Source: Nitriliruptoraceae bacterium
GTDB lineage: Bacteria; Actinomycetota; Nitriliruptoria; Nitriliruptorales; Nitriliruptoraceae
Length of the DNA stretch: 64,000 bases
Assembly (NCBI GenBank): GCA_040904785.1
Contig: JBBDSV010000086.1
Location: forward strand, 288 to 64,287
Direction of reading: 5' to 3'
Shown here one piece after another: positions 1 through 64,000 of this stretch; within the stretch, counting starts at the first letter, position 1; every line of letters begins with the position of its first letter. A program made the translations under genes and the position numbers. The notes under the pieces were generated by a model. That model saw nothing but the letters and a program-made list of their open reading frames with translations. It did no database searches and was not told the origin of the DNA.

Positions 1-2
1 TG

Positions 3-1622
3 ACCGGTGACACGCGTCTGCTCGATGCCGACGACCGCGCGGCAATGGAACGGACGGGCACCACCCATCTGACGGCCGTCTCTGGCGCGAACGTCGCCAT
101 CGTCGCCGCGGCGGCGCTGGCGCTCGGACGCGTGCTGCGTCTGCGGCCGGCGGCACAACGGGTGGTCACCGCCACAAGCATCGGCTGGTTCGCGGTGCTG
201 ACACGGTTGGAACCGAGCGTGCTGCGGGCCGCGGGACTGGCCGGCGTCGTGCTGGTCATCGCGACGCGGGGAACGCCCCGCGACACCCGTCACGCGCTGG
301 CCGTCGTCGCGCTCGTGCTGCTGGCCATAGACCCGTGGCTCGCCCGCAGCATCGGGCTCGTCCTATCGGTCGCAGCAGCACTCGGCATCGTCACACTCGC
401 GCCGCGCATCCGGCAGCGCCTGCGGTGGGTGCCACGCCACGTCGCGACCGTCATCGCGGTCACCGTCGGTGCGCAGATCGCGGTCACCCCCGTGCTGTTG
501 TCGGCATTCGAGACCGTCGCAGTGGCCAGCATCCCGGCGAATCTCATCGCGGTGCCCGCCGCGATGGGCGCCTCGGTGCTCGCGTTCGTCGCCTCGGCGA
601 TCGCCGTTGTCCACCCGCCGACCGGCGGGCTGGTGTTCGCTGCCGCCCAGTGGCCGGCCGAGGTCGTGCTCGCCACCGCGCGAGGCTTCGCGTCCGTCGA
701 TGCCGTGGTGGCCGTTGACGACCCCGCGGCGCTGCTCTTCGCTGCCGGGGCGATCATCTGGCTGTTGAGCCCGCCGGGGCACCGCGCTGCGCGCGGCGGC
801 ACGCTGCTCGTCGTCATCGGCGTCGCCTGGCTCGTGACGCTTCGAATCGCCGGGGGTCTGCCACCTCCCGAGCTGACGGTGACCGCCATCGACGTCGGGC
901 AGGGCAGCGCAGTGCTCATCGAGTCGCCGCAGGTCCGCCTGCTCGTCGACGCGGGCGCCGACGCGTCCGCAGCGCGATGGTTGCGCCGCCACGGTCGCGA
1001 TCGCATCGATGCCCTCATCGTCACCCACGGGCACGCCGACCATGCGGGCGGAGCTGCGGCCGTCATCGACCGCGTCGACGTCGCCGGAGTCTGGCTCCAC
1101 CCGTTCGAACAGGCCTCCGAGCGAACCGCGGCGTTGCGGGCAGCCGCGAAGGCGACGGGCGTCGCCGTAATCGGCGTGGCTGCCGGGACGTCGGGGACCG
1201 TTGGCGATCTCACGATCGAGGTGGTCCATCCGCCGCCTGGGCGACCGATGCGCGGCTCGGCGCGGGAGATCAATGACATGTCGCTCGTCGTGCGCATGAC
1301 CGACACCCACGGTCGCCGGGTCCTCGTCACCGGCGACGTCGAGGTGAACGGACAGCGGCTGCTGCTTGCGCGGCGTCACGCGCAGCTTGCCGCCGACGTG
1401 CTGGTCGTGCCGCATCACGGCGCGGCGACAACCGATGGCGACTTCTTCGCGGCCGTCGGCGGATGCGTGGCGATCATCACGGTCGGCGCCGACAACGACC
1501 ATGGCCATCCGCGTCCCGACACGCTGGCTGTGCTCGAAACCCAGGGATATGCGGTGCTGCGGACCGATCTCGACGGCACGGTCGCCACGACGATTCCTGC
1601 CGGCTGCCGCCGATCGCCCTGA
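3..1622 (+). CDS. comEC: ComEC/Rec2 DNA-internalization competence protein, 5'-partial (frame stays open to the window edge)
   Basis: The ORF frame is open from nt 3. It has the ComEC channel motif TGTTHLTAVSGANV, several hydrophobic TM stretches, and a C-terminal metallo-beta-lactamase motif (IDVGQGSAVLI ... VTHGHADHAGG). Confidence 0.85.
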   Translation, partial: TGDTRLLDADDRAAMERTGTTHLTAVSGANVAIVAAAALALGRVLRLRPAAQRVVTATSIGWFAVLTRLEPSVLRAAGLAGVVLVIATRGTPRDTRHALAVVALVLLAIDPWLARSIGLVLSVAAALGIVTLAPRIRQRLRWVPRHVATVIAVTVGAQIAVTPVLLSAFETVAVASIPANLIAVPAAMGASVLAFVASAIAVVHPPTGGLVFAAAQWPAEVVLATARGFASVDAVVAVDDPAALLFAAGAIIWLLSPPGHRAARGGTLLVVIGVAWLVTLRIAGGLPPPELTVTAIDVGQGSAVLIESPQVRLLVDAGADASAARWLRRHGRDRIDALIVTHGHADHAGGAAAVIDRVDVAGVWLHPFEQASERTAALRAAAKATGVAVIGVAAGTSGTVGDLTIEVVHPPPGRPMRGSAREINDMSLVVRMTDTHGRRVLVTGDVEVNGQRLLLARRHAQLAADVLVVPHHGAATTDGDFFAAVGGCVAIITVGADNDHGHPRPDTLAVLETQGYAVLRTDLDGTVATTIPAGCRRSP

Positions 1623-1671
1623 GGTGCTCGTCGACGTCGGCGACCGTCACCTCACCGCTACAGTCGCGCGC

Positions 1672-2637
1672 ATGGATGCCGTGGTGCTGATCGCTGGGGA
1701 CGACGACCTGCTGTTGCAGCGTGCCGTCGAGGCCCGCGTCGCCGCCGCGTGCGAGCAGGATCCGACACTCGACGTCGACCGGTACGACGTCGTCGAACTC
1801 GACCATCTGCCCGAGCTGCGAACGACCTCGCTGTTCGGTGGGCGTGCGCTCGTTGTGCTGCGCGGGGTCGAGGCGATCTCCGGGGATCTCAAGAACGAGC
1901 TCGAGGACTATCTCGACGCACCTTCGCCCGACGCCGTGCTCCTGCTGGTCGCCCGCGGCACCGGAAAGATCCCCAAGATCGTCAAGTTGGCGACCGCTGC
2001 AGGGGAACGTGTCGACGTCAAGCGGCCCGCCGACTGGGACGATCGGGCGTGGGATGCGCTCGTGGCCGGCGAGTTCGCCCGCGCCTCGCGCCAAGCCGAC
2101 CCTGCGGCCATCGCCGCGATTCGTTCCCACGCCGGCACCGACCCGTCGGCGATCGCCTCACAGGTGTCGTCGGTCTGTGCCGCGCACTCCGGGGAGACCC
2201 CGGTGACCGCAGAAGACGTGGAAGCGGTCGTCGAAGGTCACGGACGCGTATCGGGATTCGCCGTCGCGGACGCGATCGCCGACCGCGACCCGCAGGCGGC
2301 CATTGTCGCCACGCGCGGTGCCCTCGAACACGGCGATGCGCCGCTGGCGATCTGCGGCGCGGTCGCGTTCCGCATGCGCCAACTGCTGCAGATCCGTGGC
2401 GGCGCAAGCGCCCGTGATGCGGGGATGTCACCCGGGCAGCATCGCCGCCTGCAGGAGGTCGCCGCGCGTTTCGGACCCGGGGAACTGGCCTGGTGTCACA
2501 ACCGTGTGGCGCAGCTCGACATCGATCTCAAGAGCGCCGATCTGGCCCCCGACATCGTGCTCGAACTCGCGCTCATCGACATGGCGATCGCGCGTGAGGT
2601 CGGTGCGCCGTGGAATCCGCTGGCAGCGCGGCCGTGA
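1672..2637 (+). CDS. holA: DNA polymerase III subunit delta
   Basis: Delta-subunit-like N-terminus (LIAGDDDLLLQRAV ... SLFGGRALVVLRG) and conserved position after comEC. ATG 1672 is the first start after the comEC stop. Confidence 0.8.
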   Translation: MDAVVLIAGDDDLLLQRAVEARVAAACEQDPTLDVDRYDVVELDHLPELRTTSLFGGRALVVLRGVEAISGDLKNELEDYLDAPSPDAVLLLVARGTGKIPKIVKLATAAGERVDVKRPADWDDRAWDALVAGEFARASRQADPAAIAAIRSHAGTDPSAIASQVSSVCAAHSGETPVTAEDVEAVVEGHGRVSGFAVADAIADRDPQAAIVATRGALEHGDAPLAICGAVAFRMRQLLQIRGGASARDAGMSPGQHRRLQEVAARFGPGELAWCHNRVAQLDIDLKSADLAPDIVLELALIDMAIAREVGAPWNPLAARP

Positions 2638-2656
2638 CGGCGATCCGGAGGGATGC

Positions 2657-2869
2657 ATGATGGCACGAATCGACCGGTTCGCATCCCGCGTCGACGCCGA
2701 TCTCGCGTGCGGGTTGTTGCAGGCCCACGGCATCGCGGCGGTCGTGCGCAGCGATGACGCCGGCGGCAATCGCCCGGATATCGCCTTCGGCATCGGTGGC
2801 ACGGTCGTCGAGGTCGCCGATGCCGATCTCGACGATGCCCTGGCGCTGCTCGACGATCAGGCCGGGTGA
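2657..2869 (+). CDS. Small DUF2007-like putative signal-transducing protein
   Basis: 70-aa ORF MMARIDRF...GLLQAHGIAAVV...VEVADADLDDALALL resembles the DUF2007 fold family. High third-position GC. Its 3' end overlaps the convergent gdh by 13 nt. Confidence 0.5.
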   Translation: MMARIDRFASRVDADLACGLLQAHGIAAVVRSDDAGGNRPDIAFGIGGTVVEVADADLDDALALLDDQAG

Positions 2870-5800
2870 CGATCCGGGTGCACGACGGCGCTGATCGCAC
2901 GGGTTGCAACGGCCACGGCGTCGAGTGATTGTGCGGTCGACGGATCGGCGACCTCCAACAGCAGCCGTGCACGTCGCAGCCGTTCCGCGCGTGACGCCAG
3001 GAATGCGGTCACGGCGGTGTCGAGCGGCTCGCCGGAATGCTGCCGAAGTGCGGTGATTGCCGCGTCGCGCCGTGCATCGCGCAGGTCGGCGGCGATCCCG
3101 TCCCACTGCCGGGCCCCCCACAACGTGGGCGGCCGGATGCGCGCGAGCCGGTCTTCGAGTGCCTCGATGCCCAATTCGTCGCCGAATCGCAGGAAGACAG
3201 TCGCGACGTCGCTGACCGACCATCCATCGGCGAGCGTCGCCACGGCATCGCCGACTTCGACGACCAGCGTCAGATCGCGGCAGACCGCGATGAATTGGGC
3301 GAGCTCGTCGTCGACGAGATCGTCGCGCAGCCATTGCAGGTGGGCGGCTCGCGCCTGCCGCTGGTGGGGGGTGCCGAGCCGCAGCAGCGAGCCTCGCAGC
3401 TCGCTGGCGATGCCGCGCAGATGCGTGGCGAACGCGTCGGCATCCTCGGCCAGCCGCGGATGGACGACGATGCTCGACGTCAGCGCCGCGATCGTCTGTT
3501 CGAGTGTCGCCTCGAGATCGCGCACCCGGGCCGGATCGTGCGTGCTGATCGCCCCGTCGATGGGTCTCCACAGCGCCGGCGCATCGACGATCAGCGAAGC
3601 GATATGGGCAGCCAGGACGACATCGGCCGTGCCGACGGCGTGCCGTCGGGCGAGTTCGCCGACGTAGGTCACACCCAATCGGTCGACGACTTCGTTGGCC
3701 AGCGCGGTCGCGACGAGTTCGCGACGCAATTGGTGTCGTCCCAGCAGATCGCCGAAGCGCTGCATGGCGGTCGGCGGAAAGGACATCTTCGCCGCGTCGG
3801 CGACGACCTCAAGGTCGACGACGGCGGAGTCGAGCAGCGCTTCCTTGAGGGTGCGTTTGGCCCAGGCGACGAGGCTGGCGACCTCGGGTCGGGTGAGCCC
3901 TGCGCCAGCGTCGTCACGTTCGGCGAACGCTCCGGTATCGGGCAGGACCTCGTGGATGCGGTCGAGGCCGTGCGAAGCCTCGAGGTCGGCCAGGAACCGC
4001 TCGTAGGCGTCGAGTCGTTCCGTGCTGCGCGTCGTCTCCCGGGAGATGCCGGCGGCTTGGCGGTCGACGGTGCCCATCACGACCTCGACGGCCTCGTCGG
4101 TCAGTTCGGCGAGAACGGCGTCGCGCTCGGCACGATCGAGACGGCCGGCGTCGGCGGCGACGTTGAGCAGGATCTTGGTGTTGACCTCGAGGTCGGACGT
4201 CGCCACGCCGGCGGCGTTGTCGATGGCGTCCTGATTGATCCGGCCTCCTCGCCGGGCGAACTCAACGCGTCCCCGCGGGGTGACGAACAGGTTCGCGCCC
4301 TCGCCGATCACCCGGGCGCGCACGTCGCTGGCGTCGACGCGCAACTCGTCGTTGACCCGGTCGCCGACGTCGGCGTTGCGCTCGGACGACGCCTTGACGT
4401 AGGTGCCGATGCCGCCCGCGAAGAGCAGATCGACGGACGCACGCAGGATCGCGCGGATCAGTTCGGGCGGGGTGCAGGTCGGATGGTCGAGCCCGAGGAG
4501 CTCGGCCGCTGCTTCGGTCACGGTGATCGATCGGGCCGTTCGTGAATAGATGCCGCCGCCCGGTCCGAGCGCGTCGCGGTCGTAGTCCTGCCACGACGAT
4601 CGGGGCAGCGCGAACAGCCGCTCACGTTCCGCATAAGCGCGTTGGGCGTCCGGGTCGGGGTCGAGGAAGATGTCGCGGTGGTCGAACGCGGCGACGAGCA
4701 GCGCCGATCGGGACTGCAACAGCCCGTTGCCGAACACGTCGCCGGACATGTCGCCGACGCCGGTGACCCGGACCGGCTCGGACTGCACGTCGATGCCGAG
4801 TTCGAGGAAGTGGCGACGGACGGCCAGCCATGCGCCACGTGCGGTGACGCCGAGCCGCTTGTGGTCGTAGCCGTTCGACCCGCCGGAAGCGAAGGCATCG
4901 GACAGCCAGAAGTCGTAGCGCTGCGCGAGCTCGTTCGCGGTGTCGGAGAACGTCGCGGTGCCGCGGTCGGCAGCGACGACGAGATAGGGGTCCGCCTCGT
5001 CATGGCGGCGGACCTGTGCGGGGGTCACCACCGCGCCGTCGACCACGTTGTCGGTCACGTCGAGCAGTCCACGGACGAACGTCACGTACTGGCGCGCGAC
5101 GGCGTCGCGACGCTGGGCCGGGTCGTCCGGGGGAGCGGTGAGCACGAAGCCGCCCTTGGCGCCCGTCGGGACGATGATGGCGTTCTTGCGCACCTGCGCC
5201 TGCGCGAGGTCGACGACTTCGTTGCGGACGTCGTCGAGCCGGTCAGACCACCGCAGCCCGCCGCGCGCCACCGGGCCGTAGCGCAGGTGGACCCCTTCGA
5301 CGTCGGGTGCGTGCACGAAGATCTCGCGGAACGCCGGGGAGGCGTCGTGCACGTCCAGGCGCGACGGATCGAGCTTCAACGACAGGTAGGGGACGCCGCG
5401 GTCGTCGACTGCGTCGTCACGGAACGCGTTCGTGCGCACCGTGGCATGGATCAGTTCGAGCGTGCCGCGCAGGATCCGGTCGTCGTCGAGCCGGTCCAGT
5501 CCGTTGCACACCTCGACTGCTCGCGCGTAGGCCGCCGAGGCAGCCGCGTCGTCGCGCGCCGGGTCGAATCGGGCGTGGAAGCAGTCGACGAGTGCGCGCG
5601 CGACGGCAGGCTGGTTGACGAACGTGCGATTGACGTACTCGGAGGTGAACGTCGTGCCCAGTTGACGGCGCAGCCGGCGGTAGGCGCGGAGCATACGCAC
5701 CGCGTGCCAGTCGAGTCCGGCCGTGACGACGACGGCGTTGAGGCCGTCGATGGCCAGCCTCCCCTGCCAACAGGCGATGATCGCGTCTGCGACCCGGGCA

Positions 5801-7656
5801 GAATCGTCCGCCGGATCGATGCCGATCGCGCGGATGCCGAAATCGTGGAGGTAGCGGACGTCGTCACCGTCGGCGACACGGTGGGGGACCTCCTCGAGGA
5901 CCGAGAGTCCCAACGACTCGAGGATCGGGATGAACCCCGACAGTTCGACGGCCTCGCCCCGCTTGGCGACACGGACGCGTAACGCCGGCGTCGCGGTCGT
6001 CGTGCGCAGTTCGACGCGCAGGTCGTCGCCTCCGTCGTCGAGTGCCGCGAGGAGAAGGAGATCGCCGATCGCCGCATCGGGTTCGGTCGATTCCCGGTAG
6101 GCAGTCGGCATGCGCGCCGCGAGCCGGCGGAGATGCTCGTTGTCGTCGCCGAGTTGGGCGTCGACGTGGTCGGCCCACGTGCGGGTCAGGGCACGGATGC
6201 GGCGTTCCAGATCCGTCGCCGACACGTCGTGCGTGGCGTGGCGCAGATGGACGAGGAACCGCGCCAACGCGTTGGGACGGTCACCCAGCGACACCTCGAC
6301 GGTGATGCGTTCGGCGTCGAACGTCTCGTGCAGCAGCGCCTCGATCCGTCGGCGCAGCTGCGGGCTGTACCGTTCGCGGGGAACGGTGACCACCACCGAG
6401 GCAAGACGGGTGTGTGGGTCGACGCGCAGCAGGGTGCGCACGTCGGCAGCGGCCGCGGCCTGCTGCAATTCGAGCAGCAGCGCATGCAACTGGTCGGTCG
6501 TCGCCGCGAACGCTTCGTCCTTGGGCAGCGCCTGGAACAGCGAGGTGAGTTCGATCTCGTCGTACGACCCGTCGACGAGATCCTCCCGCCGCAGGATCTC
6601 CCGCAACTTGGCGCGCAGCACCGGCGTCGTGTGGACCGGTTCGGCCAGCCCCTTGCGGGTGAATAGCCCGAGGATGCGCCGCTCGCCGATGATGCGGCCC
6701 TCGTCATCGCGGCGGGTCAGTCCCAGATACTGCATCCGCTCCCGTCGTTGGACGGTCGACATCCGCGTCGTGCGGGTGACCGTCAGCAGCGGCGCGTCCT
6801 CGAACCGGTCGGCGACTGCTGGCGGCAGTTCGTCACGCGGCACGGGCTGCGCGAACCGCGACGTGGATGCGTCAGCGAGCAGCCCGAGCCCGCTTCCCGG
6901 ATCGACCCGCACGAACGACTCGCCGTCGTGGTGATCGACGATGTAGTCACGAATGCCGAGCAGCACCAGGTTGTCGTCGAGCAGCCAGTCGATGAGGTCG
7001 GCGATCTCGCCCGGGTCGTCGTGCGGGTCGGTGGACTGATCACCGGCCGACGGCGCCGACCAGGCACCGAAACGCAGCTCGGCAGCGGATTCGGTGAGCC
7101 GGTCGTGCATCGCACGGAAATCGTCGGTCGCACGGATGACGTCGCGCACGTTCGTCTCGAGCCGCGACTGCAGCATGTCCGCGTCGACATCGCCGGCACG
7201 GGCGATCTCGGTGTGGAACACCCACAGGCGGGCGTCGGCCGCGCGGGCCGGCACGATCTCGGCGACGCGCCCGTCGTCGCCGACGCGCACGCCGATGACG
7301 GCGTGCCACGTCCGTCGGTTCCCCGGGGCCGTCTCGGCGAGTTCGTCGTCGATCGTCGAGAGCAGAAACGGGCGGTCGTCGCAGAGCACGTCTGCCGCAA
7401 GGATCGGATCGCCGCCACCGGGTTCGCGATGCACCCGGACGTCGACGTCACCGGGACGGTGTCGTACGAGCGCTTCGAACGCGGTGGCGAGCCAGCCGGC
7501 GATGGCGTCCGAATCGGTGGCCTCGAGCTCATCGCGTGGAATCCGACGCAGCAGCGCGGCGGCGAACGGGTCGAGGAGATGCTCGTGTGTCGCGGTCAGC
7601 GTCGCCAGCGTGCGGACGATGTCGTCGCGGACGTGATCGTCGGCGTCGATGGCCAC
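2857..7656 (-). CDS. gdh: NAD-specific glutamate dehydrogenase, large (about 180 kDa) class
   Basis: 1,599-aa ORF with the catalytic core typical of large bacterial NAD-GDH (GGLRWSDRLDDVRNEVVDLAQAQVRKNAIIVPTGAKGGFV). GTG start at 7656 is preceded by GGAG. Confidence 0.9.
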   Translation of the reverse strand: MAIDADDHVRDDIVRTLATLTATHEHLLDPFAAALLRRIPRDELEATDSDAIAGWLATAFEALVRHRPGDVDVRVHREPGGGDPILAADVLCDDRPFLLSTIDDELAETAPGNRRTWHAVIGVRVGDDGRVAEIVPARAADARLWVFHTEIARAGDVDADMLQSRLETNVRDVIRATDDFRAMHDRLTESAAELRFGAWSAPSAGDQSTDPHDDPGEIADLIDWLLDDNLVLLGIRDYIVDHHDGESFVRVDPGSGLGLLADASTSRFAQPVPRDELPPAVADRFEDAPLLTVTRTTRMSTVQRRERMQYLGLTRRDDEGRIIGERRILGLFTRKGLAEPVHTTPVLRAKLREILRREDLVDGSYDEIELTSLFQALPKDEAFAATTDQLHALLLELQQAAAAADVRTLLRVDPHTRLASVVVTVPRERYSPQLRRRIEALLHETFDAERITVEVSLGDRPNALARFLVHLRHATHDVSATDLERRIRALTRTWADHVDAQLGDDNEHLRRLAARMPTAYRESTEPDAAIGDLLLLAALDDGGDDLRVELRTTTATPALRVRVAKRGEAVELSGFIPILESLGLSVLEEVPHRVADGDDVRYLHDFGIRAIGIDPADDSARVADAIIACWQGRLAIDGLNAVVVTAGLDWHAVRMLRAYRRLRRQLGTTFTSEYVNRTFVNQPAVARALVDCFHARFDPARDDAAASAAYARAVEVCNGLDRLDDDRILRGTLELIHATVRTNAFRDDAVDDRGVPYLSLKLDPSRLDVHDASPAFREIFVHAPDVEGVHLRYGPVARGGLRWSDRLDDVRNEVVDLAQAQVRKNAIIVPTGAKGGFVLTAPPDDPAQRRDAVARQYVTFVRGLLDVTDNVVDGAVVTPAQVRRHDEADPYLVVAADRGTATFSDTANELAQRYDFWLSDAFASGGSNGYDHKRLGVTARGAWLAVRRHFLELGIDVQSEPVRVTGVGDMSGDVFGNGLLQSRSALLVAAFDHRDIFLDPDPDAQRAYAERERLFALPRSSWQDYDRDALGPGGGIYSRTARSITVTEAAAELLGLDHPTCTPPELIRAILRASVDLLFAGGIGTYVKASSERNADVGDRVNDELRVDASDVRARVIGEGANLFVTPRGRVEFARRGGRINQDAIDNAAGVATSDLEVNTKILLNVAADAGRLDRAERDAVLAELTDEAVEVVMGTVDRQAAGISRETTRSTERLDAYERFLADLEASHGLDRIHEVLPDTGAFAERDDAGAGLTRPEVASLVAWAKRTLKEALLDSAVVDLEVVADAAKMSFPPTAMQRFGDLLGRHQLRRELVATALANEVVDRLGVTYVGELARRHAVGTADVVLAAHIASLIVDAPALWRPIDGAISTHDPARVRDLEATLEQTIAALTSSIVVHPRLAEDADAFATHLRGIASELRGSLLRLGTPHQRQARAAHLQWLRDDLVDDELAQFIAVCRDLTLVVEVGDAVATLADGWSVSDVATVFLRFGDELGIEALEDRLARIRPPTLWGARQWDGIAADLRDARRDAAITALRQHSGEPLDTAVTAFLASRAERLRRARLLLEVADPSTAQSLDAVAVATRAISAVVHPDRHPA

Positions 7657-7719
7657 ACAGAACTCCGGAGCGCAGGTGTCGCCCCGCAGGCTACGACGTC
7701 ACGAGCGACCCGGGGGAAC

Positions 7720-7741
7720 GGGACGGCGAAGACACCGTCCC
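7720..7741 (-). terminator. Hairpin immediately downstream of rpsT (7-bp GC stem GGGACGG/CCGTCCC), no clear U tract
   Basis: An inverted repeat is seen directly in the sequence 8 nt after the rpsT stop. Its function as a terminator is inferred. Confidence 0.4.
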
Positions 7742-7748
7742 GGGTGCC

Positions 7749-8009
7749 TCAGATTTTTGCGATCCGCTTGGCCATCCCAGACTTCTTGTTCGCCGCGGCG
7801 TTCCGGTGGATGACGCCCTTGCTGGCCGCCTTGTCGAGTGCGCGGGCAGCACGGTCGTACGCGGAGCGGGCCGCGTCCGTGTCACCGGCGTCGGCCGCCG
7901 TGCGGAACCGCCTGATGGCGGACTTCAGCTGGGTGCGGACCGCTTTGTTCCGCTCGTGCGCCCGCTCGTTCTGGCGGTTGCGCTTGATCTGCGACTTGAT
8001 GTTGGCCAT
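7749..8009 (-). CDS. rpsT: 30S ribosomal protein S20
   Basis: [35 protein letters not shown]... is a textbook S20 sequence. ATG at 8009 was verified in the sequence. Confidence 0.95.
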
Positions 8010-8300
8010 GCGGTCGAATCTCGTCTCTCGAAGCGAACGGTCGTCCGGCAGGGGACAAGAGCGCCAGTCGGCGCGGCGTGATGCCGGGGTGCCACACGGC
8101 GACGGTGCGCGCAGGCGCTTGCCGGTCGGGCGTGAGTCACAAACGGTACCAGCGCGATCACGCTGGCAGCAACCTGTGTGCATTTCGTCGACAGTCGCAC
8201 GGTGCGAGGCGGTGCGGTCGGCTCGACGCCGCCCGGTACGTGGCACAGGTGGTGGACCGTAGACTCATTGCGCCATCTGCAACCCCCTGCGCATGCCGCG

Positions 8301-10199
8301 GTGACCGCGCGAGGAGCCACGAGTTCGCCTGTGACCTATCCCGTCGATCGCATCCGCAACTTCTGCATCGTGGCCCACGTCGACCACGGCAAGTCGACGC
8401 TGGCCGACCGGATGCTGCAGCGGACCGACCTCGTCGACCCCCGCAAGATGCGCGAGCAGTATCTCGACCGGATGGACATCGAGCGGGAACGCGGCATCAC
8501 GATCAAGGCGCAGACCGTGCGCCTGCCGTACCGGCCGCTCGAGGGGCTCGAAGAAGAGTTCCTGCTCAATCTGATCGACACCCCCGGCCACGTCGACTTC
8601 TCCTACGAGGTGTCGCGGGCGTTGAACGCCTGCGAAGGCGCGGTGCTGCTGGTCGATGCCGCGCAGGGGATGGAGGCCCAGACGATCGCCAACCTGTATC
8701 TGGCGCTGGAGGCCGACCTCGAGATCATCCCGGTACTCAACAAGATCGACCTGCCGGCGGCGCGGCCCGACGAGATCGCCCGGGAGATCGCCGCGGTCAT
8801 CGGTGGTGAGGCCGACGACGTGCTGCGCATCAGCGCCAAGACCGGTGAAGGTGTCGACGCCGTGCTCGACGCGATCGTCGACCGGGTGCCGGCACCGTCG
8901 GGCAATCCCGATGCGCCGACGCGGGCGCTGATCTTCGACTCGGTGTACGACGCCTATCGGGGCACCACCGTCTACTTCCGTGTGGTCGACGGCCAGCTCA
9001 AGCCGAACGACCGCATTCGACTGCTCGCGACTGGATTCGAGGGCGAGATCGACGATCTCGGTGTGCTCGCCCCCGAAGAGACCCCGATCGATGAGCTCGG
9101 TGTCGGCGAGGTCGGCGTGCTGTCGGCGGCGATCAAGGACATCGACCAGGCCAAAGTCGGCGACACGATCACGCGTGCGGGCAAACACGCGCGCGACGTC
9201 GTCCCGCTTCCCGGCTACCGCGAACCGCTGCCAATGGTCTTCTCCGGCCTGTATCCCATCGATTCCGACGATTTTCCCCGCCTGCGCGACGCGCTCGACC
9301 GGTTGCGGCTCAACGACTCGTCGTTCACCTTCGAACCCGAGACCTCGGCGGCGCTCGGATTCGGATTCCGCTGTGGCTTCCTCGGCCTGCTGCACCTGGA
9401 GATCATCACCGAACGACTCGACCGCGAATTCGACATTCCGCTCGTCACCACGGCCCCGTCGGTGCGCTACCGAGTGGAACTCGAGAACACCGTCGACGAG
9501 GAGACGGGCGGGCCGGTCGTCATTGAGGTGTCCAACCCGCAGGACCTGCCCGAACCCAACCGTGTGCTGCGGGTCCTCGAGCCGACCGTGACCACGATGA
9601 TCCTCACCCCGGCAAGCCACGTCGGACCCGTGATGCAGCTGTGCGAAGGCCGGCGCGGCACGATGCTGGCGATGGACTATCTCACGGAGTCGCGGGTCGA
9701 ACTGCGCTACCGCCTGCCGCTCGCCGGGATCATCACCGACTTCTTCGATCAGCTCAAGTCGCTGACCCGCGGCTACGCCTCGCTCGACTACACCGTCGGT
9801 GAGTATCAACCGGCGGATCTCGTTCGCGTCGACCTGCTGCTCAATGGTGAGCCGGTCGACGCGTTCAGCGCGATCGTCCATCGCGACGACGCCTATGCCT
9901 TCGGACGGGCGATGGTCGAACGTCTCAAGGAACTGATTCCGCGGCAGATGTTCGACGTACCGGTCCAGGCAGCGATCGGCGCCAAGGTCATCGCGCGCGA
10001 GACCATCAAGGCGCGCCGCAAGGACGTGCTCGCCAAGTGTTACGGCGGGGACGTGTCACGGAAACGCAAGCTTCTCGAGAAGCAGAAGGAAGGCAAGCGC
10101 AAGATGAAGGCGATCGGTTCGGTCGAAGTTCCTCCCGAAGCGTTCGTCTCGGCGTTGCGCGCCAGCAGCCCACGAGCCGAAGATGGTGATCGCCGATGA
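8301..10199 (+). CDS. lepA: Elongation factor 4 (LepA)
   Basis: [24 protein letters not shown]1 motif, [13 protein letters not shown] and the LepA C-terminal domain. The start is uncertain: in-frame GTG at 8301 or 8331, and the ORF is open from 8178. Confidence 0.9.
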
Positions 10200-10226
10200 G
10201 TGCTGCATCGCAGGGAGGGCGACACG

Positions 10227-10880
10227 ATGACTGACGAGCCATCCGGCCCGCCGCCGCCACCGCCGCCGGGGGCGGGCGGCGAGCCGCCGCGGCCGGCCGA
10301 TTTGTCCGACGCGCTCACCGGCGACGAACGTGCCCTCGTGGATCACGCGTCGGCCGTGCCGGACGGGTCCGACGCGGACCTGTGGGCGTTCCGCTTCGAT
10401 TCGGCGCTGCGTGCCCAGGAGGCGCTGCTCGCCGCGATGCGGCTGGTGGCGCGCAAACAGCTGTCGCTCGCTGACGCCGCCGTCGTCGTCAAGGTCCGCG
10501 GCAAGGTGCGGATCACCCAGACGAAGGATGTCACACCGCGCCAGGGGGCCGTCGGCGGCGCCTGGCTCGGCATTCTCGCCGGACTGTTCCTCGGGCCGGG
10601 CGGCCCCGTGGTCGGCGCTGCGCTGGGTGCGGCCGCCGGTGGATTGTTCGCCAAGTTGCGCGACATCGGCATCGACGACGACGAGATGAAGCGCATGGGT
10701 GATGAACTCGCCGACGACGAGGCCGCGCTGTTCCTGTTGGTCGAGGACTGTCATCGCATGCGTGCGCTCCACGAGGTGTCCCGGTTTCCCGCGCGTCTGC
10801 TCGCGTCCACTGCCGACGCCGACCTGGTGGCCACGGTCACCGAACGGCTGGCCGTCGATCCGTGGGACAACCCCGGATGA
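10227..10880 (+). CDS. DUF1269-like membrane protein with Pro-rich N-terminus
   Basis: Glycine-zipper TM segment (GAVGGAWLGILAGLFLGPGGPVVGAALGAAAGGLFA) flanked by soluble domains, as in DUF1269. ATG 10227. Confidence 0.6.
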   Translation: MTDEPSGPPPPPPPGAGGEPPRPADLSDALTGDERALVDHASAVPDGSDADLWAFRFDSALRAQEALLAAMRLVARKQLSLADAAVVVKVRGKVRITQTKDVTPRQGAVGGAWLGILAGLFLGPGGPVVGAALGAAAGGLFAKLRDIGIDDDEMKRMGDELADDEAALFLLVEDCHRMRALHEVSRFPARLLASTADADLVATVTERLAVDPWDNPG

Positions 10881-12088
10881 CGGCGGACGGCGACCGACGC
10901 TGGCTCGACGCGCCGGTCGAGTCGGGCCGGCGTGCGGGTTTCGGCGTCTACCTGCACGTGCCGTTCTGCCGTCACCGCTGTGGCTACTGCGACTTCGCCA
11001 CCGAGGCCGTCGGCGACGAGCCTGACGCCGAGCTGTTCGACCGCTACGTCGACGCGCTGTCCACGGATCTGGCCGGCCAGGCGCGACGGACCCCGGGTGG
11101 GCCGACCGCAGAGCACACGGGTGACTGGCCCACGGTGACGTCGATCTTCATCGGGGGAGGCACACCGACGCTGCTCGGTGGCGACCGGCTCGCGGTCATC
11201 CTCGCGCAGGTGCGCGACGAACTCGCGGTCGCCGACGATGCCGAGATCACCGTCGAATGCAATCCCGAGACCGCGTCGCCCGCGTTGTTCGATGCACTCG
11301 TGGCCGCCGGCGTCACCCGCGTGTCGATGGGTGCCCAGTCGTTCACCCCGGCGGTGCTCGAGACGCTCGAACGGGGTCACGACCCACAGGTGCCGCCGGC
11401 GGCGGTCGCGATGGCGCGGCAGGCAGGTATCCCCGCGGTCAGTCTCGACCTGATCTACGGCACACCGGGCGAGACGCCCGATGCGTGGGCCAACAGCCTC
11501 GCAACGGCGCTCGCGACCGGGATCGACCACCTGTCGGCCTACGCGCTGACCGTGCATCCCAACACGCCCTTCGGCCGCGCGGTCGCCGCCGGCACCCAGC
11601 CCGACGTCGACGACGACCGCCAGCGCGACGACTTCGAGGACGCACGCGCGACGCTCGCCGCGGCCGGGTTCGACCACTACGAGGTGTCGAACTTCGCGCG
11701 CGATGCCGCACGACGGTCGGCACACAACGTCCTCTACTGGCGCCACGGCGATTATCTTGCCGCCGGTGTCGGTGCGCACGGCCATCTCGACGGTGCCCGA
11801 TGGTGGATGACGCGGTCGACGTCGCGCTATCTCGCGGCACTCGAATCGGGTGCGGTGCCCGTCGCCGGCAGCGAACAGCTGTCCGACGACGAGCGGGCCG
11901 TCGAACGGCTCATGCTGGGGCTGCGCGTGCGCGAAGGGCTGCACCCGCACGACCTTCCGCCATTGCACCCGCTGGCACTGGAGCGGGTGCTCGACGCCGG
12001 CCTGCTCGAATTCGCCTGCGGCCGCTTGCGCGCCACGGCCGACGGATGGTTCCTGCTCGACCGTGCCGTCACCGAGCTGCTGGCCTGA
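10877..12088 (+). CDS. hemW: Radical SAM heme chaperone HemW (HemN-like, oxygen-independent coproporphyrinogen oxidase family)
   Basis: GVYLHVPFCRHRCGYCDFA CxxxCxxC motif and HemN C-terminal domain. ATG 10877 overlaps the upstream TGA (ATGA). Confidence 0.85.
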   Translation: MTADGDRRWLDAPVESGRRAGFGVYLHVPFCRHRCGYCDFATEAVGDEPDAELFDRYVDALSTDLAGQARRTPGGPTAEHTGDWPTVTSIFIGGGTPTLLGGDRLAVILAQVRDELAVADDAEITVECNPETASPALFDALVAAGVTRVSMGAQSFTPAVLETLERGHDPQVPPAAVAMARQAGIPAVSLDLIYGTPGETPDAWANSLATALATGIDHLSAYALTVHPNTPFGRAVAAGTQPDVDDDRQRDDFEDARATLAAAGFDHYEVSNFARDAARRSAHNVLYWRHGDYLAAGVGAHGHLDGARWWMTRSTSRYLAALESGAVPVAGSEQLSDDERAVERLMLGLRVREGLHPHDLPPLHPLALERVLDAGLLEFACGRLRATADGWFLLDRAVTELLA

Positions 12089-12223
12089 TCTCCGCACGGC
12101 GGGCATGATCCACGATCGGGGCCGGATCGCAGCCCATGGCGCCGGCCACGCCGCTAGGGTGCGCGCACCGGTGCCGCGGTGGGGCAAGGGCGCGAGACCG
12201 GCAATGGGGATCGACGGGGGAAC

Positions 12224-13087
12224 ATGCGCACGCATCGATGGTGCGTCGTCGTGCTGCTCGTCGCCGGATCGTTGCACGTGATGCCGGCCGCGGCGTGCGA
12301 AGACGACGCCGACTGCGGCGGCGAGGTCGCCACGCTCGACAACCGTGCCGTCGAAGCGCGGGTGTTCGACTGGTCGTCGGTCGCGTCAGGCACGGAGCAG
12401 TCGACGCCGTCGTGCACCTACGAGCATGTCGCCTACGACGCGTTGACGCCGCCGTACGTCGACCTGGTGGTGCGCGACCTCATCGCCAGCGATGCGCGCT
12501 TCTACCGCGTCACGTGCGACGGCGGTGCAACGTGGAAGTACGGGTGGTGGCGCCCATCGAAGCCCGCGACCGATGTCGGCGCCTTCCACGACGTGCTGCA
12601 GGAGGCGATCGGCCGGCTGGCTCCCGACGCGCCGCAACTTCGCCTGTCGCCGCCGGCCGACCGCCGCCATCTCACCGGCATGCCGACCTGGCTCGCCGTC
12701 ACCCCGGCCTCGTGGCGCACCTGGGAGATGACGGTCGAGGCGGGCATGGCACGCGCAGAGGTGACGCTCACGCCGATCGTCGTCGAATGGGCCACCGGTG
12801 ACGGTCACCAGCAGACCTGCGACGGGCCGGGTGCGCGCTATCAGGGTGGCATCCCGGAGGAGGGCGCATGCGTGCACACGTTCCTCGAGACGCCGGCGGA
12901 CGCCACCGGGGACCACGGCGCGACGACGTTCACCGTGTCGGCCCGGATCCGCTACCGCGTCGAGTACGCGGTCACGACGCCGTTCTCGACCCGCGGGGCG
13001 ACGTTGGGGTCGATCGTCGGCCCGCGGACATCGCGGCCAGTGCAGGTCCAGGAATATGTCGCCCTGCGCACACCCTGGCCGTCGTGA
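12224..13087 (+). CDS. Hypothetical secreted protein
   Basis: N-terminal signal-like segment MRTHRWCVVVLLVAGSLHVMPAAA and good third-position GC. I recognise no family. Confidence 0.55.
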   Translation: MRTHRWCVVVLLVAGSLHVMPAAACEDDADCGGEVATLDNRAVEARVFDWSSVASGTEQSTPSCTYEHVAYDALTPPYVDLVVRDLIASDARFYRVTCDGGATWKYGWWRPSKPATDVGAFHDVLQEAIGRLAPDAPQLRLSPPADRRHLTGMPTWLAVTPASWRTWEMTVEAGMARAEVTLTPIVVEWATGDGHQQTCDGPGARYQGGIPEEGACVHTFLETPADATGDHGATTFTVSARIRYRVEYAVTTPFSTRGATLGSIVGPRTSRPVQVQEYVALRTPWPS

Positions 13088-13117
13088 GTCGAGATCGGCG
13101 AACGGCGACGATCGTGG

Positions 13118-14266
13118 TCAGTACAGGAACATCGGCTTGCCGGCGACATCACGCACCTTGGGGCGATACGCGTCGGCGTCGTAGAGCGCGTCGACGTCGA
13201 CCCGCTTCGTCCCGGAGGTGACCTGCTCAATCGGCACACTCGTGTAGGTCCCGCTACGCACGGCGACCATCCGGCCGTGCTGGCCGGAGGTGACGAGGTC
13301 TCCGGCGATGACCGCGAAGTTGGTAGCCACCATCAGGTCGAGCGCATCCGGTCGCCCCGAGCGCATGAGGTAGCCGAGCGGCTGGCTGATGATCTCCTGG
13401 CCGGTGAGCTGCCGGATGATCTCGCCGGTGGCATGGCCGATCCCGCCGAGGCCGCGCCGGCCGTAGGCGTCCGCGTCGCCGGTGCCGACCGCACTCGACT
13501 CGGCGGGCCGCGCGCCCTCCGAGATGGTGCACATCGCGTAGCTCGACGGGTTGCGGCGCTTGTCCTCCATCAGCAGTGCCGCGAGCCGCTCGGGATCGAA
13601 CGGCACCTCGGAGATCACCGCCCGGTCGACACTGGCGAGGTAGGCGGCGACAAGCGACGTCTCTCCCGAGGTGCGGCCAAACAATTCGATGACGGCCAGC
13701 CGCTCGTGCGAGCCGGTCGATGTGCGCAACTGGTGGATCAGTTCGACGCTGCGCGTGACTGCCGTCGAGAACCCGACGCAGTAGTCGGTGCCGAAGACGT
13801 CGTTGTCCATCGTCTTGGGGATCGCCACGACGGGCACGCCGACGTTGCTGAGCCGAACGGCGAAGGCGAGCGTGTCGTCGCCGCCGATGGCGACGAGCGC
13901 GTCGAGCTCGAGGTGATCGATGACGGTGACGATGTGGTCGGTGAAGTCGTGGGGGCCGGAGGGGCCCGCGGCGGCAGCGAGATGGCGGGGAACCTCGTGG
14001 GTGCGCACACGGTGCGGATTCGTGCGGGAGGTGTGCAGCGTCGTGCCGCCGGAGCGGTCGATGGTGCGGACGTCCTCGATGCCGAGCACGACCGTGTTCG
14101 TCGCGACGGTCGCCGGCTCGTCAGGGTCGATGTCGAGCAGTCCGGCCCAACCTCGCCGGATGCCGATGACGTCGTGGCCGTCGGGCGTCACCCGTTCGAC
14201 GAATGCCTTGAGACAGGCGTTGAGGCCAGGAACGTCGCCACCGCCGGTGAGCAGACCGATGCGCAT
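13118..14266 (-). CDS. pfk: 6-phosphofructokinase (GGDD and PKT motifs suggest the PPi-dependent type)
   Basis: [17 protein letters not shown]..., [28 protein letters not shown] at 14266 was verified in the sequence. Confidence 0.9.
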
Positions 14267-14362
14267 CGTCGCGTCCCATCCCGTGTCGACGGTGGCACGA
14301 GCGTAGGCGGTGGACGGGGCGCGTGGGTGGTGCGTGTCGCCGAAGACGGCTGAACAGCACGA

Positions 14363-15040
14363 CGCCCCGGTGGCCCTTACGGGTGACACCGGGGCGCCGC
14401 GTTGGCAGTGGCACTCTCGTCGCCACCTGCCGAGCCGAACGGACGCCCTTGCGAGCTCCCGTCAGCCCTCGCGTGGTGCGTTCTCCGGTCTCCCCGAGGA
14501 GTCCGGCACACCACGCAGGTGCTCGTCGTGCCGACCGAAGTCGGCGCCACGTGCACCGAGTGCTGTCGTCACCGTTACCGGTGGCGACGCCGCCGGACAG
14601 TCGTCACGCCCGAAGGCGTGTCGCCCGCCGCCGTTCCGACAGCGCACCGTCTCCGGTGTCCATCGGTCGGCAGTCGACATCGACCCGTGGGGTCGCTGCC
14701 GTCCCGGCGACCGGTTCTCCCGACCCCGAAGGGCCGGCGACCGTGCACCTGTACCAACCCGCTACGTCGGGCGGCACCACCGTCGCGCCAGGCACAGTGG
14801 CGCTGCGGCGTCGGTGACGGACCGTTGCCGGTCTCGCACTCCGGAGGTGAGCCTTGCGGTTCTGCCTCCGGCGCGCCGGGCCTTGCGGCCCGGTCACCTC
14901 GGTCCCGTTCACCTCGCCCGAAGGCGTTGCGTCCGGTCCCGCTCCGCGGTGTCCTGCACCGGCCCCGCGGAGGTCGATCAGGGTGCTCCGTAGTTCGTCC
15001 CGATCAACGTGGTGCACCGTAGGTCCCGCGCGGACCTCGT
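14363..15040 (-). ncRNA. Candidate large structured non-coding RNA (family not recognised), or an ornate 5' leader of pfk
   Basis: There is no credible ORF in the interval. On the minus strand there are at least 12 local helices, four capped by C(UUCG)G and six by GNRA tetraloops. Two helices have G-U wobbles on the minus strand that would be A-C mismatches on the plus strand. Confidence 0.55.
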
Positions 15041-15063
15041 GTCCAGAGGCGGGAGGAAAGTCA

Positions 15064-15095
15064 CAGGATGTCCACCGATGATCCCCAGGATGTCC
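15064..15095. repeat. Direct repeat CAGGATGTCC x2, spaced 22 nt start to start, in the ATPase-proximal part of the gap
   Basis: Exact 10-mers at 15064-15073 and 15086-15095, with a third partial copy CCAGGA following. Confidence 0.5.
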
Positions 15096-15346
15096 CCAGG
15101 AATTGCCCTGTCTGGCGCGCACGATGCTGTGTTCTGCGCGCTGTGGATGACATGTGGACGGCGCCGATGGTGTCGCTCGGCGTCCCGCGCACGATCGTGG
15201 TGGATCGAAAACGAACCGGCCTCGCGCCGCGTTATCTTGGGCGAAGGACGTCTCATTCGCGCCCGTGGCCGGGCTGCATGGCCGCGGGCGCTAGCTTGGG
15301 GCGTGGCGTAACCCTGTGCAGGACGGACTTCCGGCTGGAGGACACC

Positions 15347-17707
15347 GTGACCGAGGTCGATCAGACGACACAGGCGTCGTGCATCGTGCCCGACGAACCG
15401 GCAGACGAACCCGATTGGCGTGAACGACTCGGGCGGTGGCTGTTTCCCACCGTCGCCGTGTTGATGGTCGTCGCCGCGGCCGCCTGGCTGCTCGACGCCA
15501 ACGCACTTCTCGTCGGCGCGCTCATCGCCGCCACGATCGTCGCCTTCGTCCCGGCCGCGCTGGAGAGCATCGAACGCCTCGTGCACCGCGATGCGACGGC
15601 CGACGTCGTCGCCGTGCTCGCCATGCTCGGCGCCCTGCTGCTCGGCGAGTGGCTCGCTGGGGCGATCATCGCGCTCATGCTGACCGGCGGTGAAGCGCTC
15701 GAAGCACGTGCGGTCGGCCGCGCCCGCGCCGAGCTGACGAGCCTGCTGACCCGTGCGCCACGCATCGCCCACCGGCGAACAGCCGACGGCGGTCTCGTCG
15801 ATGTCGACGTGGATGACGTGGCTGTCGGCGACGAGATCGTCGTCAAGGTCGGCGAGGTCGTACCCGCCGACGGCATGCTGCTGACCGATCGCGCGGTGCT
15901 CGACGAAGCCGCATTGACCGGCGAATCCGAACCGGTCGAAGTCCGCGGTGGCCAGGTCGTTCCCAGCGGGGTCGTCAACGCGGGCGGTCCGATCGAGCTG
16001 CGAGCCGTGGCGACGGCGGCGAGTTCGACGTACGCCGGCATCGTGCGGCTCGTCGAGCACGCGGCGACCGAGCGGGCGCCGTTCGTTCGTGTCGCCGACC
16101 GGTTCGCGGGCATCTTTCTGACGGTCACACTGGTGATCGCAGGTGTGGCCTGGATCATCTCGGGCGACCCGGTACGCGCCCTGGCCGTCCTCGTCGTTGC
16201 CACGCCCTGTCCGTTGATTCTCGCGGCCCCTGCGGCGATCGTCGGAGGCGTGTCGGCGTCCGCCAAGCGCGGCATCATCGTCAAGGGTGGGGGAGCGCTC
16301 GAGGCGCTGGCGTCCGGCACGCGCGTCCTCCTCGACAAGACCGGCACGGTGACCACCGGCCGGCCCCGTGTCGCCCAGGTCCATCCCGTCACCGGTCACG
16401 ATGCGAACCAGCTGCTGCAGATGGCCGCGGCGCTCAATCAGCTCTCGATGCATCCGTTCGCCCCGGCGATGGTCGAAGCCGCCCATCTGCGTGAACTGCC
16501 GCTGTCGATGCCGACCGACGTGGAAGAAGTCGTCGGTCAAGGTGTGCGCGGCCTCGTCGACGGCCGACGGGCCGCCGTCGGCCTGCTCGGCCTCGTCGCG
16601 CTCGGTGCCGAGATACCGCCGTCGATGCGTCGCATCCGGCGGCGCGCCGCCATCGAGGGTCGGTCGGTCACGTTCGTCTCGCTCGACGGGGTCGTCGCCG
16701 GCGCGGTGACTCTGCACGACCCGATCCGGCCCGAGACGCCCCGCGCGATCGAGGCGATCCGGCGAGCCGGGGTCACCGAGGTCGTCATGGTCACCGGCGA
16801 CCGCACCGAGATCGCCGAACTGGTCGGCGACACCGTCGGTGTCGACCGTGTCCTCGCCGAGCGCAGCCCCGACGAGAAGGTCGACGCGGTGCGCGAGCTC
16901 TCCGCGTCGGGACGCACCATCATGGTCGGCGACGGCATCAACGATGCCCCTGCTTTGGCGCTGGCCGACACCGGTGTCGCCATGGGCGCGCGGGGCGCGA
17001 GCGCCGCGTCGGAGGCCGCCGACGTCGTGCTCACCTCGGATCGGCTCGACGGGCTGGCCGATGCGATCATCATCGCCCGGCGTACGCGACGGATCGCCTG
17101 GCAGAGTGCGGTCACCGGTATCGGTCTGTCCGCGATCGCCATGGTGTTCGCCGCCGCCGGCTACCTCACGCCGGTTGCCGGGGCGATCGTGCAGGAAGTC
17201 ATCGACGTCGGTGTGCTGTTCAACGCGTTGCGTGCGCTGCGTGTCCCGGGTCGGCCGGTGTGGCGGTTGCGTGCGCTGCCCAAGATTCCCGCGGGTGCAC
17301 TCGCCGAGCACGACGGCTACGACGCCAAGCTCGAACGGCTCGGTGTCGTCGCCGATCAGCTCCCCGAGCTGCAGCCGGACGACGCGCGCGCTGCGCTCGG
17401 CGACGTGCGAGACTTCCTGATCGATGAGTTCCTGCCGCACGAACTCGAAGAAGAACGGACGATCTATCCCACGTTGCGCGCCGTTTTCGACGACGAGGAC
17501 CCGACTGCACCGATGCTGCGGACACACCGCGAGATCGCGCGGCGGATCCGGCTGTTCGACCGGCTCGTGGACGACTTGAGCGCCGGCGGTCCGGATGCCG
17601 AGGAGGTCGTCGACTTCCAGCGGACCCTGTTCGGACTGCACGCGGTCCTCGAGTTCCATCTCGCACTCGAGGACGAGCTCTACAGCCACTTGCCCACACA
17701 CGCTTGA
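15347..17707 (+). CDS. P1B-type heavy-metal-translocating ATPase (P1B-5-like, TM PCP motif) with a C-terminal hemerythrin-like domain
   Basis: VATPCPLILAAP, DKTGTVTTG and GDGINDAP motifs. No N-terminal CxxC metal-binding domain. The C-terminal ~140 aa carry HHE/hemerythrin-type motifs (HELEEERTIYP, HREIARRI, HLALEDELY). GTG 15347 is preceded by GGAGGA. Confidence 0.85.
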   Translation: MTEVDQTTQASCIVPDEPADEPDWRERLGRWLFPTVAVLMVVAAAAWLLDANALLVGALIAATIVAFVPAALESIERLVHRDATADVVAVLAMLGALLLGEWLAGAIIALMLTGGEALEARAVGRARAELTSLLTRAPRIAHRRTADGGLVDVDVDDVAVGDEIVVKVGEVVPADGMLLTDRAVLDEAALTGESEPVEVRGGQVVPSGVVNAGGPIELRAVATAASSTYAGIVRLVEHAATERAPFVRVADRFAGIFLTVTLVIAGVAWIISGDPVRALAVLVVATPCPLILAAPAAIVGGVSASAKRGIIVKGGGALEALASGTRVLLDKTGTVTTGRPRVAQVHPVTGHDANQLLQMAAALNQLSMHPFAPAMVEAAHLRELPLSMPTDVEEVVGQGVRGLVDGRRAAVGLLGLVALGAEIPPSMRRIRRRAAIEGRSVTFVSLDGVVAGAVTLHDPIRPETPRAIEAIRRAGVTEVVMVTGDRTEIAELVGDTVGVDRVLAERSPDEKVDAVRELSASGRTIMVGDGINDAPALALADTGVAMGARGASAASEAADVVLTSDRLDGLADAIIIARRTRRIAWQSAVTGIGLSAIAMVFAAAGYLTPVAGAIVQEVIDVGVLFNALRALRVPGRPVWRLRALPKIPAGALAEHDGYDAKLERLGVVADQLPELQPDDARAALGDVRDFLIDEFLPHELEEERTIYPTLRAVFDDEDPTAPMLRTHREIARRIRLFDRLVDDLSAGGPDAEEVVDFQRTLFGLHAVLEFHLALEDELYSHLPTHA

Positions 17708-17731
17708 CGCGACCGATATCGAACATATGTT
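17704..17731 (+). promoter_or_regulatory. Putative SigA-type promoter: -35 TTGACG, 16-nt spacer, -10 TATGTT
   Basis: The hexamers were read directly from the sequence. They overlap the ATPase stop codon and the SOS box. Confidence 0.5.
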
Positions 17732-17734
17732 CGG
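17719..17734. promoter_or_regulatory. LexA SOS box (Cheo-type TCGAAC-N4-GTTCGA)
   Basis: TCGAACATATGTTCGG, 15 of 16 matches to the Gram-positive/mycobacterial consensus. It lies inside a 30-bp near-perfect palindrome (ACCGATATCGAACAT/ATGTTCGGTATCGGT). Confidence 0.7.
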
Positions 17735-17759
17735 TATCGGTCGATCGTGGAGCAGCGGC

Positions 17760-18806
17760 GTGGGCGCGGAAAGTGAACCCTCGTTCCGGTGGTCGCCACT
17801 GACGGTGTCGCCCGAGGCGACGCCGCGCCTCGACGGCGTGGTCGAGACGGTCCGCCACCCCGAATTCGCCGGAATGACGTTTCTCCACGTGCGTGCACGG
17901 ACCCTGCTCAATGCGGTGCCGGCGGCATCGCGGATGCCGTTCCGGTGGACGGCGAATCTGTATCGCGGCTGTTCACACGCCTGCGGCTACTGCTTCGCCC
18001 GTCCATCCCACACGTGGCTGGAACTCGACCCCGACGAGGGATTCGACACGACGATCGTCGTCAAGATCAACGCCGTCGAACGGCTGCGTGCCGAACTGCG
18101 TGCGAACCGCACGCGGGGCGAGGCGGTCGCACTGGGGACCAACACGGACCCGTATCAGCGGTGTGAAGGCCGCTACCGCCTGACGCGGGGTGTGCTCGAG
18201 ACCTTCGTCGCCGCACACCATCCGTTCTCGCTGCTCACCAAGGGCACGCTGGTCACCCGCGACGCCGATGTGCTCGCAGCAGCGACCCGTGATGGCATCT
18301 GCCGGGGTGTCGCGCTGTCGATCGGCACCGCTGATGCCGAGGTCGCGCGATTGACCGAGAGCGGCGCGCCGCGACCCGACGCGCGGCTCGCGGCGGTTGC
18401 CGCGCTGACCGACGCCGGTGTCGACACCGGCGTGATGCTCGCACCGATCATTCCCGGGCTGTCCGACAGCGACGCGCAGCTGACGGCCACCGTGCGGGCC
18501 GCACTCGACGCCGGCGCGACATCGGTCCGCCCGATCGTCCTGCACCTGCGCCCCGGCGTCCGAGAGATCTTCCTGCGGCGACTGGGCACCAGCCGCCCCG
18601 ACGTCGCCGATTGCCTCGCCGCGATGTACACCTCGGCGGTCGCACCGCGCGAGGTGCGGCGCCGCATCAGCGCACGTGTGCGGGAAATCGTGGCCGAGTG
18701 CGGCGGTCCGCGCCCGTCATCGCTGCCCGCCCCGACCCGTGGAAATCCGCCGCCACCGCGTGCCGGCGGTGACGAGCAACCCGGCGAGCAGCTGTCGCTG
18801 TGTTAG
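17760..18806 (+). CDS. Radical SAM protein, Rv2578c/SplB-like (DNA photolyase-like) family
   Basis: YRGCSHACGYCFARPSH radical-SAM cluster motif and ALGTNTDPYQ. GTG 17760 has GGAG 7 nt upstream and lies downstream of the predicted promoter. The alternative in-frame ATG 17727 lies inside the SOS box. Confidence 0.8.
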   Translation: MGAESEPSFRWSPLTVSPEATPRLDGVVETVRHPEFAGMTFLHVRARTLLNAVPAASRMPFRWTANLYRGCSHACGYCFARPSHTWLELDPDEGFDTTIVVKINAVERLRAELRANRTRGEAVALGTNTDPYQRCEGRYRLTRGVLETFVAAHHPFSLLTKGTLVTRDADVLAAATRDGICRGVALSIGTADAEVARLTESGAPRPDARLAAVAALTDAGVDTGVMLAPIIPGLSDSDAQLTATVRAALDAGATSVRPIVLHLRPGVREIFLRRLGTSRPDVADCLAAMYTSAVAPREVRRRISARVREIVAECGGPRPSSLPAPTRGNPPPPRAGGDEQPGEQLSLC

Positions 18807-19213
18807 CGCGTGCGCGCGCCGGACCTCGCGCTCGCGCGGGTGCGCCATGCGTGCGTGCACCACATGGCCCAGAGCACAAACGCCGGTTGGACGGCGACCC
18901 GGACCCAGCGTGCGACATCGCTCGTCAGGCCGAACGCGTCCTGTCCGGTGACGGCCTGGGACACATTGCCCGGCAGGATCACGACGAAGTATCCGGCGAC
19001 GATCCAGCCGACCAGATGCCGGTGCGCCACCGCGGTGATGAGGGCGGCGGCGAGCACGAGTTCGACGACGCCGGACACGGCGATGATGGCCGCAGGTGCG
19101 GGCATCCACGCAGGCACTTGGGCGAAGAACGGCGTGGGCATGAGCAGGTGCATCGTGCCGGCGGCCCCCAGGAAACCCGCCAGCGTCCAGCGGCCGACGT
19201 CGCGGCGTGTCAT
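18803..19213 (-). CDS. DoxX-like integral membrane protein
   Basis: 136 aa with four hydrophobic segments (GFLGAAGTMHLLMP..., IIAVSGVVELVLAAAL...). ATG 19213 overlaps the upstream stop (ATGA). Confidence 0.5.
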   Translation of the reverse strand: MTRRDVGRWTLAGFLGAAGTMHLLMPTPFFAQVPAWMPAPAAIIAVSGVVELVLAAALITAVAHRHLVGWIVAGYFVVILPGNVSQAVTGQDAFGLTSDVARWVRVAVQPAFVLWAMWCTHAWRTRASARSGARTR

Positions 19214-20130
19214 CGCGCGACGATCGTGAAGGCGCGTTCGACCACGACGGGTGTCCGCCCCTCGCCGCCGGAGGCATCGATCTCGCTCGCTTCGAGGACA
19301 TAGTCGCCGGGGGTCGTGATGGTGAACGCCTGCGTCCACGTGCCACGTTCGGGTCCGCCGGCCGAGGCTGTCACCACCACCTCCTCGCGGACGGTGCCGT
19401 CGGCGTCACGCAGCCGCAATTCGAACGAGGCCTCGAACACGGTGGCATCGCCTGCGGCGACGATCGTGCCCGCATCAAGCTCGGCGGCGTGTGCAGGTTC
19501 GCGAATGACGATGGGAGTCAGCGAGAACGGGTCGGGCGCGAAGGGCAGCGACCAGTCGAGATGTCCCCACAAGTCGGTGATGGTCGCGCCGTCGACCTGC
19601 AGGCGCACCTGTTCCACGCCGTCGATCTCCGCCGCGGTGTGGGCGAGCTGATTGGCGAAGGCGACCTCCTGCGTGGAACTGCCCGACGTGTCCATGATCG
19701 ACGCGTCCACGGAGACCAGCAGCACACCGTCGTCGACGACAACGTCCTGGACCTCGATGTCGGGCGGCACGGCGGTGAACAGGGCCGGGTCGGCAGGTGT
19801 CGCGCCGAAGAGCGTGGTCATCGCCTGCGTTGCCACGTCGCTCGCCTCCCATGCACCGGCGACCGGGACCGTCTCGGGTTCGACCCACACACGTTCGTCG
19901 GTCGCCCGGCCGAAGAACAGGGTCTGCTCGGGGGCCTCGTCGGCGTCGTCGGCCTCTTCGGGTTCGTCGGGCGGTTCGGCCGGCGGCTCGGGGGGTTCGG
20001 CGTCGCCCGGCTCGTCCGGCGTCGTTGCCGGTGGCGGCGGGGGTGTCTCGGTGTCGGGTGTCGCGGGTGCACAGGCCACCGCGAGCACGATGATCGACAG
20101 CGCGGCGGTCGAGGTCCAGCACAAACGCAT
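19210..20130 (-). CDS. Lipoprotein with GerMN and Gmad2 (Ig-like) domains and an acidic Pro/Glu linker
   Basis: Lipobox LAVAC after MRLCWTSTAALSIIV. GerMN-like core (LLVSVDASIMDTSGSS...) and Gmad2-like C-terminus (VFEASFELRLRDADG...). Confidence 0.65.
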   Translation of the reverse strand: MRLCWTSTAALSIIVLAVACAPATPDTETPPPPPATTPDEPGDAEPPEPPAEPPDEPEEADDADEAPEQTLFFGRATDERVWVEPETVPVAGAWEASDVATQAMTTLFGATPADPALFTAVPPDIEVQDVVVDDGVLLVSVDASIMDTSGSSTQEVAFANQLAHTAAEIDGVEQVRLQVDGATITDLWGHLDWSLPFAPDPFSLTPIVIREPAHAAELDAGTIVAAGDATVFEASFELRLRDADGTVREEVVVTASAGGPERGTWTQAFTITTPGDYVLEASEIDASGGEGRTPVVVERAFTIVAR

Positions 20131-20228
20131 AGCGGGTCCGTTCAGCCGGAGGGGCACGGTGGCAGAAGACATACGGTACGGCGTCTGCGCGGTTCGACCC
20201 GGCGGCGCGGACCTGACCGCCGACGTTT

Positions 20229-20681
20229 TCACGCCACCAGCGACGCGGCAACGGTCGCGCCGAGTTCCCACGCCGCCTCGCGTGCGTCGGCGTCGACGTC
20301 GCCGATCACCGTGAGCGTCGCGGCCACCGGCTTCCACCCCATGCCACCGACGATGGTGTCGATGGCGCGCTCTGCCCCGGTCGTGTCCGAATTGCCGTGG
20401 ATCCACGCGGCGTACGGCCGACCTCGCGTCACGTCCTGGGCGGGGTAGTAGACCCGATCGAAGAAGTGTTTCAGCGCGCCCGAGATGTAGCCGATGTTCG
20501 CCGTCGTGCCGAGCAGATACCCGTCCGCCTCCAGCGCGGTCACCTCGTCACAGACGAGTGCGGGACGGACGATGACCTCGATGCCGTCGAGTTCGTCCGT
20601 CGATGCGCCGGCGACGACCGCGTCGAGCAGTTCGCTGGTCGCGGGTGACGGTGAGTGATGGACGATCAGCAGACGTGGCAT
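20229..20681 (-). CDS. Flavodoxin-like fold / NAD(P)H-dependent FMN reductase family protein
   Basis: MPRLLIVHHSPSPATSELLDAVV...ADGYLLGTTANIGYISGALKHFFD is typical of flavodoxin-like oxidoreductases. Confidence 0.6.
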   Translation of the reverse strand: MPRLLIVHHSPSPATSELLDAVVAGASTDELDGIEVIVRPALVCDEVTALEADGYLLGTTANIGYISGALKHFFDRVYYPAQDVTRGRPYAAWIHGNSDTTGAERAIDTIVGGMGWKPVAATLTVIGDVDADAREAAWELGATVAASLVA

Positions 20682-20763
20682 GCCGCGATGATGGCCGAGC
20701 CACGGTGTGCAACGCAAGCGCCGGACGGACGACCCGTCGGCGTCCTCGCGGGTGGGCAGCCCG

Positions 20764-20785
20764 TGTCACGTGTGGTGTGTAGGGT
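20764..20785 (+). promoter_or_regulatory. Possible RecA-independent DNA-damage (PafBC/RecA-NDp-like) promoter: TGTCACGTG-N7-TAGGGT
   Basis: TGTC, then TAGGGT starting exactly 16 nt after the first T, about 70 nt upstream of sbcD. This is only a partial match to my remembered consensus TGTCRGTG-N8-TANNNT. Confidence 0.25.
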
Positions 20786-20857
20786 CCGGCGCACGGCGCC
20801 GACGAGGCGTCCCGACGGCACGACCGGCGTGCCGAGACGATGGTGACGAGGAGCAGC

Positions 20858-22000
20858 GTGGTCCGGTTCTTGCATACGGCGGACTGGCAGCTGGGGATGA
20901 CCCGCCACTACCTGCGCGGTGAGGCGCAGGGCCGATTCGCACAGGATCGGCTCGACGTCATCGTTCGGATGGCCGATCTCGCCCGCGACCGCGAGTGTGC
21001 GTTCGTCGTCGTCGCCGGCGACGTGTTCGACACGACCCATCCCGATCGCCGCACCGTCGACCGCGCGCTCGACGCGCTGCGTGCGTTCACCGTCCCGGTG
21101 CTGCTGGTAGCCGGCAATCACGACGCACTCGTTCCCGGTGCGGTGCTCCGGGCGCCGACGTTCACCCAGCGTCTGCCCGACACCGTCGAGATCGTCGCCG
21201 ACGACGTGCCGCGACACCCCGCGGACGGCGTCGAGGTCGTCGGAGCACCCTGGCGCAGCAAGCGGCCGATCGGTGATCCGGTGACGCCGGTGTGCGCGGC
21301 AGTGACACCAACGGCTGCCCGCCGGATCGTCGTCGGTCACGGCGGAGTTGATGACCTCAGCGGCGACTTCGACGATCCGGCCATCATCCGGCTGGCCGAC
21401 CTCGAGGCGGCGGTCGACGCCTCGGGCATCGACTACGTCGCCCTGGGCGATCGCCACTCGACGACCGACGTCGGCCGCACCGGACGCATCTGGTATGCCG
21501 GAGCACCCGAGCCGACCTCTGAGCGGGAGGTCGATGCGGGCAACGCGCTCGTCGTCGACCTCGCTGACTCACGGGACACGCCACCGACGGTCGATGTCGT
21601 CCCGGTGGGCCGATGGCGCTTCGTCGAGCAGCTCTGGGACCTGGCAGGCGCCGCGGATCTCACCCGGCACTTCGCCGCGCTCGATGCCCGCGATGCCAAG
21701 GCACGCACGGTCGTCAAGATCGCGGTCACCGGGGTGGTCACGCTCGAGCAGGCATCTGCGCTCGACGACGGGCTCGACGCACGCGCCGATGCGTTCGGCG
21801 CGCTGCAACGTCCCGAACGCCACCGCGACCTGACCATCGTCGTCGACGAGGACGAGCTGCGCGGCCATCCACTTCCCGCCTACGTCGCCACCGCCCGCGA
21901 TCGCCTCGTCGCCACGGCCCAGGGCACCGGCCCTGACGCCGAGGCCGCGCGTGACGCGCTCGGGTTGCTGCTGCGGTATGCCCGGGAGGCGCGTCGATGA
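20858..22000 (+). CDS. sbcD: SbcD-like DNA repair exonuclease (metallophosphoesterase)
   Basis: VRFLHTADWQLG, VVAGDVFD and LVAGNHD motifs. GTG 20858 follows GAGGAG. ATG 20840 is an alternative start. Confidence 0.8.
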   Translation: MVRFLHTADWQLGMTRHYLRGEAQGRFAQDRLDVIVRMADLARDRECAFVVVAGDVFDTTHPDRRTVDRALDALRAFTVPVLLVAGNHDALVPGAVLRAPTFTQRLPDTVEIVADDVPRHPADGVEVVGAPWRSKRPIGDPVTPVCAAVTPTAARRIVVGHGGVDDLSGDFDDPAIIRLADLEAAVDASGIDYVALGDRHSTTDVGRTGRIWYAGAPEPTSEREVDAGNALVVDLADSRDTPPTVDVVPVGRWRFVEQLWDLAGAADLTRHFAALDARDAKARTVVKIAVTGVVTLEQASALDDGLDARADAFGALQRPERHRDLTIVVDEDELRGHPLPAYVATARDRLVATAQGTGPDAEAARDALGLLLRYAREARR

Positions 22001-24627
22001 GGATCCGCCGGGTGCGGCTCGAGCACGTGCGGGCAATCGAGACGTGCGAGCTCGATTTCACGGGTGACGTGACGGTCGTCCACGCCCCGAACGAACGGGG
22101 AAAGTCGACCGTGATCGACGCGATTCGCCTCGCGCTGACCACGAAGGCCACCTCCAAGTCCGCGGTCGTGCGCGGATTGACGCCCGCGGGCGCAGACGTG
22201 GGAAGCCTCGTCGAACTCGAACTCGAAACCGCCGCGGTCCACCTCACCGTGCGCAAGCGATACAACCGGGACGTCGAGACGGTGTTGACCGTGCATGCGC
22301 CACAGGCAGCGACGGTCACCGGGGACGAAGCGCACGACCGGCTGCGGGAACTGCTCGACGGCGACGTCGACTGGACGCTGTTCGACGCCCTGTGGTTGCC
22401 GCAGGGTCGCGCACTCGACGCCGTCGGGTTGGCCAGCGACACGCTGGCGCGCCAGCTCGGCGACGGTGGTGCAGTCGACGACGCTGCGCACGGCGATGAC
22501 GTGCTCGCACGTGTGGAGGTGGCCTACCTGACGTTGTTCACACCCACCGGTCGGAGACGCAAGGATCCGCTCGGCGACCTCGACGCGCACGTCGCAACGT
22601 TGCGGGAGCGTCGCGATGAACTCGACGCTCAGCTGGCCGAGCTCGATGAGGACATCGCCACGCTGGCCGAGCTGGAACGCTCGCTGCCCGCCCTGCAGGC
22701 CGAGTTCGACGGACCGCTACGCGAAGCCCTCGAGGTCGCAACGGCCGCCGCTGACACGCTCGGCCAGCTCGATGAGCGTCGTCGCGCCTGCGTCGCTGAA
22801 CTCGAGGCAGCCGACGAGCGGTGCAAGGCGGGAACCGAGGCGGTCGAGGCGCGTCGCGCAGCGATCGACGAGCTCGCCCGCCTGCGCACACGAATCGAGG
22901 AACGCGACGCCGATCTCGTGCCCGCACAGGAACGGCTCGACGAACTCGAAGGTGCGCTGACGAAGGCCGACGACGAGCTGCGCTCGCTCGGTGACGAGTT
23001 GGAGGCACGTCGCGAAGCGCAGCGACGGGCTGAGGACGCCCTCGCCTGGTACGACGCCCTGCAGCGGCACGCCCAGCTCGATCATCGCCAGCGCCAGGTG
23101 ACGAGGATCGTCGAAGATGCCCGGCAGGCCGCCGCCGCACTCGACGCCATCGTCGCCGACGAGGACATGATCGCCGCGATCCGTGCCGCCGCTCGCGACC
23201 TCGACCGCGCCGAGCTTCAGCGTGATGCGGCGGCGCCAACGCTCGACGTTCGGGCCCGACGCGCGGTCGACCTCGGCGTCGAGGACGAGACCGTGGCGCT
23301 CGAGCCCGACGGCGCGTTCACGCGACACGTCAGCGAACCGCTGACCGTACGCATCGGCGACGTCGCGGACATCACGGTGCGCCCGGCAGCGGGCGACCGT
23401 GACGCACAGCGCCGTGTCGAAGACGCGCGACGCGCACTTGCCGAGGCCTGCGCACAGGCCGGCGTTGCCGACGTCGACGAGGCCGATCGTGTCGACGCAG
23501 AACGTCGGCAGCATCTGGCCGTGCTGCGCGCCCGCGACGACGCGCTGGCTTCCCTGCTCGATGGTGCGACGCCCGCCGAGCTGGCCGCCGCCTCCGACGA
23601 GGCCGCGGCCGAAGCGGCGCGGGCCGCCGCACGCGTCGATGGTGACGAACTGGCCGACCGCGACCGGTCGATGCTCGTCGACGATGTGGAACGGGCGCGT
23701 GCGGCCACCGAGGCCGCCGCAGAGGCACACGAGCGTGCCCAACAGCAGCGCGACGAGCACGCCGCCGCAGTCGCCGCATGGCAGGAACAGCACGCGAACG
23801 CGCAGGCCGAACAGGACCGGGACCGCGATGAGGAAGCGCGGCGGAGGCGCGCACTCGACGACGCGCGCGAAGCCGTCTCCGACGCGACGCTCGACGAGCG
23901 GCGGGCAGCCGCACGCGAGGCCGCTGATCGGGCGCAAGCCGCGCTTGACGCGGTGGACGCCGAACGCGCCGAGCTCGATGCCGAGCGGGTCCAACTCGAA
24001 GTCACGACAGCCCGGAACGCGCACGAGACGGCACGCCGGCAACTGGCCGACGCACGTGAACGCCGGGCGCGACTCGACGCCAAACTGGATGCGCTCGGCA
24101 GCCAAGGGCTGGGAGAGCAACGGGGACACGTCCGCGCCGAACTCGAACGTGCCGAGATCGATCTTCGCCGCCTCACCCAGCGCGCGGACGCACTCGAACT
24201 GTTGCGCGGTGCGCTGCTCGCAGCCCGTGAGGAAGCCACGCGCACCTATCTCGCGCCGCTGCGCGACGCGATCGTCCAGCTTGCACGACTGCTGTTCGAC
24301 ACCGACGACGTCGATGTCGAACTCGACGAAGATCTGCGCATCGTGCGCCGCACGATCGGCACCGCACGGCTCGAGTGGGACCAGCTCAGCGCCGGAGCGC
24401 GCGAGCAGCTCGCGATTCTGTCCGGTCTTGCCGCGGCCCGGCTCGCGGGGGCCGACGGTGTGCCGTTCATCCTCGACGACGCGCTCGGGTACACCGACCC
24501 GGCGCGTATGGAGCGGATCAGCGCGCTCATCGGACAGTCCACCGGCGTGCAGGTGATCGTCCTGACGTGCGTCCCGGAACGCTTCCGCGCCACCGGTGTC
24601 GTCCCGACGCCGCTCGATGCGGCCTGA
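21997..24627 (+). CDS. sbcC: SbcC-like SMC/AAA ATPase with a long coiled coil
   Basis: N-terminal Walker A (VVHAPNERGKSTVIDAI), about 600 aa of Ala/Glu/Arg-rich coiled coil, and C-terminal Walker B (PFILDDALGYTD). ATGA overlap with sbcD. Confidence 0.8.
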   Translation: MRIRRVRLEHVRAIETCELDFTGDVTVVHAPNERGKSTVIDAIRLALTTKATSKSAVVRGLTPAGADVGSLVELELETAAVHLTVRKRYNRDVETVLTVHAPQAATVTGDEAHDRLRELLDGDVDWTLFDALWLPQGRALDAVGLASDTLARQLGDGGAVDDAAHGDDVLARVEVAYLTLFTPTGRRRKDPLGDLDAHVATLRERRDELDAQLAELDEDIATLAELERSLPALQAEFDGPLREALEVATAAADTLGQLDERRRACVAELEAADERCKAGTEAVEARRAAIDELARLRTRIEERDADLVPAQERLDELEGALTKADDELRSLGDELEARREAQRRAEDALAWYDALQRHAQLDHRQRQVTRIVEDARQAAAALDAIVADEDMIAAIRAAARDLDRAELQRDAAAPTLDVRARRAVDLGVEDETVALEPDGAFTRHVSEPLTVRIGDVADITVRPAAGDRDAQRRVEDARRALAEACAQAGVADVDEADRVDAERRQHLAVLRARDDALASLLDGATPAELAAASDEAAAEAARAAARVDGDELADRDRSMLVDDVERARAATEAAAEAHERAQQQRDEHAAAVAAWQEQHANAQAEQDRDRDEEARRRRALDDAREAVSDATLDERRAAAREAADRAQAALDAVDAERAELDAERVQLEVTTARNAHETARRQLADARERRARLDAKLDALGSQGLGEQRGHVRAELERAEIDLRRLTQRADALELLRGALLAAREEATRTYLAPLRDAIVQLARLLFDTDDVDVELDEDLRIVRRTIGTARLEWDQLSAGAREQLAILSGLAAARLAGADGVPFILDDALGYTDPARMERISALIGQSTGVQVIVLTCVPERFRATGVVPTPLDAA

Positions 24628-24628
24628 C

Positions 24629-27600
24629 ATGGCGCGATCCGCGGCTGCACCCTCCGGCGTCGACGTCGTCGTCGGCCCCACCGCCGATCAGCTCGTCGAC
24701 GCGCTCATCGCACGGCTGCGTTCGCAGGTGCCCGACGATCCCTTCGCCGAGACCACAATCGTCGTGCACAGTCGCGGCATGGGGCGATGGTTGTCCCACC
24801 GGCTCGCCGATCGACTCGCGGACGACGGATCGGGCATCGCCGCGAACCTCGATATCCCGTTCCCCGGAGAGCTGATCACCCGGATCGCGGCGGCGTGCGG
24901 GATCGACGACGTGCTCGAACCGTGGCAGCCGCGGCGACTCGCGTGGCATGTCGCCCGCGTGCTGTGGCGTGATCGCGGCGACGCGGCGCTGGGCACGCTG
25001 AGGCGGACACCCGGTCCCGCGACGCACGTCGACCGCTCGACATGGAATCTCGGTCGGTCGATCGCCGACGTGTTCAACGAATATGCGCTCGCACGCGCCG
25101 ACATGGTGGCCCGGTGGCGTGACGGCGACGATGTCGACGCCACCGGGCGACCGCTCGGTGCCACCGATCGCTGGCAACCCGAACTGTGGCGGAGGCTCGT
25201 TGCCGAACTCGGTGATCCCACGCGCGACTTCGACCGCACCCTCGACGTGCTCGCCGGCGATGGCGGGCAGATCCGTGAGGCGCTACCGACCGGTGCGCAC
25301 GTGTTCGGCATCTCGGTGTTGCCGCCACGGCTGTTCGACGTGCTCGTCGGTACAGCCCGCCACGTCGACGTCACGTGGTACGTCCCCGCGGTCTCGCCGC
25401 AGCAGTGGGCCGATGCCGTGCGCGACGACGCAGCGGTCTCCGCACATCATCCGCTCGTGGCGACCAACGGTCGGTTGACTGCAGATTCGGTCGCGCTCTT
25501 CGCCCGTGCAGCCGCTCGCGGTGATCTCGCCGATGTCACGGTGGCTGGCGGCGGGGCGCCCACCGAACGCACCGTGCTGGGGCGCGTGCAGGCGGCGATC
25601 CGCACGGACCGGTCGCCGCCGGCGTCTCCACCGCTGCACGAACGCGACGCGACTGTGCAGATCCATGGCGCCCACAGCGACATGCGGCAGGCCGAAATCG
25701 TGCGAGACGCGGTGTTGGCGGCCCTCGACGAAGATGCTGCGCTCGAGCCGCGCGACGTGATGATTCTCGTGCCCGACGCGGCGCGTTTCGGCCCGCTGAT
25801 CACCGCAGCATTCGCTGGTGACGGGCAACGGCCCGACGTTCCCGTCGTGGTCGCCGACCGGCGCCGGGCCGACGTCGAACCGCTCGCCGAGTCGTTGCTG
25901 GCGCTGCTGCGACTGGCGAGCAGCCGGGTGACGGCGACCGAGGTCGTCGACGTGTTCGCCCGCGATCCGGTCGCACGCCGCTTCGGTCTCACGAGCGCAG
26001 ACACCGATCGTGCGCGCTCGTGGATCGCCGGGGCCGGTATCCGCTGGGGGATCGACGAGCACGACCGCGTTGGCCGGGGGCAGCCACGCGACCGGCACCA
26101 CACCTGGCGAGGCGGACTCGACCGTCTTCTGCTCGGCGTCGCGCTCGCCGACGAGGACGACCGGATCGTGGGCGGTGTCGTGCCGTATGACGATGTCGAG
26201 GGCGACGACGTCGAAGTGCTCGCGCGGGTGTCGGAAGCGATCGAGGCGGTGCTGTCCGCCGTCGAGACGTTGCGGACGCCGCGATCGCTCGACGAGTGGT
26301 CGCAGGTCCTGCCGCAGATCGTCGACCAACTGTTCGCGGTCGACAATCAGGACACGTGGCGGCGGATCGAACTCGACGACGCGATCGAGGTCGCAACGAC
26401 GGCGACCGACGTCATCGCCGACGTCGATGCGATCGGTGCGGCCATCGCTGACGAGCTCGATATCGGTCGGGCAGCCGGCGGTTACGAAACGGGTGCGGTG
26501 ACGGTCTGCGAACTGCTGCCGATGCGGTCGATCCCGCACGAGGTCGTCGCCGTCCTCGGACTCGACGACGGTGCCTACCCGAGGCCCGGACGTCGCTACG
26601 GGTTCGACCTCGTCGACCGTGCGCCGAGCGCCGGCGATCGCGACCGCCGTGCCGAGGATCGTCACCTTTTCCTCGAGGCGCTCTTGTCGGCGCGTCGTCG
26701 ATTCATTGCCACCGCAACGATGCGTGATGTGCGGACCAACGCACCCATCGTGCCGTCGATCGTCCTCACCGAACTGATCGAGGTGCTGGACATGTTCGAA
26801 ATGACCCCGTCCGGTCCGGCGGGAATGGCGACTGTTCGCCATCACGCGCTCCACGCACACAGCCCCAGCGAGTTCGGCACCGATCCGCACGGTCCCGTGT
26901 CGTTCGATGCTGCGGCATTCGCCGCGGCCGTTGCCCGGGACCGGCCGGCCGACGACACCGGTCTGACGACCGATGCCCTGGCGCTCGGGCCACGCACACC
27001 GCCGCGAGAACACACCCTGCGCGCGGCCGCCCGAGCACTGGCGAATCCGACGCGGTATCTGCTCGAGGATCGACTCGGCGTCGTGCTGCACCGCTACGTC
27101 GAGCATGTTGACGACACCGAACCCCTGCAGATCCCGCCTGGCGACCGCGCAGCGTTGATCGAATCGCTGCGCCACCAGCGACGCGCGGTGGACATCGAGC
27201 GCTGGCGGGCCGCGAAGGTGGCGGCTGGCACGGTTCCCGCCGGCACGCCGGGAATCGTGGCACTTGACGACCTCGTCGCGGTCGTCGATGCACTTGATCG
27301 GCGGTTGCACGCCGAGTGTCGCGCGCTCGGCGTCGAGGGCGAACCGGTCGACGCCACCCTCAGCGTCGACGTCGCCTTCGGCGAACAGCGACTGCGCGAC
27401 ACCGTCGTCGGCGTACGCACCGACTGGGGTGCGCTCGTCGTGCATGTCGACCCGCGCGCAGATGCGCCCGAGCGTCGCCTCGACGCATGGCTGGCGCATC
27501 TGGCCACCAGCGTGACCCACGGGGCCGTCGCAACGGTCGCTGCTCGGCGGCCCGACGCCAGCGGTCGCCCGCAGATGCATCGGTTCGCGCCGCTGGCCAC

Positions 27601-27970
27601 CGAGCGGGCTTCCGCCCAGCACCGCGCACGGCAGCTGCTCGACGGCCTCGCCGATGTCGTCGCACGTGCCGACCGTGAGCTGATCCCGCTGTTCGCCCAC
27701 GCATCGTCGGCACTCGCTCGGCGCGGCATGGCTGACGCGCGTCGGGCATTCACCGGTGACGGGTACGCGATCGGCGACCGCGATGACTACGTCGCGCACG
27801 TGTATGGCGCCGACGTGACGCTCGACGACGTGCTGGAACCGTCCGGACGGCGTGAGCAGTTCGCACGGCTTGCCGAACAGGTCTGGGGTCCGCTGCTCGC
27901 CGCACGGGTTTCGCGCCGCGCCGAGTTGGAGGCCCGTGTCGATGACGTCCGGTCGGGGGCAGGTGCGTGA
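24629..27970 (+). CDS. recC: Exodeoxyribonuclease V gamma subunit (RecC)
   Basis: The N-terminus (IVVHSRGMGRWLSHRLADRL...IAANLDIPFPGELI), the size (1,113 aa) and the position before recB are all typical of RecC. Confidence 0.85.
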   Translation: MARSAAAPSGVDVVVGPTADQLVDALIARLRSQVPDDPFAETTIVVHSRGMGRWLSHRLADRLADDGSGIAANLDIPFPGELITRIAAACGIDDVLEPWQPRRLAWHVARVLWRDRGDAALGTLRRTPGPATHVDRSTWNLGRSIADVFNEYALARADMVARWRDGDDVDATGRPLGATDRWQPELWRRLVAELGDPTRDFDRTLDVLAGDGGQIREALPTGAHVFGISVLPPRLFDVLVGTARHVDVTWYVPAVSPQQWADAVRDDAAVSAHHPLVATNGRLTADSVALFARAAARGDLADVTVAGGGAPTERTVLGRVQAAIRTDRSPPASPPLHERDATVQIHGAHSDMRQAEIVRDAVLAALDEDAALEPRDVMILVPDAARFGPLITAAFAGDGQRPDVPVVVADRRRADVEPLAESLLALLRLASSRVTATEVVDVFARDPVARRFGLTSADTDRARSWIAGAGIRWGIDEHDRVGRGQPRDRHHTWRGGLDRLLLGVALADEDDRIVGGVVPYDDVEGDDVEVLARVSEAIEAVLSAVETLRTPRSLDEWSQVLPQIVDQLFAVDNQDTWRRIELDDAIEVATTATDVIADVDAIGAAIADELDIGRAAGGYETGAVTVCELLPMRSIPHEVVAVLGLDDGAYPRPGRRYGFDLVDRAPSAGDRDRRAEDRHLFLEALLSARRRFIATATMRDVRTNAPIVPSIVLTELIEVLDMFEMTPSGPAGMATVRHHALHAHSPSEFGTDPHGPVSFDAAAFAAAVARDRPADDTGLTTDALALGPRTPPREHTLRAAARALANPTRYLLEDRLGVVLHRYVEHVDDTEPLQIPPGDRAALIESLRHQRRAVDIERWRAAKVAAGTVPAGTPGIVALDDLVAVVDALDRRLHAECRALGVEGEPVDATLSVDVAFGEQRLRDTVVGVRTDWGALVVHVDPRADAPERRLDAWLAHLATSVTHGAVATVAARRPDASGRPQMHRFAPLATERASAQHRARQLLDGLADVVARADRELIPLFAHASSALARRGMADARRAFTGDGYAIGDRDDYVAHVYGADVTLDDVLEPSGRREQFARLAEQVWGPLLAARVSRRAELEARVDDVRSGAGA

Positions 27971-30900
27971 ACCCGACCATTCCGATGGACCCCTTCGATC
28001 CGACGGCACCGCTGGCCGACGGGATCGCCCGCATCGAAGCGAGTGCGGGAACGGGCAAGACGTATGCGTTGACCGATCAGGTTGTGCGCACACTCGCCGA
28101 GTCGGACGTCACCGCCGACCGCATCGTCATCGTGACGTTCACGCGGGCCGCCGCTGCCGAGTTACGTGGCCGTGTCCGCCTGCGGATCCGCGAGGTGCTC
28201 GCCGCGTTCGACACGCCGCCAGCCGCGGGGACCGACGCGGTCATCGATCATCTCATCGACGCCGACGACGCGACCTGCACGGTGCGTCGCCGGCGCCTCG
28301 AATCCGCTCGCGCGCGTTTCGACGATCTCATGATCGACACGATCCACGGGTTCTGCCAGCGGGTGCTCCAACAGTTGTCTTCCTCGCTCGGCGTGGAGAC
28401 GGGCGCCGAGTTGCGTGAAGACGTCGGACCGATCATCGACGGGGTTGTCGCCGATCTGTGGATCCGGGAGGTCCGTGGGGCCGACGCGCCATGGCTTCGG
28501 CTCCTTGCCGAACGGCGGGTCACGCCGGATCGCTTGACGAGCATCTTGCGCCAGTTCGAATCGGTTCCGGGCGCGGTGCTCACACCACGGCCCGAGTCGC
28601 AATCGGCAGCGCAGCTGTGGGATGACGAAGTTGCGGCATTCATCGACCGCTGGCACGCCCAGGCCGACGCGCTGCTGCAGTGGCTGACCGATGCGCAGGC
28701 GGCCGGTTCGTTCGGTCGGACGCGAACGTTCACGCCGAAGGCGCTCGCCGACATCCGTGCACAGTTCGACGACTTCAGCGCGGCGCCAGTTCTCGGTCGT
28801 GTCGATGCGCTCGGTGCGTTAGCGACGCTGACGCGCAGCGCGATCACCGACCGAATCGTCGACGAGGCGCGCATCCCGGACGCGTTGGACGTCGTGGACG
28901 CCGCTGCCCGCCTGGTTGACCTGCCGCGTCGTGTCGCCGAAGCGTTCCAGTCCCGATTCGTCGTCGATGCGTTCGACGAACTCGACTGTCGCAAGCGCAC
29001 CCACGGGGTGTGGTCGTTCACCGACCTGCTGCGCACGCTCGACGATGCGCTCGCGGACCCGATGTCGGCGGGTCTCGTCGCCGACGCGATCCACAGCCGG
29101 CTCGACGTCGCCTTCATCGACGAGTTCCAGGACACCGACCCGGTGCAATGGCGGATCTTCTCGACGTTGTTCGCCGACCGTCGCCTGGTGCTCGTGGGCG
29201 ACCCCAAGCAGGCGATCTACAGTTTCCGCGGTGCCGACATCACGACCTACCTCGCGGCCGCGCGCGACGCGACCGAACCGGTCGCGACGTTGCCGACGAA
29301 CTACCGCTCAGACCAGCGGGTCATTGACGCGCTCGACACGCTGTTCGACCCCGTCCGCTTCGCTGACGGCGGCCCGTTCGCTGACCCAGCGATCGCCTAC
29401 ACCGCCGTGAGGGCGGCCGACGCAAATGCTGCCGACCGGCTCGACGACCCGTCCGGTGCGCCGTTCGGGCTGGGGCTGCGGGTGGTCACCCGGACGACCG
29501 TCGGTGACACCGACGGGACGATCGCCAAGAGCCGTGCCGAGGACGCCGTGCCGCGCCTGGTCGCCGACGAGATCGTCGCGATGCTGTCGGGTGACGTGCA
29601 CATCGACCGTGAGGATGTGGCACGCGAGCTGCGACCCGGCGACATCGCGGTCCTCACGCGAACCAATGCGCAGGCGACTCGCACGCAGGCGGCACTGCGC
29701 GCCGTCGGGGTGCCGGCCGTCGTCGCTGCCGACCACAGCGTGTTCGACAGCGTCGAAGCGGGAGACGTCGAGCGGTTCCTCGCGGCGTTGCACGAACCGA
29801 CGTCGCAGCGGCGGGTCCGGGCGGTTCTGGCCGGCCCGGTGCTCGGCTGGTCGCTCGCCGACATCGACCGTCTCGACGACGCCCGATGGTCGACGGTTAT
29901 CGATCAGCTGCTCGACTGGGCGGCGAGTTGGCGGTCCCACGGCGTCGCCGTCGCGTTCCGGCGTGCACTGGCCGCCAACGACGCGTTCGCGCGCCTCGCG
30001 GCCCAGCCCGGCGGCGACCGGGTGTTGACCAATCTCGGGCACGTCGTCGAGCTGCTCCATCGTGAGGCATCGCGACGGCACCTGGGTCCGGCGGCGCTGC
30101 TGCAGTGGCTGCGACGCCAACGCGATCGGGTCGACGATCGCACCGACGACAGCGAACTGCGCCTCGACCGCGACGACGACGCGGTGCAGGTACTGACCGT
30201 TCACCGTGCCAAGGGGCTGCAGTTCCCGGTCGTCTTCAGCCCCTTCTTGTGGACCGGTGCGGTGCGCCGCACTGCCGACGCCGTCGTTCGCGTACGTGAC
30301 GACATCGAAGGAGGCATGATCGTCGACATCGGCTTCGACGACGCGGTCGCGCCGCGCGACCGGCACGTGGTGCTCGCACGGCGACAGCAGTGGCAGGAAG
30401 ACATCCGGCTGGCCTACGTCGCGCTGACCCGGGCCCGGCACCGCAACGTCGTCCATTTCGGTTCCATCGCCGGCGCCAGCGGCACCGGTCTGCATCGGCT
30501 GCTTCTGGCGAGCCGGCCCGACGGCGATGTCACCTCGTTCGAGCCGGACGCCACGACGATGTCCGACGACGAGCTTCGTGACCAGCTGGATCGGTTCACG
30601 GGAGCCGCGATTACCGTCACCGACGCACCGGCCGATGTTCGCGGCGTGCCGTGGCAGGACGAGCATCGCGACCGGCCGCACGTGCACCTTCGCACCGTTC
30701 AACGGCCGCTCGACCGGCAGTGGCAGCGAACCTCTTTCACCCGGCTCGTGCACACGCCGGTCGCCGGGGCCGACGAACACGCCGGCGACTTCGACGAGAC
30801 CGCCCAGACCGAGGTGCAGGACACCGACGTGCATGGCCCGGTCGATGAGGTGCCGTTGGCGCGGTTTCCGCGTGGACCCGCGGTCGGAACCGCGGTCCAC

Positions 30901-31647
30901 CGCATGCTGGAACACCTCGACTTCGCCGACGGCGGCCGCGATCACCTGGTTGCGCACGTGGACAGGTTCGCGCGCGAATTCACCGGCGACGAACGGCGCC
31001 AACTGGTCGATGGGGTGGCTCGAGCGCTTGTCACGCCGCTCGGTGGCACGCTCGGCGACATCGCCCTGGCGGCGATTGCGCGCTCCGACAGACGCGACGA
31101 GCTGTCCTTCGACCTTCCGGTTGCCGGCGGTGTCCGTGGCGGACCGGCTGTGTCCCTGCACGCACTCGCCGACGTGTTCGCCGCGCACGATGGCGCCACC
31201 GACGCGCCGTTGGGCCCACTCGCCGATCGATTGCGCCGTCGCCCCGATCACCGGTTCCGGGGCATGCTCACCGGCAGCATCGACCTCGTCGCCCGGGTCG
31301 GTGACCGCTACTTCCTCGCCGACTACAAGACCAACTGGCTCGGCTCGCGCGACGCGGCCGGCGTCGAACAGTCCACGGTGGCCGACTATCACCTCGACCG
31401 GATTCGCGACGTCATGGTGACCCACGACTACGTCTTGCAGTACCACCTGTATCTCGTGGCGTTGCACCGCTACCTGCGGCTTCGGCTCGCCGACTACGAC
31501 TACGACACGCACATCGCAGGCGCGGCCTATCTGTTCCTGCGCGGCATGCTCGGTACCGCCCAGCCGGCGGACACCGGGGTGTATGTCGATCGGCCGGCAC
31601 GGGCACTGATCGAAGCGCTCGACGACACCTTGCGGGGGACCCGATGA
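27967..31647 (+). CDS. recB: Exodeoxyribonuclease V beta subunit (RecB), UvrD-type helicase plus PD-(D/E)xK nuclease
   Basis: EASAGTGKTYAL Walker A, FIDEFQDTDPVQ, and nuclease motif GSIDLV...LADYKTN. GTGA overlap with recC. Confidence 0.9.
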   Translation: MNPTIPMDPFDPTAPLADGIARIEASAGTGKTYALTDQVVRTLAESDVTADRIVIVTFTRAAAAELRGRVRLRIREVLAAFDTPPAAGTDAVIDHLIDADDATCTVRRRRLESARARFDDLMIDTIHGFCQRVLQQLSSSLGVETGAELREDVGPIIDGVVADLWIREVRGADAPWLRLLAERRVTPDRLTSILRQFESVPGAVLTPRPESQSAAQLWDDEVAAFIDRWHAQADALLQWLTDAQAAGSFGRTRTFTPKALADIRAQFDDFSAAPVLGRVDALGALATLTRSAITDRIVDEARIPDALDVVDAAARLVDLPRRVAEAFQSRFVVDAFDELDCRKRTHGVWSFTDLLRTLDDALADPMSAGLVADAIHSRLDVAFIDEFQDTDPVQWRIFSTLFADRRLVLVGDPKQAIYSFRGADITTYLAAARDATEPVATLPTNYRSDQRVIDALDTLFDPVRFADGGPFADPAIAYTAVRAADANAADRLDDPSGAPFGLGLRVVTRTTVGDTDGTIAKSRAEDAVPRLVADEIVAMLSGDVHIDREDVARELRPGDIAVLTRTNAQATRTQAALRAVGVPAVVAADHSVFDSVEAGDVERFLAALHEPTSQRRVRAVLAGPVLGWSLADIDRLDDARWSTVIDQLLDWAASWRSHGVAVAFRRALAANDAFARLAAQPGGDRVLTNLGHVVELLHREASRRHLGPAALLQWLRRQRDRVDDRTDDSELRLDRDDDAVQVLTVHRAKGLQFPVVFSPFLWTGAVRRTADAVVRVRDDIEGGMIVDIGFDDAVAPRDRHVVLARRQQWQEDIRLAYVALTRARHRNVVHFGSIAGASGTGLHRLLLASRPDGDVTSFEPDATTMSDDELRDQLDRFTGAAITVTDAPADVRGVPWQDEHRDRPHVHLRTVQRPLDRQWQRTSFTRLVHTPVAGADEHAGDFDETAQTEVQDTDVHGPVDEVPLARFPRGPAVGTAVHRMLEHLDFADGGRDHLVAHVDRFAREFTGDERRQLVDGVARALVTPLGGTLGDIALAAIARSDRRDELSFDLPVAGGVRGGPAVSLHALADVFAAHDGATDAPLGPLADRLRRRPDHRFRGMLTGSIDLVARVGDRYFLADYKTNWLGSRDAAGVEQSTVADYHLDRIRDVMVTHDYVLQYHLYLVALHRYLRLRLADYDYDTHIAGAAYLFLRGMLGTAQPADTGVYVDRPARALIEALDDTLRGTR

Positions 31648-33479
31648 CCTCGGTCTCCGCATTGCGTGCCCTCGGTGTCGTCGACACGTTCGACGTGCGG
31701 GCGGCCGACACGTTCCTCCGGTTGGCGGGCAGCGACGACGAACTCGTCCGCCTCACCGCCGCCCTGACCGTGCACGCGACACGTGCCGGACACGTGTGCC
31801 TCGATCTCGCCCGCACGCTCGACGTCGGGCTCGCCGACCGGGACGATCGTCGTGCCGCGATGGAGCTTCCCGACGTCGACACCTGGCGGCAGCACCTCGT
31901 CGCGTCGGCCGCCATCGGCGGCGGCAGCGACCCCGAGCGGGCGACACCGCTGGTGCTCGACGGTCCACGCGTGTATCTCGACCGGTACTGGCGCTACGAA
32001 CAACGCGTCGCCGCGCGACTGCAGGCACTGGCATCCTCACCGGTCGACCCAGTGCCGCCGTCGGCGGTGGCCGCGGCCACCGAGGCGGTCGCCGACGGCG
32101 CACAGCGAGCCGCGATCAACACTGCCGTCACGGCACGTCTGACAGTACTCACCGGCGGACCGGGAACGGGCAAGACGACGACGGTGGTTCGCGTGCTGGC
32201 CACACTCGTCGCCACCATGCCCGAACTCGCCGGCCGCATCGCGTTGGCCGCGCCGACGGGCAAGGCCGCCGCCCGCATGGGCGAGGCGATCCGCCAACAC
32301 GGCGACGCCGACGCCGGCCAGGCGGGCCTGGCCGACCTGCCGGCGACGACGCTGCACCGCCTGCTCGGATTCGATCCACGCAATCCGTCGCGATTCCGGC
32401 ACGGCCGCGACCGGCCGCTCGACGTCGACGTGGTCGTCGTCGACGAAGCGTCGATGGTCTCGCTGCCGATGATGGCCAAGCTGCTCGACGCACTTCCGGA
32501 CACGGCGCGTCTGCTCCTTGTCGGTGATCGGGACCAGCTCGTGTCGATCGATGCCGGAGCGGTGCTCGCCGACATCAGCGCCGCCGGTGCCGCCTGCGGC
32601 AGCGACGATGCCCCGCGAACCGCGTTGACGGATCGGATCGTCGAGCTGCGGCACAACTACCGCTTCACGCCGACGTCGGGCATTGGGCTCGTCGCCGGCC
32701 GCATTCGCGACGAGCGGTCCGCGGCCGAGGTGGTCGCGGCGATGACGCCGAGCGACCCGTCCGCGGACGCCGGATGGCACGACGAAGCGGTGGAGCTGGC
32801 CGCGCCTGACCGTCGCGGCTCCGGCCTGCTGCCGCGCCCGTGGTTCGACCGGATCGTGACCCATTTCGCCGCGCTTGCCGCACGCGCCGGTGCCGACGAC
32901 GATCCGGGCGGCCTGCTGGCCGACCTCGGACAACTCGGCGTCCTCGCCGCGCTGCGTCGTGGCCCCGGTGGGGTCGATCACCTCAACGCGGCAGTCGGGT
33001 CCGAAGTCGCGCGGACGATCGGCCGACCGAACCGCGGCGACGGCGATCCCCGTCGGGCCTTCGACATCGGCACGCCGGTGCTCGTCACCCGCAACGACCA
33101 TGCACAGCAGCTGTTCAACGGCGATGTCGGGATCGTCGTCCGGTCCGCCGACCAGTCGGTGGTCGCCTTCCCGGCTCCGGATGGGGCGGTGCGGCAGGTT
33201 CCCGTTGCCCGGATCGGGCATCTCGAACCCGTGTACGCGCTGTCGGTGCACAAGAGCCAGGGATCCCAGTTCGATCGTGTCGTCGTCACACTGGGGGCGT
33301 CGGATTCGCCGCTGCTGACCCGCGAACTCGTCTACACCGCGATCACGCGGGCGCGTCGCCACGTCGCGGTCGTCGCCGATGCGGACACGTTGCACCGGGC
33401 GCTCGAGCGGCGCGTCCAGCGCGCCTCGGGACTTCGGGCACTGCTGACATCCACCCAACCGGACTCAGTTGTCGAATGA
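31644..33479 (+). CDS. recD: Exodeoxyribonuclease V alpha subunit (RecD)
   Basis: LTGGPGTGKTTTV, VVVDEASMV and SVHKSQGSQF motifs. ATGA overlap with recB. Confidence 0.9.
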   Translation: MTSVSALRALGVVDTFDVRAADTFLRLAGSDDELVRLTAALTVHATRAGHVCLDLARTLDVGLADRDDRRAAMELPDVDTWRQHLVASAAIGGGSDPERATPLVLDGPRVYLDRYWRYEQRVAARLQALASSPVDPVPPSAVAAATEAVADGAQRAAINTAVTARLTVLTGGPGTGKTTTVVRVLATLVATMPELAGRIALAAPTGKAAARMGEAIRQHGDADAGQAGLADLPATTLHRLLGFDPRNPSRFRHGRDRPLDVDVVVVDEASMVSLPMMAKLLDALPDTARLLLVGDRDQLVSIDAGAVLADISAAGAACGSDDAPRTALTDRIVELRHNYRFTPTSGIGLVAGRIRDERSAAEVVAAMTPSDPSADAGWHDEAVELAAPDRRGSGLLPRPWFDRIVTHFAALAARAGADDDPGGLLADLGQLGVLAALRRGPGGVDHLNAAVGSEVARTIGRPNRGDGDPRRAFDIGTPVLVTRNDHAQQLFNGDVGIVVRSADQSVVAFPAPDGAVRQVPVARIGHLEPVYALSVHKSQGSQFDRVVVTLGASDSPLLTRELVYTAITRARRHVAVVADADTLHRALERRVQRASGLRALLTSTQPDSVVE

Positions 33480-33980
33480 CGCCGCGCGATACCAGTCGGA
33501 CAGTTCGAGATAGCCGGCGACGTTCGAGCGCGGCACCGGCGGCACCGGACGGTCGACGACGCGGGCAGGAATACCCACGGCCAGCGAGTTCTCGGGGATC
33601 GCGGTGCCTTCGGTCACGACTGCACCGGCTCCGACGACGGCGCCGGCACCGATGTGCGCGCCGTTGAGGACCACCGCGCCCATGCCGATGAGTGCGTCGT
33701 CGTCGACGGTGCAACCGTGCAACACGACGCGGTGGCCGACGGTCACCCGGTCACCGAGCACGGCGGGAGCGTCCTCGTCGGTGTGGATGACGCACAGATC
33801 CTGCACGTTCGACTCCGCGCCGATGCGCACGGGAGCGCAATCGCCGCGTATGACCGTGCCGAACCAAAGGGACGCTCTGTCGCCGATCGTGACGTCGCCG
33901 GCGACGGTGACGTCATCGGCGATGAATGCGGTCGCGGCGATCTTCGGCGTCCAACCGTTGACGGTGATCCTGCGTCCCAT
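33465..33980 (-). CDS. Gamma carbonic anhydrase-like / left-handed beta-helix (hexapeptide repeat) protein
   Basis: Hexapeptide repeats with the gamma-CA pattern (ASLWFGTVIRGD...IGAESNVQDLCVIH...VGHRVVLHGC). Confidence 0.8.
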   Translation of the reverse strand: MGRRITVNGWTPKIAATAFIADDVTVAGDVTIGDRASLWFGTVIRGDCAPVRIGAESNVQDLCVIHTDEDAPAVLGDRVTVGHRVVLHGCTVDDDALIGMGAVVLNGAHIGAGAVVGAGAVVTEGTAIPENSLAVGIPARVVDRPVPPVPRSNVAGYLELSDWYRAASFDN

Positions 33981-34005
33981 CGCGACCTCCTCGTCGGCGC
34001 GCACC

Positions 34006-36105
34006 CTACTCGTCGAGTCGCCAGATCGGCCGCGACGTGTCGTCCAGTCCGACGAACCGGACCGCGACCCGGGAGCCGACGCGCCATGGCCCGGACGTCG
34101 TCGTCAGACCGTGCTCGTCGACGACGAGCTGGCCGCGCTGCCGCGGCGGAAGCCCCAATGCACGTTCCGCCGTCACGAAACCCGAAAGGCCCAATCGGGA
34201 CAGCCGGATGCGCAGCCCATTGACGGTCAGCCCGGTGATCGTTGCCGGTTCGCTCTCGGTGAGGAAGCCGCGGTCGAGCAGTTGGGCCCACAGGTCGGTG
34301 CGTTCGCGAGCCTCAAGATGCTGCAGCGCGCCGGCACGTGCGTCGAGCCAACCGGCGAGCGGCGCCAGCTCCGCGATGTCGTAGGGCGGTGTCGTGCCCG
34401 CGAGCATGGCGCGGAGCTGCCGGTGCACCACGAGGTCGGCGTAACGCCGAATCGGTGACGTGAAGTGGGTGTAGGCATCGGCCGCGAGGCCGCGGTGGTG
34501 CGTCGGATCGGGGTCGTAGCTCGCGCGCGCCGTCGCGCCGGTGGCGACGGCGATGAGTAGATCGCGGTCGGCCGTACGACCCTCGTGCTCCGCGGTGTCA
34601 ATCGCGGCAAGCAGCTGCGCGGCGATCTGTTCGGCATCGTCGGTGTGCCCGTCGATCGTGGCGCCGGCGAGTTCGGCGGCCGCGCGCACACGCGCGAGCC
34701 GTTGCGGATCGAGACCCGCGTGCGTGCGGTAGAGGGCGGGAATCTGGGCCGCCACCAGTGCGGTGGCGACCGCTTCATTCGCGGCGACCATGAGTCGCTC
34801 CACGAGTCGGTAGGCGTTGGCATGCGGCTCGGCCTCGGCGACCGTCAGGCGGCCGTCGACGAGCGCCGGGGTCACCGTCGCGCTGGCGAAGAGCCGCTCG
34901 AATGTCACTCGCCGGTCGCGTTCGATTCCCAGCCGTCGCGACGCCTCGGTGATCGCGCCGAGCGTTTCGAGCACGGTGGTGTCGTGTTCGCTGGCGAGGG
35001 ACCGGGAATCGCCGGCAAGCCAATGCTCCACCGCGGCATAGCTCAGCTGCGCACGTGAGGTGATCTGCGCCAGCTCGATCGTCGGGGAGGTGACCGCACC
35101 GTCGGCCTCGACCGCGAACCGTACGGATACGACGGTGCGGTCCGCTCCGGCGTGCAGCGACAGCCGATCTTCGGCGAGCACGGGGTCGAGCATCGGGGCG
35201 TTGTCGCCGACCGCGAGGTATGCGGTCGCCGCAACCGTTCTCGCGTAGTTGTCGGCGGGTGAGCCGACACCAACGGCACCGGCCGCATCGGCGATGTGCA
35301 CGGCGACGGTGACCGCATCGTCGGCGCTGCCCGGCCACGTCGCGGTGAGTGCATCGTCAAGGTCGCGTGCACCCGCATCGTCGATCGTGATCGCCGGCTC
35401 GTCGCGGCGGTCGGTCGCCACCAGATCGGACCCGGGAATCGGCCCGTCGGTGTCGAGCCCCGCCGCTGCACCGCGGCCGCCGCCTGCCAGCCGGCCGACC
35501 AGACGGATGTGGGTCATCGTCGCGGTTTGTGCGTCGAGTCCGGCCGCAGCCGGCCCGCCCGCGACGAGATCGGGTGCGACACGGTCCAGCGTCACCACCG
35601 CGCTGATGGCCCGAACTGCTGCCGGTGAACCCGCGACGAATCCGCCGGCGACCAGCGCGCGGCCCGTCGGCGCACCGTCGTCGTCCTCGGCTCTCAGCAC
35701 CACCACGACACGGCCGGTTGCCACCGCTTGCGCGGCGACCACGGCATCATCGAGCTCAAGCCAGCCGGTGGCGAGCTCGGAGACCGGTTCGAGCACCGTT
35801 CTGCCGGGACCGTTGACCACGCGACCGACGAGGAGTCTGCGGGGTCGTTGCTGGACCTCGACGCGCTCGGCGCTGATCCCCTTGTCGTCGGCGTCCACTT
35901 CGGCACGCACGAGGTCGTCGGACACCAGGCCGCGCGCGGTCGCGGGCGGGACGAAAACCCGGTCTGCCGTCACCGGTGGCCCACCGTCGCGCGGCACGGT
36001 GACCTCGGCAGGTGTCCAGCCGTCTTCGGCGACAAGGTGGAGGAATCCGAAGCCGCGTGCGTGCGGGCGGAAGCGTCCGAACACGTGCATGCAGGTCCCA
36101 ATCAT
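34006..36105 (-). CDS. rnr: RNase II/R family 3'-5' exoribonuclease
   Basis: RNB domain motifs (IDDAGARDLDDALT, HFTSPIRRYADLVVHRQL), an N-terminal cold-shock-like segment (ARGFGFL) and a C-terminal S1-like segment. The start is 36105 or 36090. Confidence 0.85.
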   Translation of the reverse strand: MIGTCMHVFGRFRPHARGFGFLHLVAEDGWTPAEVTVPRDGGPPVTADRVFVPPATARGLVSDDLVRAEVDADDKGISAERVEVQQRPRRLLVGRVVNGPGRTVLEPVSELATGWLELDDAVVAAQAVATGRVVVVLRAEDDDGAPTGRALVAGGFVAGSPAAVRAISAVVTLDRVAPDLVAGGPAAAGLDAQTATMTHIRLVGRLAGGGRGAAAGLDTDGPIPGSDLVATDRRDEPAITIDDAGARDLDDALTATWPGSADDAVTVAVHIADAAGAVGVGSPADNYARTVAATAYLAVGDNAPMLDPVLAEDRLSLHAGADRTVVSVRFAVEADGAVTSPTIELAQITSRAQLSYAAVEHWLAGDSRSLASEHDTTVLETLGAITEASRRLGIERDRRVTFERLFASATVTPALVDGRLTVAEAEPHANAYRLVERLMVAANEAVATALVAAQIPALYRTHAGLDPQRLARVRAAAELAGATIDGHTDDAEQIAAQLLAAIDTAEHEGRTADRDLLIAVATGATARASYDPDPTHHRGLAADAYTHFTSPIRRYADLVVHRQLRAMLAGTTPPYDIAELAPLAGWLDARAGALQHLEARERTDLWAQLLDRGFLTESEPATITGLTVNGLRIRLSRLGLSGFVTAERALGLPPRQRGQLVVDEHGLTTTSGPWRVGSRVAVRFVGLDDTSRPIWRLDE

Positions 36106-36141
36106 TGACGATCGCCGCGGGGGAGGCAGGCGCAGGTAGGT

Positions 36142-36807
36142 CTACCGTCCGCGCGCGGCGGCACGAAGCGTGGCGAGCAAGGTCGTGGCGAGCGTCGCGT
36201 CGTCGGTGAGGTCTGCGGCCCGACGGGCTACGATGCCGTCGAGAAGGTCGGGCGCGTCGCTTCCGGTTGCGTAGCGCAGCTGGCCGGCCACCAGCCGTCC
36301 ATCGGCGGCCGCGGCGACGACTCGCCGATAACGGTCACCGGTGCGGTCCAAGGTGTCCGCGAACGCGACGACCGCCAGCATCCAGGGACGAACGTCTGCG
36401 ACCAGCGCCGCTGTCGTGACGTCTTCCGGGGCAACGGTCGCCAGTTCCCAGCCTACGAGGGTCGGACCTTCGCTCGAGTCGATCTCGGCGACATCCGGCA
36501 TCGACGATTGCGGCAGGTCCATGATCTCGATGGCGGCCCGATCCAGTTCCGCGATGGCGTCGAGGCCCGCACGGCGGGCGCTGCCATCCTCGACAGCGAG
36601 CTCTGCCTGGGTGAAGACGGCGTCGAGCAGCTTGGTTGCATTGACCGTCGCAAGAACATCGAGGGCGCGTGCTGCGTCGCCCGCCGCAGCATGGCGCAGC
36701 AGGACGTCGGGGGACAGCGGTCCGTCATCGTCGGCCACAGCACCTCCACTCGCCGAATACGCATAGCCTGCCGGATCGCGCCGCCAATCCCGAGGAGGCT
36801 CGACCAT
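36142..36807 (-). CDS. Hypothetical protein (acidic, Ala-rich, family not recognised)
   Basis: 221-aa ORF with coding-like third-position GC, directly upstream of rnr on the same strand. There is no obvious SD, so the start is uncertain. Confidence 0.45.
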   Translation of the reverse strand: MVEPPRDWRRDPAGYAYSASGGAVADDDGPLSPDVLLRHAAAGDAARALDVLATVNATKLLDAVFTQAELAVEDGSARRAGLDAIAELDRAAIEIMDLPQSSMPDVAEIDSSEGPTLVGWELATVAPEDVTTAALVADVRPWMLAVVAFADTLDRTGDRYRRVVAAAADGRLVAGQLRYATGSDAPDLLDGIVARRAADLTDDATLATTLLATLRAAARGR

Positions 36808-36835
36808 CGGGCACGCGGCGCCCAGGAGGTCGCAG

Positions 36836-37438
36836 GTGGACGAACCGTCACTTCCGGCGCCCCCGACGGTGCCGCCGCCGGCTTACGACGCCCGAACACG
36901 CCGGCGCTGGCCGTGGATCGTCACGGTCATCCTGCTCGTGGCGTCCACTGCAGTCGCCGCCGGCATCGCTGTCGACCAGCGGCAGGTCGCCGCTGAGTGG
37001 CGTGATTCAGCCGAAGACCTCGCCGGGCAGCGGGACGACGCGCTCGGCCGTGTCGAGGCGCTGCAAACCCAACTCGATGAGATCGCAACGATGCTCGCGA
37101 CCTCGGAAGGCGATGTGACCCGCCTCGAGGATCGGATCCGCGAACTGGCGGACGAGAAGGCCCAGGCCGAGGACACCGCGACGACCGTGCAGGTGGAACG
37201 GGACGTGCTGGCACAGGTGTCGAATCGCATCGCCAGTGCGATCGATGCGCTCGACGAATGCGTCGATCGGATGTTCGCGCTGCACGCGACCACCGTCGAG
37301 GCGTTCAACCGCGCTGCCGCGGGTGATCCGGTCGACGTCGATCCGCTCAACGCCCAGGCGCAGGCAACCACCACCTTCTGCAACGACGCGCGGTCGGCTG
37401 CAGCTGGGGCCGCCGCAGCAGCGAGCCAGATCCAGTGA
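36836..37438 (+). CDS. Hypothetical single-pass membrane protein with an extracytoplasmic coiled coil
   Basis: GTG 36836 after GGAGG. Pro-rich N-terminus, TM WPWIVTVILLVASTAVAAGIAV, then heptad-like segment LQTQLDEIATMLATSEGDVTRLEDRIRELADEKAQ. Confidence 0.55.
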   Translation: MDEPSLPAPPTVPPPAYDARTRRRWPWIVTVILLVASTAVAAGIAVDQRQVAAEWRDSAEDLAGQRDDALGRVEALQTQLDEIATMLATSEGDVTRLEDRIRELADEKAQAEDTATTVQVERDVLAQVSNRIASAIDALDECVDRMFALHATTVEAFNRAAAGDPVDVDPLNAQAQATTTFCNDARSAAAGAAAAASQIQ

Positions 37439-38154
37439 AACATCACCTGCGGATCACCGCGGCGCTCGGCGTGATCGTGATCGCTGTCGCCTGTGTGCCA
37501 CCACCTGAACCCGTGCCCGACGCCAGCGCCGGTGAGCTCGAAGAACTCGAGGACCTCGACCTTCCGTCGCCTGCGGCGACGTCGGTCATGCGCCGCGCGC
37601 AGGAGATCACCGTCCGGATTCGCACGCTGGGGTGCCGCCAGTTCGGTGTCGGATCGGGTTTCGTGCTTCCCGGCGGCATCGTCGTGACGAACCGGCACGT
37701 CGTCGACGAGCCACGCGAGGTCACGCTCAACACCTGGGATGGCCGCAGTCTCGACGCCGAGGTTCGCGGGCTGGCGGTTTCCAGCGACCTCGCGATGCTG
37801 CGGCTGGCTGACGATGCCGGTCTGCCGGTTGCTGAGCTGCGGGAGACACCGGTCGAGGTCGGCGAGCCGATCATCGTCGTCGGTTATCCGGGCGGAGGAC
37901 CGGCGACGGTCGTCACCGGGACGGTGCTCGGCCACGTGTCCGGTGAACTGCTGGACGAAGCGACCGAAGTGTTGCGCATCGACGCGGAGATCCGCCAGGG
38001 CAATTCGGGTGGTCCGGTGCTCGATCAGCAGGGGCGTGTCGTCGGGGTCGTGTTCGCGCTCGAAGTGGGGCGGGGGACCGGTCTGGCGGTGCCCGCGACC
38101 ACGCTCATCTCATATCTCGAAGGCGCCCCAATGGCCGAACCGGCGGGATGCTGA
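37435..38154 (+). CDS. Trypsin-like (S1 family) serine protease lipoprotein
   Basis: Lipobox IAVAC, VVTNRHVV (His), and GNSGGPVLDQQGRVVGVVFA (Ser). GTGA overlap with the upstream gene. Confidence 0.8.
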   Translation: MKHHLRITAALGVIVIAVACVPPPEPVPDASAGELEELEDLDLPSPAATSVMRRAQEITVRIRTLGCRQFGVGSGFVLPGGIVVTNRHVVDEPREVTLNTWDGRSLDAEVRGLAVSSDLAMLRLADDAGLPVAELRETPVEVGEPIIVVGYPGGGPATVVTGTVLGHVSGELLDEATEVLRIDAEIRQGNSGGPVLDQQGRVVGVVFALEVGRGTGLAVPATTLISYLEGAPMAEPAGC

Positions 38155-38892
38155 CGCGGCCTCGCGCGTGCCGATTGCCCGCCACTGGTGCAACGGCCAG
38201 TGCAGTTGTCCGAGCAGCGTGGTAAGCCGGCCTGCGGCCTGCGCGGCCGCTGCGGCGAGATCGTCTTCAGCAGCGACGGTGGCCCGTAGTCGGGTCGTCG
38301 ATGATCCGCGGCGCCGGATCCACTCGTCGCCGCACTCGGCCCGGTCGAGCACTCGACGGGCGGCACGATTCGCGGCGGTCAGGTCCACGTGGATCGCGGT
38401 GCGGCCGCGGTCGTCGGTGCCGACGGCAGCCGTCAGCTGTGAGGAGAAGTCCTCGGCCAGGTGTGGCGCAAGGCGGTTGAGCCGGGACCCTGGCGCCCGG
38501 CTGACCGCTCGAACGGCCTGCCCGTTGCGGACGGCGGCGGCGAAGGCATCGCGGGTCAATGGTGCGCCCGGCTGCATCTGGGCATCCCAGTCGACCGCAC
38601 CCACATCGGTGCCGTCGACTGTCGCGCGTCGCGAGGGCCGTCCGCGTGCCATCCGGGGGCTGGCTGCCGGCGTCGACGACAGGACGTCGTAGGCGGCGTG
38701 CACCCGACGGAACGTCGCGGGGTCCCCGCCACGATCCGGATGGTGGCGACGGGCGAGGTCGCGATAGACCTGCTTGATCTCGTCCGCGGTCGCGTCGGGC
38801 GCGACGCCGAGTTCGCGCAGCGCGTCATTGCGTGTCCGGATCTCGTCCAGCTGCCTGCCGATGGTCCGATTCGTCCGATGTCGGCGTGCAGC
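38110..38892 (-). CDS. J-domain (DnaJ-like, HPD motif) protein with no canonical start codon upstream of the J domain
   Basis: In-frame translation gives ...LDEIRTRNDALRELGVAPDATADEIKQVYRDLARRHHPDRGGDPATFRRVHAAYDVL..., with high third-position GC through to 38110. There is an in-frame TAG at 38895-38893, and the only candidate starts before the HPD motif are CTG/ATC. Confidence 0.6.
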   Translation of the reverse strand, partial: AARRHRTNRTIGRQLDEIRTRNDALRELGVAPDATADEIKQVYRDLARRHHPDRGGDPATFRRVHAAYDVLSSTPAASPRMARGRPSRRATVDGTDVGAVDWDAQMQPGAPLTRDAFAAAVRNGQAVRAVSRAPGSRLNRLAPHLAEDFSSQLTAAVGTDDRGRTAIHVDLTAANRAARRVLDRAECGDEWIRRRGSSTTRLRATVAAEDDLAAAAAQAAGRLTTLLGQLHWPLHQWRAIGTREAASASRRFGHWGAFEI

Positions 38893-39014
38893 CTACGACC
38901 TGGCATGTCCCGGGGAAACGGTGCACGGTCGGTACGCTGATGGGTGCTGATCGGCGGGTGTCGACGTGTGTGACACCGCGTCTTGCCGTCGGCGCTGTGC
39001 GAAAGGAGGTCGCG

Positions 39015-40121
39015 TTGTCTGAATCGGCGAACGTCATTCGCCTCAAGACAGAGCTGGCCGCCGCGCCGCCGCCTGCTGCCGAGAGTGGCGACGACGCGGG
39101 CGCGCTCGACGAGCGCAAGTTGACGATCCTGCGCACCATCGTGACCGAGTATGTCGCTGGCGGCGAACCGGTCGGGTCGAAACATGTGGTCGAAGTCGCC
39201 GACCTCGGCGTGTCCGCGGCAACTGTGCGCAACGACATGGCCGCGCTCGAGGAACAGGGCTACATCACCCAGCCGCACACCTCTGCCGGTCGTGTGCCGA
39301 CAGACAAGGGCTACCGGCGATTCGTCGACGACCTCCGCGACAACCCGGCGGCCGACGCGTCCCGCCGAGAGGTCGTCGAAGAGCTGCTGGGCTCTTCGCG
39401 TGACGTCGAAGACCTGCTCGCGCGGACATCGTCGGTCCTCAGCCAGCTCACCCGCCTTGTCTCCCTGGTCATCGCGCCGGCGATCGACGCGTCACGCATC
39501 AAGCTCGCCGAACTGGTAGCGCTTGCCCCCGGCAGCGGCATGCTGCTGCTGGTCTCCGACACCGGGCGCATCGAGAAACGGATGGTCGAACTGCCCGTCG
39601 ATGCCTCCGAAGCCGACTTCGACCGGGTCCGGACGGTGCTCGGCGAGCACGTGTGCGGCCATCGGCTCGGAGACGTCCACGCGCGCCTTGCCCAGCTGCG
39701 CGATGACGCGCCCGGTGAACTGATCGACATGTTCAGTGCACTCGCCGAGGCGACGGAACACGATCTCGCCGACGAGACGCTCCACCACGTCTACGTCGGT
39801 GGCCAAGCGTCGCTTGTCGGTGACGAATCGTTCGAGCGGGAACAGTTGTCGCGGGTGCTTCAGCTGCTGGAGCAGCGCGCAACGCTGGCACGCATGCTGT
39901 CTGACACTGCCGAGGACGACCGGCCGACGGTTCGCATCGGTCAGGAGAACGAAGTCGAAGATCTCCGCGCCGCTTCGCTGGTGGCCCAGCGCTATCGACT
40001 GGTGACCGACGGGTCACTGGGTGTGCTGGGCCCGACCCGAATGGACTATGCCGGAGTGCTCGCGACGGTTCGTGCCGTCGCCGACCAACTCCAGGCGACG
40101 CTCACCGACCTCTCGGAGTGA
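39015..40121 (+). CDS. hrcA: Heat-inducible transcription repressor HrcA
   Basis: LDERKLTILRTIVTEYVAGGEPVGSKHV winged-helix N-terminus and conserved position before dnaJ. TTG 39015 is preceded by GAAAGGAGG. Confidence 0.9.
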   Translation: MSESANVIRLKTELAAAPPPAAESGDDAGALDERKLTILRTIVTEYVAGGEPVGSKHVVEVADLGVSAATVRNDMAALEEQGYITQPHTSAGRVPTDKGYRRFVDDLRDNPAADASRREVVEELLGSSRDVEDLLARTSSVLSQLTRLVSLVIAPAIDASRIKLAELVALAPGSGMLLLVSDTGRIEKRMVELPVDASEADFDRVRTVLGEHVCGHRLGDVHARLAQLRDDAPGELIDMFSALAEATEHDLADETLHHVYVGGQASLVGDESFEREQLSRVLQLLEQRATLARMLSDTAEDDRPTVRIGQENEVEDLRAASLVAQRYRLVTDGSLGVLGPTRMDYAGVLATVRAVADQLQATLTDLSE

Positions 40122-40154
40122 GCGCCGCATCGCGATCGACCCTCTGGATGTGCT

Positions 40155-41276
40155 GTGGCTGACGACCTGTACGACGTGCTCGGCGTGGCGCGTGACGCCT
40201 CGCCTGAGGACATCAAGCGTGCCTACCGCCGCAAGGCCCGACAGGCGCACCCCGATGCCGGCGGTGACGAGGAGCAGTTCAAGCGCATCTCGCACGCACA
40301 CGAGGTGCTGTCGGACCCGCAGCGGCGGGCGCGCTATGACCGATTCGGCGATGACGGCAACGGCAGCGGTGGTGGCGATCCGTTCGGATTCGGCGGTGCA
40401 GGGTTCGGGGGGATCAACGACGTCATCGACGCGTTCTTCGGCTCGGCGTTCGGCGGTGGTGGTGGCGGCGCGACGCGCCGGTCGTCGCAGGGGCGCGACG
40501 TGCTCGTCGGCGTCGAACTGTCGCTCGAAGAGGTGTTGACGGGCGCGCGCCGTGACGTCGAGATCGATGCCGCTGTGTCGTGTGACGTCTGCGGCGGCAG
40601 CGGATCGGCCGACGGTTCCGGCGCCGGTCGGTGCCAGACCTGCGGTGGCGCCGGCCAGGTGCAACGCGTCGTCCGCACCGCATTCGGCCAGATGGCGACG
40701 GCCCGGCCGTGTCCCGGCTGCCAGGGCAGCGGACGTGCCGTCGGTGACCCGTGCGTGCGCTGCGGGGGCGAAGGACGCCGCGCGGAGCATCGGACGGTGA
40801 ACATCGACGTGCCACCCGGTGTCGAACACGGCGACCGACTGCGCATTTCCGGCGGGGGCGAAGCCGGCCGGCACGGCGCCCACGCCGGCGACCTGTATAT
40901 CGAGATTCACGTCTCGCCACACGAGGTCTACGAGCGGGACGGGCGCGACCTTCTGGCCGAAGTCGTTGTTCCGGTCACGCAAGCAGCGCTCGGTGGCACG
41001 CTCTCGGTGCCGGTGCTCGAGGGTGAGGAGCGTGAGGTCACCGTGCCGCCGGGAACGCAACCCGGTGACGTCCTCACCCTGCGCCGGGCAGGACTGCCGG
41101 TCAAGGGCGGTGGTCGACGCGGGGATCTGCGACTGCTGGTTCGTGTCGAGGTACCCACCGACCTCGACGACGCACAGCGGGCGGTGCTCGAGGAACTCGC
41201 CGAGCTGCGCGGCGAATCACGCGCATCGGCCGGATCCGGACTCTTCGCCCGGCTGCGCGACGCGTTCCCGCGGTGA
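40155..41276 (+). CDS. dnaJ: Molecular chaperone DnaJ (type I, zinc-finger CxxCxGxG repeats)
   Basis: DLYDVLGVARDASPEDIKRAYRRKARQAHPD, then a G-rich linker and CDVCGGSG / CQTCGGAG / CPGCQGSG / CVRCGGEG. Confidence 0.95.
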   Translation: MADDLYDVLGVARDASPEDIKRAYRRKARQAHPDAGGDEEQFKRISHAHEVLSDPQRRARYDRFGDDGNGSGGGDPFGFGGAGFGGINDVIDAFFGSAFGGGGGGATRRSSQGRDVLVGVELSLEEVLTGARRDVEIDAAVSCDVCGGSGSADGSGAGRCQTCGGAGQVQRVVRTAFGQMATARPCPGCQGSGRAVGDPCVRCGGEGRRAEHRTVNIDVPPGVEHGDRLRISGGGEAGRHGAHAGDLYIEIHVSPHEVYERDGRDLLAEVVVPVTQAALGGTLSVPVLEGEEREVTVPPGTQPGDVLTLRRAGLPVKGGGRRGDLRLLVRVEVPTDLDDAQRAVLEELAELRGESRASAGSGLFARLRDAFPR

Positions 41277-42025
41277 GTCGGCCCGCACCGTTCCTCGTCG
41301 TCGGTGACCTCTCCGGCGCGTCCGCCGGCGTCCGGTTCACTGTCGAGCCCGACGAACGCCACCACTTGCGGCGGGTGCTGCGTGTCGCTGATGGCGATGC
41401 AGTCGTCGCCACGGACGGCAACGGGCGCAGCGCGTCGGCGGTCGTGCGAGGCGACGATGTCGAACTCGTCGATGACGTCGTCGTGTCCGAGGGTCCTCGG
41501 CCCCGCGTTACGGTCTGGCAGGCCCTGCCCAAGGGCCGCAAAGTCGACGATGTCGCACGCGTCCTGACCGAACTCGCGATTGACGAGCTGGTGATCGTCG
41601 CCGCACACCGCAGCGTCGCCGACCGCACCGACCGCGCCGAACGGATGCAGGCGCGCATCGATGCCGTCGTGCGTGCCGCAGCCCGGCAGTCGCGCAACCC
41701 GAGACTGCCGAGCGTGCGTGGGCCGGCAGCCGTCTCCGACCTGTCATCGTCCGCCGGCGCCTGCGTGCTGATCGCAGACCCGGCGGCGGACACCGCGCTC
41801 GACGCGACCGTCATCGGGCCCGATGCGCGGCCCGAAGATGTCGTCGTCGCGATCGGTCCCGAAGGCGGATGGGACGAGGCCGAACGTGACCATCTGCTGT
41901 CACTCGGCGGGCGCCTCGTGCGTCTCGGTGACACCATCCTCCGCACGGAACATGCGGCAGCGGCCGCCGTTGCCGCCGTGTCGGCGCTCACATACCGCTG
42001 GCAACCCCAACCCGCCGGCACCTGA
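41273..42025 (+). CDS. rsmE: 16S rRNA (uracil1498-N3)-methyltransferase RsmE
   Basis: HHLRRVLRV, VTVWQALPKGRKVD and IGPEGGWDEAE motifs. GTGA overlap with dnaJ. Confidence 0.85.
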   Translation: MSRPAPFLVVGDLSGASAGVRFTVEPDERHHLRRVLRVADGDAVVATDGNGRSASAVVRGDDVELVDDVVVSEGPRPRVTVWQALPKGRKVDDVARVLTELAIDELVIVAAHRSVADRTDRAERMQARIDAVVRAAARQSRNPRLPSVRGPAAVSDLSSSAGACVLIADPAADTALDATVIGPDARPEDVVVAIGPEGGWDEAERDHLLSLGGRLVRLGDTILRTEHAAAAAVAAVSALTYRWQPQPAGT

Positions 42026-42092
42026 CCGTCAGCGGCCCCGGAGCGGTACGCTGGCGGAGATCATCGACCACGCAGAGGAGCGACAGGTCCAG

Positions 42093-43169
42093 GTGGTGAG
42101 TTCTCCGATGTCCCCTGTGGACATCGACGTCTATCCCGATGCCTCGACGGATGTTGCTTCCGGCGTGACTTCGATGACGCTGCACGTTCCCGGCGAGCAC
42201 GCGATGGTGGCGCTGGTGGGCACGAACGACGTCCTCTTGCGTCTCGTCGAGGATGCGTTCGCGGCCGCGATCCACGTGCGCGGCAATCAGATCACGATCT
42301 CGGGCGCCGACAGTGACGAAGTCAATCGCGTCGCCCGGCTCTTCGAGGAGTTGCTCGCACTGCTCGAGCGGGGGCAGCAACTCGATACCAGTGCGGTGAC
42401 CCAGACCATCCGCATGGTGCAGCATGATGCCGTCGAACGGCCGTCCGATGTGCTCTCCGATGCGCTGCTGTCGCACCGTGGCCGCACGATCCGTCCCAAG
42501 ACACTGGGGCAGAAGCAGTATCTCGACGCGATCCGCGCGAGCACGGTCACCTTCGGCATCGGACCGGCCGGAACGGGCAAGACCTATCTTGCGATGGGCG
42601 CCGCCGTGCAGGCGCTTCGGGCCAAGGATGTCCGTCGCCTGATCCTCACCCGCCCGGCCGTCGAAGCCGGCGAGCGACTCGGCTTCCTCCCCGGCACGCT
42701 CCATGAGAAGATCGATCCGTACCTCAAACCCCTGTGGGATGCCCTTCACGACATGATGGACGCCGAGGAACTCATCGCCCACGTCGACCGTGGCACGATT
42801 GAGGTCGCACCGCTGGCGTACATGCGCGGTCGCACACTCAACGATGCGTTCATCGTGCTCGACGAAGCACAGAACACCACGCCCGAACAGATGAAGATGT
42901 TCCTGACCCGGATCGGGTTCAACTCACAGGCGGTCGTGACCGGTGACATCAGCCAGGTCGACCTGCCGTCGGGCAAGCGGTCGGGCCTACGCATCGTGCG
43001 CGACATCCTCATCGACATCGACGGGGTGCAGTTCGTCGAATTGCAGCCGACCGATGTCGTGCGCCACCACATCGTCCAGCGCATCGTCGAGGCCTACGCA
43101 GAGTTCGACGCGCGTGAGGACGCACGTGCTGCGGACGACGCGAGGGCATCCGACGACGGAGGCGCGTGA
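42093..43169 (+). CDS. phoH: PhoH-like ATPase (YbeZ)
   Basis: GIGPAGTGKTYLAMG, LTRPAVEAGERLGFLPG and VLDEAQNTT. The start is ambiguous (GTG 42093 or ATG 42108). Confidence 0.9.
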   Translation: MVSSPMSPVDIDVYPDASTDVASGVTSMTLHVPGEHAMVALVGTNDVLLRLVEDAFAAAIHVRGNQITISGADSDEVNRVARLFEELLALLERGQQLDTSAVTQTIRMVQHDAVERPSDVLSDALLSHRGRTIRPKTLGQKQYLDAIRASTVTFGIGPAGTGKTYLAMGAAVQALRAKDVRRLILTRPAVEAGERLGFLPGTLHEKIDPYLKPLWDALHDMMDAEELIAHVDRGTIEVAPLAYMRGRTLNDAFIVLDEAQNTTPEQMKMFLTRIGFNSQAVVTGDISQVDLPSGKRSGLRIVRDILIDIDGVQFVELQPTDVVRHHIVQRIVEAYAEFDAREDARAADDARASDDGGA

Positions 43170-43616
43170 GTGGCAGTACTCCTCGCGGATGAGCAGGACG
43201 TTTCGGTCGACGATGAGGCGCTGCTCGCACTGGCACGGTTCGTGCTCACGCAACGCCGTGTTCCCGACGACATGGAACTCACCGTCGTGCTCGTCGATGA
43301 ACCCACGATCGCCCAGCTGAACGCGCAGCATCTTGACGGCGACGGCCCGACGGACGTGTTGGCGTTCCCGATTGACGAACCGGGGGAAGTCGTCGGCGAC
43401 GCTCCCGCCATCCTCGGTGACGTCGTGCTGTGTCCGGCCTATATCCGCCGCCAGGCGGAAGACAACGGCACGACCTTCGCACGTGAGCTGTCCATGCTCA
43501 CCGTCCACGGAATCCTCCATCTGCTCGGCATGGATCACGCCGAACCGGACGAGGCCGCTGCGATGTTCGCGCTGACCGACGAGTTGCTGGCCGACTTCCA
43601 GGCCACGAACGCATGA
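43170..43616 (+). CDS. ybeY: rRNA maturation endoribonuclease YbeY
   Basis: HGILHLLGMDH zinc motif. The GTG start directly abuts the phoH stop. Confidence 0.9.
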   Translation: MAVLLADEQDVSVDDEALLALARFVLTQRRVPDDMELTVVLVDEPTIAQLNAQHLDGDGPTDVLAFPIDEPGEVVGDAPAILGDVVLCPAYIRRQAEDNGTTFARELSMLTVHGILHLLGMDHAEPDEAAAMFALTDELLADFQATNA

Positions 43617-43623
43617 CGAAGGA

Positions 43624-44931
43624 ATGGGCATGAACGACGTGGGCGTGTTGGCGGTGGTGATCATCGTCCTGGTCGCCTTGTCGGCGTTTTTGGCCGCAGT
43701 CGAGACCGTCGTCACGCGGGTGCACCTGGTCCGGGCGTTGCGTCTCGATGACGAGCAGCGGCGGGGGTCCGCGTCGTTGCTGTGGTTGATCGAGCATCGG
43801 GTCACGGCGCTCAACGCGCTTCTCGTCGCAACGGTGCTGTCCCGGATTGCCGTGACCGCCGTCGCGATCGCGCTCGCGCTGCGTGTCAACGACGGTGCGC
43901 TCACCATCGGCGCCGCACTGCTGATCGTCGCGGTCGCGAGCCTCGTGCTCGGCGAGGTCGTGCCTCGCACGCTCGCCCTTCGCGCGCTCGAGGCCACGGG
44001 ACTGCGTCTCGCAGCGCCGGCGCGCGTGTTGGTCCGCGTGCTGAGCCCGCTTGCGACCTTCGTCGTGTCGCTCGGTCGTGCGCTGGTGCCGCGCCGCTTG
44101 GATGCTGCGGGACCCTACGTGTCCGACGACGAGGAGCACGAGGCCGAAGTCGACGATGACGAGTCCGACGACGAACTCGAGCCCGAGGAACGGGCCATGA
44201 TCCAGTCCATCTTCGACCTCGCGGACACACGCGTCCGGGAGATCATGACGCCCCGGCCGGACATGGTCACGATTGCCGAGGACGCCCGATTCGACGCCGT
44301 CGTCGATGTCGTCAACGAACGCGGCTATTCGCGACTGCCGGTGCACGCGGCCGATGATCCCGACACGTTCGTCGGCGTCGTCTACGCGAAGGATCTGCTC
44401 GCCCGGGTGACCTCCGGAGATCGTCTCGGCTGGGAGGACCTGGTCCGCCCGGCCACGTTCGTTCCCGAAACGAAGCACGGCGACGATCTGCTTCGCGACC
44501 TGCAGGCATCCGCCGTCCACATGGCGATCGTCGTCGACGAATATGGCGACATCGTCGGACTTGTCACGATCGAAGACATTCTCGAAGAAATTGTGGGAGA
44601 AATCGTCGATGAACACGATCACGAGGAACCGCTCGTCGAGGTGCTCGACGACGGCGAGTTCCGTATCGACGCCCGGCTCGGCGTCGACGACCTCAACGAC
44701 CTGCTCGATGCCGAATTGCCCGAAGAGGGTTGGGACACGCTTGGGGGGCTGGTCTTCGGCACACTCGGCCGTGTGGCGGCCGAGGGCGAGACGATCGAGC
44801 TGAACGGGATCACGCTCACGGTCGAGTCCGTCCAGGGCCGGCGGGTTGGCAAGGTGCGTGTGACCCGCCATGACGACGACGGTGAGGATGCCGATGACAG
44901 CGCGGAGTCAGCGTCGTCACCGACGAGCTGA
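43624..44931 (+). CDS. CNNM/TlyC-family membrane protein (DUF21 + CBS pair + CorC_HlyC)
   Basis: N-terminal DUF21 TM region, a CBS pair ([13 protein letters not shown] ... [27 protein letters not shown]) and a CorC C-terminal domain. Confidence 0.85.
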
Positions 44932-45041
44932 GGTGCACACTCGGTGGGGCTGATGGTCCCACGGGTCAAGGACCAGTGACACCTCTCGCGGTGTTGGACG
45001 GTCCGTAGGGTCGCTGCAGCGGACATGGAGTTGCAGCGACG

Positions 45042-48658
<3,617 letters not shown>

Positions 48659-48662
<4 letters not shown>

Positions 48663-49810
48663 CCAGCGATCCGCATGCGTCCATCGGGGATGCCGACAGC
48701 GCACCTCCCGGCCCCGGCCGTGTCGTGCTCTCCGGCCCTCGCTCGGCGGCAGGCGTCGATCTGACGGTGAACTATCTCGGCATGTCGCTGGTATCGCCGC
48801 TCATCGCATCGGCCAGTCCGCTCACCGGCGACATCCAGGCGTTGCGGCAACTCGCGGCCGGACGCGTCGGCGCGGTGGTGCTGCCGAGCCTGTTCGAAGA
48901 ACAGATCACGCGGGACGCCGACCAGATGCTCGCTGCTTCGAGCCGCGGCGCCGGCGCTCATGCCGAAGCTCCCAGCGGCTACCTGCCGGCCGCACTCGAC
49001 CGTTACAACACGGGTGCCGTGCGCTATCTGCGTCTGGTCCGCGACGCGCGGCAGGCGGTGACGATTCCTGTGATCGCCAGTCTCAACGGTGTGTCGCCGG
49101 GCGGCTGGGTGCGGTACGCGAAGCTGCTCGCCGACGAGGGGGCGGATGCCATCGAACTGAACGTCTACCGGGTCGCGGCCGACCCGGAGGTGTCGGGGCG
49201 TGCCGTCGAGGACGCCACGCTCGCGCTCGTCTCCAGCGTCGCGGCGAGCGCAGGCGTGCCCATTGCGGTCAAGGTGTCGCCGTTCTATTCGGCATTCGCC
49301 CACTTCGCGCACCGCCTCGTCGACGCCGGTGCGTCCGGACTGGTCGTGTTCAACCGCTTCTATCAGCCCGACATCGATCTCGACACGCTCACCGTGACGC
49401 CGCAGTTGGCGTTGTCGACGTCCGAAGACCTTCGCCTGCCGCTTCGGTGGTGTGCCCTGCTGTTTGGCACGATCGATGCGTCGCTTGCGGCAACCAGTGG
49501 GGTCCACACGGTCGACGACGTCGTCAAGCTGATCCTCGCCGGCGCGGATGCCGTGATGACCACGTCCGCATTGTTGCGGCACGGCCCCGGCCACGCCTCG
49601 GTGCTCGTCGACGGTCTCGAATCGTGGCTCGACGCACACGGCTATGCACGCGTGGCCGATGCTCGTGGTGCGGTCAGTCAGCGCCGCGCCGACGATCCGG
49701 CGGCGTTCGAGCGCGCGAACTATCTCGCCACGATCCTCGCATACTCCGCACGGTCCGGGCACGGCGTGCGCATGGCATCCGGGCCAACCGGTGCGCCACC
49801 GACGGCGTAG
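48659..49810 (+). CDS. Dihydroorotate dehydrogenase-like (TIM-barrel flavoprotein) protein, translationally coupled to PFOR
   Basis: DHOD-family pattern (LVSPLIASASPLTGD..., ELNVY..., VKVSPF..., ATSGVHTVDDVVKLILAGADAVMT). GTG 48659 overlaps the PFOR stop (GTGA). Confidence 0.7.
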
Positions 49811-49854
49811 GCTGGACCGACCGCTGCATCCGTCGAACGTCGAGGAGCCGGGTG

Positions 49855-50301
49855 ATGAAAGCCGAGCGACACGCCCCGGCGGCAACGTACGACGAGGCGG
49901 ACCTGCTGCGCCGGGCGCGTGAAATGCGCAGCCGCGCCTATGTGCCCTACTCGCACTTCCGCGTCGGCGCGGTCGTCATCACGGCTTCGGGGCGCGTGTT
50001 CGAGGGCGTCAACGTCGAGAATGCCTCCTACCGGATGACGACGTGTGCCGAACAGTCCGCGATCGTGTCGATGGTTTCTGCCGGCGTGCGCGACGAGATC
50101 GTCGCGGTCGCCGTCGTCGGCGACGGTAAGGATCCGTGCACGCCGTGTGGCGCGTGCCGGCAGACCATCTTCGAGTTCGGTCCCGATGCCGTCGTGTACG
50201 CATCGGGTGATGGCGGCCGACCGCTGGTGCAGCGCATCGGTCAGCTGCTGCCGCACGGGTTCGGCCCCAAGCGGCTCGCCCAGGGGCAGGTTGACGAGTG
50301 A
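49855..50301 (+). CDS. cdd: Cytidine deaminase
   Basis: VPYSHFRVGAVV, CAEQSAI and CTPCGACRQ zinc motifs. ATG 49855 is 7 nt after GAGGAG. Confidence 0.9.
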   Translation: MKAERHAPAATYDEADLLRRAREMRSRAYVPYSHFRVGAVVITASGRVFEGVNVENASYRMTTCAEQSAIVSMVSAGVRDEIVAVAVVGDGKDPCTPCGACRQTIFEFGPDAVVYASGDGGRPLVQRIGQLLPHGFGPKRLAQGQVDE

Positions 50302-50319
50302 CCGAGCGAAACCCGATCA

Positions 50320-51291
50320 ATGAGTGACGCCGACGGGCGTCGGCTCGATGTTGACGCGATCCTGGAAGGGTTCGCGGACCCGGTTGGCCCCGACCATCGT
50401 GCGGGCATGGTCGCGATCTGCGGACGACCCAACGTCGGCAAGTCGACACTGGTCAACCACCTCGTGGGGGAGAAGATTGCGATCGTCACCGACATCCCCG
50501 GCACGACGCGATCAGCGATCCGTGGGGTCGTGACCCGTGACGATGCGCAGCTGATCCTGCTCGACACGCCAGGACTCGCCAAGCCGCGCACGTTGCTCAC
50601 CCGGCGCCTCAACGACCTCGTGCGCGACACGTGGGCGGGTGTCGACGCTGTGCTGTTCCTGGTGGATGCCGCGGCCGGCATCGGCCGTGGCGACGCGTTC
50701 CTCGCCGCCGAGCTTCGCGCCGTCAACACGCCGGTGATCGCGGTGGCGAACAAGATCGACGAGTTGCGCGACACGTCGGCCTTGCTGCCGATTCTGGCGC
50801 GACTGGCGGAACTGCGGGGGCCCGACGCGCCGTTCACCGAGGTCGTCCCGGTCTCGGCGGCGTCTGGCGACAACGTTGATCGTCTGCTGCAGCTGACGAT
50901 CAACCAGCTGCCGCATGCCGGGCGCCTGTTCCCGGGCGGCCAGGTCACCGACCAGCCGGAACGTGTGCGCGCTGCGGAGATCCTGCGGGAGAAGTTGCTC
51001 GACGGCGCACGTGACGAACTTCCGCACTCGATCGCGGTGACCGTCGATGAGGTCCGCGACGATACGAACCGTGCGGATCTGGTCCATATCGACGCGGTCA
51101 TCCACGTCGAGCGTGACTCGCAGAAGGGCATCGTTATCGGCCAGGGCGGGCAGCGCCTGAAGGCGGCGGCAACGGCCGCCCGTCACGACCTCGAAGTGCT
51201 GTTCGGTCGCAAGGTGTTCCTCACCACGCACGTGCGTGTCGCGAAGGAATGGCAGCGCGACCCCAAGATGTTGGGACGTCTCGGGTACTGA
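50320..51291 (+). CDS. era: GTPase Era
   Basis: ICGRPNVGKSTLVN, DTPG, NKID and a C-terminal KH domain (KGIVIGQGGQRLK). Confidence 0.95.
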   Translation: MSDADGRRLDVDAILEGFADPVGPDHRAGMVAICGRPNVGKSTLVNHLVGEKIAIVTDIPGTTRSAIRGVVTRDDAQLILLDTPGLAKPRTLLTRRLNDLVRDTWAGVDAVLFLVDAAAGIGRGDAFLAAELRAVNTPVIAVANKIDELRDTSALLPILARLAELRGPDAPFTEVVPVSAASGDNVDRLLQLTINQLPHAGRLFPGGQVTDQPERVRAAEILREKLLDGARDELPHSIAVTVDEVRDDTNRADLVHIDAVIHVERDSQKGIVIGQGGQRLKAAATAARHDLEVLFGRKVFLTTHVRVAKEWQRDPKMLGRLGY

Positions 51292-51348
51292 TCGTCGCTC
51301 CCGTGCCGCGACTACTCTCCCGACAACCGGGCTGGGGGCTCATCGGCG

Positions 51349-51702
51349 ATGCGATTCGAACCCGCGCAGATTGAAGCGTTCGCGGCCCGACTTGCCGATG
51401 CCCGCGCCGCGAAGGGGTGGACCCGCCAGCAGGTCGTCGATGCCGTGGACGGGGTGTCTGAGCCCCAGCAGATCTACAACTACGAGCAGGGCCGTCGGGC
51501 TCCCGAGCGTGCGGATGTGGTCATGGCGTTGGAGCGTGCGCTCGACCTGCCCGCGGGCGCCCTGTGTCGCCACCTGGGGTTCGGTCCGGTTGACGAACAG
51601 CTGGCCCCGGCTGAGGTCGCCGATGCCATCGCGGCCGATCCGCGGCTGTCCCTCGACGCCAAGCGGCAGTTGCTCAGTGCGTATCGTCGTCTGACGAGAT
51701 GA
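51349..51702 (+). CDS. XRE-family helix-turn-helix transcriptional regulator
   Basis: LADARAAKGWTRQQVVDAV...QQIYNYEQGRRAP is a typical Cro/C1-type HTH. Confidence 0.7.
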   Translation: MRFEPAQIEAFAARLADARAAKGWTRQQVVDAVDGVSEPQQIYNYEQGRRAPERADVVMALERALDLPAGALCRHLGFGPVDEQLAPAEVADAIAADPRLSLDAKRQLLSAYRRLTR

Positions 51703-51817
51703 TCGGTTCGGCGGCGCCGGCGACAATCCGGAGGAACACCTCGAGCTGGTGCTGGCGCGCGGCGAGATCTTCGACGCGGTCCTCGAGTGATGCGAGTCGT
51801 TCCTCCAGCGAATTCAT
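51674..51817 (-). CDS. Possible 47-aa coiled-coil small protein (low confidence)
   Basis: MNSLEERLASLEDRVEDLAARQHQLEVFLRIV... has a heptad-like pattern and mostly G/C third positions. Its convergent 3' end overlaps the XRE gene by 29 nt. Confidence 0.3.
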   Translation of the reverse strand: MNSLEERLASLEDRVEDLAARQHQLEVFLRIVAGAAEPIISSDDDTH

Positions 51818-52015
51818 GGCTGTCCCCGCTCGGTCGTCCGCGCCCATCCTGCCTCGCGGCGCACGGTGATCGAACACGCGTTCGGTCACGCTGTGGACGT
51901 CATACACGCAGCGTATATGTCGGCGGCGTGGGAAACACGGTGATGCAACGCTGCGGCTGATGGCGACGTCTGATGGATGTGGCGGAACGACCGCCCGGAG
52001 CCAAGGACAACGGCC

Positions 52016-52456
52016 ATGTACGCAACAGCTTCAGCGGTTCGCCAGTGGCGAATCCGGATCGCAGTGCTCGCGGCGACGGCATTGATCGTCGCCGCATGCG
52101 GAACCGACGCCCCGGAGGACGAAGCCGACGGCAGCACGCCGCCGGCGGCAGGCATGTGCGCCGAGGACACGCCGGACTGCGTCGACGTCGTGATCGAGGA
52201 CCCCGTCGAGGGTGCACCTGACGAAGCGGCGGATGTCGCCGCGGCAGAGGAACTGTTGGGGACGCCTGAGGAAGCGCTCGACGCCGATGTGCGGATCGCC
52301 CGCCGTGGCGAGGAACAGTTTGCGCTCACCGAGGACTATGTCATCGGCCGGCAGACGGTCGAACTCGACGAGATCGACGGACAGTTCGTCGTCACGTCGG
52401 TGACGGTCGAACTCACTGACGGCCCGGTGACGGTCACCGACGCCGAGCAGAACTGA
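52016..52456 (+). CDS. Hypothetical acidic lipoprotein
   Basis: MYATASAVRQWRIRIAVLAATALIVAACG (lipobox) followed by an acidic domain. ATG 52016 follows AAGGA. Confidence 0.6.
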   Translation: MYATASAVRQWRIRIAVLAATALIVAACGTDAPEDEADGSTPPAAGMCAEDTPDCVDVVIEDPVEGAPDEAADVAAAEELLGTPEEALDADVRIARRGEEQFALTEDYVIGRQTVELDEIDGQFVVTSVTVELTDGPVTVTDAEQN

Positions 52457-52474
52457 CGCCCGGCGTCGGTGCGA

Positions 52475-52510
52475 GCCGGTGCGGCAGGCGCGTTCGCCCT
52501 CCGCACCGGC
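52475..52510. terminator. Bidirectional terminator-like hairpin between convergent genes (perfect 10-bp stem GCCGGTGCGG/CCGCACCGGC, 16-nt loop)
   Basis: The inverted repeat was read directly. It lies between the lipoprotein stop (52456) and the BCCT stop (52517). Confidence 0.5.
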
Positions 52511-52516
52511 ATCGGG

Positions 52517-54106
52517 TCAGCGCGGGTCGAGCTCGCTCGAGGCGGTGACCGTCGGACTCGAATCCCGATCCGCAGGCTCGACGACGATCTCGCCCGCCGA
52601 ATCCTTCGCGAGCCCGCGCGCCACACCCCAGGCGACGACGACGAGCACAACAGCGAAGGGCAGCCCGGTGGCGACCGATCCTGCCTGGAACGCGCCCAGA
52701 CCTCCGGCCGACAGCAGCACGGCTGCGACGACACCTTCGGACAGCGCCCAGAACAGCCGCAGTCCCTTCGGTGGGTCCAGCTGGCCGCCGGACGCGATCA
52801 TGTCGATCACGAACGACCCCGAGTCGGAACTGGTCACGAAGAACACGGTGACGACGATGATCGCCAGCACCGACATCAACGCGCTCGCGGGCAGTGCCTC
52901 GAGCAGGCCGAACATGCCCGATCCCGCGTAGTCGACCGTTTCGCTGATCGTCGCGATGCCCTCGAGTTCGAGGTGCAGGGCGGTGTTGCCCATGACGGTG
53001 AACCACAGGAACGACACGAGCGTGGGGACGAACAGCACTCCTCCAATGAACTCGCGAATCGTGCGACCGCGGGAAATGCGCGCGATGAACATGCCGACGA
53101 ACGGCGACCACGAGATCCACCAGGCCCAGTAGAAGATGGTCCAGGCGCCTGCCCAGCCGTCTCCGCCGTAGGAGCCGCCCCAGCCGAGCAGGGGGATCGT
53201 CTGGAAGACGTAGTTGCCGATGTTCTCGAAGTAGGCGGTCAGCAGCACCAGGGTCGGACCCGCCAGGGCGACGAATCCGAGCAGAATCGCTGCGAGAATC
53301 ATGTTCGTCTGCGACAGGCGCTTGATGCCCTTGTCCAGCCCCGACATCACGGATGCAGTCGCGGCCACGGTGATGAGCGCAATCAAGATGATCTGTGTGC
53401 CGCTGCTCACCGGAATGTCGAACAGGCGATTGAGTCCGGAATTGATCTGTGCCACGCCGAGGCCGAGCGATGTCGCGATCCCGAACATCGTTCCCAGAAT
53501 CGCCAGGATGTCGACCAGGTTGCCGAGCCAGCCCTTGTAGCGCTCACCGATCAGCGGATACAGCGCCGAGCGGACCGTCATCGGCAGGCCGTGTCGGTAG
53601 CCGAAGTAGGCCAGTGACAGGCCCAGCACCGCATACACCGCCCAGGGTCCCAGTCCCCAATGGTGGAACGTCAGCAGCATCGCCTCGCTCGCGGCCTCCT
53701 GCGAACCCGCTGCGATCTGTTCGCCGATGCGCTGCGGTGGGTCGATCGCGAAGTGTGAAACCGGCTCCTCGACGCCCCAGAACACCAGTCCGATGCCCAT
53801 GCCGGCGGCGAAGAGCATCGAGAACCAGGTCAGGTAGCTGTAGTCGGGCTCCGAGTCGTCCGGACCCAGCTTGACATCCGCGTGCCGGCCGATGGCCAGC
53901 CACAAGCAGAAGATCAGCAGGAAGGCGACGCTGGCGATGAAGAACCAGCCGAAGGTCGAGATGACGAAGTTGAACACCGCGTTCAGCGCAGCGCCCGCAC
54001 TCTCGGTCGCAACAGCGCCGTAGGTGACGAAGAGCACGATGAGTCCCGCGGAAACGGGAAACACCACCGGATGAATGTGTGTTTTCACGCGGTCGAGTGT
54101 CGACAT
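52517..54106 (-). CDS. BCCT-family (betaine/carnitine/choline) transporter
   Basis: 529 aa and about 12 TMs, with the BCCT signature region (WTIFYWAWWISWSPFVGMFIARISRGRTIREF). Confidence 0.9.
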   Translation of the reverse strand: MSTLDRVKTHIHPVVFPVSAGLIVLFVTYGAVATESAGAALNAVFNFVISTFGWFFIASVAFLLIFCLWLAIGRHADVKLGPDDSEPDYSYLTWFSMLFAAGMGIGLVFWGVEEPVSHFAIDPPQRIGEQIAAGSQEAASEAMLLTFHHWGLGPWAVYAVLGLSLAYFGYRHGLPMTVRSALYPLIGERYKGWLGNLVDILAILGTMFGIATSLGLGVAQINSGLNRLFDIPVSSGTQIILIALITVAATASVMSGLDKGIKRLSQTNMILAAILLGFVALAGPTLVLLTAYFENIGNYVFQTIPLLGWGGSYGGDGWAGAWTIFYWAWWISWSPFVGMFIARISRGRTIREFIGGVLFVPTLVSFLWFTVMGNTALHLELEGIATISETVDYAGSGMFGLLEALPASALMSVLAIIVVTVFFVTSSDSGSFVIDMIASGGQLDPPKGLRLFWALSEGVVAAVLLSAGGLGAFQAGSVATGLPFAVVLVVVAWGVARGLAKDSAGEIVVEPADRDSSPTVTASSELDPR

Positions 54107-54339
54107 GCAATCCTCTCCCAGTCGCGGTGCCGGCAACGCGCTTCGATTCTGCGGCAACAGCGCGCGGCGGGGGCCCGCCAGCCAGCACCTCGTTGTCGCA
54201 CGTGACGTGCGGCGGCACACCCTCGCAAACCGGCGCGCGGGTTTCCACCCTCATCGCGGCGATGGTGGCCATTCGTCCCAGATCGCGCGTTGGGCGCGAA
54301 CACGTGCGCGTTGAGTGCGCTCGTTCGGTCGGCGGGTGC

Positions 54340-56422
<2,083 letters not shown>

Positions 56423-56503
56423 ACGTGCGCGTGATGCCGAGCCGGCGTCACCGACGTCGACAGGCTCGCTACGGTGCGTTGCCGGTCAAGCGCGAGGACA
56501 GAC

Positions 56504-57157
56504 GTGACGGTGCTTGCATTCGTGCGACACGCCACGACAGCCGCGACTGGCGTGCGGCTCGGTGGGTGGACGCCCGGTGTCCACCTCGACGCGGCAGGTC
56601 GGGCGCAGGCGGATGCGCTCGCCAAACGCTGGGCGAAGCTGCCGGTCGCCGCGGTCTATGCCTCGCCGCTGGAGCGCACGGTGGAGACGGCACGTCCGCT
56701 GGCGCGCGCCCACGGCAAACGTGTGCGGGTGCGCCCGTCTTTCGGCGAGGTCGACTACGGCGAGTGGACGGACCGGCCGCTGTCGCAACTGCGGCGCCGC
56801 ACGGGGTGGCGGACGGTGCAGGCAACACCGTCGCGGTGGCAGTTTCCCGGGGGTGAATCGATCCGTGCAGCCCAGCTGCGCGCCGTCGATGGGACCGAAG
56901 AGCTCGTCGCCGCACACGGTGACGAACTGATCGTCGTCGTGACCCATGCGGACATCATCAAGTCGGTCGTGGCCCACTTCCTCGCGATGCCGCTCGACGC
57001 GTTCCAGCGGATCACCGTCGACCCCGCCTCGACAACGCTGCTCGTGATCCCGACTGAGGGCACTCCGACGCTGCGTGCCCTCAATTACACCGGACCGCTG
57101 ACGAATCTGCTGTCCGCGGATTCGCCGGCACGCGCGGCACGCGAGGTGCGCCGGTGA
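56504..57157 (+). CDS. Histidine phosphatase superfamily protein (MSMEG_4193-like putative phosphomutase)
   Basis: LAFVRHATTA (RHG-type motif), SPLERTVETA, VTHADIIK. Confidence 0.75.
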   Translation: MTVLAFVRHATTAATGVRLGGWTPGVHLDAAGRAQADALAKRWAKLPVAAVYASPLERTVETARPLARAHGKRVRVRPSFGEVDYGEWTDRPLSQLRRRTGWRTVQATPSRWQFPGGESIRAAQLRAVDGTEELVAAHGDELIVVVTHADIIKSVVAHFLAMPLDAFQRITVDPASTTLLVIPTEGTPTLRALNYTGPLTNLLSADSPARAAREVRR

Positions 57158-57666
57158 GTCGTGAGCACGACATGACGCAGCCGCATCACGTCACCGTCGG
57201 CTACGCGGGGACGCCCGGCGCTCGGACGTTCTACCTCCAGTTCGAAGACGACGCGGACCGCATCACGCTGCGGATCGAAAAGGTCCAGGTGGCCGGTATC
57301 GCCGACTTGCTATCCGGTCTGCTCGCCGACCAGGACAATCGACCGGCCACCGACTGGGACCGGACGGCGATGGCGCTCCGCGCGCCGATCGAACCCGCAT
57401 GGCAGGTCGGCGATATCGGTGTCGGCATCGACGAGGCGACCGGCCAATACGTGCTCGAACTGCATCGCCTGACGAGGGACGCCGATGATCCGGCCGACGT
57501 CCTTCGGGTCGCCATCGATGTCGACCAGGCGCGACGATTCGTTGCCCATGCCGTCGAACAGGTCGGTGAAGGCCGTCGCGCATGCCCGTTGTGCGGGCGG
57601 CCGATGGCGAGCGACGGCTCCCATGTCTGTCCGTCGACCAACGGCCACGGGACGCTGACGCAGTGA
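57154..57666 (+). CDS. DUF3090 family protein with a C-terminal zinc-ribbon-like CPLCG...CP motif
   Basis: VGYAGTPGARTFYLQ... CPLCGRPMASDGSHVCPSTNGH. GTGA overlap with the upstream gene. Confidence 0.7.
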   Translation: MSREHDMTQPHHVTVGYAGTPGARTFYLQFEDDADRITLRIEKVQVAGIADLLSGLLADQDNRPATDWDRTAMALRAPIEPAWQVGDIGVGIDEATGQYVLELHRLTRDADDPADVLRVAIDVDQARRFVAHAVEQVGEGRRACPLCGRPMASDGSHVCPSTNGHGTLTQ

Positions 57667-58463
57667 CCGGCGAGCAGCGCGTCGAGCTGCTGCGCGACGC
57701 CGACCTCGACGTCCTCGGGCGCCTGACGACCGCATCGAACGCCGCGTACCTCGTCCGGATCATTGCAACGTCGGCCCGCGGTGTCGATCGCGATCCGACG
57801 CATCCGGCGGCACATGCGGTCGACGACATCCCGGAGGAACAGTTGGCGGTGTACAAGCCAGTGGCGGGGGAACGGCCGTTGGTCGACTTTCCGCCAGAGA
57901 CGCTCCATCGTCGGGAGGCCGCCGCCTGGCACGTCATGGACGCGCTCGGCTGGGGCCTCGTGCCGCCCACGGTCATCCGCGACGGGCCGTATGGCGTGGG
58001 TAGCGTGCAGCAGTTCGTCGCCCACGACCCCCGCCTGCACTACTTCGTCCTCGCCGAGCAGGGAACGCCGGTGGTGCACGAGCGCCTGCGCCAGATGGCG
58101 GTTTTCGACCTCATCGTCAACAATGCCGACCGCAAGGCCGGCCATGTGCTCGCTCGCCGACCACAGATCGAGGACGAACGGGTCACCGCCGAGATCCGCC
58201 TGATCGACCACGGTGTGTGCTTCCACGTCGAGGACAAGTTGCGCACGGTTGCGTGGGAGCTCGCGGGCAGTTCGCTCGACGCCGAACGGCCGGCGGTCAC
58301 ACGCCTGGTGTCCCGCTTCTCGACCGAGCTGGAACCCCGACTCGTGCCGCTGCTCGCCGACGACGAGATCGACGCGCTTCGGGCACGCCTGTCTGCGGTT
58401 GCCGCGCTCGACGTGCTCCCGCCACCGCGTGGCGACCGCCCGTATCCGTGGCCGCTGATCTGA
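57663..58463 (+). CDS. SCO1664-family protein (PI3/PI4-kinase-like fold)
   Basis: AVYKPVAGERPLVDFP..., FDLIVNNADRKAGHVL, LIDHGVCF kinase-like catalytic loop. GTGA overlap with the DUF3090 gene. Confidence 0.7.
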   Translation: MTGEQRVELLRDADLDVLGRLTTASNAAYLVRIIATSARGVDRDPTHPAAHAVDDIPEEQLAVYKPVAGERPLVDFPPETLHRREAAAWHVMDALGWGLVPPTVIRDGPYGVGSVQQFVAHDPRLHYFVLAEQGTPVVHERLRQMAVFDLIVNNADRKAGHVLARRPQIEDERVTAEIRLIDHGVCFHVEDKLRTVAWELAGSSLDAERPAVTRLVSRFSTELEPRLVPLLADDEIDALRARLSAVAALDVLPPPRGDRPYPWPLI

Positions 58464-58583
58464 GCGTCGGTGTGTCGGTCGATCAGCCCGGCATCGCTAT
58501 CGTGATCCGTAGCGCCCACCGGCTGCGACCGGACCGGCACACGTTGGCGTCGCCATGACGCGCGAGCACACGAAAGCCCGCTG

Positions 58584-59339
58584 ATGGCCACCTACCGCGA
58601 ACAGGGCATCGTCCTGCGCACCTACAAGCTGGGTGAGACCGACCGCATCGTGCACCTGCTCACTCAGGGACGCGGCAAGGTCCGCGCGGTCGCCAAGGGC
58701 GTGCGACGGCCGGGAAGTCGATTCGGCGGCCGCCTCGAGGTCTTCAGCCACGTCGACCTGCAGCTCTACGAAGGCCGATCACTCGACATCATCAACCAGG
58801 CGGAGCTCATCGCGTCGCATGCCGACGTGCGCGTCGACTACGGCCGTTCGGCTGCAGGATCGGTGATGGTCGAGTTGGTCGACGCGGTCGTGCAGGAAGG
58901 CGCCCGCGACACCGCCTTGTTCCTGCTGCTCCGATCCGGGCTCCAGGCGCTCGACGCCCGACCCCGTGATCCATCGGTGTTCGTCGACGCATTCCTTCTT
59001 CGTGCCTCCTCGACGCTCGGATTCCACGTGTTCACTGATGCGTGCGCGGCGTGCCGCACACCGGGGCCGCACGCATTCCTGTCCGTACGTGGCGGCGGGA
59101 CCCTGTGCCCGGACTGCGCGCCTGCCGGGACCCGTGCCGTCGAACCGCGTGTGATCGAGATCGTGGCTGCATTCGCCCGGACCGCGGAGTGGTCGTCGCT
59201 GCCGGCGATCGGCCGGGAAACCGACGCCCGGCGAACCGCCGCCGCGTACGTGCGGGCGTTCGTCGAGCATCATCTCGACCGCCGATTGCGTGCGTACGAC
59301 GCGGTGCCACGTCACGCGGAAGCCGGCGAAGCACGCTGA
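58584..59339 (+). CDS. recO: DNA repair protein RecO
   Basis: YREQGIVLRTYKLGETDRIVHLLTQGRGKVRAVAKGVRR, plus a Cys zinc motif (CAACR...CPDC). Confidence 0.92.
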   Translation: MATYREQGIVLRTYKLGETDRIVHLLTQGRGKVRAVAKGVRRPGSRFGGRLEVFSHVDLQLYEGRSLDIINQAELIASHADVRVDYGRSAAGSVMVELVDAVVQEGARDTALFLLLRSGLQALDARPRDPSVFVDAFLLRASSTLGFHVFTDACAACRTPGPHAFLSVRGGGTLCPDCAPAGTRAVEPRVIEIVAAFARTAEWSSLPAIGRETDARRTAAAYVRAFVEHHLDRRLRAYDAVPRHAEAGEAR

Positions 59340-59390
59340 GTCCACGGCACTACGATCCATCGTGCTGCGGCGTGTCGCCGGGCTGCGCGC

Positions 59391-60155
59391 ATGAGGGAGC
59401 AAGGCATGGCACGGGGGTCGTCAGAGGACACCGCCGATCGCCTGCATGTCGCCATCATCATGGACGGCAACGGCCGGTGGGCCAACCAGCGTGGTTTGCG
59501 TCGCAATGCCGGGCACGAGGCTGGCGAATCCGCGTTGTTCGACACGGTGGAAGGCGCGCTCGAACTCGGGGTCACCGACCTGACGGTGTACGCGTTCTCG
59601 ACGGAGAACTGGCGTCGTTCACCCGATGAGGTCCGTTTCCTTCTCGGGTTCAACGAGTCGTTGCTCCTGCGCCGGGTCGACGAACTCGACGAGCGTGACG
59701 TCCGCGTGCGATTCGTCGGCAGGCGTCGGCGCCCGGTTCCCGCGCGTCTGCTCAATTTGATGGCGCGGACCGAGCAGCGGACGGCGGACAACACGCGGAT
59801 GACGCTGCGAATCGCCTTCAACTACGGCGCGCGAGCTGAACTGGTCGACGCGGCCCGCGCCATCGCCGACGACGTCGCGGCCGGTCGGTTGCGACGCGTG
59901 ACCGAGCGTGCCGTCGCTGCCCGACTCGACGACCCGGACATGCCGCCCGTCGATGTGCTCATTCGCACCTCGGGTGAGCAGCGCCTGTCGAATTTCCTGC
60001 TGTGGCAGGCCGCCTACGCCGAGCTGGTGTTCGTCGACACACTGTGGCCCGATTTCGATCGGCACGCGTTGGCGGCCTGTCTCGAAGAGTTCCGTGCGCG
60101 TGATCGTCGGTTCGGTGCCGCACGGGATCCGATCGCCGACGATTCGCAGGCGTAA
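59391..60155 (+). CDS. uppS: Isoprenyl transferase (cis-prenyltransferase, UppS family)
   Basis: HVAIIMDGNGRWA, TVYAFSTENWRR, IRTSGEQRLSNFLLWQAAYAE. Confidence 0.93.
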   Translation: MREQGMARGSSEDTADRLHVAIIMDGNGRWANQRGLRRNAGHEAGESALFDTVEGALELGVTDLTVYAFSTENWRRSPDEVRFLLGFNESLLLRRVDELDERDVRVRFVGRRRRPVPARLLNLMARTEQRTADNTRMTLRIAFNYGARAELVDAARAIADDVAAGRLRRVTERAVAARLDDPDMPPVDVLIRTSGEQRLSNFLLWQAAYAELVFVDTLWPDFDRHALAACLEEFRARDRRFGAARDPIADDSQA

Positions 60156-60185
60156 CGGGCGAATCGGCTCATCAGGGCGGACCGG

Positions 60186-61511
60186 CTAGCCCCGCCGGGT
60201 CGAGACCGACGCGCCGAACACGTCCGCGAGGTCGTCGGCGAACGCTCGGGCGGCATCGGCCTCGAGCGCGGCAACGGTGACCCGAATGCCGGGCTCGCTG
60301 ATGATTCGGAAGGGCTCGCCTGCCTGCACTGCCCATCCGCGTGCTGCAAGCGCCTGGACGACCGGGACCTCTTCGACCACCGGAATCCATACGTTGAGCC
60401 CGCTTGCGCCGTGGGCGACGATGACGTGGTCGGCGAGTGCCTCGAGCAGCGCCGTGCGCCGTTCGGTGTAGGCGGCAGCGGCGCGTTCCAGCGTGCCGTC
60501 GGCGATCGCGGTGTTCCATACAGTTGCGGCCAGTCGTTGGAGCAGGTGACTGACCCAGCCGGTGCCGAGCCGCTGCCTGCCCTGGACGCGGGTCACGGTG
60601 TCGGCGTCCCCGACGAGCGCTGCAACGCGCAGATCGGGGCCGAGTGCCTTGGCGACGCTGCGCACCACGGCCCACTGTTCGCGCTCCGGTGTCAGCGAGT
60701 GCCAGGGCCGGCCGGCGATCCCGGCAGCTGCGTCGTCCTCGATAATCAGCGGTTCGGGATGCTCGGCGAGCACGGCACGCAACGCGGCGACGCGGGTCGC
60801 GGTCCACGCGGCTCCGGTGGGGTTCTGCGCCCGTGGCACGACCAGGACGGCGGCGACGCCGGATCGCAGGGCAGCGTCGAGGTCGTCGGGGCGCGGTCCC
60901 TCGTCGTCGACCGCCATCGGGACGGGTTCGAGGCCGAGTGCGCGCACCAAGTCGAGCGTGCCGATGTAGCCGGGATCCTCGACGGCGACCCGGTCGCCGA
61001 CGCGACAGTGCACCTCGAGGACACGTTCGATCCCGTCGAGCGCTCCACCGACGATGGCGAGATTCTCCGAGTCGATGCCGTCCGCGGCGAAGTCCTCGTG
61101 CGCCCGTTCGGCGAGGGAGTCGACGATCGGGTGTTCGCCGTAGAGGCGGTGCACAGGGCCAACGGCACGCAGACCGGGGCCGAGGTCAGGCAGCAGCTGC
61201 GGGTCAGGATTGCCCGTGGCCAGGTCGAGGGCGTCCGCCGGAAGCGTGGGTACGAGCCGAACCGCGAGCGGCGGCCGGTGGGCGACCGTTGTTCGGGACC
61301 GGTCGTGCGCGACGAGGACGCCTCGTTGTCGCAGGTCGCGGTACGCCGAGGCGACCGTCGTCGGCGACAGCGACAACTGTTTGGCCAGTGCGCGGACGGA
61401 CGGCAGCGCCTCACCGGGTTCGAGCGCGCCGCGCAGCACCCCCTGTTCGATCGACCGGGCGACGCTGGCCGCGTCCCGGCCACGAATGCGATACTGTAAC
61501 GACTCAGACAT
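60186..61511 (-). CDS. MocR/PdxR-type regulator (GntR winged-helix fused to a fold-type I aminotransferase domain)
   Basis: N-terminal LPSVRALAKQLSLSPTTVASAYRDLRQRG, followed by about 350 aa of aminotransferase-like domain. Confidence 0.85.
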   Translation of the reverse strand: MSESLQYRIRGRDAASVARSIEQGVLRGALEPGEALPSVRALAKQLSLSPTTVASAYRDLRQRGVLVAHDRSRTTVAHRPPLAVRLVPTLPADALDLATGNPDPQLLPDLGPGLRAVGPVHRLYGEHPIVDSLAERAHEDFAADGIDSENLAIVGGALDGIERVLEVHCRVGDRVAVEDPGYIGTLDLVRALGLEPVPMAVDDEGPRPDDLDAALRSGVAAVLVVPRAQNPTGAAWTATRVAALRAVLAEHPEPLIIEDDAAAGIAGRPWHSLTPEREQWAVVRSVAKALGPDLRVAALVGDADTVTRVQGRQRLGTGWVSHLLQRLAATVWNTAIADGTLERAAAAYTERRTALLEALADHVIVAHGASGLNVWIPVVEEVPVVQALAARGWAVQAGEPFRIISEPGIRVTVAALEADAARAFADDLADVFGASVSTRRG

Positions 61512-61520
61512 TATATCTGT

Positions 61521-61548
61521 ACCATAACAGTTCTGACCGTGTGGTCAA
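61521..61548 (-). promoter_or_regulatory. Putative MocR promoter (-35 TTGACC, 16 nt, -10 TATGGT) ending 9 nt before the ATG, overlapped by inverted repeat TGACC-N4-GGTCA (61534-61547)
   Basis: The hexamers and the inverted repeat were read directly on the minus strand. The spacing implies a leaderless or near-leaderless mRNA. Confidence 0.4.
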
Positions 61549-61606
61549 GCACCGCGGACGCCTGCCTGGCGGGTCCTGCTGTCGGTTGCACGGGGGAGGT
61601 TGCCGC

Positions 61607-62791
61607 ATGGTGGCCATCGACATGCTTCGAACCCGCTCGGGTTCCGCGCTCGCCGAACGCCTGAGTCATCGCCGTCGCCGTGCGGCGCCGATGACGCGCG
61701 TCGGCCTTGCGCTGGCCGTCGTGTATCTCGTGTGGGGCTCCACCTACCTGGCGATGGACGTTGCGCTGGCGGTGGTCCCGCCCATGCTGCTGATGGCGGT
61801 TCGCTTCGCCATTGCCGGTGCCGTCCTGTACGTCTGGTCGTGCCATCGCGCCGATCATCGCGGCCAGCGTCCCACGGCTCAGCAGTGGCGTCAGGCGGTC
61901 ATCACCGGCAGCTTGCTGCTTGTGGGAGGAACCGGACTCGTCGCCCTGGCCATGACGTGGCTGGCGTCGTCGACGGCAGCGCTGCTGGCGGCGACCGTTC
62001 CCGTGTGGATGGCGTTGTTCGGCCGACTGCTGTTCGGCGATCGCCTCTCGGTGCGGGCAACCTTGGGACTCACGCTCGGATTGATCGGCGTGGCCGGCCT
62101 CGTCGATGCCAGTGGCGGCGCCGGCGCGCCGATGCTGCTCGCGCTCGCTGGTGCGGCTGCCTGGGCGGCCGGTTCGATGCGCAGCCGGATCGTCGCGGCA
62201 CCGTCGCAGCCGATGGTCGCCGCATCGATGGAGATGCTCGGTGCCGCCGCGGTCTTCGCGATCATCGGCCTCGTCCGCGGTGAGCTGGCCATGATCGATG
62301 TCGGGGCGATTGACCTTCGAACCACGGTCGCATTCGGCTACCTCGTGACGGCCGGATCGATCGTGGCGTTCACGGCCTACCGGTGGCTGCTGCTCCATGC
62401 ATCGCCGGCGCTGGTCGGCACTCACGCCTACGTCAATCCGGTCGTCGCGGTCGCCATCGGCTGGGCGGTCGCGGGCGAGATCGTCACGGCGCGCATGTCG
62501 CTCGCCGCACTCGTCGTCGTCGCCGGCACCGCGTTGGTTGTCACCGGAAGACCGCATATCCCCGTACCTGCCCAGGCGACGTCCGGTGTTGACGCGTTCG
62601 CCGGTGTGGCACGCGTACGCCGGGTTCGACGGATCGGACAGCACATGCGGCACCTGCCGGGTACGGCGCTACGGATGGGCGCCGTGCCGGTTGCCCGCGG
62701 CTACCGTCGTCTTCGCCGGCACCGCGGTCTGCACGTCGCTGGGGGCCCGCGCTGGCTCGATCATCGCCGCATTCCGGAGGAATCGACCTGA
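61607..62791 (+). CDS. EamA/DMT-family transporter (10 TM) with an Arg-rich C-terminal tail of doubtful authenticity
   Basis: LALAVVYLVWGSTYLAM and two EamA repeats. Divergent from the MocR gene. Codon bias degrades after about 62545. ATG 61691 is an alternative start. Confidence 0.8.
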   Translation: MVAIDMLRTRSGSALAERLSHRRRRAAPMTRVGLALAVVYLVWGSTYLAMDVALAVVPPMLLMAVRFAIAGAVLYVWSCHRADHRGQRPTAQQWRQAVITGSLLLVGGTGLVALAMTWLASSTAALLAATVPVWMALFGRLLFGDRLSVRATLGLTLGLIGVAGLVDASGGAGAPMLLALAGAAAWAAGSMRSRIVAAPSQPMVAASMEMLGAAAVFAIIGLVRGELAMIDVGAIDLRTTVAFGYLVTAGSIVAFTAYRWLLLHASPALVGTHAYVNPVVAVAIGWAVAGEIVTARMSLAALVVVAGTALVVTGRPHIPVPAQATSGVDAFAGVARVRRVRRIGQHMRHLPGTALRMGAVPVARGYRRLRRHRGLHVAGGPRWLDHRRIPEEST

Positions 62792-63438
62792 CGGGGACGC
62801 TCGAGGCGATCTGCGTCGGCGCCGTTGCGTCGGCGTCCTGGGCGGGACGATTGGGGCAGACCGCGATCGACAAGCAGCCGGTTGTCGGCGTCGTTCGTGT
62901 CACGCGCGACGGTGTCGCCGGCGACGCCCAGGCGAATCACCGCCACCACGGCGGGCCGGATCAGGCGGTCTACGCCTACGGCAGTGCGGACGCCGTCTGG
63001 TGGCAGGATCGCATTGGTGCGCCGCGTCCGCCCGGGTCCTTCGGCGAGAACCTGCGCGTCGCGGGCATCGACGTGTCCGCGACGCGGATCGGCGACCACT
63101 GGCGTGTGGGAGGCGTCGTCGTCGAAGTCACCGGACCCCGGATTCCGTGCCGGGTGCTGGCGGGATTCTGGGATCGGCCGGGTCTCATCGACGAGTTCAT
63201 CGATGCCGGGCGGCCGGGCGCCTACCTGCGTGTGATCGAGCCGGGCTCGGTCGTCGCCGGCGATCCCGTCACCGTCGAACCCGCCGCGACGACGGTGACG
63301 GTTGCCGACACGCTTCGGATTGTCACCCGTGCGCCGCACCGAGCCGCAGAACTCGCCGAGATCGCTGCGCGAACTACGCCGGCCGTGCGCCGATGGTTGG
63401 CCGCCCAAGGCGTCGGCGACGAGACTGCAGCCGATTGA
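62788..63438 (+). CDS. MOSC domain protein (YiiM-like); probable CTG start overlapping the upstream TGA
   Basis: HGGPDQAVYAY, GENLRV, and the PRIPCRVL conserved Cys. The MOSC-like N-terminus (TLEAICVGAV...GQTAIDKQPV) lies upstream of the first canonical start (TTG 62851). GGAGGA lies 6 nt before CTG 62788. Confidence 0.75.
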   Translation: MTGTLEAICVGAVASASWAGRLGQTAIDKQPVVGVVRVTRDGVAGDAQANHRHHGGPDQAVYAYGSADAVWWQDRIGAPRPPGSFGENLRVAGIDVSATRIGDHWRVGGVVVEVTGPRIPCRVLAGFWDRPGLIDEFIDAGRPGAYLRVIEPGSVVAGDPVTVEPAATTVTVADTLRIVTRAPHRAAELAEIAARTTPAVRRWLAAQGVGDETAAD

Positions 63439-63458
63439 GCGGCGCAGTCGCTGCCGCA

Positions 63459-64000
63459 TCACCACCCTTTGGGATGCCACACCGTCTTGGTCTCGCAGAA
63501 GGCGAGGATGCGTGCGGGACCGTCGGCGTCCTGGGTCGGTGGTGTACGCACCACCCGTTTGACGTTCTCGGCTGCGGCCGTCTCCCAGTCCGTGGTGTCG
63601 CGATCGGCGACGCCGCCGAGATCGATCGCGTTGACGTCGAGATGGCCGGCAAGCACCGGCGTGAGCTCCTCGACGTCGCCGGTGAGCACGTTGACGACGC
63701 CGCCGGGCACATCGGAGGTCGCGAGCACCTCGGCGAGTGTGATCGCGGGCAGTGGCCACCGGGTGTTCGGCACGACGACGACCGTGTTGCCCGACACGAT
63801 GACCGGGGCGATCGCTGCGACCAGCCCCGCCAACGCATCGTCCTGCGGGGCGATGACCGCCACCACGCCGGTCGGCTCCGGAACCGAGATGTTGAAGTAC
63901 GGGCCGGCGACCGGATTCGCCGCACCGGAAACCTGGGCGAACTTGTCCGACCATCCCGCGTACCAGACCCACATGTCGATCGCGGATGTGACCTGGGTGC
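63459..64000 (-). CDS. Aldehyde dehydrogenase family protein, 5'-partial (continues past the window end)
   Basis: YAGWSDKFAQV..., EPTGVVAVIAP, and PGGVVNVLTG are ALDH family motifs. The frame is open to nt 64000. Confidence 0.8.
   Translation of the reverse strand, partial: TQVTSAIDMWVWYAGWSDKFAQVSGAANPVAGPYFNISVPEPTGVVAVIAPQDDALAGLVAAIAPVIVSGNTVVVVPNTRWPLPAITLAEVLATSDVPGGVVNVLTGDVEELTPVLAGHLDVNAIDLGGVADRDTTDWETAAAENVKRVVRTPPTQDADGPARILAFCETKTVWHPKGW

What the first reader, a model, noticed from the sequence alone, without database searches (positions are those of the whole stretch)
14363..15040. About 0.7 kb tetraloop-rich structured RNA candidate on the minus strand, upstream of pfk, matching no family I recognise
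The gap between the pfk start (14266) and the ATPase start (15347) is 1,080 bp. Most neighbouring genes in this window abut or overlap by 4 nt. ORFs called inside the gap (for example 14402..15022 and 14604..15122) translate to Arg/Pro/Cys-rich nonsense, and their third-position GC is clearly lower than in the flanking genes. On the minus strand the interval is a near-continuous series of helices with specially stable caps. Four are C(UUCG)G hairpins, at plus coordinates 14530-14545 (GCCGAC-UUCG-GUCGGC), 14605-14620 (CACGCC-UUCG-GGCGUG), 14720-14737 and 14915-14926. Six are GNRA-capped hairpins: GCAA at 14445-14456, 14820-14833 (GACCG-GCAA-CGGUC), 14841-14871 and 14876-14893 (CCGGGCC-GCAA-GGCCCGG), and GUAA at 14570-14583 and inside the 10-bp helix 14363-14396. 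There are further long helices at 14404-14431, 14471-14516 (8-bp GCGUGGUG/CACCACGC closing an inner hairpin) and 14942-14973. On the plus strand the same loops would be CGAA/UUGC/UUAC, which have no special stability. Two helices (14720-14737 and 14445-14456) contain G-U wobbles on the minus strand that become A-C mismatches on the plus strand, so the transcript is most likely minus-sense and co-oriented with pfk. Possible long-range pairing exists between GACGCCGC (around 14805) and GCGGCGUC (around 14588). I checked from memory for the conserved cores of RNase P, tmRNA, SRP, 6S, the cobalamin, M-box, ydaO and yybP riboswitches, and group II intron domain V, and found none. The size and ornateness fit the class of large bacterial ncRNAs, or an unusually elaborate pfk leader. 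The terminal 10-bp GC hairpin lies about 100 nt before the pfk ATG and could act as a terminator or attenuator.
Basis: seen in the sequence. Interest (0 to 1): 0.85.

Follow-up and report, generated by a model that had tools for sequence, protein, structure and literature searches.

The report
New large structured RNA beside pfk
The gap upstream of the phosphofructokinase gene encodes a roughly 650-nucleotide, intricately folded non-coding RNA that is conserved in related soda-lake-type actinobacteria (Nitriliruptoria), matches no known RNA family and has no known function, which makes it a candidate new class of large bacterial RNA.

Summary
Window 15008-14355 (minus strand, same sense as pfk) is non-coding and folds far better than shuffles (z = -10.2, against -5.1 for the plus strand). 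It carries 4 UUCG- and at least 5 GNRA-capped hairpins, where shuffles give 0.04 and 0.65.

Homologues lie on the pfk side in 10 distinct Nitriliruptoria-type contigs, although the gene on the other side differs. They come in a long form (about 640-660 nt) and a short form (about 450-470 nt). Covariation supports the fold. In the 5' domain, 31 of 65 pairs carry double changes and 92% of cells are paired, against about 40% when partners are slid. In the 3' domain, 14 of 42 pairs carry double changes. Two loop-loop ("kissing") contacts covary: CUACG/CGUAG alternates with CUGCG/CGCAG, and GGUGCAG/CUGUGCC with GAUGCAG/CUGCAUC.

An invariant TGGACA-18-TAnnnT promoter, preceded by about 120 bp of conserved repeat motifs, sits directly before helix 1. 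A near-invariant GC hairpin ends the element. No Rfam family matches, and nothing was found in plasmids, viral contigs or the literature.

In one lineage a convergent TauE gene separates the RNA from pfk, and pfk appears to have its own -10 element. I therefore favour a stand-alone ncRNA over a pfk leader. Its function is unknown. I rate it a candidate new RNA class.

The parts
14355..15008 (-). Predicted transcript of the new structured ncRNA, 654 nt. The 5' end is at the first base of helix P1 and the 3' end is just after the terminal hairpin.
   Evidence: The boundaries come from conserved promoter and hairpin anchors found in 10 homologues. nhmmer with the profile gives E = 5e-173 on the window, and only at this site. 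Fold z = -10.2. The transcript ends are inferred, not measured.
15049..15160 (-). Conserved upstream DNA, a probable regulatory region. It holds TCCACA boxes (15158-15153, 15147-15142), a GCGCGC-N13-GCGCGC palindrome (15141-15115) and four G(G/T)GA(C/T) 5-mers about 11 nt apart (15096-15092, 15085-15081, 15074-15070, 15064-15060).
   Evidence: There are long runs of invariant columns in the 10-sequence alignment A2. The motifs occur nowhere else in the 64-kb window and lie at the same place in all homologous loci. A regulator-binding role is inferred.
15040..15045 (-). -35 element TGGACA, within the invariant CTCTGGAC.
   Evidence: Invariant columns C153-C160 of A2. An 18-nt spacer, variable in sequence but nearly fixed in length, leads to the -10 element.
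15016..15021 (-). -10 element TACGGT (TAnnnT), 7 nt before helix P1.
   Evidence: The A and the final T are invariant and the first T is 90% conserved. The three middle bases and the flanks vary (A2). The E. coli-consensus scan does not call it. The assignment rests on the conservation pattern and on the actinobacterial TAnnnT rule, which I take from general knowledge.
14751..15008 (-). Conserved 5' domain with helices P1 to P6. These are P1 15008-14973, P2 14972-14942, P3 about 14941-14900, the P4 multi-branch 14898-14813 with three capped hairpins, P5 14810-14778 and P6 14777-14751.
   Evidence: RNAalifold on 10 sequences predicts 59 pairs, 27 of them with compensatory changes. With the L2-L5 loop pairing added, 91.9% of cells are paired against 36-43% when partners are slid. 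31 pairs carry double changes against 3-10 when slid, and 0 of 500 shuffles reach the observed value.
14989..14993 (-). L1 loop bases CUACG, which pair with L6 CGUAG (14766-14762) as kissing interaction 1.
   Evidence: Paired in 10 of 10 sequences. Five have CUACG x CGUAG (one with a U-G wobble) and five have CUGCG x CGCAG. The two types are interleaved across lineages.
14762..14766 (-). L6 loop bases CGUAG, the partner of L1.
14954..14960 (-). L2 loop bases GGUGCAG, which pair with L5 CUGUGCC (14797-14791) as kissing interaction 2, 7 bp long.
   Evidence: 98.6% of cells are paired. The variants GAUGCAG x CUGCAUC, GGCGCAG x CUGUGCC and GUACAG x CUGUAC keep the pairing.
14791..14797 (-). L5 loop bases CUGUGCC, the partner of L2.
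14518..14750 (-). Variable middle domain (an expansion segment). In this genome it is a run of UUCG-, GNRA- and UNCG-capped hairpins, including 14737-14720, 14620-14605, 14583-14570 and 14545-14530.
   Evidence: It is present as 170-210 nt in six long forms and reduced to 28-61 nt in four short forms. Identity between lineages is only 35-49% and there is no consensus fold.
14401..14517 (-). Conserved 3' domain. It consists of Pa (14517-14470, with the tip CUCC-UCGG-GGAG invariant in the 8 aligned sequences), Pb (14468-14432, GCAA cap) and Pc (14431-14404, GAGA cap).
   Evidence: RNAalifold on 8 sequences predicts 42 pairs, 14 with compensatory changes. 93.4% of cells are paired against 40-49% when partners are slid. 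Pb is absent in L171, and L174 lacks the Pa tip motif.
14359..14400 (-). Terminal hairpin: an outer stem GACGCCCCGG/CCGGGGCGUC enclosing an inner GNRA-capped stem. It is the putative transcription terminator or a 3'-end protective stem.
   Evidence: Found in all 10 homologues, and L171 carries a compensatory CCCCAG/CUGGGG. 96% of cells are paired. The scan finds no U tract, so the terminator role is inferred.
14267..14354 (-). Non-conserved spacer before pfk. It contains a TACGCT -10-like hexamer at 14305-14300, a candidate promoter of pfk's own.
   Evidence: The spacer is 69-223 nt long and cannot be aligned between loci. In 5 loci a single TACGNT lies 30-39 nt before the annotated start. In L166 and L170 it lies at a comparable distance (about 40 nt) if their 12-codon-longer start call is discounted. 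About 0.3 hits per spacer are expected by chance from base composition, which is my own estimate.
13118..14266 (-). pfk (6-phosphofructokinase), the syntenic neighbour downstream of the RNA.
   Evidence: Pfam PF00365, E = 9e-64. It is 100% identical to a Nitriliruptoraceae MAG protein.

Best explanation
Window 15008-14355 (minus strand) is the gene for a previously undescribed, stand-alone, highly structured non-coding RNA. It is about 650 nt here and 450-660 nt in relatives, and so far it is seen only in Nitriliruptoria (Actinomycetota).

Shown:
- It is non-coding, conserved and under selection for base pairing.
- It has three parts: a conserved 5' domain of about 260 nt (P1-P6), a lineage-specific expansion domain, and a conserved 3' domain of about 160 nt that ends in a near-invariant GC hairpin.
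- Two covarying loop-loop contacts, L1-L6 and L2-L5, are nested around P3 and P4 and should lock the 5' domain into a compact tertiary fold.

Inferred:
- It is transcribed from its own sigma-A-type promoter (TGGACA-18-TACGGT), starting at helix P1.
- Transcription is controlled through an array of conserved direct repeats and a palindrome upstream of the -35 box. The roughly 11-nt spacing suggests a response-regulator-type activator.
- It ends at the terminal hairpin, and pfk downstream is read mainly from a promoter of its own.

Most likely mode of action (inference, low certainty): the RNA acts in trans as a folded particle. That would be a protein-binding scaffold or ribonucleoprotein core, or possibly a self-assembling or catalytic RNA. 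Its conserved unpaired nucleotides (the P1 loop flanks, GAGGUG, AGGUGC, the Pa tip) would be the working surface, and the tetraloop-capped peripheral helices would be stabilising ornament. The tight synteny with pfk hints at a link to glycolysis or carbon status, but the data do not establish one.
For: Non-coding:
- No codon periodicity.
- No Pfam hits for the gap ORFs.
- Translations are low-complexity and similar between genomes only weakly and with shifting frame.

Structured, and on the minus strand:
- Fold z = -10.2 against -5.1 for the plus strand.
- Tetraloop enrichment is confined to the minus strand.
- Many G-U pairs occur in covarying helices.

Conserved:
- nhmmer gives E = 1e-84 to 1e-27 against 9 other distinct loci.
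- The profile and the covariance model recover exactly these loci and nothing else in 1.29 Mb of pfk neighbourhoods.

Covariation:
- 5' domain: 31 of 65 pairs have double changes and 0 of 500 shuffles reach the observed value. The slid controls give 3-10.
- 3' domain: 14 of 42 pairs have double changes.
- Both kissing loops covary.

Own transcription unit:
- Invariant -35 and TAnnnT elements sit 7 nt before P1, with a variable spacer between them.
- The terminal hairpin is present in all 10 homologues.
- In L174/L175 a convergent TauE gene lies between the hairpin and pfk.
- The spacer to pfk is variable (69-223 nt) and carries a positionally conserved TACGNT.

Not a known family and not mobile:
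- Rfam is negative in the window and in the homologous loci.
- No plasmid match.
- The viral pattern hits were chance matches.
- It is single-copy in the window.
- The context is a chromosomal lepA-hemN-pfk neighbourhood.
Against: - There are no expression data, so the transcript, its ends and its abundance are all inferred.
- Only 10 distinct sequences from one class were available, and some are close pairs (window/L081, L082/L083, L166/L170). Relatedness therefore inflates the shuffle statistics, although the slid-partner control is not affected.
- The terminal hairpin has no U tract, and the E. coli-type scan finds neither the promoter nor a terminator.
- In 9 of 10 genomes the RNA sits directly upstream of pfk and co-oriented with it, even where the gene on the other side differs. 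That pattern is what a cis-acting leader would also show.
- No protein partner, ligand or target has been identified, so the trans-acting scaffold idea is a default rather than a finding.
Confidence: 0.6

Rival explanations
1. It is a giant cis-regulatory leader of pfk, acting as a riboswitch or attenuator. The folded 5' and 3' domains would sense a metabolite or protein related to glycolysis, such as a sugar phosphate, a nucleotide or PPi. The terminal hairpin would then decide between termination and read-through into pfk.
For: - The RNA is co-oriented with pfk and directly upstream of it in 9 of 10 genomes, at 69-223 nt. The link persists although the gene on the other side differs: ATPase, Na/Ala symporter, a 288-aa gene, AAA_16.
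- The element ends in a strong hairpin just before pfk.
- The sequence GGUGCAGG occurs twice (in L2 and in the P6 3' strand), and both copies can pair with L5. That would allow alternative conformations. This is my own reading.
Against: - In L174/L175 a convergent TauE gene separates the RNA from pfk, yet the RNA, its promoter and its hairpin are all kept.
- I found no conserved antiterminator partner for the hairpin by inspection. The core of the hairpin is invariant rather than switch-like.
- pfk appears to have its own -10 element 30-40 nt before the start codon.
- PFK homologues at 74-78% identity (L172, L176), and all those at 66% or below, lack the RNA.
- At 450-650 nt with a dispensable 200-nt insert, it is far larger than known riboswitch aptamers (general knowledge).
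- No known aptamer is detected.
Confidence: 0.25
2. It is a highly divergent member of an already known large RNA family that the Rfam models fail to recognise. Candidates are RNase P RNA, OLE, a group I or II intron remnant, or a 6S/Ms1-like RNA.
For: - Its size, its many GNRA/UNCG caps and its loop-loop contacts are shared with such RNAs.
- Nitriliruptoria are poorly sampled, so the existing models could be biased against them.
Against: - No family reaches its gathering score in the window or in 9 homologous loci.
- At E <= 10 the weak hits differ between homologues, and none is to a large RNA family apart from noise-level matches.
- No reverse transcriptase, maturase or intron-type context is present.
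Confidence: 0.04
3. It is not a functional RNA at all. It would be a decayed gene, a cluster of REP-like palindromic repeats, or GC-rich hairpins that arise by chance in a long intergenic spacer.
For: - Public gene callers did place ORFs over the region in several contigs.
- GC-rich DNA folds well on both strands, and the plus strand also scores z = -5.1.
Against: - There is no codon periodicity and no protein-family hit.
- Compensatory changes preserve the helices and two loop-loop contacts.
- It is single-copy in 64 kb.
- Conservation stops sharply at the promoter and at the hairpin, and the flanking spacers cannot be aligned.
- The tetraloop excess is strand-specific.
Confidence: 0.02

Closest known systems
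OLE RNA (ornate, large, extremophilic; Rfam RF01071)
   Same: It is about 600 nt, has an intricate multi-helix secondary structure with conserved single-stranded stretches, and is a stand-alone gene. It occurs in extremophiles including alkali-halophiles. Its biochemical function is still unknown, and it acts as part of a ribonucleoprotein (PMC9723947, PMC12265935).
   Different: The Rfam search, which includes RF01071, returned no OLE hit even at E <= 10. OLE belongs to Bacillota, not Actinomycetota. OLE sits with the oap genes, for which I did not search. The present RNA is next to pfk. Its helix order and its two nested kissing loops were worked out here and were not compared with OLE.
ROOL and GOLLD RNAs
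   Same: These are large (about 580-800 nt) ornate bacterial RNAs without a known function. Their architecture depends on loop-loop and other tertiary contacts (PMC12286853).
   Different: ROOL and GOLLD form homo-oligomeric cages and are often phage- or prophage-associated. Here the context is a chromosomal housekeeping neighbourhood. There is no Rfam match. Nothing here shows whether the kissing loops are intra- or intermolecular. I modelled them as intramolecular.
raiA motif RNA (Rfam RF03072)
   Same: It is a structured ncRNA of unknown function that also occurs in Actinomycetota. It is a stand-alone gene near a conserved protein-coding neighbour (PMC10861870, PMC12968392).
   Different: raiA is about 200 nt and widespread (more than 2,500 species). 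The present RNA is 450-660 nt and, so far, confined to Nitriliruptoria. The Rfam search, which includes RF03072, returned no raiA hit.
Riboswitch or attenuator leaders with kissing loops (for example the cobalamin L5-L13 contact or the lysine L2-L3 contact)
   Same: It lies upstream of a metabolic gene and is co-oriented with it. It has a loop-loop tertiary contact and ends in a GC hairpin.
   Different: It is two to three times larger. No known aptamer is detected. No alternative pairing to the hairpin was found. One lineage has another gene between the RNA and pfk. The GCCACUG string in P5 is part of a covarying stem-loop, not a B12 box.

Membership tests
Any Rfam 15 family (4,227 covariance models) | Score at or above the family's gathering threshold. 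| tested here: not met
   There are 0 hits in the whole window and 0 in 9 homologous loci totalling 71 kb. At E <= 10 only noise appears, at 9-22 bits against thresholds of 34-178, and the families differ between homologues.
Structured functional RNA (general) | Conservation of base pairing through compensatory changes in independent lineages. | tested here: met
   5' domain: 31 of 65 pairs carry double changes, 91.9% of cells are paired against 36-43% when partners are slid, and 0 of 500 shuffles reach the observed value. 3' domain: 14 of 42 pairs carry double changes, and 93.4% of cells are paired against 40-49%. Caveat: only 10 and 8 sequences were available, and some are closely related.
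Riboswitch / cis-regulatory leader of pfk | It lies in the 5' UTR of the regulated gene in all representatives. | tested here: not met
   This is true in 9 of 10 genomes. In L174/L175 a convergent TauE gene (2141-2893) lies between the RNA end (2098) and pfk (3001). A candidate pfk -10 element lies in the spacer.
Riboswitch / cis-regulatory leader of pfk | An expression platform with mutually exclusive terminator and antiterminator pairings. | tested here: inconclusive
   I found no conserved partner for the CCCCGG/CCGGGG stem by inspecting the folds and alignments. No dedicated search for alternative structures was run.
Riboswitch / cis-regulatory leader of pfk | Specific ligand binding by the conserved domain. 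| not testable with these tools
   This needs in-line probing, ITC or SHAPE with candidate metabolites.
Intrinsic (Rho-independent) terminator | A GC-rich hairpin followed by a U tract. | tested here: not met
   The hairpin is present and conserved. The scan finds no terminator-like site with a T run. The tails read GUCGUGCUGUUC here and GUCGUCUUUUUC in L081. Whether actinobacteria accept U-poor terminators rests on general knowledge and was not tested here.
Sigma-70/sigma-A promoter | -35 and -10 hexamers at 16-18 nt spacing. | tested here: inconclusive
   The E. coli-consensus scan finds none. The comparative pattern fits: TGGACA and the A and final T of TAnnnT are invariant, the 17-18-nt spacer is variable in sequence, and the -10 element lies 7 nt before P1. 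No transcription-start data exist.
Protein-coding gene or pseudogene | Codon-position bias and similarity to a protein family. | tested here: not met
   The spread of GC between codon positions is 0.02-0.15, against 0.3-0.5 in the neighbouring genes. The three longest gap ORFs have no Pfam hit. Translations are similar between genomes only weakly and with shifting frame. A full blastx against all proteins was not run.
Repeat or mobile element (REP/MITE-like, plasmid or phage borne) | Multiple copies, or presence on mobile replicons. | tested here: not met
   It is single-copy in the window. No plasmid match was found. The 8 viral pattern matches fail the covariance model.
OLE / ROOL / GOLLD-type large ornate ncRNA (a descriptive kind, not a homologous family) | Longer than 400 nt, many conserved helices plus tertiary contacts, a stand-alone gene, no coding capacity. 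| tested here: met
   The RNA is 450-660 nt. It has at least 15 helices, two covarying kissing loops, and its own promoter and hairpin. Homology to those families was tested and not met.

The most novel reading that the evidence does not exclude
The RNA is a new class of large functional RNA that links carbon or energy status to glycolysis. One form of this idea is that it directly senses a glycolytic metabolite or nucleotide and controls pfk, which would make it the first RNA sensor for central glycolysis and by far the largest riboswitch-like element. The other is that it works as a catalytic or self-assembling particle whose double kissing-loop core is a new tertiary architecture.
Probability: 0.12. 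Interest if true: 0.9.

Novelty: categorically new. Interest (0 to 1): 0.75.

Why it matters
Large, intricately folded bacterial RNAs are rare. Every class whose function has been solved turned out to carry out fundamental biochemistry: the ribosome, RNase P, tmRNA, group I and II introns, and riboswitches. The unsolved classes (OLE, ROOL, GOLLD, raiA) are active research targets.

This element would add a new class from a barely studied actinobacterial lineage. It comes with a well-defined core, two covarying tertiary contacts that give a testable 3D model, natural long and short forms that mark out the dispensable part, and a conspicuously conserved promoter region that should reveal when the RNA is made. 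Its fixed position next to pfk offers a concrete first hypothesis to test.

On a practical level, public annotations currently place spurious hypothetical proteins over it.

Tried and rejected
1. An exact look-up of the window's PFK protein found nothing, although the same 382-aa protein later came back from the homology search as P0001.
None carries the RNA. Those two capped scans were therefore largely wasted. The useful loci came from the search for homologous proteins followed by the look-up of encoding contigs.
3. Rfam found nothing at the gathering threshold or at E <= 10, in the window or in homologues. The weak sbcD and atpB hits at 15167-15298 lie upstream of the promoter, in a stretch that is not conserved and does not fold better than shuffles.
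4. The cobalamin-like string GCCACUG in P5 was rejected. It is a covarying stem-loop whose loop forms the L2-L5 contact.
6. A consensus fold for the middle domain could not be built. The lineages are only 35-49% identical there and RNAalifold finds almost nothing.
7. The E. coli-type promoter and terminator scan found nothing.
8. A plasmid blastn search and a viral-contig pattern scan gave nothing or chance matches.
9. Four literature searches (Nitriliruptor or Euzebya with ncRNA, pfk motif or leader, large ornate RNAs) found no description of this element.
10. I considered spending a protein-database search on the gap ORFs, as a blastx surrogate, and decided against it. The translations are low-complexity, and any hits would be spurious ORF calls on the same RNA.
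Full report
**What is in the window.** The 1,080-bp gap lies between pfk (13118-14266, minus strand; Pfam PFK, E = 9e-64) and a divergent P-type ATPase with a C-terminal hemerythrin domain (15347-17707, plus strand). The gap is non-coding. The spread of GC content between codon positions is 0.3-0.5 inside both genes and falls to 0.02-0.15 across 14400-15150. The ORFs that can be drawn in the gap have no Pfam hit. Their translations are Arg/Pro/Ala-rich strings that are similar between genomes only weakly and with shifting frame.

On the minus strand there are four C(UUCG)G hairpins and five GNRA hairpins with stems of at least 4 bp. Dinucleotide shuffles give means of 0.04 and 0.65, and the plus strand has none and one. 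The minus strand of 14340-15060 folds 10 standard deviations better than shuffles, against 5 for the plus strand. The rest of the gap, 15160-15346, folds no better than chance.

**Source organism and relatives.** The PFK protein is identical to one from a Nitriliruptoraceae MAG, in the class Nitriliruptoria of the phylum Actinomycetota. PFK-anchored scans of the genome and metagenome collections returned only relatives at 66% identity or below, from many phyla, and none carries anything like the gap sequence.

I then fetched contigs for the closer PFK homologues at 72-83% identity. This gave nine further distinct loci with a homologous element: L081, L082, L083, L164, L165, L166 (with near-identical copies L167-L169), L170, L171 and L174 (L175 is the same). 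nhmmer E-values run from 1e-84 to 1e-27. The element is always on the pfk strand and upstream of pfk. The gene on its other side differs: ATPase, Na/Ala symporter, a 288-aa gene, or AAA_16. PFK loci at 74-78% identity (L172/L173, L176) have short upstream gaps and no element.

**Ends of the element.** The alignments (A1 and A2) show conservation that starts and stops sharply.

- *5' side.* An invariant CTCTGGAC(A) is followed by a 17-18-nt spacer of variable sequence. Next comes a hexamer in which only the first T (90% conserved), the A and the last T are conserved (TAnnnT; TACGGT at 15021-15016). Seven variable bases follow, and then the first helix begins. This is the pattern expected of an actinobacterial sigma-A promoter, with transcription starting at about 15008. 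That rule is general knowledge, and an E. coli-consensus scan does not call the site.
- *3' side.* All ten sequences end in the same hairpin. CCCCGG and CCGGGG flank a small GNRA-capped stem, and the outer stem is extended by GACG/CGUC (window 14400-14359). L171 carries the compensatory CCCCAG/CUGGGG. No U tract follows, so a terminator role is inferred.

The predicted RNA is 654 nt here. Relatives fall into long forms of 639-660 nt and short forms of 448-470 nt.

**Architecture and covariation.**

- *5' domain.* About 260 nt (15008-14751) align well in all ten sequences. RNAalifold predicts helices P1 to P6. 27 of the 59 predicted pairs keep pairing through changes on both sides.
- *First loop contact, L2-L5.* By eye I found that the P2 loop (GGUGCAG, 14960-14954) is complementary to the P5 loop (CUGUGCC, 14797-14791). 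The two covary: GAUGCAG with CUGCAUC, GGCGCAG with CUGUGCC, and GUACAG with CUGUAC. With this contact added, 91.9% of all pair cells are standard pairs, against 36-43% when the partners are slid by 1-3 columns. 31 pairs carry double changes, against 3-10 when slid. None of 500 shuffles reaches the observed values.
- *Second loop contact, L1-L6.* L1 (CUACG, 14993-14989) pairs with L6 (CGUAG, 14766-14762) in all ten sequences. Five have the CUACG/CGUAG type, one of them with a U-G wobble, and five have CUGCG/CGCAG. The two types are interleaved among lineages. The two contacts are nested around P3 and P4, which implies a compact fold.
- *3' domain.* The region 14517-14355 contains hairpins Pa, Pb and Pc. 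The Pa tip CUCC-UCGG-GGAG is invariant in the 8 aligned sequences. Pb carries a GCAA cap and Pc a GAGA cap. Together with the terminal hairpin, 14 of 42 pairs have double changes, and 93.4% of cells are paired against 40-49% when slid.
- *Middle domain.* Between the two lies a middle domain (14750-14518). It is 170-210 nt in long forms and 28-61 nt in short forms. Identity between lineages is only 35-49% and there is no consensus fold. It behaves like an expansion segment.
- *Tetraloops.* Loop types are exchanged at homologous helix tips, for example GCAA, GCGA and UUCG at the P4b tip. This fits selection for stable caps at the RNA level.
- *Strand.* Frequent G-U pairs inside covarying helices, the tetraloops and the promoter orientation all fix the strand as minus.

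**Leader or independent gene.** The constant position upstream of pfk is what a cis-acting leader would show. Four points argue against an obligatory leader.

1. In L174/L175 a convergent TauE gene (2141-2893) lies between the RNA's hairpin (ending at 2098) and pfk (3001). The promoter, the 5' domain (covariance model, 48.5 bits) and the hairpin are nevertheless all kept.
2. The spacer between the hairpin and pfk is 69-223 nt long and cannot be aligned. In five loci it contains a single TACGNT hexamer 30-39 nt before the annotated start codon. In L166 and L170 the hexamer lies at a comparable distance (about 40 nt) once their 12-codon-longer start call is discounted. In the window it is at 14305-14300. 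This looks like a -10 element belonging to pfk itself.
3. I found no conserved alternative partner for the hairpin, and its core is invariant rather than switch-like.
4. The roughly 120 bp upstream of the -35 box are as conserved as the RNA itself. They hold two TCCACA boxes, a GCGCGC-N13-GCGCGC palindrome and four G(G/T)GA(C/T) 5-mers about 11 nt apart. This points to control at transcription initiation. The spacing recalls sites for OmpR/PhoB-type response regulators, and the boxes recall DnaA or MtrA boxes. Both resemblances come from memory and are untested.

On balance I give a stand-alone RNA about 0.6 and a pfk leader about 0.25.

**Comparison with what is known.**

- No Rfam 15 family reaches threshold in the window or in nine homologous loci.
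- At E <= 10 the weak hits are noise and differ between homologues.
- A covariance model of P1-P3 finds only the known loci in 1.29 Mb of pfk neighbourhoods.
- There is no plasmid match.
- Eight viral pattern matches fail the model.
- The element is single-copy in the window.
- It lies in a chromosomal lepA-DUF1269-hemN-pfk neighbourhood.
- Four literature searches found no description of it.

In kind it resembles the large ornate bacterial RNAs OLE, ROOL, GOLLD and raiA (PMC9723947, PMC12286853, PMC10861870). It shares their size, complexity and tertiary contacts, it is a stand-alone gene, and its function is unknown. It shares no detectable homology, taxon or gene context with any of them.

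**Verdict and limits.** This is a real, conserved, covariation-supported structured RNA of a family not described before.

- the 5' end is at about 15008;
- the proposed long-range pairing is not supported;
- the stand-alone reading is favoured over the leader reading.

The limits are these. Only ten distinct sequences, from one class, were available. There are no expression data. The ends are inferred. The function is unknown. The mode of action I commit to is a trans-acting folded particle or ribonucleoprotein scaffold, expressed under a dedicated regulator. That is an inference from the anatomy, not a result.

Noticed in passing
window 15160-15040 (minus strand): About 120 bp of DNA upstream of the RNA's -35 box is as conserved as the RNA itself across the ten genomes. 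It holds two TCCACA boxes, a GCGCGC-N13-GCGCGC palindrome and four G(G/T)GA(C/T) 5-mers about 11 nt apart. The motifs occur nowhere else in the 64-kb window. L166 and L170 carry a duplicated CCTGTGACTT. The array resembles response-regulator, DnaA-box or MtrA-box sites, but that resemblance is from memory only.
   Followed up: partly
L164 1845-2999(-), L170 951-1715(-), L081 4062-4376(-), L168 2442-3068(+): Public gene calls place hypothetical proteins of up to 384 aa, with no Pfam hit, directly over the RNA or antisense to it. These are almost certainly spurious ORFs in GC-rich structured RNA.
   Followed up: partly
window 14751-14760 and 14954-14960, compared with 14791-14797: The sequence GGUGCAGG of loop L2 recurs in the P6 3' strand and J6/7 (GGUACAGGUGC here). 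In most homologues the second copy is also complementary to loop L5. This allows an alternative pairing, a possible conformational switch. I did not test it.
   Followed up: no
window 14359-14400: The core of the terminal hairpin, CCCCGG/CCGGGG, is identical in 9 of 10 genomes, and the tenth carries a compensatory change. That is unusually strong conservation for a mere terminator. It suggests sequence-specific recognition or a structural role in the RNA.
   Followed up: partly
window 14300-14305 and the equivalent spacers of L081, L082, L083, L164, L166, L170: A single TACGNT hexamer lies 30-40 nt before the pfk start codon, in spacers that otherwise cannot be aligned. It is a candidate -10 element of a promoter belonging to pfk itself.
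   Followed up: partly
window 15347-17707 (+): This is a P-type (E1-E2) ATPase with a C-terminal hemerythrin domain. The same fusion neighbours the RNA in L082, L083 and L165.
   Followed up: no
window 12179-13087 (+): A 302-aa ORF with no Pfam hit lies convergent with pfk. A similarly placed gene of 270-320 aa without Pfam domains follows pfk in most related loci.
   Followed up: no
window 15167-15298: There are sub-threshold Rfam hits to the sbcD RNA (22 bits, E = 0.08, plus strand) and the atpB RNA (18.5 bits, E = 0.17, minus strand). This stretch is not conserved in the relatives and does not fold better than shuffles, so the hits are probably noise.
   Followed up: yes
L172/L173 3001-5183: Two pfk paralogues lie in tandem with overlapping stop and start codons. 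They come from a relative whose PFK is 69% identical to the window's (74% to the closest RNA-bearing homologue), and no RNA element lies upstream.
   Followed up: no
window 14335-14356 and 36013-36034: A 22-nt near-identical match (21 of 22, E = 0.001) covers a small GCCG-UCUU-CGGC hairpin just after the RNA's terminal hairpin. It is probably a chance match.
   Followed up: partly
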